NCBI GenBank assembly: GCA_964247055.1
Contig: OZ176054.1
Span: forward strand, 8,556,001-8,620,000
Source of the DNA: Paragordius varius
Lineage: Eukaryota > Animalia > Nematomorpha
Direction: 5' to 3'
Length of the DNA stretch: 64,000 bases
Positions 1 to 64,000 of this stretch are shown here, in pieces. Numbering within the stretch: position 1 is the stretch's first letter; each line of letters begins with the position of its first letter. Position numbers and translations under genes: made by a program. The notes beneath the pieces were generated by a model. That model was not told where the DNA came from, ran no database searches, and was given only the letters and a program-made list of their open reading frames with translations.

Positions 1-3000
1 GTTAAACGATATTTGAGAAAATTTGAAAACAAACGTCCAACCAAAATTTGAAATTTTAGATTTTATTCTGTAGCATTTACCTTTCCCTCATTTTCAAAAA
101 TAAAAGTAGTTTAGGATTTGTAATATATCATAATATGTTAATATAATTAATTATAATTATCAAAACGATATAAGGTGATTTTTATAATGATTTAAATTAC
201 CATATCTTTGGTAAATAAGTTTTATAAAAACATCTTTATTTTTTTGGAGAATTAGTTAATATAGTTTTGTAAACAGGAAATAAAGATGTTCGGTTTATAC
301 AGCATTAACCTTATTTAAACGGTATTTTAAAAACAACTAGGTAACTTTTAAAAACATATTTATCAACTTTAATTGTTCACATATTTCTATTCATATTAAT
401 CAGGTGGCTATTAATATTAATAAATCCAATTTGATTCGATTGTATGTTTGATATTAAATAACTGGCTATGGTTACGAATGACTGCAATCATATGTGCTTA
501 GATCGGCTTTAGTTTTTGTCATTTATATAAAAATATTAGGTTGAACAGGTCAAATTTCGCTTTCTAAACATAATTCAAAAACAAAAACCGATTCTCGGAT
601 ATTAAAGGTTTATTCTGAAAATAATTACTTTTAATGTGCTCAAGACAATGGGATTAATGACGTTCTATTAAAAAATCAGATAATGTGTGGCAGTCTACAA
701 ACAAATATAAAAATTTTGAACAAAGGTAAAAATCGATATATAATTTAATTTTAATTATTTTTTATGTTGGTTGAAAAACCGCTAGTTCTTATCCTCCTTT
801 CCTTGTTCAAAAATAAATTAAAAAAATTAATGAAACAAAAACAATTTTTTTAACATGAATAACAATTATATAATTGAACGTTTTGACAACTGTTGCACTG
901 CACAAAAATAGCGTGTAAACACTGATTTTCAATAAATTTAAATGTTAATTATTTATAATTAATTTATTTTGTTGAAAAATGAGCCTATGTTTTTTAAAAT
1001 TAATCATTGAAAAATAAAATAATATCTTTTACTGTATTATATCGGCTGGGGAATATTTAAAAAAATTTTTTTATCGAAATTATTTTCTGATCTATGTCGT
1101 TTGATAAATATTTAAACATATTCACAATTTGTACCTGTTAAATTACAAACTTAAGGATGAAATTAATTAGATTTATAGTGTTAACGGGTTGGTATTCGAT
1201 ACGGTTTAAATTAAACTGTAAGGGCTTAAGTTTTATGGAAAAAATGTATGATAATTATTTGGAATCTTAACAGTATTAATCTTGGACATTGTAAAAAACA
1301 GTGGGTTAAGCACTATCGAAATCAATAAATGCAGTCAAACTTAGAAAGATTATTTTTTTACATCCCAATAATTATCTTGGGTTTTTAATGAATTAAAAAA
1401 ACGGTTCTACCCTTAAATAATAATTAACTAGATACAATCGATAATTTAAATGCATATTTTTTTGAAATTATTACATTTAATCAAACATTTTTTCCAAATC
1501 AGATTGTATCTAATTTCTAATCGACTTGAAAATAACCCTAAATCTACCAATATATTTCACGAATAACAGACAAAAGGTATAAAGCGAATAATATTTTACA
1601 AGCTTAGGGAAAATATGCCACAACATTAAAATATCTTTTCATTAGATTTCGTAATATTAGGATCATAAATAATGGATTCAAATCAACATTAAATATGATA
1701 TAATGGCAAAAATTTAGCATAAATATTTGCAAACGTAGTTTTTACTTTTAACGGCCAAATAGCTGAAAATGAGGCTTTCGATTTTACGGTTTGATCGACG
1801 TGCCTACAGCTAAAACCACGCCGAACTGGACCGCTGCCTGCTGGGGCGTGTAATAACAATATTAAACATATTGATTTTAAAACTGATATGTTTGTACTTT
1901 TTGCCATCGATACAATAAGGAATTTATGGTTAGTTATATTTTATTGCAAACTGATTATTTTAAGCCTTATAAAATACAAAAACTGAATCTATATAGTATT
2001 TTTTTACAATAAATCGTTTGAGGAAGTAGCATTGTTTTATTGAATAAATTATTCATTATTGCCGCTATGAGAAAATCATTGCTAACTATATATTTATTAA
2101 ATACTTTTAAAAGTGATATATCGATAATCATTAAGTATTTTACCACATGATCTCAACAATTTGTCGTTTCAAGCTTAATTGCGATTTTTCATAGATTGTT
2201 GTACATAATAGGGCCTCCGCCAAAAAATATAAAACTTTTTAAACATTATTTTGTCTTCAGTATAACCTTACGATAAATAATTAATAAAAATATTTATTTT
2301 CGACCTAATGAACGGAAAAATACTATAAAATAATAATTATATTTTATATTTTTAACCTCTGCTGAGAGGTTTTAGCTATTGGTATAAAAGTTAATGGACC
2401 CCCTATTTAAGTATCTTTATGATAAATGGTCAAATTTTTTTGAGTTTTATTCTGGCAAAAATTAATGATGATTGCATCATGATGACATTTATTTATTTGT
2501 AAATTAATAAGTTGGGAATTTGGATGAAAACTAATAATGAAAATAATAATTTATGTCATTTATATGCAAATATTCTAGTACTTTTGGATGAGCAACTATA
2601 TGTTGACCGTTAGTTCGTGTCCAAATGAGTGCTATATATAATATCAATCATATCTAAGTTTTACAAAAATTTTAATTTATAAACTAGGATTTCTTGACTC
2701 AAATGACACAGTGCAAAAAGATGTTCACCTTTAAGATTCAAATAATATATTTGTTTGAAAAAACTTTTTTTGTTGTGTCACCATTTGCGTAGCATGATCT
2801 ATCAGGCCCCAAAAAATTTTTAAATAAATGCTAATATTTTTAGTTTTTAACAAAAAATACACCAAATACCATTATTTTATTTTGTCTCAATGAATGAGGA
2901 TTCATACATCCACTAAGACCGAAATCTGGGGTATAAAAATATCATAATAAAATAGCTATATTTTTATAGATTTCAGTATTATCTTTTTTGGTGATTTAAG

Positions 3001-3149
3001 AAAGTTATTGACACTTTTGTGGTAAATGCTCCATATAAGAAAATAATTTGCGCACATTATGTTAAATAAACTTTTTTGGTGAAAATTAAATGCTAAAAAC
3101 AATATTTTTATAAAATTTATTTTTAGGATGTTGGTTCCGAAACTATAAT

Positions 3150-3680
3150 CCTTCTAAAATGGGCTAGTTTTTTGTATAATATACGCAAAAATGCCGATAT
3201 GCGCGATATAAATTTTATATATATTCTTAATTTTGAAATTAGAAAAAAGGAAAATTTTGATGGAGTTTTATGAACGGTGTAAAAACACTTTTATAAAAAT
3301 GTTCACTGAACATTTTTATGACCTTAAAAATATAATTTTAATGTTAGTTTGGTTTTGAATTTGGGTGATTTTCGTGAGAAATTTTTTTTATTTAACATAT
3401 TTTTAAGCGATCTAATATTATAATCAAAATTCTGAGGTGATAGAAATGCTTGTCATCAAATTATATAGAAAAGGTGTTTTTATACCGTTTCCATCATGCC
3501 TCGAAACAGTATGAAGTACCCTTTAACAAAATTTTATTTTGCTAAAAATTAAATTTTTAATCAATGTTGGCATTTTTTCAAATATATGATATTTGATGCC
3601 ATATTCTAGCACATATTAAAAAAATATATCGCAAAATCTTGGCACTTTACGTTTATTTTAAACTAGCCCATTTAAGAAGG
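3150..3680. mobile_element. MITE with 21-bp TIR CCTTCTWAAATGGGCTAGTTT
   Basis: CCTTCTAAAATGGGCTAGTTT at 3150 and AAACTAGCCCATTTAAGAAGG ending at 3680; no clear TSD. Confidence 0.55.
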
Positions 3681-6600
3681 AAGAAAAAATTTAGCTTTTC
3701 GAAGCCGCCATCAAAATTAAAATTTTATAGAATATAGTATTGCTTTTTAAATACAGTATATCATATGTTTCTATATTATTTTTCAGAATAAAGCATTTAG
3801 CATCACCAAACAATTTTATTAAACATAATGTGCGCCATTTTACGATTTTATGATATGGTCCAACGACAAAATGCACACTTATAATCTCCCAAAACCATAA
3901 GTACTATGAGAATCTTGATACATTTATCAATCAATATATATATATATATATATATTATGCTATTTATCCCCCGGTTTGGACGCACTGTCAGTTAATATGA
4001 TGGTTTAAAATATAATAATAGACGATATTACTGGGTATCCCGGACAAAGTTAAAATTATCTTGAAATTAATTGTTTGTGCCATCGAGGTTTACTTATCAT
4101 TTGTTATTTCTATCCAAAATATCCCTTTTATATCAAATATGGAAAACAACTTACAGTATTTTGCCTAAAATCCATACAATAATTGCATAGATATGTAAAA
4201 CTAGACAACAATTTTTTCTGCCACTCGAGTTTTTTGCATTTTCTGATTACTATCATTTTAACAGTTTGTCTGAAATAAAAATTTTAATTCCACCTAAGAT
4301 TTTTTTTGACTTAATTTTCTATTATTATGCGCCCTCTTTATCAAAATTTAACTAAAAAATGTTTTTCTTTAAAATTATGCAACAAATGCCCATTTGTAAT
4401 ATATCATTCGAAAGAGTAATAAAACTCTATAAAATACATAATAATATAACATCGATAGTTAATATTAGACACAGGATTTTCTTTATTAATGTATTTTTAA
4501 AACTAATGGTTGAAAATAGCTTAAACTTTGTGTAAATGGCAATGAATGCCGAAAAGATAACACAAGAAAGTTTTTTGGATTAAAAACTTATTTATTTTTT
4601 TAATGTTTTTTGTTTTTTAAGAATTACCATCATATAAATATTAATTAATATTCTTTAGAAAACTTTTATAATTTCAAATTTTATAGTCTAAGGTCAAGGT
4701 ATTCTTGATCTTTTACAACCATTATGTTAGAACTAGGTAAAATAATTTGATAATAAAAATTTTTATTAAAAAAGCAAACCAAAGGCTTCAAGGATTTTTT
4801 TTAAATTATATGATAATATAACCCCAATAAGTAAAATATATGATTAAAATTATTGTCTGATAAATTTTTTCATTTATTAAAGGGTTGAATATTTTGACCA
4901 TATAAATCCAAAAAACTTTTACATTAGACTGTTTATGACTAACTATCATTTGAAGATACAGTGTTTTGGAATGATATGTAATACATGGCTCTATATCTAA
5001 AACTCTTAATTTTAAAAATTTCGAGTTTTATGTTAAATCGGAGCCAAAAAATTTCGTTACACTCTAAAAAAAAATTCTTAGGTGTTAAACCAAATTTATT
5101 TTTAGATATATTATTTATGTAATTTAATGAAATAAATTTTTAATTTATAAGATGGGCAGTTTAAAAAGTCAAAATTTGTTGTCTAGTGTTTTGCTTAATC
5201 TTTTTGCACGCAATGTTAAGACTTTACAAGTTTAGTTGTTCTAATAAGTGGATCCGAAATCACTAAATTTGAAAAATGAAACCGGGGCCATTTTTAATTG
5301 TAATTTCGGTTCAATTTTAATGTGGCTGGATCTAGACTGGTTCGATTGTTTATAGTTAAATAATCCAGATTCCTGTTTCATTTTTGGATTCAAGGATAAC
5401 AAATTTTATTATAAAATTTACATAAATAGCCGCCGTTATTAATAGAAAACCATAAATATATATTCAATGCTTTTTTTTAAAAAAAAATATATACTCTAGT
5501 TTAATTACCAACAACATTCTCCATTACCACCGGAGAAATTTTATAGCCCAAGACTTTAATTAAATGACAATAAAAACGGCTTTAAAAAGGCTTATAATTT
5601 CAGTTTCACAAAAACGATTTCTGTTCTAATCCCTAATAAAATTTATGTAGAATTCCATGAAAAATAATTAATGAAAAACCAAATTTTTAAATGAAGCTTC
5701 TCAATATGTTTCATAAATCGATCAAATGCTAACAAATTAGCCAAATCACTATATTTCATGACTAAATTTTATATTTTAATATTCTTCTTCTAATTCAAAA
5801 CATATTTTTGTCGTTCGTATAAAATAATTTAAGCTATTCTCTTAAACTTTTTAGATCATCAAACCTAATAGGAATATTGCGTTCAAATTTTCGGGAATCA
5901 ACTATTTTAATTAATATATAAATCTTTAAAAAGGTAAATTATTTAAAAATGTATTTTCCTAGAAGTTTTTGATAATTTATTTTGGATACAGTTTTAAATT
6001 CATTTTTATCACCATTTTCTTTCCTACAATAGTGATTAAGTTTTCTAAAGTATGCATACCACATAAAATATATGTTATTTTATATATCATGAATATAGTT
6101 TTCATCATGGCACGGGTTTTTTAAGAAAATATATTGACAGATGAAGCAAATGATTTATGCATTCAACGATATATTTAGGGTTGTCTTTCAATTAATTATA
6201 CATTTTTTAACAATTGCATTCATTGGATTATGTAATAATATGTATAGCAAAGTATCTAAAATTCTTTTTTATATACATAAATACTGACTTGTGTTCCTAT
6301 CATCAATGATTCTATATAATTCTTTCTTATATGAAGACGAGAACTATTTTTTAATCCCCATTTAATAATGCTTAATAATGAATAGTTATAACTTAAGGTT
6401 TATTAATAATTTTTTATCTAAAACAACGCATGAAGCCATATTTTATTCTCCGATAGTTTTCATTTTTAAAGAAGAAATGGGAAAGTATTTATAAATCATT
6501 ATAAATTTGATTATCATTAATTAATCACGCTAATAAATATTTTAATGTAGAAAACCTATTTGGAGTGCTTTTAAAAATTCGGATACAAAAGGTACCTTAT

Positions 6601-7134
6601 TAATTGCGTATTATTCTTTATAATTTTTATGATTTAAGGTTTTATAACAATAATTTATATTTTACAAAATTTTTAATCTGTAAAAATTCTGAAAAATGTG
6701 AAAAGACAATAATTATTTATTAAATACTTTATGGTTTGGAATTAGATTTCAAAGAGTTTGTATCCAATATGTATTTGTTTATATAGTAACGAGAGCCTTT
6801 TTTTGGCTTTTCTGTATTTCATATAACTAAAATGGAATTTATTTTATATTACCCTTTTTATTTATTTGATCTTTTTAGGGTAATTTTTATTAATTTTGTC
6901 GCGCACCTCACGCCTTATAAAAAAGTAATGTTGTAATGATATAAAAATGTAAAAAGTAGGGTAAACAGCAAAGCATCAGTAATTTTGATATTTTGAAACA
7001 ACCGTTTTTAGCCATATGTTCATGTGATCCGATTTTCATTTTTATTTAAACTAATGCTAACAAGACTAATTGCAAATAAATATATAAGTCCAATTAATAT
7101 CTGTAAATTACATTAGTGTTTATTGGAGTCATCC

Positions 7135-8558
7135 TTTGCAATTTAAATTCACCCTTAAACAATTCAAATTCAACCTTGAACAATCAAATTCACCCTCGAA
7201 CAAATCAAAATCCCTCTCTAAATTATATGTTTTTTAAGATTAAAAATTACCTATATTAAACAATAAAATTTTGTTTTAAACTAAAATAATACCCAAAAAA
7301 TAATAAACTATGCCATAAAGCTATATTTTATATCAATAACACTAGTCGACAAATTTGGACATTTTTAAGCAGCACCACTCAAACTTTTTAAATTATGACT
7401 AATTTCAGTGTTTTAAAACCGAATTTAAAAAATTTTTTGATCCCGCCAATCAGAATTTTGAAATTTTATAGGTTTTTTAATTTTTCAAAAACAAGAGAAA
7501 ATCGAGAGAAAATTAAATATAACTTTATAATAAAATGTTATTATATTATAAACTTAATATCATTTAATAAAGCGTTTTAAACTCTATCTTTTGAATATAA
7601 ATATGTTATTTAAATATCAGAGAGAAAAAAATAGTACGGACTTAAATGTCAAAATTTAGTCTTTTTTTTCAAGTGAATTTTTAACACATATAAAAATTTT
7701 TTAAAAAAATACTAAAAAAGGCATTTTATGGTTTAAACCTTCGGCTTTCAGATAGGCTATATTTTTTTGTTAGTTTTCGTTCTTTTGAGTACTTATTAGA
7801 CTTTTTCTCTTGAGTTGGTTCTTATAAAAAATCCTTTATTTATACCTAGTGGATATACCTTATTTTTTTAAAAATTATTGGTTGTTTTGTATTTTGAATT
7901 TCAGATGGATGTTGTGTAGCCACTTTTAGTAGAATTTACTGTTATGGGATTGGACAATTTGTATTTACCTAATTTATATTCAATTTAATTGTAGAATTTA
8001 TCTAACTTTATTCAGTAAATTGGTTAATTTGACATGTCAATTTGCCTGGATTTTGCTTGCAAGTCTCTCTTATCGGTCTTTACGATTACTTATTGTTATC
8101 TTTGCCACATCTGGCATAATTATAGGATCGCTTGGGGGATATGCAGAGCTTGTGCAGCCGCCCGGATCCATCACACTATACATAAGCCCCATTTAGATTT
8201 TTAATAATTTGGCTCTTAGCTTGTTTAGTATCTAATTTAATGCCTAGAATTTGTTATCCATCCATGGAATATTACTTGTATCGACTTGCTCGTTTGAATA
8301 TTTAAACATATGTGCACGAGGAATGATTGTTATTTTTAAATTAAATACAAATTTAAAAATTAAATTTTGGAAAAATCCTATTGGTGGCCTCAATTTTCTT
8401 TTTTGTTTTGGCTTTTCCATGCCATTAGGTATTAGAAAATGCAAAAATAATGGGGTGGTGCAAAACCTTGTTAAGTTATATTAGTTTGTAAACACCATAA
8501 TTTGTTTTTAGGGTGAATTTGAATTGTTCATGGGGTAATTTGAACTCTAAATGGTATA
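7135..8558. mobile_element. Foldback-like 21-bp-repeat MITE split by a ~1.1-kb nested insertion
   Basis: 7135-~7339 matches the left part and ~8472-8558 (GTTATATTAGTT...GGGTGAATTTGAATTG...TAAATGGTATA) the contiguous right part of the copy at 36673-36932. Confidence 0.55.
7900..8330 (-). mobile_element. Possible degenerate non-LTR retrotransposon (Jockey/I-like) RT C-terminal remnant
   Basis: With one frameshift the minus strand reads NIPWMDNK(F)LGIKLD (cf. IPW...KYLG..LD), followed by weaker NYA and AN*HVK similarities. Locally GC-richer. Confidence 0.3.
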
Positions 8559-9080
8559 TATTATCAAAAAATTTAGAGTCCTGATAACTGGTATATATGT
8601 CGAATATGAAAAAGCTTTAACATTTTTGATACACAAATTTTGTGTGTCCTTATTATCTGAAAATAATTATTATAGCTTATGTATACCATATTTGTTCGAG
8701 TTTAAAGAAATTAATACCAGGATTTTCTGATTAAACTTTAATACAGTTGGTAACACTTTATGTGATTTGTCATTTTTTAAAATTATTTCCGTTTTATTTA
8801 TGAATTCACCAATACGGACGGCAGTTAAAAAAATATTCAGGTTCGAATGACAAGATATAAAGTCGTTTCATGAGCATATGGGTTTGCTAGGAAAAAAAGT
8901 TTGAAGTTTACAATCGTCTAAAAAACAATATGAATAATCCATATAATTTAACTAAACTATTAAAGCATATATCAGATGCTTTTAATTAAAGTCTAATTGT
9001 TGTAAAATAAACAACAGTGTAAAAAATTATTTGAAAAGGCTCCGATGCGTTTTAAATGAGAAAACTTTTACAATCTAATA

Positions 9081-10984
9081 CAGTGATACTCAAACCGCGG
9101 CCCGCGGGCCGCATGCGGCCCTAAGAGTGCTCTAAAATTGCCCTATGACCATATTAAATTATTTTTTTTTATTGATGAATTTTTAAAATATCCATAATCG
9201 AATTTTCGTTTATTTTAATACAGAAAATCATGAGGCAACGAAAAATAATAAAAAATTAAGGAATTATATGAGAAAGAAAAATTTATTATGTCCATAGCTT
9301 TCTCCCAGGAAAAAGCTCATTAGCTTCGTATGTGCTATATTTTAGGAAAAAATATGAAATCGGTTATTGATTCCCAACTAATAAAAGAATATCTAATTTC
9401 ATATTAAAGATCAAATCATAGGCAAATTGAAACTTTAACTTTCTGATTCAACATGTGCTCGACGCATTGAACATATGTCTAAATATATTTTCAACACTAA
9501 TTATTGTCTCTGTAAAACTGCAAATATTTTAGTATTGCTATTGATTCTAGCACTGATATTAGTTCAACACCTATGTGCGCTCTTCGTGAGATTTTGCAAT
9601 GGCAACATAATCAACGAGGAATATTTAAAATTTTTACCAATGAATAATACCACGAAAGGAAGTGATTTTCTTGTAATTAGCACTTTTTTCGATAATAATA
9701 ATAATATATCTATGAAAAAATTGGTTTCGATCTGCACAGATGGCTCTCTCTCTTTGATTGGAAACAAACGATTAATTCCTCTTTTGGAAAACAAATAAAA
9801 TTTGCAAAATATTTTATCCTTTCACTCCTTTATTCATCAGCAAAACTTGGTTTCGTGTGTAAAAGATGAATCATTCGATTCAGTAATTAAAACGATTGTG
9901 GATAAAGACCACATCCGTGGCAGAGAATTCAACAGCCCTAAATTTAAAAACCTTTTAAAGATATCCACAGTGATTTTGATGATATTCTTTTGTACACTGC
10001 TGGAAGATGGTTAAGCTTTAGCAAAGTATTAAATATATTTTTTGTTTTAAGACATGAAGTTCTATAATTTATAAAAGATAACAGAAAGTTTGACGAGGAA
10101 ATTAATAGTCGAATAGTGGGTTTTACTAACCTACCTTTGCGAATTACATATAAACTTAGTATTTTTAACACAAGTTTTCAAGGGAGCAGAATAATAACCC
10201 AATTTGTTAATCAAATATGCTTTTGAAGAAAAATTAATATATAAACAAAATATTTTATAAAACACTCCTATATTTTCCAACACTTAAAAACGATTTATTA
10301 GGGGAATTTACCGGGGAGATTAATTTAATAAGGTGAAATTCGAATTTCATGAATTAAGAAATATAAAAATTGTTAAAACTCGTTAAAAATCCATGGCATC
10401 CAGTATTAAGCAACCTGACCATTTCGGTTTTGATCAGCCGCATATCATCGAAAAATTCGTAGATTTTAAAAATGATTCCAATTTGGAGGCTATATTCAAG
10501 CAGAATCGTAGAGAAGAAAGATATGTAGAGTTTTGGCAAGATGTGCCAAATAATTATGAAAATTTAAAAATTGCTCAAGTTATCCTAACTGTTTTCCCCT
10601 CAACTTATCCGTGTGAGACGGCATATTCAAAAATGAAGTATGTCAAAAATACATACAATAGCTTAACGATGATCAAATAGACGACGTATTGAGATTGGCC
10701 GTCATGAGGCGAAAAGTCAAAAATTATTGGTTAATATCAAAATAAATGTTGGTATCAAAAAAAATTTGTTATCAAAATATTTTATTTTTTAAACTAAATG
10801 CTGAAAACGAGTTTTTAGCTGGATTTACGTGTGATCCGCAAAAAATTCATTGTGCTGATTTAGAGTAAAGATATATGCATATGTGTCAAATAGATATGGA
10901 ATATTTGCCAATTAAAGGTTGATGGCCCTCGAAAAAAAAATTTATTTTATTTGGCCCGTCAAATTTTTTTGGTGAGTACCACTG
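9081..10984 (+). mobile_element. hAT DNA transposon (Buster/Charlie/SPIN-like), internally deleted, degenerate transposase
   Basis: TIRs CAGTGATACTCA...TGAGTACCACTG; perfect 8-bp TSD ATCTAATA at 9073-9080 and 10985-10992; subterminal GGCCCGCGGGCCGCATGCGGCCC palindrome. Frameshifted transposase motifs ICTDGS, FHSFIHQQNL, GRWLS and the C-terminal dimerisation motif FPSTYPCETAYSKMK. Confidence 0.9.
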
Positions 10985-13900
10985 ATCTAATACATTAAAC
11001 AATTTTCAATTTAATCTTAACGAAACGGGGAAAGAACACTTTAACAGGGCCTAACTCATATTTAATTTAAATTTTCGAGTTTCCTGGGGCAAATTATTGA
11101 CAAAAATAGCTAAATTAAGAAACTTGTATAATTTCTTAGTTCCCAAAATTTTTTTTCCACAAATTTAATTTTACCTATCAAACTATTATCTATATCTTTT
11201 TTATCCGAATTAATAATTAGCACATGACTTACATTTATCTCAAATTTAATTTATATGCAATTTAGACTCAATATAAACTCAAATTTTTCATTTTTATTGT
11301 CTCGTTTTGTCCAATTCTGAGGCTCATTTTCCGATTATAGAATATTTTTTGGTAACATCCCTATATATACTGATAACAATCAACTTTATTATTTTATACT
11401 GTTAAACTACGCTTAAAAAGTGTTTGCTAAAATATTTTAGGATTTTTTTTCTGTATAAGAGTTTTTTACTGAATAATAAAATATTTTACTACTTCAAATT
11501 AACTAGGTATATCATGTAAAAGATTAAGGAAATTTCAGTTTAAAACTGGGTAATTTTAAGCCATTTTTTTCCCTTTTCTGCAATATTTGATGTACAGAAT
11601 AGGTTTATCTTGTAGTAAGTAAAAAATAATTCCCATGATAATGAGTGCTATTTCTTGATATTTTTTATGTCTCGTTCAAATAATTCATAGAGAGAGACAC
11701 ACATTACAAAAACTATATAATTTTTTTCTTTAAAGTAAACTTTTTTTCCAGATAGTTAAAAAAAGTAATTACGACTTGGGAGCATAAAAAAAGTGTGTTG
11801 AATTTATTAATGACTTGACTTCTTTTGGTAGATATTATTATAGCACTTTTTTTAACAAAAATACGCGTGATGAATTTCAATTTTAAATTCTTCTACAAAG
11901 TACTATACTAATGTTATTGAAAGAGAGGTCTCTCCAGGTTTTTGCACCACTAAATTGCTTATAGATAATAATTTATTAACTCATATTTTTACTTCTTCGA
12001 AAACTGTTGAGATAATCATTTTTGAAAAGTGAATCCAATCACTTTTTGAAGCATAATAATGGCTAGAATTTAGTGATTTTAACTAGTTATCCCAAAAATG
12101 ATATAAAGATGGTGAAAAGATTGGTAACATGGTTCTATCTAATCTGTGATATGTAATGTCTATAGAATATAAGATATCCTTAAATCATTTTAGTCTAAAA
12201 TGGCCTTTTTTAGTATTTTTTTTTTCTCAAAATTCATATAAAAAAATTGTTTTTATTCATCTTGAAAAATCTTCCGTGTTCCTTTATATTTTTAATTTTG
12301 TATTGATAATTAACTATGCCACGCCTCGTTATGACTTGGTCAAAACAATTGATTAGCTGATCAGAAAAAGATTATTTAAATGTTTTATAATAATTAGAAA
12401 ATATATAACTACCATTTTCTATGTGGTTTTTCATATCTTATTAATTTACCTATTATTTATATTGTTTATTGATATATTATTTTTACAAAACAAGCATCTA
12501 CTTTTATTTTATAAATATTGAATCTTTTATCACAAGTCCTATGTTTAAAAAAATAAAAAATGTAAAATTTGATTATTTACTTATAATTTTATCCTCCTGT
12601 AAAAAAATTTATTATATGTTAAAAGTTTTGGGAACCTAATTTTTCATTTCAAAAAGTTTAGGTTTGAACCCTGGAAAAATAACTTAACTATAGGCATAAA
12701 TAAATCAAAAATGGCAAATTTAGATTGGCATGGGACAATAAAGGTCCCGAAATTGCTTTGAGGTTTCGAGGGCGTTTTCATCGGGTGCCCCGTTCTTATA
12801 ATTTTTGATCTTAATTACGATTCGCTTTAAATTTAATAATAAATACGGTAATACATTTTTGGACTGTCCCAAAATAAACAAAAATGTGTTGAAACCTTAA
12901 AATTTTGTCGGGAAAAATTTGGATTATGAGCTATTAAATAACCGATAATTGTCCATTATAAGCTTAATTAAAACTTGACAATTAAAAAAATCTCAAAAAT
13001 ATTTTGGTACACAATAATTAAAAACTGTCAAAATTAGAAGCAAAAATCTGCTACTTTTTTTATCTAAAATACAACTTTTTAAAACAAAAAATCAATTATT
13101 GTTAACAAATGGCAAAACATAATATTATTGATAAATGGGGAGGTATGTATCGTATTCACAATTTCCTTTAAAATTAAATTAAATATGAGGAGAGTGTTTA
13201 TTTGCCAAAGAAATTCTGTCTTTTACAGATAAATGCAACAAACATAAATAAATTTTTAAATTAAAGATTCAACCAACCATGCATTTAAACTTAAAAACCA
13301 TAATTCACTAACTCAATAAGTTTTAATTAATTTTACGGATCAAAAGTTTTTTTTTGTTAAAAAAAATTAATCCATCCCTCACACAAAGTTTTAAACACTA
13401 AATAAATTCAATTTAGGTATTTTTGAAGAAGATTTACAATTAGGAGGATCTAATACAGAGGTGTTCAACACAAATGACTTCTTATCAAAATATAGGGGTT
13501 TATTAGATTTAAAAATGATACTATAATAATAAAATGACAAAATAAAATATAACTACCATTTATATCACACTTATTTTTGCTAGTTTGTTTCCAATGGTAA
13601 GGAATTGTTCAGAAAATTCATTAAAGAAAACACCAATTTTTTATTGTGATTTGTGACATATTTTTTTGGAATGTTTAATTTTTTTTTAAATAATGTTGGT
13701 TGGCGAATTCAATAGAAAATTTTTAACTATCCCTCTCCATACCACCCCGATTGATGGCTTTTGATTTTTTTAAGCCGGAATAAATGATTACTTTTGAAAT
13801 TAAATATCGATAGGTTTTATTTTAACGAAATATTTATTGAAAATTTTTCTAGAGAATCAATAAAAAAAGTAATAGATTTTAGTTGTTTTTATTATTTTTG

Positions 13901-14210
13901 GCTCATTATAAAAGGACTTTGTATTACAAACTACACTTTAAACAATTATAACTCAAAAACTAATCAAATTAAATATCGAAAAATGGCACGCTGATCTGCA
14001 AAAGATAATTAGTTGAGAGGTGTTATTTATTTTAATAACTCAATTGGAAAGGGATAGGGCGGAGTATTAAGGAGTTTATTTTTATCCTAAATATCATATT
14101 TTTGGGGTGCTATATGCCATTTCATAACATGCTCAGAATAATTATTAGTTTAATAATTTTTGGAGGAAAGGACAGTTTTATGCAGTTGACGTTTTGAGAA
14201 TGTCGGTATA

Positions 14211-14500
14211 TATACCATTTACACTCTAAATGCACCCTTGAACAATTCAAATTCAACCTAAAATAAATTATGTGCTTTTTAAGATTAAATATTACTTATA
14301 TTTTTTTTATATTTATAATAAATGAAATTCTGTTTAATACTAAAAAGATAATAAACTATGCCATAAACATATATTTCATATTAATGATTAAAACACATAA
14401 TTTATTTTTAGGGTGAATTTGAATCGTTCGAGAATGATGAATGTTCAAGAGTAAATTTGAATTGTTCGAGGATGAATCTAAATTGTTCAAGGGTGAATGA
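14211..14500. mobile_element. Foldback-like 21-bp-repeat MITE, right terminus missing
   Basis: TATACCATTTAC left end, shared core, degenerate GGGTGAATTTGAAT units at the right. Confidence 0.65.
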
Positions 14501-14819
14501 AAAACAAAATTAATTGTTGCTTTGTTAGTTTAATTAAATTTAATCCCTACCTGCATATTTTGTGTCTTCAGCCTATTTTAATGTACTTTTTTCCCTTTAA
14601 TGCTTAAATGCTACATCACAGAGGTTTGCGTGTTTAAAAATCTATATAGTTTTGATTTTGATTATAATAAAATATCATTTCATGTTAATCAATTTATATT
14701 TAATTAACTCCTATGCACGTTAATGCAAAAGTAGCATTCCTTAAATACGATTTTTCCAAATTAGGGAAATTTAAAAGAGTCTAATTAAAATTAGCTTCAT
14801 ACATTGGTAAAGCAAAATA

Positions 14820-14858
<39 letters not shown>

Positions 14859-17800
14859 AAGCCAGGGGTTTTATATATAGATTAGTGGTACTCACCATTT
14901 TATCTTGCCAGAGCCGTGCACCATATAATACCGAAAAATTTCATAGCTGTTTGAAACATTTGCTAATATTTTTACTCAAACTAAGTGCATTAAAAAATTT
15001 AAAAAATAATTTAGGGCCATAAAAAAGCACTTTTTCAAAGGCTGTCTTAGATAATTTAAATGGACTTCCCTTTTATTTTCTCAAAACTATATTACCATTT
15101 TGAATTTATATAATTTTTATATTTCCAATTTAAGTTAAAATTTTTCACCTATGGTTAGCCACTGTAAAACAAAATCATATATTAAATGTTAAATAAATTT
15201 AATATATCCACTGAGAGTGTCAACACTGGAATATTTTATTTATGAATTACTTTCTATATTGTAAAATATAATGTAAAATAATTAACCTATGAATCCAAAA
15301 AAATCATTTTACAGTTTGTTTGATGTGTGTGTGTGTCCATTTGATTTAACCTAAACAAAGGTAATAAAAAATAATTTATGAACTATATGAATAATAAAAT
15401 AATATATTATTAATAACACGCCACATCTCTTCGTGATGAATTCAAAATTTATTTAATAAATCATATTTTATGGCGATAAAATCCTTCGTTAACAATAAAA
15501 AATTTGGATGTTGTAAAGATATATATAATATTGTTTAATCAATCAACCAACTCCATCCTAATCAAATAAAAATGATAGACCAGCATTTGCTCAACATTTG
15601 TGGCTTATTAATTACACTGACATATTGTTTGCCTTACAAAATTTGGAAAACAATAAAGTATGTGCCGTAGTTAAGATTTTTAAGCGCGAAACGTACAGGT
15701 CTAATTAAAAATGTGGGTATCCGCCATTAAAATCTATTAAAATTATTTCATATCGAATATTTTTGTTGACATGATAGGTTAACAACAATCTAATAAAATT
15801 TACCCTTTGCAAATAAATTTTTTTTGTTCCATATATTCGATATTAGTTTTTATATTGCCATTGTCATTATTACCCAAACCAAGCTTAGTATACTAATAGG
15901 AATGAAATAAATTTTAAGGGTTAAAACACGATAACCAGCTGAATCCATCACAATCGCCTAAATGCATTTAGTAGTTGTGCCCGCCCAAACCTTAGCAATT
16001 ACCTTAATATATAAAAGGTGTTAGTTGGAATATGCCCGCAATAACAGTCATCAACAAGTGGTTCGATATCAATCCTTTTTTTGAGTTTTCCTATAATTTA
16101 AAGTTAATCTTTTTACCTTATTTAATTTCTACTATATTATCGGTCTGTTATACTACAATCTAAAGTACCACTCTTACTATTGGAATATTTTACCAATTAA
16201 TGTTGAATGATGGTTTATAGTTTTAAATAAATCATGCATTTTCGACTTTTTCAACTTGTGAGCTATTTCGATGTCAATTCTCACAAAGAAGCTTTTAATT
16301 CTACACAGAAGTAGTGATAATGAATTTACATACAGTTTATGAAGTCATATTCTGAATTTTGTGTGTTTGACATATTAAATAATATGCTTATTAAGAAAAT
16401 TTATTAGATAGAAAAATGACATTTATTAGGCCAAATAAGTGATAAGATGCAGCCAACATTTCTTCACACTAATACTTCTAGCAGAGAATTTTTATTAATG
16501 GTTATTTATTAGCGTAATTATTGCAATTATAACGACTATCTAATATATATATATAGGTGTTATAAATCCTATGTAATAATTAAAATTTATCATTCCCTTC
16601 TTATTTATATATGTATAATTTGTACACGAAAAATCTAAATAATTTTATGATAACTGTCAAAATGGTAAAAGATATACTATTTTAACCAGACATTGTAGGT
16701 AATTATCTCGAATCTCATGTTAAAATACTCGCTAAATTTTTGATCACTTGAATTTTACTAGCTCAAATTTAGAAATGTTATACATGACTGGGAAAAACAA
16801 TCCTTTATAATTATTTTGTAGTTAAAACATATATATACCCTTGGGTTTTAAGATTTACATGTAATTTTTTTAACTTATATCTCCTAAACTAATAAAAAAG
16901 CAAAGCTTAACTAATCTTGATATTAGCAGTCAGATCAGTCCTTTTTTTATCAGAGCGAACGTAAATTTATCCATAAAGCAGTAGAAATCCTTTATAAAAT
17001 TCAAAAATAAAACCGCTGGGTAAAAGAAAAAAATTTATTAATTTGTATATAAATAGCGTTAATTACGGGTAACTACTAGCGTCAAAGGTTTGATGAGTTT
17101 TTTCTTTCCCATACAAATAATTATTATTATTAAATAAATTACCTATTATAACTTAAAATATTTTGTAAAAGTATCGAACTTAAATCATCCCCGAATCGTA
17201 ATATTGGATAGATAGATAAGCTGAAGGTAATTCATTTACACATTAAGATTTTTCCAATTTGAATTTTAATTATTTCGGCTCCGTTTTGCCATCTAAATAT
17301 TTTTAATTAAATTTAATAACATTTTAAAAGATTTTTAGATATGCTCATCTCATTTTAGATATATAATATATAAATATATATGATATGCTTGTCCTAGGTA
17401 TTAGATAATTTTTACATTTTTTATATCTCGAAATGATAATTAATATGGAAAGTTAATTATTTTTATTATTATAATTATTTATTATTCAGTGTTTTTGAAT
17501 AATATTTTGCATATAAATTGCGCGAACACCTCAGTGCACATTTTTATCTGGTAATTAAAATTTTGTTTCAGCAAAAATAAAAAAATTATATATATATTAA
17601 TATATATTTCTAGTGCAATGGCTAAAAATTTCCACTATCATAATAAAAATAATGATGATGCTTAAAAAAGAGACAAAAAATAATACAAAAAAAAACTAAT
17701 TAAATTTCTGTTAGTTATTACTATTGTTCTTATGTAAGTTATACATGACTAAAATTTGGTCTTTCGTTTTTTTGGTGTGACAGATGTAAAACAGATGGAT

Positions 17801-18552
17801 TATTAGTGAAATAATAAATGCCAACCTATATAAAAATGTAAATTAACCAAGGTTTTTCTTTCCATCCTTGTCTTTCCACAATTCTGAGGTTTTTTAGCTC
17901 CAATCTTCACCTTTAGTAAAAGTTATATTAGTTACCGATAAATTATTATATTTCTATTTATCTAAATATTTTAATCAAGTATATACAGATATTAATTTTA
18001 ATTTGTAATACCATAGTGTCCAAAAATGCAAAATATCATTTGTCTATAAAAAAAATATATGCATATTTTCTTTAAGCATTTTTAATGATTTGAGTATTAA
18101 TTATATAATTATTTTTTTATATTTTTGTTTTATCTTGTTTCCTATTTATAGGGAAGCCAAAATATATGGTGGTTTATTAGAAGATGACTGGCAAGATTAT
18201 CCCACCCGAAATTGACGTTGCGTAAATTATTTTATGGGTTTCATTCTAGCAAAAAATTTCAAAATTGACAAAATACCGAAAAAATATCAATTTTTAACTA
18301 ACTTATAATAATAATAAATGGGAATGAAAAATTATATTCTGTGTGATAATTTATTTAACAACATTTCCTAGCTAACTGATTTTCCAATGCAATTACATTA
18401 ATTATTTCCGTCACTGGAAATCTCATACCGATGAAAAGAATTATCTATCTACAAATGATACAGCACATTTTCTATCCAACCAGATACATCAAAACTATCT
18501 TTGTATAAATATTTGTATCAGATACTTAATTCACAAAACTTAATCAATCAAT

Positions 18553-21500
18553 ATGAAATTAAACATAACGAACATTCAAACTTTTACAAATGTTTTCCCG
18601 AGTTTTACTTATTCCAACATTCTACCCATTATCATTGTGTTTGGGATTGTCGGAAACGTTCTTATCCTAGTCACTAGTCATTATAACCCAACAAAATCTA
18701 ATGGGTTCATGTATGAAATTTATTTTTGTTTCAATTCATAGGAACATTAATTTTTTATACAAATTTAGTATATTTCTAGTTATTTTTTAAGGATGTAGTA
18801 TAAGTACCTTTATTATTATTTAATTTAGGTTTACTAAATAATATCATTATTTTTTGTTGATTGTAATTGTGTGGATTGGTTTCAATTTTAAGGCATATTC
18901 TCGCTCTTTAATGTGCATCCTTATATTAATTTAATAATAGATATTTTAAGCTCATTATACTTTCAAAATATAAAAACTAATTCCATTTTCGTCAGAAAAA
19001 AGGCGCAAATTACATCAAAACACACGGCATGTCACATAGATTTTAATAAAAAATTTAATTGAAATATAGGCATATAGTGACGAATTTAATTAGTATTCCC
19101 TATAATGTAATGTTAAATGGTGAAAAACTCATTAAAATTACAATGCTAAATATCTGTAATTTTAATTAAAAAAGAATAAACCATAGAATACTAGAGTGAC
19201 GATTTGGCAAAAAAATAGGATTTATTTAGAGAAAAAAGTTTTTTAAACATTTATTAAATTTTTAAATTTTTGGATTAGTATTAATCCCTGCTAACATAGA
19301 TATTTTATAAATCACTTCACTTATTTCATATGTTTTTGCAATGCATTTTAAGTTAATTTTTTCCCATACAATACTACCATAAATGTAATTATCTCTGAAG
19401 TATGATTACATTGTTTTATTAAAATTTTAGAGATTATTTTTAAAAATTTCCTTCAGAGAGGAAAATTATAATAAAATCCGGTTTTTAAAATCAAATGTTA
19501 TTTATTTAATTCATGGAGTTAATCAAAATGTAACGTTTCTTTTAATGAGGTCTCATGAAGAGCCCGCTCCCAAATAGTAACCTGAAACGTTGAGCATTTA
19601 TTTTTGTGGTTTAAAAATATTTTGTAACTATATAACACAAAGTAGGAGGATTGTTTTTATATTTCGAGCAACTTTTTAAATTATCAGAAGATTTACTCGC
19701 ACGATAGAACACATCAAAAAAAAGTTACTATAATAAATGTGAAATCGCACGGTGTAAAATTAACCCACATTCTCATAAATTTTTAAAATATCTAATTTAA
19801 TGACTTTTCTTAAATTTTATATGATTAGGTCACCCCTGCTCAACTATAAATTAAATTCTTATGTGATGATAGACTCATTCTCACACAGTTTTTTTAACAT
19901 ATTATGAGGGCGTAAAAAATAATTTTAAAGATGCTACAAATATAAAATTAGCAGGGGGAGGGGAAGGGGTGGTAGTAGACAAAAAAAGATTGCAAACTAT
20001 TGATTCAAAGCATATTAATTTTTTTTCTTTTCTTAGTTACATATGGTATTTGGCTATATCGGATCTTGGTGCCTGTATCCTCATATCGTTTTGGCCTGTC
20101 ATTCACATATTGGCCACACAATTTAATTGGCCGTTTGCTGTGACGTTTGGGTGGAATGCATTTCTCATCTACTTTGTAAACGTGGCCATCAATGTGTTTA
20201 TGAAAGCGAGTACTCTTATCACCTGTTCGTTAACTCTAGATCGGTATGTCGCACTGCACAAACCGCTGGAATATAGGAAATTTAGTGTACCTCGTATGAT
20301 TAATATGGCTGTCATCGCTTCTTTCCTAATATCATTTCTACTCATGTGCCCACGCATTCTGCAATATAAAATTGTAGGAGATACGCCCAATTTGGCATAC
20401 ACTACCACCACAAGCATAGATATACCACCATCTTTTGTCCTAACTACTAAACAAAATGATAATGATATAATATATAATAACTTCAGTTTAACATCTAACC
20501 TAACCCGAAGGCATATGGTGGGAAATTGGCGTAAAAAACTGGGTAAGAAAATAAAATCTACAAATTCAACGGATAACACTAATAAATTTAATCAACAAAC
20601 AATCCCATATACCATGTATCAAAATGAACCTTTTGCCCTAGACAAAACAATGATAATCAGATCTTTACAAAATTTGTCACCATATTTTGATGCTCCCAAT
20701 TATTTATCTACATCATTTGCATTTAAGAGTCCTTCGATCGGGAAAAGAAAAAGAGACACAGCCTTGTCATACAAAGATACAAATTTTGAAAGAAATCTTT
20801 CAGAGTTTGAGAAATTACTCATCCATAAAAATTTTAGTCGTAACAGACCTAACACTTCAAACACAAAAATTTACCCCCTATTTACTAAACTAAAATTGGT
20901 TCAAACTGGAAATGGAAGTCATTTTATTACAGAAAATGCCCCGTTAGATGAACGAATATCTTATCACTTTGTTCCAAATGAAAATTTTTCCAAACTTGTT
21001 TCCTATAAAATATATCAATGGTTAAGGGAAATAATTTTAACCTTTTTACCCTTGCTCTTGTTAACGCTAATGAATTTTTCCATTATCCGACAATACAAAA
21101 TTAATATGCAGAAAAGGGCTTCTATCATGAATTACAAAAAAACAGATAGTCCAAATAAAAATACTAAAACGAAAAAGATAAAAGCATCCTCGGATAGTGC
21201 AAAACTCCAAAATGGTCATGAAAATTCTACAAATTATGTTATACTTGACGAAAGTAAAAATTCACCATTCAAATTCGCTTTTCAAAAATTTGTCAAAGTA
21301 AATTTTGTGCCTGCAAAATCTTTCCAACACAAAGTTGATAAGGCTTCACCAGTTTCAAAATCATCAATCGAACATGTTAAAAAACAAAGTTTTTTCAAAT
21401 CTCTATCTAAACGCTTGGATAGAAAACGGTCTTCAACTCGAGAATATTCAGATTTTGAGAACGGCGGTATTACTGACGTGGATGAAGAGTCAATACCGCT

Positions 21501-23703
21501 ATCAACGACACCCAAAAAGGAGTTGTTAATTATAACGCAACAAAATCAAGGACGGGATAATATGAAATCTAACATTTTGAGACCCATACTTAAAATAACA
21601 AAATCATCGCCCTCAAAAATTTGCAGTAATATTCTAATGCAGGATTCAAATGAAGAAATTGTTATTACCATCGACAATAAAAATAAAAATCAATCACCCG
21701 CACCTTCCCGACAAATACTAATCACGATGGACTCTGAACCGTTTATGGAGGAGGTTTCATCCGATCAACCCTGTAGCGGACGAATTACATTTTCACACGA
21801 TAATGATACGTATTCAAGCTCTCTAGATAATTCAATGGCTACTGGGTCTTATTTAAACAATAATTGTTTGGAAAATTCTGCAAATGGTTTTTACAATGGC
21901 GATAATTTAACACGCAACAATAACAGCAAAAACAATTTAATTAGTAAAAATAATGATGATGGAAAACATATTTATACTACTTCTGCCTCTGTTTCTCCAA
22001 CCAAAAACAATAAGAAAGAATCAAATGATGATGAAAATCATTGTAATAAAAATCAAATAATTCATCATGACAAATTAGAGTTAACAGTTAACAGGGAAGA
22101 CATGAAAAACACCAAAGATAAAAAGAAGGATAAATTTATGGTTAAAAAAGTAACACATTTTTTCCTATTTCGTTTTCTCTGTCTTTTTTTTATCTAACAA
22201 ATAAATTACAATATAATTGTTAACAAATATTTCTTTATCAGTGGAATGAAAGTGTTAATTTGGCTATATAAATACTTAATAACAACTCCTATATTGGAAA
22301 ATTTTTAGAAGGGGCACAACACACGCATTTAACACGTTATTTTTTGTTGTAAGTTTGTGAGAAAACTATTAGATTAATAACGAAACCTGTAAAATATTTA
22401 ACTACGTTATATATGATTAAATTATAGGGAAAAAAACTTAGCCATATAATTATGATTTATTAAGCTCTTTATACTATCAATGACATTTATAATCGTGTAT
22501 ATAAAGTATATATAGATAGGTGTTATATAACATAATAATTTTTAAACTTGTATATAAAACAACATTTTTCTCTTCCAAACACATCTTTCATCTTGGTATA
22601 TTCTCCCGTTTTTTTCGTTTTTTTATCATTTATTTAGAATTTTTTATTTTAACTTGTAACAACAGATAAGTCGTAAATTATCACTGATACCTACTTCACA
22701 AAATGCAGTCCTTCTGGTCAAAAATGAGAAAGCAAGGAAACATGCCAAAGATGAGAAACGGCTTACAATCATGCTTTTGACTATAGTTAGCTTACACTTT
22801 GTATGCAATATACCACAAGCCTTAGTAACTATCATAGAAAGCAAATATCATCCACCTAATGTTAATCAAACCACCTCCATCACCACTACTTCTGGTATGG
22901 TATGGTATAAAAGCAAAAAATTTATTGAATACATTGATCAATCATCAAAAGAGTGTATCATATATATATTATCAAATAATAATATTTTAGTGATAAAAAA
23001 TCGGATGAAATATACTATCTAAATTGGTGGTTGTATCAATTTAATTAAACAATAAGATTTTTAGCCTAGTATTTTTCATAATATTTATTTTGAGAAAAAA
23101 TGGTGTAATAAAAAACTAATTTTGTAGGAACATTTTAAATCTAATAAGATTAGAATACTAAAAATCACTTAATTTGTAGGTAAAAGCCATATATAATTTT
23201 AATCCATTTTCAACAATTTTATTTAATGTTGTTTCCAAAAAAATAAATCAATGCTAAACATTGTTAACAAATAAGTATTTGGCCAAAATTTGTGATTTTT
23301 TTAAAATGATATATATTTTTTAGCAATCAAGGGTGTTCTTCTCTCAGAAGAACAAAATATATAATACCCTGGATTTAGATATGCATTAATATTCAAAATT
23401 TACAAATTAATAAGTAACTCATATAAATATGTAAATATGATATATTTGTTAGCATAAAAAATAACGATTTCTCCTTTTATAATTATTATTATTGTGATAG
23501 CCAATGGACATAACAATCAAAATATTCATGAATTGGGATTTTACATCATTCAAATAGCTTTAACTGCAACGAATGTGCTAGAAACACTTAATTTTGCCCT
23601 CAATTTTTATCTATATTGCGTATTTATCAAAGATTTCAGATTACAAGTCAAAACATTGTGTCAACGACTCTGGGCAAATTGTGATATTAAATGTTTTAAA
23701 TAA
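18553..23703 (+). CDS. Class A (rhodopsin-like) peptide GPCR, FMRFamide/myosuppressin/MIP(SPR)-receptor-like, about 900 aa, 4 exons
   Basis: Exons 18553-18710, 20037-22149, 22666-22894, 23501-23703 join through GT-AG introns with consistent phases (2,0,1); 2703 nt = 901 codons. TM1 GIVGNVL, TM2 YLAISD, TM3 LTLDRY (DRY at 20239-20247), TM5 LPLLLLTLMN, TM6 FVCNIP, TM7 NVLETLNFALNFYLYC..KDFR. The start codon is inferred (in-frame stop at 18541-18543; short N-terminus with an NIT sequon). Confidence 0.85.
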
Positions 23704-24576
23704 TAAAATAGTGAATAAAAAACGCAAAATTTTTTATTACTTGCGCAACAATAATATGTATTATTTATATATATATATATAGATATATTTTAGACAATGG
23801 TAGTTAGTAATTTTATGAGAGAACCAACTATCTCAAAATGATACTTCAGAAATATAAATGAGTCTCATGGGAAATCATTAAGCGTTACTCTATCAGAAAT
23901 AATAAAAATGTTTTTCTTTTTGAGAATTCGCTCAACTAAGATGTCATTTTTGGTCTATTCCACACTTTATGGGTTAATTAAAAACATAGTAACTTTAGTA
24001 ATATAGTGTCTCTATTATTAGGGAAAAAACTGCTTTGCAATTAAATTGTTCTCTTCATATATGTATATATAAATATATATATTATATATAGCTAATAAAT
24101 TTTATTTTTGCATTAAATAAAATTGTGCAACCAAAATAATTTTTCTCGTGTATTTAATTTCCAAAATTGTCCAGATAAGTAGACTATAGCGCACTTTTAA
24201 ACAAAAAAATGTTAAACTATTTTTGCCTTGAATTTTTCGGGTTTGGCTTTTGGGAGGGGCATCAATGATTTTTTTTGAAAAACGTTAAATAATGAAAATT
24301 CTCACCTTAAACTTTTTTTCCGCCATTTCTTTGTATATTTTAAAGTTAAACTAATACAATAAGAAAATAAATGATTAGTAAAAAATGTAATTAATTAACC
24401 TTAAAAAGCTTTTGGACACATTACATGGCTCTTAGATTTTTATGGATTTTATAAGCTGTTTATGGTAGTTGAAGCTATAGCAGCTAAACTGCAAAAATAT
24501 TAGCTTTTTAATCAAATACATGAGAACAATGTTTGTTACTTAAATATAAATCTAAACAAATTTTATAACAGTATGA

Positions 24577-25709
24577 CAGTAGCGTATGCAGTAAAAAATT
24601 GTTAGTGCAAAATAATCTAAAAAACACTTTTTATTAAAAACAGGGGGATATTATGAATAGTGTATACAAAATCAGGGGACAATCTTGGTATATGTAAAAA
24701 TGCGAATTTGGTTTTTTTAAAATTGCGATAAAAAATTGTAAAAATATTAGTGAAACATAATTTCCCAGATTTCTTATAAAAAAATGTTAACTTATCATTT
24801 CATGGTAGAACATTCGTAATTTGAATTATCGAACTAAATACAAATTATACAAGATCTTTATTTAAAGTATTACTTGCTTTTCTCGATCTATTTAAAACTG
24901 AATATGCGTAATGGGAAAAATTAAAGGATTTTTAAAATTTGGGGTTTTTTATAGTTAAAAATAAATTATTTACTTGTTAATGCATTACTTATATTATTTT
25001 TATTAACCGACACCTTGTCTTTTACACAGATTCACGGGAAATTTTTAAACACAATGATATTTTTAACAATGATGTTTTCTAAAATGTGCAACAATACCAT
25101 ATATTATAATAAATATCTACTCATTATTGTGTAGATATATTTGAACGATAATTCTAATGCAACATGTTAAATAAAATTTGATATATTTCCATGTATATTT
25201 TCATTAAATGAATGTTTTTTCTGTAACGCAACTTCTGTCAAAGTGTGATTTTTCGTACTGCTTTCTAAATGACTGTTTAATATAAAAACGCACAAAAAAA
25301 TAATATAAGTAATGCATTTAACAAGTAAACTTTTGTAATTTATTTTCTACAAAAAACCCCCAAATTTTAAAAATCCTTTAATTTTCACCTCACGCATATT
25401 CAGTTTTAAATAGATCGAGAAAAGCAAGTAATAATTTAAAAAGAGATTTTGTATAATTTGTATTTGTATACAGTTCCATAATTCAAATCACGAATGTTCT
25501 ACCATGAAATGATAAGTTAACATTTTTTTATAAGAAATCAAGGAAATTATGTTTTAATAATATTTTTACAATTTTTTATCGCAATTTTAAAAAAACCAAA
25601 TGCGTCCCCTGATTTTCTATATACTATCCTTAATATCCCCCCTGTTTTTAATAAAAAAGTGTTTTTTAGATTATTTTGCATTAACAATCTTTTACTGCAT
25701 ACGCTACTA
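24577..25709. mobile_element. CAGTAGCGTATGCAG-ended MITE with ~420-bp inverted arms
   Basis: Arms ~24577-25000 and ~25280-25709 are reverse complements; ends match the TA-flanked short copy at 28722-28883. Confidence 0.75.
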
Positions 25710-25853
25710 TAAGTTCTATACCTCAAAAATGTAATTTATGAAAACAAGAAAATTCAATGAGAAATAAAGAGATATATTTTTTTTTTAATTAACAATTTTA
25801 TTTTATAAATGAATATAATACGTCCTGGTGAAATAGTATATTTTGATAATTAA

Positions 25854-28040
25854 CACTTGGATACAACACATTCATTTTAGTCCTTCGATTCAAATTGGGG
25901 TAGTTAAAACCCCAGGCCTGTTTAAAATCAGATTTTTTAAAAAATTTGGAAGGAATGAAACCATGGCAAAATTTTGCACTTAATAATATTAATAAACCGA
26001 TATATACAAAAAAATTTATTAAAAAAAAACTTGATATTACTTATTTTAAGCTAAAACCGAAAGGTAAATATTTAATCAACGTATGTATCCAATGGTAAAA
26101 TTGAAAAATAATACAAAATAAACTTTTTCTATTTTTATCAATGTTAGATGTAATTCAAATAAAAAATAGCTTTAGTTTTATCCTTTAAATTTAATGAAGA
26201 CGATATTATGCAAAATTATGTAAAATAAAAATGGCGTCGAAGTAGTTTGACATGGAAATTTTTTTCAAAGCAAAATTTTATTTGGATATTTTGGCATATT
26301 TATATAATTTTTATTAGGATTGAAGCATAAATTTAAATTGGGACCGTTCCTTCACTAGTTTTTTAAAAATCCTAACTCAAATGTAGTCTGAGCTATTTAG
26401 ATACCCCAATTTGAATCGAAGTGTTAATTATATCAGGATTCCCATGGTGCTTTTAGTGAGTACTCATATAAAGTTATTACTTTTGCAGTAACTGCTCCAA
26501 ACAGAAAATGGCAAAATTTGCCATTTTGTCAAACAAATTTCTTGCAAAAACAAGTGTTTTATCTAAAAAATATCACTAAAATATATAAAAATCTATTTAA
26601 AAATACAAAACAATATTTAAAAAAAATTAAATATTAGATGTAGACTCCAGTCCCAATTTTTTCGCTCTAGATACTTAAAATGAATGCAAAAATGCCGGGT
26701 TGCAATAAATTTTTTATAAATATGCTAAATTTTGAATCATCCAAAAATGTTTTTTTAAAAATGCATATTTTTTTCAAAAAGGTAATTTTGTTGAGGCATG
26801 ATTTTATACTATTTTGAAACATGATAAAACGCTATAAAAACGCTTTTTGATATTACATAAACACTTTATTTCATATATAATTTGATTATACTGAACATAT
26901 ATATTGCTTTAATTTTAATTTAAAAGTTCCTTTGCTTTCAAATTTGATGAATTTTGTATACAACACAATTTATGTTAACATAATTTTGAAGAAGAACGAA
27001 CCTTTCTTTAATTAGGGTGATAAAAATATTGTTTTGCCTTTTATATGAAGTTTATGATATATTTTAGTGATATTTTTGGATAAAACCATGTATATACCAA
27101 AAAATATTATTTAAAAAAATGTGTCCAAATTTTGCCATTTTCTTATTAAAGGGAATTAACTTTCTTGGATCACTCGTAAGGGACCAAAAGCACCATGAAA
27201 ATTAGGTTACATATCCCTATATATAAAGTCCGTGGCAAGCTGAACAAGTTTACTTTACGCTTTGATTTAAATTGGGGTATCTAAATATCCCCCACTTGTA
27301 AGTTGACAGTTTTTAAAAATCACTGAAAGAAATGATCTCAATTTAAATTTATGCTTCTAGCCTAAAAAATATATAAATAAGCCGAAATATCTAAATAAAA
27401 TTTAGTTTTGAAAGAAAAAAGTTCCATATCAAACTGCTTCGACATCATTATTTAACAAAACACTTCGATTCAAATTGGGGTATCTAAATACCCCAGACTA
27501 AGTTTAAATTAAAATTTTTAAAAAACTACTGAAGGAAACGGCCCCAATTTAAATTTATGCTTCTATCCTGATAAATATTATATAAATATGCCAAAATATC
27601 TTAATAAAATTTTGTTTTGAAAAAAAAGTTCCATCTCAAAGTACTTCGACGCCATTTTTATTTTACAAAAATTTTGAAAAATATCGTCTTCATTTAATTT
27701 TAAGGGTAAAACTAAAGCTTATTTTTTATATAAATTACATCTAACATTGATTGAAATAGAAAAAGCGGTTTATTTTGTATTATTTTTTTATTTAAATATA
27801 ACACATGTCACGTTGACTAAATTTTTACCTTTCAGTTTTAGCTCAAAATAAGTAATATCAAGTATTTTTGAATAAATTTTTTTATATATATCGGTTTATT
27901 AATGTTATATAAGTGCAAAATTTTGCCATGGATTCGATTGCTTCCATACTTTTTAAAGTATTTGATTTTAAACAGGCCTGGGGTATCCAACTACCCCAAT
28001 TTGAATCGAAGGACTAAAATGAGTGTGTTGTATCCAAGTG
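25854..28040. mobile_element. TTAA-flanked (piggyBac-like) composite palindromic element with ~570-bp inverted arms
   Basis: TTAA|CACTTGGATACAACAC at 25850-25869 and GTGTTGTATCCAAGTG|TTAA at 28025-28044; arms 25854-26425 and ~27459-28040 are reverse complements; no transposase ORF. Confidence 0.75.
26435..27205. mobile_element. MITE family B (imperfect TIR AGGATT..CATGGTGCTTTT), nested in the TTAA element
   Basis: CATGGTGCTTTT...AGAAAATGGCAAAATTT at the left is mirrored by AAATTTTGCCATTTTCT...AAAAGCACCATG at the right; homologous to 58208-58930. Confidence 0.6.
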
Positions 28041-28239
28041 TTAAAGAGTAAAGCTAATTTTTCATATATATCACATCTAACATTGCTAGAAACAGAACAA
28101 GTGGCTTATTTTGAATAATTTTGAAATTTGGATAATGCACACGTGTCATTTTGACTTTATCCTTACCCCTGGCATTAAAAATAAGTAATATAAAGGGGTG
28201 ATAAAAAATTTTTTTTGACGACGCAATTTTTTCAAGTAT

Positions 28240-30230
28240 CAAGGTGTATCAAGAAAAGGGTGTAGCAGACCCACGTCGCCACTGTCCACAAAAACGTCCC
28301 TTGCTGCCCTTCCAAACACCAGTCAATGGTGGTTCAGTGACAGCCGTCTAGTTGCGTCGGGGGTCGGGTTGACTTCTAGGGATATAATGATAAGTTTATA
28401 TAAAGATATGTATGAAATAAAATGAAGATATATTTGGCATTTACAGGTAAATTAAATCCAATCGACTATATCCTATATATTTATACTAATGTTTAATAGA
28501 TCTAATATTCTTTAAGCTTAATTCAACCGAATGCATATTTATTATACTGTAACAGTATTTATCTTGTTTAATACAATTTTAAACCAATATTTAACTTTTG
28601 GTGGTATGTATTTCCGTTTTTAATCCATGTTTTTTTATAGTCTATAAATTCCAGTTGGTATTCACAAAGTGTCTGATATTCAAATCAATTTTTCTCCTTT
28701 TATATGTAAACCTAACATTTACAGTGGCGTATGCAGTAAAAGATTGTTAGTGCAAAATAATCTTAATGAACACAAAACAGGGGGACAATTTTCATATATT
28801 AAAGTCCTATTTATAAACATATCCATAATATCCCCCTATTAAGATTATTTTGCAGTAACAATCTTTTACTGCATACGCTACTGTATAGACCAATAAATTA
28901 AATTTTCTTTGATCAATCTCTTAATTAAAACAATTTTTCCCTTTGTAAAGTCCTCCTAAGATACCGCATTCGTTATCTTTAATCTATAAATTCCAGTTGT
29001 TATTTGCCTTTATAATACATTTAAAATTCCGCATTATAAATCTTTTTAATTTTTACAAGCAAATTAACAGCAGCAAATGGTTAAGATTTAACATATTTTT
29101 TTTAATGACTTTTTTATATATAAATGTGTAAAATCTAACAGTAGCAAATGGTTAAAATTTAACAAACTTTTTAATGGCTATTTTTACATAGCTAGCTTTC
29201 GATAAAAAAATTAACATTGGGCATAAGTCAAGCAAGAATAAACAGAAGGTCATAAAAATTCATATGATTTTGAAATGGTACACTTGGCATATACAAAAAC
29301 TTGGAAAAAATTGATCTTGTTTCACCCCTGGTACTTATACTGATACTGGAAAAATATATTTTGTTAACTTTTTATATATATAATTTAGTTTGTATATGTA
29401 ATTAAAACCTTTGATCTGTTTATATGATAATTTTGGCTAACTTTTTATAGTAAACTGGTTGGATTCAGAGGAGAATAAAATGTTTGGAAAAACTGTACAA
29501 TGTTTTAAAAGAAATTAAAGTATTCCATTATAATTTTCATGAACTCTTAAATAAACATATGCAAAATCACAAGTTTTTTTAATTTTTATAGAAATTAATC
29601 CCACTCTGGGTGAAGTTATTTGGTTTCATCAAAGTGTATCAACAAAAAGATGTAGACCCACGTCGCTAATGTTTACAGAAAACGTCTTCTGCTACCTTTT
29701 ACACCAGTGTAATGCATAAATGGAACCCTTTATGGATATAGGTTGACTTATAGCACAATTTTGTAAATATACTTGTATGTAATTAAATGATAAAGGGAAA
29801 ATAAAGTTTTTTCAGCTATATGCTCTATATTTATATGAATGGTTCAGTTTTATGGTATTTAATAACATTCTTTAAAGCACAACATATATAAATTTTAGCT
29901 GATTTTAACCGAAGTATATACTTATTTATCATGTTATAAGAAAAATTTTTCGTTTAACACGATTTTTTAGAGCATAAGTTCGATAAGTTTTGTGTTATTA
30001 TGGTCTTAATTTTATTTAAATTTTTTTATTAATTAAATCAATTTTTTTCTAGATTGGAAGCACTACCGATTTATATTTTTAATAAAAATTTAATTTTCGC
30101 CAAAAATATTCTAAACCTTTTTCCTTTTCGAGAACCTGTCAATATGCCGCATTCGTATAACATTTAATATCTTTTAAACTATAGATTCCACGTGTGATTT
30201 CGCCTCTATGATATACCGCATTTATATATT
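28240..30230. repeat. Old diverged direct duplication, period about 1.3-1.4 kb, with a GC-rich head
   Basis: GTGTATCAA...AGACCCACGTCGC...AAAACGTC...ACACCAGT...GGTTGACTT occurs at ~28244-28376 and ~29634-29749; downstream AACCGAA and CCGCATTCGT landmarks also recur in order. Confidence 0.6.
28722..28883. mobile_element. Minimal 162-bp MITE of the same family, TA-flanked
   Basis: TA|CAGTGGCGTATGCAGTAAAAGATTGTT ... AACAATCTTTTACTGCATACGCTACTG|TA. Confidence 0.8.
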
Positions 30231-30689
30231 AATTGCTAATCTGATTTGGTATATGCATCTTAAAAAATTTTTATATTATTTATTCCTTATAAGTCAATAT
30301 CCATTTATTTCAATGGTAACTACGATTTTTTTTTAAACTTGATATTAGAGGTATAATCGTAACAAAAAATGTTAATTTTAATTATTATATGTACATCCGT
30401 GCCCCAACCACCTACAATTAATAAATATATAAAGAAGCAGAAAAAGTTTCTCAAACCACGATAGCTAACATGCAATTTAAAATTTTGGAATTACACTATG
30501 AAGTGTTATTGCTTCAAAAAGAAGTTTAGAAAACACAAACTTCAATAATTTTAATTCATAGTATCAATTTATTTTTTAATATGCGTTTAATATATTTACT
30601 ATATGATCTCGTTTTTGTCGCCCTGAGATTCTTTCGTCTCTCAGAACACTAATTATCTAGATCAATCGATATCACATCATCTAATCATT

Positions 30690-31152
30690 CTTTGGAAATT
30701 TAGCCAGGTTATATATAACGGTGCAGCTTACAATAATATTAATTGCGGTATCCAAACGGACTCGCATTTTATAACGCAATATTGGAAACCGGCGTTTGAG
30801 TTGACCAAATACTCTTTCAATGACTACTCTCTCTTTGGTGTGGAATGCATTGAATTTAGTTTATATAAGGTTGTTGGAGTTTTAAAATGGTGTTATTTAA
30901 TATGGGCTAATTCCATACCCACTGTCACCCAATAATGCGCCATTGGTATTGGCTAAAAAGGAACGTATTATACTTTTGTGGAAAATCCGGCTATCGTGAA
31001 CGCTTCCCGGCATTTTAACGTTTAAACTCGTTATAAATTCATCACCGTCACAGGTAAATTGACAATTAAGGTTGCATCCACTTTTTCTGTGAATGTATTC
31101 GTCTCCAAATTGCTTAGGCCTCATGATGTCAATGTGACAGTCGATGGCACCT
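30690..31152 (-). pseudogene. PIF/Harbinger transposase remnant, DDE domain to C-terminus
   Basis: GAIDC.I.I.RP...Y..RK...NCQFTCD...PGSVHDSRIF...LLGDSGYGISPY, then NAFHTKERVVIERVFGQLKRRFPILRY...SCTVIYNL. Confidence 0.85.
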
Positions 31153-31537
31153 CGCCCTTCAAACACTCTTATATTATACTGCAAGTTTTACATGATACAG
31201 TTATAATCCATATATAATTATAGCATATATAATTATTTATTTTAAGCAACACCAGTCTCATGAAATAACATTGTGCTTAAAGAATCTAATCAAAGGTTTA
31301 GTATATTTGAGGGGCGATATATAATATTGTATTTAACTCATTAATCACGGAATAGGTGATATCTATCAAAAAACAATTTACGTAATTCAAGTAAAAATAT
31401 TTGTAATATATAGATTGTTGCACGTTAAACCCTGTAGATCTATAATTTAAGGTTAATTTATATTTGAAAATACATAAACCTTTTAGGTTATAGATTTAAA
31501 ATTTATATTGTGTTTATTATCTGGTTACAGTGGATAA

Positions 31538-32197
31538 ATGTACATGAACAATTTTCAAATCGGAGCGCAAAAAATAGAGTTGCAACATATGAAACGTTTG
31601 TTAAGATTAAATGAAGAAAGCATCGATTTTATGACTTCAAAAATTTTCCCTAATGGTATTAATGAAAAAAGTAGTGGCCCACTTTCACCCAGATTATGTG
31701 TGGATATTTTCCTCCGTTACATTAGCGACCCCGGGTTTCAGAGTTGGGCCGCTAATGATTTTGGTATAGAACGATCCACCGTAAATAAAACATTATCTAA
31801 AGTGGCGGAAAAAATCTGTCACCTGGCTCATAAATAGATCCGATTTCCTGCGACCAGTTCCAACTAAAAGACGCTAAACAATGGCAGAAGAATCATAAGA
31901 TGCCAAAGTCATAGGTGCCATCGACTGTCATATTGACATCATGAGGCCTAAGCAATTTGGAGACGATACATACATAGAATAAGTGGATGCAACCTTAATT
32001 GTCAATTTACCTGTGACGGTGATGAATTCATAACGAGTTTAAACGTTATGCCGGGAAGCGTTCACGATAGCCGGATTTTCCACAAAAGTATAATACGTTC
32101 CTTTTTAGCCAATACCAATGTCGCACTATTGGGTGACAGTGGGTATGGAATTAGTCCATATTAAATAACACCATTTTAAAACTCCAACAACCTTATA
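31538..32197 (+). pseudogene. PIF/Harbinger (HARBI1-like) transposase remnant, N-terminal HTH plus start of DDE domain
   Basis: LSPRLCVDIFLRY...FGIERSTVNK HTH-like segment, then VIGAIDC, CD, PGSVHDSRIF, LLGDSGY, with stops and frameshifts. Confidence 0.8.
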
Positions 32198-32342
32198 CAC
32201 CCTAAATATTTATAATTTTAACATATATGACTTTGAGTTTTACGCCAATAAATGCATATTGTAATGGGTGTTATTTTTTTGTTGATTTGATCAATAAATT
32301 TTCGTTGTAAAATTTTAAAATATTCCCCGCATATTTTAAATT

Positions 32343-32484
32343 GGGTGGTAAAAAAGTTACATTCATAAGCAAAAGACTTGACTTAAGTGTTTTATCACGA
32401 TCTTTAAGTGTACACTTGCTGACTTAAAACATACTCAACTTGCCACGCTTGGCTTACAAGTCAAGTGCGACTTTTTTATCACCC
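32343..32484. mobile_element. 142-bp MITE with GGGTGRTAAAAAAGT TIR next to the Harbinger remnant
   Basis: GGGTGGTAAAAAAGT ... ACTTTTTTATCACCC, with internal GACTT/AAGTC repeats. Confidence 0.55.
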
Positions 32485-32494
32485 TACCCAAAGT

Positions 32495-32666
32495 ATTTTT
32501 AAATATATTTTTTTATATTTCGGTTCATTAATGTTATCTAAGTGCAAACTTTGGCAATGGTTTCAATTTCCATATTATTTGAAATATTTAATATTAAACA
32601 GGTTTAAGATATTGTTCTATTCCAATTAAAGTCGAAGGATTAAAATGATTGTGTTGTATCCAAGTG
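32495..32666. mobile_element. Solo right-end fragment of the TTAA/CACTTGG element family
   Basis: Ends GTGTTGTATCCAAGTG|TTAA and resembles 27880-28040. Confidence 0.7.
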
Positions 32667-34331
32667 TTAAGCCAGCAAGCGTACAGTTGAAGATCGGTCA
32701 TAAAAAACACTTGTGTAAAGTATTTTGCATGAATGTAACATTTTTTGCCACCAATTCGAATTTTATGGAGATGTTTTATGATAATTTGTAACCAAAATTT
32801 ATGAAATAAGGCACAAAATGATAACTAGTTGATATATGCATATGAAGTTTTTCAAACACAATGGGACGTACGTTTATAATATTATAGATTTTATTAAATA
32901 AGCCTGGCACCTATTTTTAAGTTTATAAAGCCCCTAAAAACACTCCAATTATTTCACCACAATTAGCATATCTTCAAATATATCAAGAAATAGTTGTTTT
33001 TAATTTTGCGATATTTTTTTCCATTCGATAATCTTACCCAATATTTTCAGCCAATATCTTTCCAAACTGCTTCACGTTTTGCTAATCATTTTGTTAGGAA
33101 ATTAACCTTTATAGCGTTTCTGAATTTTATAAAACTAAGATTTCACAATTTTAAACAAAATTATTATTTTATTAGATATATAACTTCAATGACTTTAAAA
33201 AAAATGTACAATATGTATTACAGATATTATTAAATTCTTTGATCAAATCAATTGTAAATACACTATTAAAAAAAGTTTTAATTGGTTGTGGGATCATTTT
33301 CACGAAATTTTTTGTTTACGGGAATAAAAACTTAGGATACTTTCAGAACATCTATTAAGCAGAGTTTTTCCAAAAATTTCATCCTCTTTTGTATCCACCC
33401 AAGTTGAATAAGTTAGCTGCCCGAAAATTACTAATAAAAAATTATAACATTAACAAAGTTTACAATTACATAAACCTAATTTATAACATAGATATACAAA
33501 ATAATTTTATTAACATTTAAAATTTGTCAAGTGTGCCCGCAAAATATTAAAATTAAATTATTCATATGATGTTTACCACCTCAAAATCAAGTTTTCTGTT
33601 TGACCTAAATCCACTAATGTTAAAATTTTTTATCACATGAAAGCAAGTAATGACTTAAAATTGCAAGTTGTCAAATTATCACAAACCACTGAGTGATATA
33701 AATTACATAGCCAAATGAAAAATTAAACAATCAAAAAATTTATGTCCAGAGTGGTCCAACACAAATGGCTTGGATGGCCGCATTTTCAACTCCAAATATA
33801 CGCCAGGCGCATTTAAATAATATAAATGGACATAATAAATATTCTATTATATTACAATCATGGGCTGTAAAAAAAATACTACTCGAGATATTTTAGTTTT
33901 GCGTTTTTCTACCTTCAATAAAGAGTTTAAATATACTGTCTTTATGGTGTGTATAAAAAATTTTGAATGAAAATTTACCCTTCAGAACTCATAGTGTTTT
34001 ACGAAATCCAGTTTAAGTAATATGTGGTCTTTATCATACATAAATACTTTACAAATCGGAAATAACTTATCAAATAAATACTAGTATAAATAAGCAATAT
34101 AGATGTTATAATCCTTATTAAAATCAATACAAAGCAAATTATATAATTATACTAAGGAATTTTTTTAAACTATATATCCATCTATTTAGTGATTTAAATT
34201 TTTTTTCCGCAAATTTTTTTTTTCGGAGGGTTGCGTGTTAAATACCTCCGTATTGGTACGTCTGAATGCGATCTACTTATTTTTACTTATTATTGCATAT
34301 GCAAACTCATTTTCTATTCGGCAATTCAAAA

Positions 34332-37300
34332 ATGAATTTGCCCCAAATTTATGAACATTTTAATCAATATATCCATTGTTGGTATTATGGATTTTCTCAA
34401 AACCGCAACAAATTATTAGCTCATCTATTTATATGCATTCTAATTAATAATTCCAAAAAGTATAATAATTTACCGATTCAATGTTTAATATTTGCAAGTT
34501 CTGTGGCCTTGCTTTATGTTTATTTTAGCTATAATTTTTTCGCTATATTATTTTTCATCGCGACATCTACTACTCTTCAAATTATATTTAAAAAATCAAA
34601 ATACTTAATTGTCCCTATATTACTTAACATGATTATTTTACAGAGTTATATGAAATATGATGATTGGGAATCTATTAAGGGTAAAATCAAAATATATTTT
34701 AGGTTGCCTCATGATATTTCTGATGAAATTTTTGTCATCTTCCATGACATCTATCCCATGTTTACTGCTGTATTATTTGGATCCTGGATCTATAGTTTTT
34801 GGCCCTTGGTATAAGCCCACTGATAAAAAAGCTGAGTATCAAGTTACACATATTTAAATTTTTAGCTTATAAGCCTAAAAATTATTCCATGTCTCTTATC
34901 TTCAATCATAGCTTTTGGGTTTTCAACATGCTTTGAATTGATAGTACTATATACTCAATACAATTCTTTCACACATCATAAGTAAATTTGTTAGTTAGTT
35001 TGTGTATATCTTTTGTACACTTGTGGGTTAATTAACATAACGTAAAATTTTAAAATTGAAAACAGTGACCTCATAGATTATATATAAATTGCCCCTGATA
35101 TTTTTTTAATATGCTAACAACGAAATTCTTAAGGAAAATTTCGTTTAAAATATTTGTTGCCATATTTTGTGACATGTAGAATTTGATTTGGCATTCTAGT
35201 GACCCTTTTAATTAAATTTATTAACACAACGCTAAAATTTATTAACTACCATTTCTTGAATGCAATCTACTCAATATTAACAGAAATAAATATTGAATAG
35301 TCGGGTAAGAGGGCATTTAACCAAAATCTTTAAATTAGTTAACATAAATGTAAATATAATAGTAAACAATTAGGAGAAAGCCTGGTAATTAAACTTCATA
35401 TCATTAATTTGTATTCAGTCCCGTATAATTTTTCCGAAAAAGAATTTTTATCAATATGGTTCTGGATCCAAAAAAATGTCAAAAAATTTGATTTCGATTA
35501 TTTTATTATAAATATACAGATAGTTTAATCTAATATATAAATTAATGATCACCAAAATAAAGATTTAAATTATATTAATAGGGTTATTAAACAGTATTTT
35601 TTTTACTTTTCGAATCAAATAACAATTCTTGTTAAGACTGGATCAAAAAATATACAGAATAAATTTTTATACATCCTCGGTTCTTTTTAAAAAACGGCTT
35701 GACGGCTTTTGGAATTTTTCTGCTAGTCATACATGTTTTCTGAATATAAATATTAATCCACAACAAGCTGTTAACGTATTGTAACATAAGCTATTTAGGT
35801 TTAAAAATAATATTTTAATTTATATATTAACACGTTCAAAAGTTATTTAATATGATAACAATTATTTAGGATTTTAATGGATATTACAGGAATTTCACAA
35901 ATGTTTCAATTGTTTTGTATATTAATAATAGATGGATCATTGCATATATCCAAGCTCTCTCTTTTCGAACTGGCCACTATTTTATTTCATATTTTTCTGA
36001 AGCAACTTTTCTGCTAACTCATCCCCTAAAAGAGTATAAATACATATTTTTAAAGTTAATCTCATTCAATATTTCCATAAAATCAATCTTATTGCTTATT
36101 TTATTCGTAAGTTTTGTTAATACATTTATCAAAGGTATCAAGACTTTCAAATAACCAGAATGATGGAGATTGAGTTACCTTATTCTCTCACAACGGTAGT
36201 CATAGCATGGAACCGTCCAATGAGTCAATTCCTTAAACAATGTATTATCATTCAAAAATTTTATATATACCATTTATAATTCAAATTCACCCTTAAACAA
36301 TTCAAATTCACCCTTGAACAATTCAAATTTACCCTAAAAATAAATTATGTGTTTTCGAACTAATATAACTCATTATTAATATAAAATATATCTTTATGGC
36401 ATAATTAATTATTTTTTTCAGTATTATTTTAATTTAAAACAAAATTTTATTTTTTAAAAATTTATTAAAATATAGGTAAATTTTAATCTTAAAAAACATG
36501 TTATTTATTTGAGGGTGAATTTAAATTGTTCGAGGGTGAATTTGAATTGTTTAAGGGTGAATTTGAATTGTTCAAGGGTGAATTTGAATTGTTCAAGGGT
36601 GAATTTGAATTGTTTAAGGGTGAATTTGAATTGTTTAAGGGTGAATTTGAATTGTTTAAGGATGAATTTGAACTTTACAATTCAAATTCACCCTCGAACA
36701 ATTTATCGCCCTCAATTAAAATATATGTTTTTTAAGATTAAAAATTACCTCTATTTTGATTTTTAAAATATAAAGATTTTGATTCAAATTAATAAATGCT
36801 AAAAAAATAATAAATTATGCCATAAAAATATATTTCATATTATTAATGAGTTATATTAGTTCGAATACACACAATTTTTTTTTAGAGTAAATTTGAATTG
36901 TTCAAGGGTGAATTTGAACTGTAAATGGTATATTTAAAAGATAAATAGTTTAGTACTTATTAGGGTATATAGCTTTATCGTTTTAATTGACGTTTTTTGA
37001 ATTTTTAGTATAAAAATTAATATTAACCAATTCCATTATACTTACAAGGGTTAAGCTAAAAATTATTAATGAATTTTTATATTTAAACATAATTTTGGAG
37101 ATTTTTTATTTACATTTTATATATTATTGTTTTATAAATGATAATACTTTTTAGATATATTCAAGCCATTTCAAACATCTACCAATACTTTTTTCGCCTT
37201 AGTCCTGACATATCTATTTAGTTCTTTGCTTCACGTAAGTATTTTAAAGGTTTTTTAGAATTAACATTAGGATTAGGTTAATGCTCTTTTTGATATCCAG

Positions 37301-38617
37301 CCAAAAATTTGGACATATATATACACACCGCTATTGAAAATATTAAAAATAATAATATACCATTTACAGTTCAAATTCACCCTTGAACAATTCAAATTCA
37401 CCCTTGAACAATTCAAATTCACCTTTGAACAATTCAAATTCACCTTTGAACAATTCAAATTCACCCTAAAAATAAATAATGTGTTTTCGAACTAATATAA
37501 CTCATTATTAATATGAAATATATGTTTATGGTATAGTTTATTATTTTTTCAGTATTATTTTAATTTAAAAAATTTTTATTTTTTGAAAAATCTATAAAAT
37601 ATAGGTATTTTTTAATCTCAAAAAAACATATATTTTATTTGAGGGTGAATTTAAATTGTTCGAGGGTGAATTTGAATTGTTCAAGGGTGAATTTGAATTG
37701 TTCAAGGGTGAATTTGAATTGTTTAAGGGTGAAATTGAATTGTAAATGGTATATAATCGTTAAATCTGATTAATTAATTTCAGTATAAATTTGCGTTTAT
37801 GGAAAGTATTGACTGTACATAGTCGTTAATTACTTGTAATTATAAGCTATATACAAACAATTTATTTTATAGGGTTTAGAGTTACGCATTATGGCAATTC
37901 TATTATCGTTGGCATTTTATACGTACGTAGAATACGTTATACGGAAATCATTGAGCAAAACTCTGAATGCCTGTGTTGGACCAAAAAAATGTTTGCCCCA
38001 TTGCAATCATATGTATAAATCGGTATTTTTCATGTAATATAATTTAGCCCTATCACATATTTAAATTATTAAAAATTTTATATTTTAATTAAACATTACC
38101 TTAGTTTTGAAGAAAAAGCAAATAAATGGTTGAAACAAATTTTTAAATTGGAAAAATGTTTTTTATAATTATATTTTTGTCTTCTTTTTGTTATATAATA
38201 TATTTTGGAATTCTTAAGGTAGTTATAAAACATGATCATTTTCAATCAGGTTACTCAATAATGAGTCTCTAGTCTTCATGATTGAGTGCACTCAATATAA
38301 TTTTTTTATCAAGCCCTCTATACTTGTTTTTTGTCAAGGTTTATAAGATCGAGGGCAGCTTATTATTAGTCCTATAATTTTGCATTTTTTTAGATATATT
38401 ATCCCCATCTCTGCGTTCAATATTTATTGCTGGATTTATGTTAAGATTCTTGTTAAGATTACTATCTACGGTTCGTAGATTCTTTATTATTGGTTTTTTG
38501 TCACTAACCAAAGTTCTTAACTGTAAGGACGCTAACTATATACATGTTAAAAAATTTGATTTGGTTTAAGGCCTATTGATTTTTTATCGAATGAAATAAA
38601 ATTTTATATTTTGAATT

Positions 38618-38648
<31 letters not shown>

Positions 38649-38991
38649 TTGATAGAATCTATGGGTACGAATCATTAATTGGTTATTCACGTTCCAATCC
38701 ATGTTTCATTTGGCTTATTTAGGATGTCCGTTTGGTATGCCTGGACTCAATGATTTTTCTGAAGAGTTATCTCCGGATTATATCGATGAAGATACGACAA
38801 ATAACTTGAATGGTTGGATGCGATATATCCAACACTGGAAAATTACACATTTAAGATGGTCTTATCTTAATTACGCTAGTCATTTATATGTTCTAACATC
38901 TTATGTGATTTATATTTGTGTAACTCGTTTGTCCAATTTTTTTGTTGAAAGGACAAAAGCAAAACATGGCATTCATGATAAAAATGATTGA
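34332..38991 (+). CDS. PORCN: Protein-serine O-palmitoleoyltransferase porcupine (MBOAT family), 459 aa, 8 exons
   Basis: Exons 34332-34680, 34703-34842, 34866-34981, 35932-36033, 36135-36241, 37155-37234, 37873-38022, 38656-38991 sum to 1380 nt with consistent phases. Motifs match porcupine: W.SIKG.LMI.LMK, GSIVFGPW, W..AY..ALSF...HYF.SYFSEAT, IELP.S...VV..WN.PMS, SSLLH|G (catalytic His), LLSLAFYTYVEY..RK, C..HC.H, FHLAYLG. Confidence 0.93.
36266..36932. mobile_element. Foldback-like MITE with 21-bp minisatellite arms; fused inverted dimer in PORCN intron 5
   Basis: Termini TATACCATTTA / TAAATGGTATA; about 7.8 tandem copies of AAGGGTGAATTTGAATTGTTY at 36511-36674; the second half is the reverse complement of the first. 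Confidence 0.8.
37356..37753. mobile_element. Foldback-like 21-bp-repeat MITE in PORCN intron 6
   Basis: Same termini, about 4 repeat units in each arm in opposite orientation, and the same core as 36266-36674. Confidence 0.8.
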
Positions 38992-39363
38992 ATGCGTTGT
39001 TTAATTTTTATTAAAATGTGATTTGTGATATATTTGCAATGGAGTTTTAATCTCTTAATTTATGCATTTTTACCATTAATATATTTAAATTAAATTTTAT
39101 AAATGAAAAATTATTTGCGACGTTTACGATTTACAAATCAAGATTGGATTTCTATAGAATTTTAAATTAAATAAGGGAAATGATTGACTGGATATAAATT
39201 ACAAATTTGGTATAATTATTTGCTATAAATATTTTGGTATTTAAGGCTATGTATTGGATGGGTATATTAAAATTGAAACTATATGGCTAAATCCCGAAGC
39301 AAAAATGTATTAACAAAATTTGTAATGACATATATATTTTTTTAAAGCATCTTTTGTTACTTA

Positions 39364-39590
39364 CAGTCATGTATCCTTTATTTTATCAAAAAGTTGTTTC
39401 TTTCTTTAAATGGGTATAAATATTTGGTAAAGAATGGAAAAAACAAGAGCTTTATGGTATTAACAATATAATAGTCATCAAAAAGTATAAGAATTATCAT
39501 AGAGCTCTTGTTTTTTCCATTCTTTACCAAATATTTATACCTATTTAACAAAAAAATAAATCTTATGATAAAATAAAGAATACATGATTG
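39364..39590. repeat. Inverted repeat downstream of PORCN
   Basis: 44-bp arms 39413-39456 / 39498-39541 with one mismatch, plus outer arms 39364-39388 / 39566-39590. Confidence 0.75.
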
Positions 39591-42066
39591 TATTTATTAA
39601 ACGGTATAACATACTTTTGTTATTTTATTACATCAAAAATTTTTGCATTTAAGGTTTCGGTTTAGGGTTTTTTCCAAAACATTTAAATGTAATATAGAAG
39701 AAATATATCGTTTTGCATTTAGCGATTAATTAGTAATTATTTTTTGGGATAGTATTGATGTTAGAGATAGATTGTGTTCAATGTTAAATTTTAAAACTTA
39801 ATTAAACGAAGGTTAGGGTGATATGCTGCCCAATATACTAGCGGCACAAAAATTTGCTATATACATCAATATATCTTTTACCGCATTAACTCATACAATC
39901 CTAAACTGTATGGTAAATTTTTATTTAAACGCTTCAGTAGTTAACAAACTACAAAAAAAATTATTTTGTTACAAATATTTTGCAATCGAAAAAAAACCAA
40001 ATATTATGATAATGCACAGGTATGATAATCACATATAACATGGCCTTGAAAGTCCATTTCATTTTAACTCAACGACCAATTTATACCTTTTTAGAACAAG
40101 GTCTCTTTCTTTCCGTTGCCAATAATTTTATTGCAGGTATATTTATCGATTTTATCAAGCGGAAATATGAAGGATAATATAATTGTATATTGCCTTTATA
40201 AATAAAATCTAAATATTTTTATGCTATTGAATGTATGATGATTACTTAAACAATATGGAATCCACTCTGTTAATTTTTTTCGGCTGTGGTAAAATATAGA
40301 GTCCATTTTATCAATGTTATATAAATTCCTTTCAAACAAATATTATTTAATTTATATTGATATTATCTTAGTAAAAAATTTTACCTATATTCATCTGTTG
40401 CATTTTATTGAGCTCCATAATATTGACAATATTCGTATTGATAAAATTCATAGCGCTTCTTAATAATAGTGCATTACGTGTAAAAGATTATAAAATAAAG
40501 TTTTAATAGGGGAAAGATATTTGGTTAGCATTTTGGCCAAATTTTAAAACATTCAATAGAATTTATTTACATATATACACATATTGACAACATTTTGGGA
40601 TTGAGAACTAGTTCAGTTCAACCGGTTAATGATGATACGTGACTGTGACAGCTTCAAAAATTAACTTGCCATATACTTTTAAACACATGTTTATCACGTG
40701 ATAATAATTAATTTTATGAAAAAAACATGATATTTAAATTTTTCAATATTGCAACAACTGTTATTAATATATTTTAATTGTAATAAAATTATTTTGACTG
40801 GTTTATTATTTTGCATGGTTCAGTTTTATCTTATTTTAAATTTGGAATGTGTTAATTCACTGAAATAGTGTTTTAACTCTTGAAGATTTCGTCATATATT
40901 TCACTTATAAAAATGTTTTGGCCATTTGTTTTAATTTTATGCATATAGTACTTAAATTTTGCCGATAACATATCTACACAATATATCAAACTTAAATGCG
41001 TAATCTATTCAATACTATGGAAAGTAACTTACCGCCAAGGGTTGTTGTCCAGAAAAGCTGTAATTTTATAGCTTTTTTCTATATTCGGTGCAAAGGCCAA
41101 TTAATGTTTAATACCATACCAAATAAGTTTGTTTGTTACATCTTATTATTAGATGAAAACGAAGAATATTTTTCATGATTTTTTTCATTTTTTATTGTCA
41201 TCCATCTTGAGCCCTTAGTTTCAATTTGTGATCAAATTATATAAATAAAAAATAGTATTTAATTACAAGTTTATGGATGGATGGTTACGTTTTGGGACGA
41301 TTTTTAATTCAGAATCGGCTTTTTATATATCTCAACCTTTTTTTATTTCATAATCCTTTTTTTCACTTTTTGGGTCATATTTTAACACAAAACAAATTTT
41401 TTATTTTACACGAGAGGCTTTACGCATAGGGTAATACATACGCCAGTAAAAATGAGCTTGAGTGGTGGTTTTTATAATATTTGATACTTTTTTATACCAT
41501 TTTAATCATAATTAAAATACCTTATAAGAGGTAACAATAAAACATAGTATTTGAAATGACAAAAACTGTTTTAATAAATAAAATATACTCCTAATTAGAT
41601 AGATTAAATTACAATAAAATATAAAAATTGATATATATATATATATATATATATATCTTGTTTTTTATCACAATTTGGTTCCAGGGCTCATTTTTATACT
41701 ATTTATATAGCGTAAATTTATACAACGTTAATATTTTCAACATAAAAAAATTATATGTATGTAATTGATAATGTTATATAAATATATTATATATATATTA
41801 TGGAAATAAAATTTACATTTTTTTAAGTTTTTTAAATTTTACATTTTTTCTATACATTTAAAGTTCACAAAGGTGTTATTACTATGCTATGTATTAAAAA
41901 CGTTATCTCATAATATCTCTTGCATATTTTTACTTATACATTAAAATTTATATTATAAAAATATTCCAGTCTTTTCTATATTCTTAATTGAGTTTTTAAA
42001 AGATTTTTTAATATTTTTTCTTATTATAAATCCTTAATTTCTGTTATCTCACCTATGTAATAATGT

Positions 42067-42072
<6 letters not shown>

Positions 42073-42121
<49 letters not shown>
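42073..42121. repeat. (AT)n microsatellite, the longest of several
   Basis: About 24 AT units; shorter runs near 3935, 14824-14855, 41631, 44528, 50262, 56866 and 58748. Confidence 0.95.
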
Positions 42122-42131
<10 letters not shown>

Positions 42132-42599
42132 TATAAAACAAATACGATTAGAGTAGGTTAAAACATACCGATATATCTTAAATTTTTGCATAAATTAATA
42201 TATTATTATAGAAAATATAAACAAATTAGTTTAATTTTTTATAGTATAAATTATTTTTATATATTAAACGATTTAAATGTTCTTTATATATAATTTCTTT
42301 TATTTAATGATGAATAATAAAAAAATTCAATTTTTAATTCAACTTTTTCAATAAAAATATATATAATTTTAATACAATTTTATAAAATATCTAACTAATA
42401 GACCGTTGACCAGATAAAACATGGCTATATTTACATTTTAAAGCCAAAACTATATAATAAATTTATGTATGCATTGCTTACATCTTTTCTTCCAACATTT
42501 ATTTTATCAATCTGGTTAAATTCAACCTTTGTTTTATCTAATTTTTTTACAACTCCAATTCTCTAATGTTTTATCCTGAAACAGCTAACGTTACATGTG

Positions 42600-42830
42600 A
42601 ATATAATTAAATATAACCTTAATATACCAAAATCTCAGTTATACGATAAATTCCAATATATAGATAGGTAAAATTTGGTTTTTTATTTTATTTCTGTTAA
42701 AAGATGTTCATTTGTGTCAATGTCTAACCATGTTTCGTCAATAATCCTTACCAGATGTATATTGTTAACTATATATTTCATTTAGGAAGAGGCAACACTT
42801 ATTGTCTTAACCAACGTTAAAAAAAATTAA
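42600..42830 (-). mobile_element. Possible LINE APE endonuclease remnant
   Basis: Minus-strand VRIIDETWLDIDT resembles the I.ITETWL motif of LINE endonucleases; a single motif only. Confidence 0.2.
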
Positions 42831-43849
42831 AATACTAAAAAAATTTTTTATTATGGCCATACCCATTAGGCATTTATACCAAAAAAGTCATTTATATTGA
42901 TTGATTATGTGATTATACTTATTTTACTATAAATTAAAAAAAAAATCTTCAATTTTTTCTAAAGTTTTAATTCCTATAATAATTGTTGATTAACTTGCAA
43001 TTCTACCAAAAAATTTAAACCCTTTGTCAAAAGTATTATAAGACACAGCATGCTTTTTAACACCCATCAGTATGACACTAACTAGGATTTTTTAAACATT
43101 TATATTATATTAAACTAATGTCATCATAATAAACCCTTTCCCTTGTACCAGAATTTTAAAAAAACCAGCGTCTTAAATAATTATTCGATCTTTGATGATA
43201 GAGCGCTTTGTGATTTGATAAGGTTCTAATTGTTAAGTTAAATTTGTTTAAAATTGAGTAACTTTCGTAATTAGCCAATAACAATAAAAAATCAAAATTT
43301 TTTTTAATGTTTGTGGAATATAATTAAAAAATATATGAGTATTAGAACTAAAATTTTTGATGCTGATCATGAGCCATGTATTTTCCCCACAATTTGGGTC
43401 ATTGTGATGGGGTGGGATTAAAATTATTTGTAGTCGGAAAATTAAAATAAGGTAATATTGTGTTTCACTCTAGATTTTAATTAAAAAAAAGTGCTAGTTA
43501 GTTTTTAATAGATATCGGAAATCCAAATAGAAATATCTGAAATCTTGTTTTTAAATTGGCGGGCATGTTGAGTTTTTCATTCTGATTTCGCTTTAATTAT
43601 AATTTAATCTAATTTCATTTGCCACCTTTATTACCAACTATGGCTTGGATACATATAAATATCGATATGTGAAAACCTTAAATTAACTAGTGTCCTACTT
43701 ATTAGTATTTACAAGCACACTCTGGGATTTTCGACGTTCCTTTTTTACAATATATAAATTTTAGTTTATTTTTAATCTTTTTCATTTATCTGTGCTATAT
43801 GCAAACTTACCTAAACTAATCCAATTATGAAATCTATAAACTATGGACA

Positions 43850-44450
43850 TTTATCAATAATATACAGACGGTGGTTACCAAACAGTAACTTTATAGATAT
43901 AAAAACCTAGTATTGGGGTCGCTTTTGCTATAAGTAAACACTTTTTTGATATTTGAACTATCATCTGCAAGCCACAATACAATGCCAATTTCTCATCTAA
44001 TGATATAGATTAGAAGCTTATCTATTTGTTTTCAAGAAGCCTCTTTTATTTGTTGGCTGTGATGGCTGATGAGACCGAATCCCTTTATTTTAGGGAATTA
44101 CTTCACACATAAGGAAAGATATTTTCATTTTTTAAACGCGCATTAACGTTAATTATACAACTATACCACAGCGCAAGTCCAATTAAATCCACTTTTTTTC
44201 GATTATCTCATCCTGTTTTACTCTTACTGGCTAGGATTTTGATAAATTATGTCCGGAAGTGTATAGGACATGGCACTAAAAACACACTTTGTATGTATAT
44301 ATTATATTTTTATTATTTTTTTGTCAATTTCATAAACATACGTATTTTAAAAAAGCAGCGCCTTTTTCGCTTAATACCAGATATATAGCATAAATTCATG
44401 GTTTTGAAGGACATTTGCTGGATTTTCATACGTTAATGCGTATACTCTAA
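43850..44450 (+). mobile_element. Old hAT transposase remnant (ZMYM1/THAP12-like)
   Basis: Stop-riddled frames give NANFSSNDID*KLI (cf. NA.YTS..IQNELI), AVMADETE (cf. SIMADETTD), GF**IMSGSV (cf. GYDGA.VMSG) and IHGFEGHLL (cf. VHC.AH.LNL) in the expected order. No termini found. Confidence 0.45.
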
Positions 44451-44523
44451 ACTAATATCCATTAATATAGATAGAAAATAAACAGGCTAACCATAGCTCT
44501 TAATTATGATATAAATTAAAATA

Positions 44524-44559
<36 letters not shown>

Positions 44560-47500
44560 CATATGGGCCAAATATGAATTATATTTAATTAAGAATTTTT
44601 CCAACTAAATTAAGGATTTTTAAAGAGTTTCAGATTTTTTAGAGAATAGAATAGGGCCTAACAAAACATCAATCTATCGCTTTTAGATGATTTATCAGAC
44701 TTCCGATATGGATTAATTGAAAGCATTCAAATTCATTTAATTTGATCAAAACGTTTAATTATTAGGTTAATTCAAGACCTTTTCATTAGTTATAGAACGT
44801 CCATAGTTTTGTTTCAATTTTACTCTTCTTTCCACATTATATATTTTACCTGGTAAGAGTTTTTGTTAGTTATTCTTTTATTGATTTTATAACACAATTG
44901 AGTAACAAATAGATGTTCATATATTTATATATATATAAGTATGTATATATGCATAAGAAAAGTCATTATCTTTGACCTTTATCTATACAAAAAATGTAAA
45001 ACACGAGTCGTCCACACCTAAAATTTGTATCATCAAATAATTCTTTCAATAAATTTTTTATTGCCTCAAACATTAGTTTAAATTTATATCAATAAAACCA
45101 ATAAAATATATATAAATATAATTTATTGTTTAATTTTCAAAAAAAGTTACAAGATCCTATTAGTCAAGTCAGTTACAGATTAGCGTTTTGGAATTGTAAA
45201 AATAATATATTTAAGCTAAAATTATGGTTGAAAATATTTTATTAACTGAACAAAAATATTTAATTAACTGAACAAAAATATGAGTGACAAAAAATCGTAT
45301 ATCTCTTTTTTGGCATCACCACGTCTCCATCTATTTTAAATCGGAATATCGGATTAATTTATAAATGGGTGTTTTAATAAAAATTATATTATCAATATAT
45401 TTCCATAACAAATATTTTACAACAGAAGCCCGTTAGATAAACACATTCAAAAATCATATAAAAATGTATAATCTGCTATTTATTACTTTTGAAAATCCAA
45501 TCACTTCACTTAGTGCCCAAAGCTCGAAAATAAGAATTACATTGTTGGCAAACGCGGCAAACCACTTTAATTTTAAAGCCATAATTTTTATACAATAAAA
45601 AGTGGCAGGCACTGTGAAATTTGAATTATTTTTTAGGGAACAAAGACTATATATTTCTAATAGTGTGCCAAATTTGGGGGAAAATGTACATTTTATAATT
45701 TTCACATTTTTGAATAAAATACCAGCTTTCAGAATTGGTAAAAAGTTGGTGTTAATGTCGCATGTAAGTAATAAACTAGAAAACTGATTGCAAACAGCTG
45801 TTTTTAAGCATGTTTAAATGAATATTTCAAAATCAGTATATACAGTAATATACCCTGTGTTTCAATAAGCGACATTTATAAAGTTCTCTAAAATTCGATA
45901 ATCATAAAATTTTGAAATAACAGAAGTATGTAACCGCGTACTTTATTAAGAACGTGTGAGATTCTATTCACCTTTTAATCTTATTTTTAGATCAATAACA
46001 TTTTCATTTTACAATAAATTTTAATAAGATATAATTTTTCTTATTCAGATACTGAACGGGTTACATATGTTTAACCAAGAATTATGTTAATGTGTAAAGA
46101 CTCAACGTTTTCGGACAAAATTCAACTAAATTTTAATCTCAATGACTATAAACGAATCATCGAAAATATTTATATAAATCATCATTAAAATTTTTTTGCA
46201 TTGACCTCTAATGTCAAAGCTTATAACACTAGCTTACAATATTTTTACCATTACCAATTGATTTGCAAAAGTTTAACTATATTTTCCAGCTAAAATTTTA
46301 AAAACAGCTGACAGATTAATATCATTTAGTTTAATATCTGTACATGCAACGTGAGCCAATTTTTTCGGATTTTGAAAGCTGGTGAGTGTCATCCTCATGA
46401 TGCGAAAATTAGCAAAAAATGAACTAAATATCCATATTAATTTATTATTATATATAATGGACCTTCTAATGACACCGATCTTGGAAGAAATACATGGGTC
46501 ATTCTTTGCATCCTGACCTTTTTTTATAAACTATATAAAATATAAATAATTTACATTAAAATTTAAATAATATTTTTAGAACATATTACATAATAATTCC
46601 AAATGTTTACAAATTTAGAAAAAAATTAAAATAATTGTTTAATTCCTTATTATAAAGGTTACACACTACCCACAAACCAGTAAGGGAAGATGTACTCCCC
46701 CTTAAACGATTATAAAAAAAGTAGGGCTATATTTAAAAATGGAAAATAGCATGATAACCAGCAGCTAATTTGTTCTTATTCGCTATTATTTAAAAAGTTC
46801 ATTAAAAGGGGAGGTTTTCGTACCAAATTTACTAAATCATTGTAAATATATTTATTAAAGGTGTTAACACTCCATAATTTTCTATAAAATACACGGTTTT
46901 CATTATTTGTTTTTAAATGTTTGGTATCTGGCCGTTATATTTTACTCTTAGTAAAATATTTCTTTTATTAAATAACCACCACATTCTCCTATGATTGAAT
47001 TAGTTTCAAAAATTCATTTAACATATAATTTTATCATATGTTCTTATATGACTTTTTTTTCCTTAGGACATTAATAAATTAATTAGCAACTATTAATAAT
47101 TACTATTTATATAATAATTACTAATTTTAAAAACACGCCTACCTAAGTTACAATCAATATATTCCTTTTATTATGTGTGTTTGATGAACTAAAAATTTGG
47201 GAAGATAAAATTTGTTTTCCCTAGCTCTTCTTGAAATATCATGCAATTTAAAAATTTCTATGTTGTTGTTAATTTTGGTTGTCTAAAAAGAGATTTTAGT
47301 AGTTAGGATTGACGCATTTCCTTTACTCGTTAACTATTAAATGTTTTTTTCTTAAAGTAAAACAGGTATGGAAGATTTCGTTTTCTTGCAGTATATATTC
47401 AATTTTCTTACATCTAATATTATACATATAAAAGTTTTTTTACAAAATTAATTCATCAATCTGATAGAGTTATATATAATATATTAATATAAAATAGTAG

Positions 47501-48123
47501 TTATGATATCGTTTTTCAAGGTGCTGTAATTTGGTTTAGACAAAATAATCTATACTATCATCATCATTATTGTAATAACTACTAAATATCATAAAAATTG
47601 TATCTTTCAAATAAAATATATGTGATACTTTTATCTATTTTTAAGCAAATTACAAAATTTGACATTTATACATATATCTCTATCTATAAATATACAAATT
47701 CGATGTTATGTTAGAGTTAATAATTGATGATAGGTGGATAATTTGCACCACATAAATTATTGATTGATATTAATTTCTATATATGACATTATTCGTTTTT
47801 TTTTGTTTTTTTTTCACAAATTGTTTTTTATCAATCTTATGTAATATCGATAGATACAAAAAATTATGATAAGTATGATGATGTGTTTGACATTATATAT
47901 TCATAAGTTGAGAACAAAGTGATTTTCTACAACCACGCCTTTGTCAAATGCTGTTTGTCTACCTGCCACAGGCAAATTTTACCTACAAATATGATATCAT
48001 TATATCATTTTTAAACTTCCTCCAACTAACTATATAATATAAGATTCAAAAAATGTGATTTTCATGAAAGTTATAACAGATTTTAGTTAAAATCATCATT
48101 CTTTTGTGTTCTTTATGTTAATA

Positions 48124-51100
48124 ATGCCGTCATCTACAGATTTGGGTTATTCCTTGAATCCCACCAAATCTATTACATCCCTTAATGGCCAATTCAATGA
48201 CCAAGCTAATAATAATAATTTACAAAATGGTGGGACTCTGATAAAAGATATTAACAACAATACTAATTATATTAGTCATAAATCGTTTCGGAAAAGCAGC
48301 AATGATGAGGCCACGTTCCTACTGAGTGACAAAGACACTGGTGATCACAAAAATGAAAAGAGTGTGTTATGTGCTAAAGCGACAAAATATCGGTCTTCCT
48401 TCGAAATGACAGAAACCGAGTTTCCTGCATTACAAAAAAATATTGCAAATAAAACGAGCAATAATACTAATTTAGTCAATGAAGAAAAGTTTAGCCATAA
48501 TTTTGATAATAATAATAATAATAGTAATAGTACCATAGTTCATAATATTAAAGACCAGCAGTCAGATATTCATACGCAATTGTCGTCCCAATCATCCGAG
48601 TTATTGAATGGGAATGGGAGTTACGTTGCATCTACCCTTGAAAGTGAGAGTATCAAAAGCTATGGATATAACGGCTCAATAGATGAAGTAATTACAAAAT
48701 TTGTCATGAAAATTAAATTTAAAATAATTTTAGGGGGTGTCACTTACACAATAATCGGGAATGATTACCTTTAAAATTTTGCCGAAATATAGTAATTCCC
48801 AAAAAGAGCAAAACAATAAGTCGGCGCCCAATTAATTTAACAAAGATTTGTGAAAAGTGACCAAATTTACTGTTAAATGACGGTACTAATTTGAAAAATA
48901 AAATCTTAATCTTTGAATTTCCTTTATATACCTCCATTTAACGACATCAAAACTATAGCCAGCTTAGGTCAAAATAACAACAGAAAAAAATAGGGTATTT
49001 GCTTAAGTTACTAAAAATAAATTATATAAAACGGATTAAGATTAAAATGCCTTACTAAATTATATGCATCTATAAAATTATACCAAATGTAATAATATGT
49101 TTTATCGGCTTTTGGTAAAAAAAACATGTAATTTTGAAAGAAAATCGATTGTATTTTTGAAAATTTTGCATGTCGGCTTCTACACATTTCTTCCATCTCT
49201 CAGGTTGTATACGAATGCCGTGCCAGAAAAACTGATTGTCGTGTGTGGACAACCATTTTTCAATCCATTTTCACCGTCTTCGAAATTCTTGAAGTGCGTT
49301 GTGTGAGTTGATGCGATATTGTATTAGTCAGATGACACCAGCTGGGAAAAGTTCAGCGAATGCGAAATAATTTTCCATCGAAGTAATTTCAAGGTGTCTT
49401 TTACTGGGTTTTCTGTGTGGATGGAGGATTGTCATGTAGAAAATGACTTTGCCATGTCTTCTGGTCTGTTCCGGTTTCGATTAATGTAAGGTTTAAATTA
49501 AACATTTGTTGGCGATCGCATGTATTAACGGTTGACTATTTTCAAAAAGTTCATGATTCACAATACCGTTCTCCCAACAGGCACAAAACAAGTCTTCCTA
49601 CCATAGTAATTTAGCCATGGTGTTGATAGATCGGCTTGCCAAGTTGAGCGCTACGATTTTCCGATTTAGATCTATAAAATAAATTATCTTTCTCACCCAT
49701 ACCAATTCGATGAAATGATTTCATTTTGTGACGTTGAAGCATTATTTTACGAGGCGCTTTGCGATTTTCGTTTTGACGTTCCAAATCGCGTGAACCAATT
49801 TACCATGTTTATTGTATTCATTGCTTTTGGAGATCTATTGATTGTTTTTTATGATATATGTAATGCTTCTGACACCTGTTGTAAAGTTAGAGTTGGGTCA
49901 TCATCCAAAAACTTTTCCACTTTAGAGTCTTTGCAGCTGTGTGGTCTACCAGAACACCTGCACTCTTTTTAACGAACTCATAACTTATTATATTCTAATC
50001 ATGTTTCACATATGCTGATCAATGGAGCATGTTCACCATATGTTTCTGCCAGTTTTTTTATGGCAATGGGTGCAGAAAATGTTCTTTTCAGGCACAAAAA
50101 CGACATGATTATTGAGTGAGAAAAATAACGCTGGTGGCGAACCCAACTTTGTGTTTGTCGTTCACGGTTAGTCAAACAAAATGGGGTATACAAATCAATC
50201 GTTTACTTTTCGTTGGCGTCTTCTTTTAGTTAAATTGGTAATAACTTATGACTACACTTGGTATATATATATATATATATATATAGTAAGGCCTCTATTA
50301 TGCCATTTTGTCAACTCAAAAATAAATTTGAGTTAAAAAATTTTAATATAAAAAATAGCCAAGAAATATAAATTTAAGGTATCAATAGCTTTAATGGAAA
50401 ATATGAAAAGTACTGGCTGTCGAGGGATATATACTGTATTATCAATATATTGTATTTGCTCAGATAAAAAGATATTTTTTATACCGATTGTTTCTGTAAC
50501 TATATGGAATCACAGTATATTTTTATGTTGTACAGGGGATCCACAAAAATTTCACGAGTCATATTTTGGTATCAGATATTTTGTTAACTATTGTTGGTTA
50601 ACATAACAACAAAATACTATTTTTGTTCCAACTCCACACAAAATATTCACATAGAGAATCAGTTATAAATGTTTTTAAAAACGTATATTTTGGATTTTAA
50701 ATTAATGTTCTTTGATATATATAAAATATATTAAATTTAAATTTTCATCGTGGATGTGATAAATTCAATTTCACATATAAATAAAAATTTTTGCACTGAG
50801 AACCACTGCAGTTATATTTTTTGACAAAATTTATTAATAAATTTAAGTTGAAAAATCCTTTTTTTCAGCATAATAAAATAATACTTACAAAAAATGACAA
50901 AGAATTCGCACAAAAAGTGGTAGAAACAAGGTTGACTCACGAAAAAGTCCGACAAAAAAAGATTTGACCGGACTTCTAATTTAGAAACAATGATAGTTTC
51001 GGCGACACAATTATAGACATATCCATAATATCGAAAATCCAAATTAGAGTTTATATTATATATATTCTTATAACGGCTGACTGACATATAATATGGTACG

Positions 51101-54100
51101 AATTTGATTATGATGGGACAGAATTTTCGATTGGTGCTGAAAAAAACAAAAAATAAGTTTTACCATTTCTTAAATTGCAAATTTAATGGACATTAGGTAA
51201 CAAATATCTATAGAATTAAAAGAGCCATATTTACATCTTTAAATCTTATATTAAGTTTTATGATTAATTTTTCAGGTAAGAACGCTTTTTGTTAGTGGTT
51301 TGCCTATGGATGCAAAACCGCGAGAATTGTATCTGTTATTTCGAGGATTCCAAGTAATTTATTGTTAGATATACAAAAAATATTATTATTATATACAAAT
51401 CCAACTTATCATAATGTAAAATTTTAAAATAATTTTAATCAATGATTCGCTAAAAATAATAAATATTTCGGGACCTTTAAAACTATCAAGTTTTAACTTT
51501 ATAACCAATAATTACAATTTTATAGCCCTATAAAACATCATAAGTCATAAAATAGACTTTTGAAAACCCTTTGGTTTCATTTTGTTGTAATGGGGAGACA
51601 TTTTCATTATATTCTATACATCACATTTTATAAAAATTTTTGATATTTTTTCAAAGATTACTTAACCTCGTTACAAATTTAAACCGATTCTCAAATAATA
51701 ATGGTTGTGCTACCCACTTATTAAAAAAATATATAATTTTAAATGTATTTACGCCTGGTCTAGATTTAATTTAGAGCAAATGTAATTTCAGATACAATCC
51801 AAAATATATCTGACATATTAAGTGAATTAAATTTAAAAATTGCAAAAATCTTGTAAATAAACATATTTGACTCGAAGGAAATCCTAATATAATATAATTT
51901 ATTACATATTTCTAAGAATGAGTTTAGAAACAGGATTTGCAAACTTGTGGCTAAATTTAGCTTATTTTAGATCGTATTTATAATAATTCGATACGATCAT
52001 ATAATTTGCTATTTAGGGTTATTCCATTAATTTTGATTTCAAAACCCCCCCTCAAAAATCTGTCAAAAGCCGCGGATAAGTGTAAAAAATGAGCTAAACA
52101 CTATATTTTTCCCATGAATGTTATTAAAGTTAGTGAACAAATAAACTAAAATAGTTTATTGATTTTTAGATATTTCTAAATTTTGACATGTTTATTTCAG
52201 GATTCAGTTTTTTTACTTTTTTTACATATAACCAATTTTTAAGACTTTCAAAAAGATTCAAAATACTCAAATTAGATGTAAGGCGGTTTATATATACTAA
52301 ATATTTCAAACAATATAAAATTTTGCACGAAAACCTCAATTATAAGTATTAAAGTAATACTTTTTGTAGTTATTTTTTACTAAATCATCCTAGTATGGTC
52401 AAATAAATTGTGTGGAAATTAGATGCAAAGTTAGTGGTTAATAAAAAAAGAAATAATATATTATTATTTTAGTAAATATAATTTTAGCTAACCAAATTTA
52501 TTTTTTTAATATATTTTTAACGCAAAATAAAATATAGTACCGTTTTATTACGTAGGGTTATGAAAATTCTTTGCTCAAAGTAACCAACAAAATCGGCAAA
52601 AATTTATCAGTAAGTCAAAAATTTAGAAATTACATTTAATTGCTTATTTTTTGAAATTGAAATAATGATTTTTTTTTCAAAAAAAATATAAAAAGCCTGT
52701 CGGATTTGTAACCTTCAAATGTCGAATCGATGCGGAAGAAGCTAAAAAGCAATTACAGGTTAGTAAGTATTTTGTAATGTAAATATATATATAATTTTAT
52801 ATTAATTTTAAAATTATAATTGCTTGCATTTTTGTACTTACTTGGCTTAAATAGTATTTTTTTTTAAAATAATGTGTAAGGTCATTCATTCATCATTATA
52901 TAATATGAAAAATTTAAAATTTAAAACAATTCATGGTATTTATTAATTGTATTACGAAGTAATTAATTTTAAATTATAGCATATAATTAATATCTTATAC
53001 ATTACAGTTTCGTGTCTCTTTTTTATTAATGGCAAAGACTCAGATTGTATCAGTACTTTGTGAATGATTTAACACTCGTCTGCCCAAGGCTACATTATGA
53101 TAAAAATGGCGTAGTTTCAGGGTTCGAACTCAGCCACTCCACCAATGTAAAGAGTCCGGTGTCCTATCAACCTAAATTTTTGTTTTATAAAAGGGTGTCC
53201 GATTTGATCCAGAATCTCAGCAAACACTTAGATTAGAGTTTGCTAAAACAAACACTAAAGTTGCCAAACCCAAAAACTCATCGATACCGCAACAACAAAT
53301 GCAAATGCAGAATTTAACGGCAGGGAGCCCTTTGTTTGCTACAAACAGTTTAAATGGCAGTTTAAGCAATATTCCGTCATATTTTATTGGGTAAATTTGA
53401 CACCTACTATCAGTGGCGTAGTTAGTTGATAGAAGGTGTGAACATGACCCATGCGTGTATTAAGGGGCGTGGAATTGAGTTTTTATAATATATAATTTAA
53501 GTTTTCGCTTTAATTTTTGCACCAAAGATTGATGCACCGCACAGATACTTGTTACGCCACTGCTTATTTCTAAAATAATCAAAAAACGATACCTAATTCT
53601 ATTATACATTTTACTAGGAGTCAATTAACGACCTTAGGTCCGGTTGGTCCGCTAACTTTTCACAATGGACTCCTTTCTCCCCAACATCAAACGTCAAATC
53701 ATCATCATCATAATAGCCAAGGCCAAGGAGTTAATGGATCATCTACCGTTAATTCCTCCTCCCTCAATACTTTAAATGATCAACATCATGCTGCCATGAT
53801 ACATAATATGAATCAAAACTTACCATATCCTTCACCAATTCAAATGCATCCATTGAGTGGAGTTGCCAAATATCCGGTAGTTACCACGATTCTAAGAGAT
53901 GGTACTACGGCTTATATAATAAACACTGCTAACCTTAATAATGTGAATGGTATAAACTTAAATACGAATGGTCTAATCAATGATACGTGTGTCAATGGAG
54001 GAGCTTTTGCGACAAGTCCTGTAAATACTACTCATTTTTTGACAGACCTCCCTACTCATAATAATGTGGGTCCTCATCAACCAAAAATATTGATAAGTCC

Positions 54101-56856
54101 CATGCCCCAAGCCACATCAAACATGGGTGATACCACTGATAAACAAAATGAAAATAGTAATCAAAGATACATTCATGCCCCATCTCCCACAAATGTTTTA
54201 CAAGGTATACTAACGTGCGAAATCAATAAAAATCAAAATATCGATGGAGTTGATTCATACGCAGGCGTTTATGGAAACCTTGCATTTACCAACGGTCTTA
54301 GTTTACAACATTCGCCAATAGTTAATGCCGGGAGCGAACCCTTACTTCAAAGCGGTCCATATTCCAAAATTATAACGGGTAGTAAATCTGAAATAGTTTA
54401 ATTTATATCTAAATTTTTTAACCAATCTAGATTTTAACGAATTTAAGCTACAAAAATTTACGCATTAAGTAATTATTGAATATAGGAGAATCGCCAATGA
54501 ACCATGAAAACGTCATCCAATTTTACCAAGGAGCAAACGGCCACGTTTTTTCTGATCGATCAAACGCTCAAACAGTAATTTAGAATTATTTTGCACTATT
54601 TTTCTAAATAATAATAAATACAGATTATATATTTCTGATGAACATTTTAGGGTTACTTTCCAATTTTAGCCAACAATTATATCATGGGCACAAACGGTAT
54701 ACCAAATCCACCTTTTATTCAAATCACTCCACTCATGCCAAATTACGTTGAATACAATTCTCAACAGCGCACACTACTAAATAATCATAAAGAGAATTCT
54801 GCTTCATATTACAGAAATGATACTTCTCATATAGCTAATCCAAAAATATCTAATCAAATGAACCCGATCCCATCCGCCTCACATACAGTTTTACGTGATG
54901 ATCCAACAATTGCAATTACGCCACCAACTTCTTTTAACATTAAAACAATTTCGCCTGAAAATGTGGATGATCCTCCTTCAAAATTGATTCACGAGGTGCC
55001 ATTCGATGCCAATGACTACCAGACTAATCATAATGGTGACTATGACACTGTGTCACCACTAAAATCCGATGTGAATGATAAAGGTAAAATAATAAGTAGA
55101 TTCGAAATTTTGGGTCGTAATTGAGTTGGTAAATAGCGTCAACTACTGTATACTCATAATCTTTCTTCTCTAAACAAGTGCAAATTAGGCATTTGACTAT
55201 TTAACTGGTTATAATATCCTCATTTTGTCATATTTAATCAACCATTCTGCAATTTCAACTTCCTTAACCTGAAACAAAATAAACTGACCCCTATTTTAAA
55301 CGTGTAAAATCTTTTAATTTTTTTTCGGGAAGATAATTGGAAAAGACGATCGTCAGTTATAAAAAACTTTAACATCTTATCCCTTCAAATTCTTAACAAA
55401 TGTATATAAATTATTGTTTAAACAAAGATTAAATATTATGCTAAATTATCAGGATTAAGTAATATTCTTTAATCAAAAAATATATTATTTAGATCAATGC
55501 CAAAATAATACATATAGCCATACTTGCAAAGAGTGCTATGAGAACACAGAGCATAAATTAACCGTTAACGAACTACCCAAATTTGTGAAACATAATGATA
55601 TCGAAACAATGTTTGGAAGGTACTTAATATAAATAATAAATATATACATCATTTACAAGTTGATCCTTTAACATAATACCTTGCATATAACTGTAATTTA
55701 TTTGTAGCTTTTTGTTTATTTTACGAAATTTTTAACCTTTTATCTTATTTACATATATTCATTAAAAATAAAAAAAATTTAGATTTTTTAATAAGCGGCA
55801 TTTTAACCTGATTAATTATAAGAAAAAAATATACTTTCTTATGTAAAAACACAATTTATAAAATAATTTTTGAAAATTGACTGGGATAATATAAACTAAA
55901 AAACGTTTATTATGGGCCACTAACTAGAAATATTTTAGGACAAACTAAAAATGTTAAAGGGTGCCAACATGAGATACAAAGTTTAGTATATAATTGTTAA
56001 TTTGTCAAATTTTTTACCCTAACTTTTTTGATTTTATTAATTCTAAATATAAAAAAAAAGAAAAGTTGCATAAAAACTTTAAAACTTGAAATTATTTTAT
56101 TAAAAAATTTATAATATATTTTTCTTGTTGACGATATGTATCTATATTATTGTTTTCAGAAACAAATTTTGTATAATGGCATCTGGATCTTATGAAACAT
56201 ATGATTTAAAAAGATCAAGTTAATATATTTAACATAGCGCACGAATATTTTCAGCAGACATATTATTTAAAAAAGAAAGTTATATCATATTAAACAAGAA
56301 GATACATATATTACCCAAAAAATAGTATATTTAAATTGTGTTTTATATATTTATATGAAGGCTTAGAACCCCGGAACCCGGTTTCTGAGATTTTAGAAGG
56401 AACGGGTTTCGTTGGGTAGGAACCAACCCGGTTTCGGTTCCACTTTCTCAGCCCAGTTACATTTTTAAATCCTTAACCGGTTCCGATTCCACTTTTTTGG
56501 ACCCGGTTTGAAGCCCGGATTTATGTATGGCAAAATTTTAAGCACACAATGATGCATTTTATAGACTCGGTGTTGTGAAAATTCAAATGAATGCATTGAA
56601 TGATGTTGATGCAAAAGTTATTATAACCTTTCAAAACTGTAATGATAAGCAAGTATTCTTGCATCGATTATCCTTAAACGGTATGACAAACGAATCACTT
56701 AATAAAATACCTAGAGGTGATTTACAAATAATTTCCTACAAATCGATTTCGGAGCAAATTAAAAAAGAAGCAGTCCACATGATGATTGATGATCCAACCA
56801 ATATTGAAAAAATTGGAACGGTATTATTTTATAAAAATTATATTTTGCACGCTTGA
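48124..56856 (+). CDS. RBPMS: Couch potato / RBPMS / MEC-8 family RNA-binding protein, about 886 aa, 10 exons
   Basis: Exons ~48124-48687, 51276-51353, 52556-52609, 52696-52758, 53194-53390, 53618-~54381, 54486-54574, 54651-55083, 55493-55619, 56565-56856 are phase-consistent (2661 nt). RRM1 reads DE|[26 protein letters not shown]|[18 protein letters not shown]|[18 protein letters not shown]|[27 protein letters not shown], close to the cpo/RBPMS RRM. The exact start codon, exon 6 donor (54378 or 54381) and 3' end are less certain. Confidence 0.85.
49083..50261 (-). mobile_element. Mariner-family transposon, near full length (1179 bp), degenerate, antisense in intron 1 of the cpo/RBPMS gene
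   Basis: Imperfect TIRs CCAAATGTAATAATATGTT / CCAAGTGTAGTCATAAGTT, TA on both sides. Minus-strand fragments with stops and frameshifts: [17 protein letters not shown]...[30 protein letters not shown]...[11 protein letters not shown]. Confidence 0.85.
53103..53173 (-). pseudogene. Degenerate tRNA-like (Lys-CTT-like) sequence or tRNA-derived SINE head
   Basis: Minus strand TAGGTTGATAGGACACCGGACTCTTTACATTGGTGGAGTGGCTGAGTTCGAACCCTGAAACTACGCCATTTTT has a B-box-like GTTCGAACCC, a GACTCTT anticodon-arm-like segment and a T-run; the 5' acceptor strand is missing. Confidence 0.3.
53411..53562. mobile_element. 152-bp CAGTGGCGTA-ended MITE in intron 5 of the cpo/RBPMS gene
   Basis: CAGTGGCGTA ... TACGCCACTG perfect 10-bp TIR; no clear TSD. 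Confidence 0.6.
56359..56516. repeat. GC-rich AACCGG/CCGGTT-rich palindromic element (MITE-like)
   Basis: Ends GGCTTAGAACC / GGTTTGAAGCC with many AACC(C)GG motifs; homologous to 63464-63625. Confidence 0.6.
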
Positions 56857-56864
56857 GCCTGCGA

Positions 56865-56898
<34 letters not shown>

Positions 56899-58207
56899 TA
56901 TATATTACTAACCAAAATTTAACCCTTTCAAAAAATATCGAAAACAATAATATTTTCTCCTAAAAAGAACCTAACATTTATTAACCATAATGTAAGTAAG
57001 AATGCAATCAAATTTTGACGATAATTCAATGGCATGCTATTCAATTATCATAATATAAAAATAGAAGTATTCTTTACAAAAGCGTATGGCACTAAGCATT
57101 TATGCTGCCTACACTTAAACATTTATTAACTTTTTATTTAATGTACCCACTTTATTGTTGGCTTTTTCACATTATTTTTGACTAATTGACAATACAGTAG
57201 CGTATGGAAAAATTACAACAAATATGTCAAATTAAACATTTTTCCCTATCTATCGACATCAAATTATTCACATAATTATGGACTATCATACGCTACTCTA
57301 TTGTTGATTGGCCAACAAAATGGCTGTAAATGCCAACAGGCAAATTTATACATACGGTACTTACTATATACATATTTTAATATAAAATATTTAATTATTT
57401 ATATTTATGCATCCCTGCATCCATATGTTTTCAATAAACCTCATAACATGACGCTCTTCACTTCTAATATTGTTGTCCTGCACTAACGAAAATTCTCTAT
57501 TAATATTTGCATGTGTCTCCACACCACATCATACATGTGTTTAAATAGCAGAATTTGTATTACAGGAATAAGCGAAAAATGGAAGTTTTTACTGAAAACT
57601 AATCTAACCAACAACTTTTCCTTGAATCTCTAAGAAGCCAAACTTTATGATTAAAAATATAACAACTCTACAATATCATACATATATGGCCAAATGCAAC
57701 GAGTGGATATCTACTTTATAAATCAACAATTATACTTTAATATAATGATAATACAAATTTTACCCATTATAAACACTGTGATATAGATAATATATTTTAA
57801 TTTACCATGAGGAATATTGCCATTCATGATTTTTGAATCCATCCATCCTAATTTTTTACTATAATTGTTATTTGGATTAAAAAATATATGATGATAATAA
57901 ATTACGCCATTATCCTTAATATGTTGTTAAAATCATCAAGGATTTTGAATTAAAAAAAATATTTTATGAATGATCGTGTGCAAAAGAAGAAAAATTTTGT
58001 CAGTTTTTTTCGCTTTAAATGGTTAATTTTATCAATTTTAATAAGTGAAAGTATTGTATAATAATTTGGGGACTACTATTTCTGATATTCCAAACTTACA
58101 CATTTAAGAAATCATTTTAAAATGTATTAATAAATAATTCAAAGATTATACACAGTGTCCTCAAAAAAATAACCTATTGAAGTATATATATTCTGATAGG
58201 AAAATAT

Positions 58208-58930
58208 AGGATTATCGTGGTGCTTTTGGTTTTGGTCCTTACGAGTGATATATGGAAGAAATCAACATTTTTATGGTAGGCGCTCCGCATCAGAAATTGC
58301 AAAATTTGCGCACATTTTTTAAAATAATTTTTTTGGTGAATGATAAATGTTTTTTCAGCAAAATTTTATGAAGCGTATTTCACACTAGTTTGAGGTATGA
58401 TAAAAACGGTATAAAAACGACTTAAGATATTATAAAAACACTATTTCTATTAAACTCGATGATGCTGAACATTTATATCAAATATAAATTTCGATTAAAT
58501 ATTCGTTTGGCTTCAAATTTATGTTAAATTTAAATTGGGGTTTTTACAAAATTTCAGAAAAAATTTAACGTCCCACTTTTAAAATAAATTTATAGTTGAT
58601 GTCAAAATTTAGTATATATTTAAAATTTTTGGGGTTATATAAGAGAACTATCCCATTTTAGAAGAGCAAAAGTTTGGAACTTTCCGAGCTTATACATCTA
58701 AAATTAAATTTTTAAAATATTGTTTTGCTTTTTATAAGGAGTTTTTGATATATATATATATATATATATTAGTTATATTAGAAATGAAGCATATATTTTT
58801 CACCAAAAAAAATTATTTAAAAAATATGCGCATATTTTGCCATTTTCTGATATGGACAACTTACCTCTAAAGTGAAAATAACTTTTTTATAACACTCGCG
58901 AAGGGCAAAACCAAACACCATGTTAATTCT
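58208..58930. mobile_element. MITE family B copy upstream of VPS41
   Basis: Inverted ends GTGGTGCTTTTGG..CCTTACGAGTG / CACTCGCGAAGG..CCAAACACCATG; internal similarity to 26435-27205. Confidence 0.6.
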
Positions 58931-59170
58931 GCTACATTTTCTATCAATTATAATTTCATTAGATTATTTTTTGTACCGCCTGATCTTGGACGCAATGTTA
59001 TGTTAGATCGTATTCACTACAAAAACTAGGAATGTTATATCTTAATTCTTATATTTAAGACGTTTAACAAATTTGTGTTTGATCCTATTTATATGTAGTT
59101 TTAGTCTTATCCTACCAACCGTAATACATCTGTATTCGCTCCAATCATCTAACATGTGATCTTAAAACAC

Positions 59171-62100
59171 ATGGAACCAAAATTAAAATATGAGAGGGTA
59201 GATGATTTGGGTAACATTTTAACAAAAGAATATCTTTCATGCTTTAAAATTCATAAAAAAGTTATTTTATAGTAATATGGTAGTACATAGCGTTTGGCAC
59301 TGAATGGGGAAACATATATATCTTAGATCACCTTGGAAATCGTATAGATTCCAAGGAAATGGCTAATGTTTTCTATTTATTTTTATTTTAGCATTCTACC
59401 ATTGTTAACGATATAAGCATAAATCAAAATGGTGAATATATAGCAAGTTGCTCACAGGATGGCAAAGTATTTTTTCTGCCAATATAGGTTAATATAACTG
59501 GGTTATATACCGAAGAATTAAATTTTTCTTACAAAATGGACACTGATGTTAGATGTATTGCAATAAATCCCAATTATTCAAAAACAAGTAGTAGACTATT
59601 TGTCATTGGTACATCCATGGTTAATATAAATTAAAATTTAGGTTATAATGTTTGAAAAAAATATTTTAAACAAAAAATTAAACACCATATATAACAGTGG
59701 CTTTGGTAATATTGAAAACATTATATGGCAAAACGAGATGTTATTGTGGAATGATCAAAAAGTTTATGCTATTAAGATATAATTTATTAGTCTGTAAAAC
59801 TATATGATATTAACACATCATCTATAATTGGTTCAATTGTACGAGACACTTATCCAACAAAAGAGGTCTTCAACTGTTTTATTCGATGGTACGAACCCTG
59901 GGAAACAAAAGTACGTTAATAATATTGATTTAGTAATTGCTATTCAACAGTCGCATTTTTCTACAATTATTGTGTTTGGTTTAAGTTAAACTATTAAATT
60001 TTTATATTGCAAAAGGAATTTTAATTAATTTATTTATATTCACTGTCCAATATTAACAATTTTGTTTGAAATAAAGCGTGATTATCATTTAGATCAAATA
60101 ATCAAATTATATCTTTAAAAGTATTAAAATAAACGCGATATTTGCAATTTGTTTCATGAATAAAAAACAAGTAAATAGAAATCTATTAGAAATGGAACAA
60201 TAGCTTAGACTTTGCCGAATGCCTATTAATTTACATAATATTTAGCTTGTTTTGCCATATTTCTTAATAGATACCATAAATACATCCATATCCTATATTA
60301 ACATATGCATAAAACTTTAAATGTTTACATATTCAAACTTACAAATATTAGGGATTGTTTGTAAAAAATTTACCCTTTTGCACCACATAGTTATCCATGT
60401 AACGCTGTTTAAATGCAAATAAGTTTGCTTGAGAGAATTTCACATTTTCAATAATATGACAATTTTTATTTTAACATTAATTTTGTTAATTTAATTTTGG
60501 ACACTGTATTTGTATCTCATATTTATATAATCCTAATTATAAATTTCTGTCATACAGAGTAAAGATACTAATTTTTCCACACTGATTGTTGGTTGGGGTG
60601 ATCAACTTAAATTTTGTCGCATAGTTAACACTTCCTCTACACCCTACAACAACATGGTTGAAGAAACATCTCAAAAGCATCATAATAAAATCCATCAAAA
60701 CCCAAAACCTATTGTAAATTCTAATATTGTTTCGCAACCGTCAACCATGTTAAGTAATACAAAAACGTTGTTTGACAGTTTAATGGCTAACACAATGTCA
60801 TCTCTAACTGTCAATAATTTATCAGGGGGTATGGGAAGCAATTTAAGTTCAATCAAATACGTTCAAATTTATAAAAACTTTACGCTTCACTTCTATATTT
60901 GTGGTCTTGTCCCTTACCCTGATTTAGCTAACATAGCTTTGCTTGGGTATGCAAAGGTAAATATCATAATATACCATTTAGAGTTCAAATTCACCCTTAA
61001 AAATTATGAGGTTTTGAGCTTAAAAATTATTTATATTTTTAAAATAAATTTTGTTTAAAATTAAAATAATACTGAAAAAATAATAAACTATTCTATAAGA
61101 ATTTATTTCTTATTTATAATAAATTATATTAGCCCGAAAACACATAATTTATTTTTAGGGTGAATTAGAATTGTTCGAGGGTGAATTAGAATTGTTTGAG
61201 GGTGAATTTTAATTGTTTAAGGTTAATTGTAAATGGTATATTGGCACTTTCAATTAATATTATTTAGCCATTTAAGGTGTAGATTTGCACTTAATGTTTC
61301 AAACCCCTTTATAGTCATATATGATTTTTTTGGTGGGTATATCCAATACATATGCATTTCGTCAAAAATAAATTAATTTTTATGTTTTTATTTTAGAAAC
61401 GATGTTTATACGAATACAATAATTACAGTATGAGTAAATATATATTGCTAAAACGTTTTTTATTATTGCCAAATACCATAATGCAGCAAAGAGAATTATT
61501 ATTGGCCAATAATAATAAAAAGTGGAAAAATAATTATAAGCCAATAATACTGCCCTTTGTTGTGTATGCTATTTGGCAATAATTAATAACTTTATAGTTA
61601 TGTATAATAACTCATACTCCATATGAATATGTAAAAAAATATTTTTATAAAACTTATGTATACACTGAGATATTTTTAATATATCATATAAAAATAATAT
61701 TTTTTGGAAGTTGAATGGGGCAAAAATACCTAAAAAACAGTAGGTTTATATTATTTTACTTTGTATTATAATGCGTTTCCAGGATGATAATCGTATCTTG
61801 ATAAACAATTCTATGACCGGGAATACAATCCATAATACACAATCGTCAAAAAATAATAACAATCGTTTGGAATTACGATCAGAAAACCTGGCTGAAGGGC
61901 TTAATTTAGATCATTTGGAATTACCATCAGAAAACCTGGCTGAAGGGCTTAATTTAGATCAAAATTTGGTAGATAATAAGGAAAACACTGTGATATCTAA
62001 TAATCAACTTCAATCTAATATAGAAGAAAATTGCCAACCAACGGAGATGATTTCAGGCATAGTTGATGGGCAAGAGATCTCTGAAATGCCTGAAAATATT

Positions 62101-64000
62101 ATGCCTGCGGAAAAAATACTTAAAAAATCCACAACAACGAATATTAGCGCAAAAGCTAAGTCCCAGCTTAACAAATACACTTATTCTGTTAAGAAGGGTG
62201 CCATGGACACAATTGACTCTAAAAAAATTGTTCAAAGTCCCGAATATATTTTGTCACCAACACAAAAGGTTTTGTAAAACATATTTTAATAAATATATAT
62301 AAACCAAGAGCAATTACCATTTCTAATATTTTAGTATGACTTAATTTGCAATACTATTTGATATTGTGCATACTTTTTAATTTAAATAACTTTATCTTTT
62401 AGAAAGTTCCAAAGATTAAACGACCTCAACTTCATTTAATTTCCCCCATGGCTGATAGTTTATTTTATGAAGAATTGGTGAATGATGCTCTGAGCATAAA
62501 GGATTGGCAAACTATTAATCCCTGGCAATACAGATTAGGTGTCATATTTTTATTAATTACGTTTTAAAATTTTAATGTAAGTGGATATTTGATTTGTCTG
62601 TTTTAAACTAACAGAGTAGATATTAAATTATAACCAAATAATTAACTTTTATCTAAAATACCCAAAACTATAACATTTGCAACTCAAATTCACCCTTAAA
62701 CAATCTGAAACCACCCTCGAGCAATTCTAATTTACCCTCGAACGTTTCATATTCATTCTTGAGCAATTCAAATCATCTTAAAAAATATGTTTTTGTATAT
62801 TAAAATTTTTTATATTTTTTACATTTTTATAAAATATCTAAAATTAATATGATACTAAAATAACCATAAAGAAATTTTCAAATTAATGATAAGTTATTTT
62901 AGCCCGAAAAAACATAATTTATTTTAGGTTGAATTTGAATCGCAAGGGTGAATTTGATTAGTTCAATGGTAATTTAATTGTTCAAGGGTGAATTTGGGTG
63001 ATTTTAATTTAATTTTCAGGGTCATATCTTTATTTAATATACATTTAAGTTGGTTAAGTCTCGCCCGCTGAGTTTTATTTTATGCGTAATGGTTGTATGA
63101 GCACCTATTATTTTACTATTGTTGTGATCTAGTTAAGTAAATCCATAACATTGAACCCAAAATTATCTATAATGAATTTGTGTTTTAAATATGTGCGAGT
63201 ATGTAGCTTTGGCATTTAATTATTGTTATCTGTTACCTTTACTGTTTGAGCACTTTTTGTGGACCCAAATACAAGATTTTCTTGAAATATATTAATTTAT
63301 TCGGTGTGACGGATAGATAAAGGATTTAAATAAAATTATAATGTTCCTTTATGAAAATGCAGAAAGCTGCGCTAAAACAACAATCGGTAATATATATTAC
63401 TTTTGTATCAATATTGGCTTCCATCAGGGCTCACAACGTTAAGTCCGTTACTTTTAAAATTATGGCTTCCAACCGGAACCCAGTTTCTGAGATTTTAGCA
63501 GGAACCGGTTCCTGGGTTAGAATTAACCCGGTCCCGCTTCCTCAGAAACCACCCCGGTTAACCAAAATTTTAGGAAACGCCCCGGTTCCATTTTTAAAAT
63601 CTTAGCAACCAGGCCAGTCTTGGTTTCAATTTTTGACTTTGGTTATGTAACTAAAGACATTTCCACCCAAGGAATATGTTACACACAGATGATTTGATAA
63701 TCACAAAAAAACAGCACACGAAGAAGTCAAAAGCTCATTCCTTCAATGGCACTTCTGTTACCGAAAGTATAGATTATGAACCAATGTACCAAAAACAAAA
63801 GTAATGATTATAGGAGATGAATACATAACTGTAAAATATTCATGCTCTATTTCTCACACCAAGATAACAACAAATGTCATTTTATGCATATCTTGTAAAT
63901 TTAATTCCACAAAAGGTGCTCTAAACATTAAAAGAACACAAGATATTATCTAATAATTTATCAATATCAATTCATAGAATATTTGAAGGAAGAACCATCA
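59171..64000 (+). CDS. VPS41: Vacuolar protein sorting-associated protein 41 (HOPS subunit), N-terminal WD40 part; gene continues beyond the window
   Basis: Exons 59171-59260, 59284-59367, 59392-59466, 59488-59619, 59642-59761, 59791-59910, 60558-60956, 61783-62268, 62403-62538, 63978->64000. Motifs: EPKLKYER, IHKK|YIAFGTEWGNIYILD..GN, VNDISI.QNGEYIASCSQDGK|VNITGLY, IAINP, MFEK, GNI..I.W, SVKLYDI, TLIVGWG..LKFC, FYICGLVP, RPQLHLI.P, DAL.IK....YRL|EY. The last exon assignment is the weakest. Confidence 0.9.
60970..61240. mobile_element. Foldback-like 21-bp-repeat MITE in a VPS41 intron
   Basis: TATACCATTTAG...TAAATGGTATA with GGGTGAATT(A/T)GAATTGTT units; starts 13 nt after the splice donor at 60957. 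Confidence 0.75.
61456..61588. repeat. Small imperfect inverted repeat (about 130 bp) in a VPS41 intron
   Basis: ATTATTGCCAAATA..CAT...GCAAAG mirrored by CTTTGTTG..TATG.TATTTGGCAATAAT. Confidence 0.55.
61867..61962 (+). repeat. 48-bp (16-codon) tandem duplication inside a VPS41 exon
   Basis: LELRSENLAEGLNLDH / LELPSENLAEGLNLDQ; 2 mismatches in 48 nt. Confidence 0.9.
62680..63000. mobile_element. Degenerate foldback-like 21-bp-repeat MITE in a VPS41 intron
   Basis: AAATTCACCCT units at the left, GGGTGAATTTG units at the right, shared core; termini eroded. Confidence 0.6.
63464..63625. repeat. Second copy of the AACCGG-rich element, in a VPS41 intron
   Basis: GGCTTCCAACCGGAACCCAGTTTCTGAGATTTTAG closely matches 56360-56397. 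Confidence 0.6.

Follow-up and report, generated by a model that had tools for sequence, protein, structure and literature searches.

The window analysed here is a stretch of 64,000 nucleotides (G000:C5:8556001-8620000) with a GC content of 25%, which belongs to a horsehair worm (Nematomorpha) assembly of 110.6 Mb in 44 contigs. Towards its end, the window carries on the forward strand the first exons of a gene for VPS41, the subunit of the HOPS tethering complex that has an N-terminal beta-propeller. The identification of the gene as VPS41, put forward in an earlier note on this DNA, is borne out by the Pfam profile PF23411 (Beta-prop_Vps41), which tiles the gene exon by exon, and by exons for TPR_Vps41 and Clathrin repeats downstream. 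The latter lie on the same strand, 4.5-5.0 kb past the window end, and match PF23556 (TPR_Vps41) with 48.1 and 41.4 bits (cut-off 27) and PF00637 (Clathrin repeat) with 33-36 bits (cut-off 29.6). In a six-frame search of the whole 110.6-Mb genome, this was the sole PF23411 locus above the family cut-off of 33, reaching 62 bits with a match that covers profile positions 7-120 and is read through five stops. Exon 3 resembles a WD40 blade, scoring 25.2 bits with WD40 and 24.5 bits with PF23411. The comparison of exon 5 with PDB by phmmer returned chance-level matches only, and word searches with exons 4, 7 and 9 retrieved no VPS41 orthologue for a comparison of intron positions. Clathrin heavy-chain matches with apparent stops inside them were also considered as read-through of tiny introns, a candidate that was rejected as the stops sit at the edges of the alignments.

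The 5' part of the gene consists of six short open pieces separated by five segments of 21-29 nt, all on the forward strand and all in phase 0. The PF23411 profile was run against each exon piece on its own, not joined, and the profile positions matched by successive pieces abut. Exon 1 (59171..59260) begins with an ATG and forms an open frame of 30 codons that matches profile positions 1-27. It is followed by intron 1 (59261..59283, 23 nt, GT..TAG), which carries an in-frame TAG at its nucleotide 10, and the profile continues from 27 to 28 in exon 2 (59284..59367, 28 codons, open frame, profile 28-53). Intron 2 (59368..59391, 24 nt) and intron 3 (59467..59487, 21 nt) each have their terminal TAG as in-frame stop; the profile passes from 53 to 54 across the former, into exon 3 (59392..59466, 25 codons, open frame, profile 54-78), and from 78 to 79 across the latter, into exon 4 (59488..59619, 44 codons, open frame, profile 79-119). 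Intron 4 (59620..59641, 22 nt) shows an in-frame TAA at nucleotide 13 and separates profile position 119 from 124, where the match of exon 5 begins (59642..59761, 40 codons, open frame, profile 124-162). Finally, intron 5 (59762..59790, 29 nt) has an in-frame TAA at nucleotide 19 and precedes exon 6 (59791..59910, 40 codons, open frame), which had no family match of its own in Pfam, PDB phmmer or protein atlas searches and fills profile positions 163-199, exactly between the end of exon 5 at 162 and the start of exon 7 at 200. The earlier note had described these five GT-AG segments of 23, 24, 21, 22 and 29 nt, each in phase 0 and with an in-frame stop, and had stated that VPS41 homology is restored upon their removal; the coordinates proved exact, and the profile junctions at 27|28, 53|54, 78|79 and 119|124 agree with the second statement.

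The sequences of the five segments are, in order, GTTATTTTATAGTAATATGGTAG (23 nt), GTTTTCTATTTATTTTTATTTTAG (24 nt), GTATTTTTTCTGCCAATATAG (21 nt), GTTAATATAAATTAAAATTTAG (22 nt) and GTTTATGCTATTAAGATATAATTTATTAG (29 nt). All five end with TAG and four start with GTT. Three of them (23, 22 and 29 nt) shift the reading frame, and the remaining two (24 and 21 nt) are multiples of three. Their GC content ranges from 9 to 29%, compared to 23-37% for exons 1-6. Four of the five have a thymine at intron position +3, where U1-dependent 5' splice sites do not usually carry one. Several adenines also lie 4-12 nt upstream of the AG in each segment, from which no motif is definable with five introns.

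Introns of a much larger size follow in the same gene, as had been claimed before, and lengths of 647, 1446 and 1439 nt are supported by the homology-based gene model, in which these introns are bounded by exons 7-9. Intron 6 (59911..60557, 647 nt, phase 0) reads GTACGT...CCTAAT...CATACAG, with the CCTAAT located 20 nt before the CAG and a pyrimidine-rich 3' end, and exon 7 (60558..60956, 133 codons, profile 200-253) is in frame directly after this CAG. Intron 7 (60957..62402, 1446 nt, GTAAAT...TTTTAG) contains very high-copy repeats and leads to exon 8 (62403..62538, profile 271-312). Intron 8 (62539..63977, 1439 nt) has GT and AG ends and is assigned to phase 1 as this would join the frame of exon 8 to that of exon 9, whose start (63978..64000) belongs to the open frame L012:1978-2206; exon 9 has no Pfam match of its own and the gene extends past the window. 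Thus, all eight introns of the model start with GT and finish with AG, and two of the three long ones exhibit more conventional signals (GTACGT, CTAAT, a pyrimidine run and CAG in one; GTAAAT and TTTTAG in the other). Beyond the window, a further tiny intron of 25 nt (L005:4509-4533, i.e. G000:C5:8624509-8624533; GTAATG...ATACAG, phase 0) splits the TPR/clathrin-repeat region, and the exon after it is followed by an intron of about 160 nt. Since the 25-nt intron lies in this region, the tiny introns of VPS41 are not limited to its 5' end.

The six pieces together amount to 207 stop-free codons. With a stop codon probability of 0.084, derived from base composition, such a run has a chance probability of about 1e-8, which rises to about 9e-6 when each piece may be read in any frame, and the number of open codons is far above chance expectation. 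An alternative genetic code was rejected, since the lengths of three segments are not divisible by three and no inserts are seen relative to the profile. The same locus could instead be a decaying VPS41 pseudogene in which the segments are small insertions or frame-breaking debris with fortuitous GT and AG ends, an explanation in line with the lack of a family match for exon 6 and for several pieces downstream. However, all five breaks are exact GT..AG segments in phase 0 with abutting profile positions, 207 codons are open in DNA of 25% GC, and the genome contains no other VPS41. We therefore regard decay as improbable, also in view of the strain variants described below. A census of short GT..AG bridges between open frames throughout the window did not show a clear enrichment (rank 10-74 among 256 dinucleotide pairs), and it is without discriminating power because GC-rich dinucleotides track coding DNA.

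The boundaries themselves were considered with a slack of 8 codons on each side, and junctions 1, 2, 3 and 5 each admitted a single open GT..AG solution. Extending exon 5 into intron 5 reduced the PF23411 score to 19.7 bits, compared to 21.8 bits for exon 5 alone. Junction 4 admits a second open solution, an intron of 40 nt (59602-59641), and it is also where the Pfam alignment leaves a gap of four positions (119|124). Accordingly, the introns could be real while at least one boundary differs, for example with a donor at 59602, or while splicing is inefficient or alternative; inefficient splicing is known for the tiny introns of Microsporidia, as cited in PMC13644364. Yet the 40-nt alternative would delete six residues that are aligned to profile positions up to 119, and the other four junctions have no alternative, so that we consider such a deviation unlikely, albeit somewhat less so than the decay of the gene.

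Data from other samples bear on the nature of the segments. Four sequencing runs (X1, X3, X4 and X5) aligned at the locus and all are genomic DNA. Among the runs guessed to be RNA, none contained the words of the locus, and no run on record as RNA matched, an observation that is compatible with a pseudogene. The contig from X1 (59165-59450) is collinear through the introns with zero differences, the one from X3 (59296-59865) spans introns 2-5 with 13 substitutions and no gaps, those from X4 (59165-59581 and 59639-59929) are collinear with the segments, and the one from X5 (59204-59325) includes intron 1. Intron 2 is gap-free in DNA contigs from two samples, and in a strain diverged by about 2% the lengths of introns 2-5 are unchanged. 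Because DNA contigs run collinear through them, the segments are real DNA and not assembly errors. One contig of sample S2 (run X4), from the diverged strain, has 3 extra letters within 59165-59295, a region comprising exon 1, intron 1 and the start of exon 2, and these correspond either to an in-frame codon insertion or to a 26-nt allele of intron 1.

These contigs also speak to the proposal that the segments are cut out of the DNA itself, as are the internal eliminated sequences of ciliates, or are artefacts of assembly, rather than being spliced from RNA. In length, the segments are similar to short eliminated sequences of ciliates, and a rare joined form of the DNA may exist beyond the joints listed. 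Nevertheless, contigs of three samples from two studies are collinear and none of the joints listed falls there; moreover, the ends are GT..AG, not TA..TA, and the genome comes from an animal whose mitochondrion is ordinary. Removal from DNA or an assembly artefact is thus the most improbable of the alternatives considered here.

The variants between strains are informative on the reading frame as well. Among the variants listed, 8 fall in exons, of which 5 are synonymous third-position changes, two replace V by I and one replaces S by N. Exon 3 carries two of the synonymous variants, and exon 6 carries two synonymous ones together with one V>I. The proposed frame thereby makes 5 of the 8 synonymous, compared to only 2 and 1 for the two alternative frames, with a chance probability of 0.0085 for at least 5 of 8, a value that is approximate as it is based on 8 exon variants among those listed. 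This enrichment of synonymous sites in the frame of the model points to purifying selection and argues against a pseudogene, as support rather than as a decisive observation.

Taken together, the five segments are very probably genuine U2-type GT-AG spliceosomal introns of 21-29 nt, located in a single-copy, functional VPS41 gene of an AT-rich horsehair worm genome, a reading that is drawn from DNA sequence and homology. Each tiny intron would be recognized as a unit, i.e. by intron definition, by the ordinary major spliceosome, and the branch-point A would lie only a few bases away from both splice sites. The 5' sites of the tiny introns are minimal and would offer little for U1 to pair with, and the same ordinary machinery would also remove the introns of 647, 1446 and 1439 nt. 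A transcript retaining any of the tiny introns is expected to be truncated, since each contains an in-frame stop, and would be open to nonsense-mediated decay; mis-splicing would thus do little harm.

The earlier note had further proposed a spliceosome adapted to minimal introns, a view that finds no echo in the best genomic copies of the snRNAs, of which the recognition sequences are canonical. The best U1 copy scores 124 bits and has ACTTACCTG as its 5' end; for U2, the best copy scores 178 bits and keeps the GTAGTA branch-point box. U1 matches (n = 17, 8 of them over the cut-off) cluster at G000:C6:565000-634000 and C6:3718000-3734000, and U2 matches (n = 46, 35 over the cut-off) at G000:C3:257000-527000, C2:11950000-11989000 and C5:12727000-12788000. 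The scores of these U1 and U2 copies extend from full consensus down to barely recognizable, and this wide range suggests that many are divergent variants or pseudogenes. Some of the divergent copies might be variants used for the tiny introns.

Animal introns below 30 nt have been found in few lineages. Among 51 animal genomes surveyed, only the myxobolid myxozoans and one dicyemid possessed them (PMC13644364), and those of the dicyemid Dicyema japonicum had been published (PMC6736024, PMC6543705). Median lengths are of 27 nt in Henneguya salminicola and of 22 nt in Thelohanellus kitauei and Myxobolus rasmusseni; the reality of introns of 22-27 nt is documented for two other lineages of animals (PMC13644364). 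The earlier note had listed ciliates, nucleomorphs and dicyemids as holders of such introns; the list omitted the myxobolid myxozoans, published in September 2026. A full-text literature search for Nematomorpha or hairworms together with introns, which did not cover the Current Biology nematomorph genome paper, gave no report, and introns go unmentioned in the Gordionus genome paper.

The introns of VPS41 have several traits in common with those of myxobolid myxozoans: GT-AG introns of less than 30 nt between conserved exons of an animal gene, occurrence in clusters of short introns within multi-intron genes, splice-site motifs that are reduced, and a canonical U2 snRNA in a lineage of parasites whose compact genome is rich in AT. 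The U2 snRNA of myxozoans was indeed reported to be canonical despite their ultra-short introns (PMC13644364). On the contrary, position +3 is a T in four of the five introns here, whereas myxozoans present "GTa", and the tiny introns of VPS41 form a 5' run that is then followed by introns of 0.6-1.4 kb. The mitochondrial genome differs as well, being here of an animal type of about 15.7 kb with coding palindromes, which points to Nematomorpha and not to Cnidaria.

With Dicyema japonicum, the horsehair worm shares introns of about 20-30 nt in otherwise conserved genes, as well as a parasitic life and a reduced body plan. Dicyemids carry their mitochondrial genes on minicircles. The cox1 gene of the present genome is located on a contig of 15.7 kb, unlike in dicyemids, and the nuclear genome of 110.6 Mb has many long repeat-filled introns. 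Ciliates such as Paramecium and Stentor and the nucleomorphs have introns of the same length class. In Paramecium, introns whose length is a multiple of three carry an in-frame stop, so that their retention is caught by surveillance, and the tiny introns of VPS41 that are multiples of three similarly carry one. However, ciliates and nucleomorphs are protists or remnants of endosymbionts, and their introns are tiny throughout, whereas tiny and kb-sized introns share a single gene here and the code is standard.

With tiny introns in a horsehair worm, animal introns below 30 nt would have a third origin, this one in ecdysozoans. It is a doubtful extension of what is seen in this gene that Nematomorpha are an independent third lineage of animals in which introns of 21-29 nt form a genome-wide class, clustered at the 5' ends of genes alongside kb-sized introns filled with repeats. 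The presence of tiny and long introns in one gene would make two modes of recognition comparable within a single transcript. Common gene finders assume a minimum intron length above 21-29 nt. With a minimum set higher than about 20 nt, aligners and gene predictors would split up VPS41 and comparable genes, and broken gene models would in turn depress completeness scores and make gene loss look greater than it is in a little-studied phylum. If Nematomorpha do have such a genome-wide class, an annotation artefact could account for some of the published "rampant loss of universal metazoan genes" and of the BUSCO completeness of about 70% in horsehair worms.

The mitochondrial contig of the assembly (C44, 15,693 nt), which bears cox1, exhibits 77 inverted-repeat pairs of at least 30 nt, many of which come from one hairpin array. 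The arms reach up to 208 nt with 100% complementarity (L010:5104-5519), and 17 of the 20 longest palindromes checked fall inside long open reading frames under code 5 (invertebrate mitochondrial). Numerous long perfect palindromes in mitochondrial coding genes, in a genome of about 15 kb, are a hallmark of Nematomorpha, for which the longest published arm is of 142 nt, other taxa presenting shorter or unconfirmed cases (PMC6649704). With regard to this maximum of 142 nt, the 208-nt arm is longer than any published. The published nuclear genome of a gordiid is similarly AT-rich, with 26.9% GC. On the strength of the mitochondrial contig, a dicyemid or myxozoan origin of the assembly was rejected. 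Just upstream of cox1 lies a tandem array (L010:6752-7451) of a hairpin unit of 49-52 nt with a spacing of 72 nt. A cox1-like fragment is also present in a nuclear contig (G000:C1:10612280-10612597; profile 284-393, six stops) and is probably a copy of mitochondrial DNA.

High-copy repeats occupy 60832-61766 and 62515-63075 in the region of introns 7 and 8, with a summed contig word depth of up to 3.6 million compared to about 700 in the flanks. At 60832-61766, contig word depths exceed those of the flanks by factors of hundreds to thousands. In many contigs, 61046-61217 is joined to 62976 or, on the opposite strand, to 62907, and related tandem units of 20-21 nt are found at 61153-61222 and 62943-62995. 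The repeats of the two introns look like MITE-type elements flanking exon 8. Elsewhere in the window, an open frame of 742 codons (19969-22197, forward strand) is very long for DNA of 25% GC; its hydrophobic N-terminal part looks like a 7-transmembrane receptor and is followed by a long low-complexity tail.
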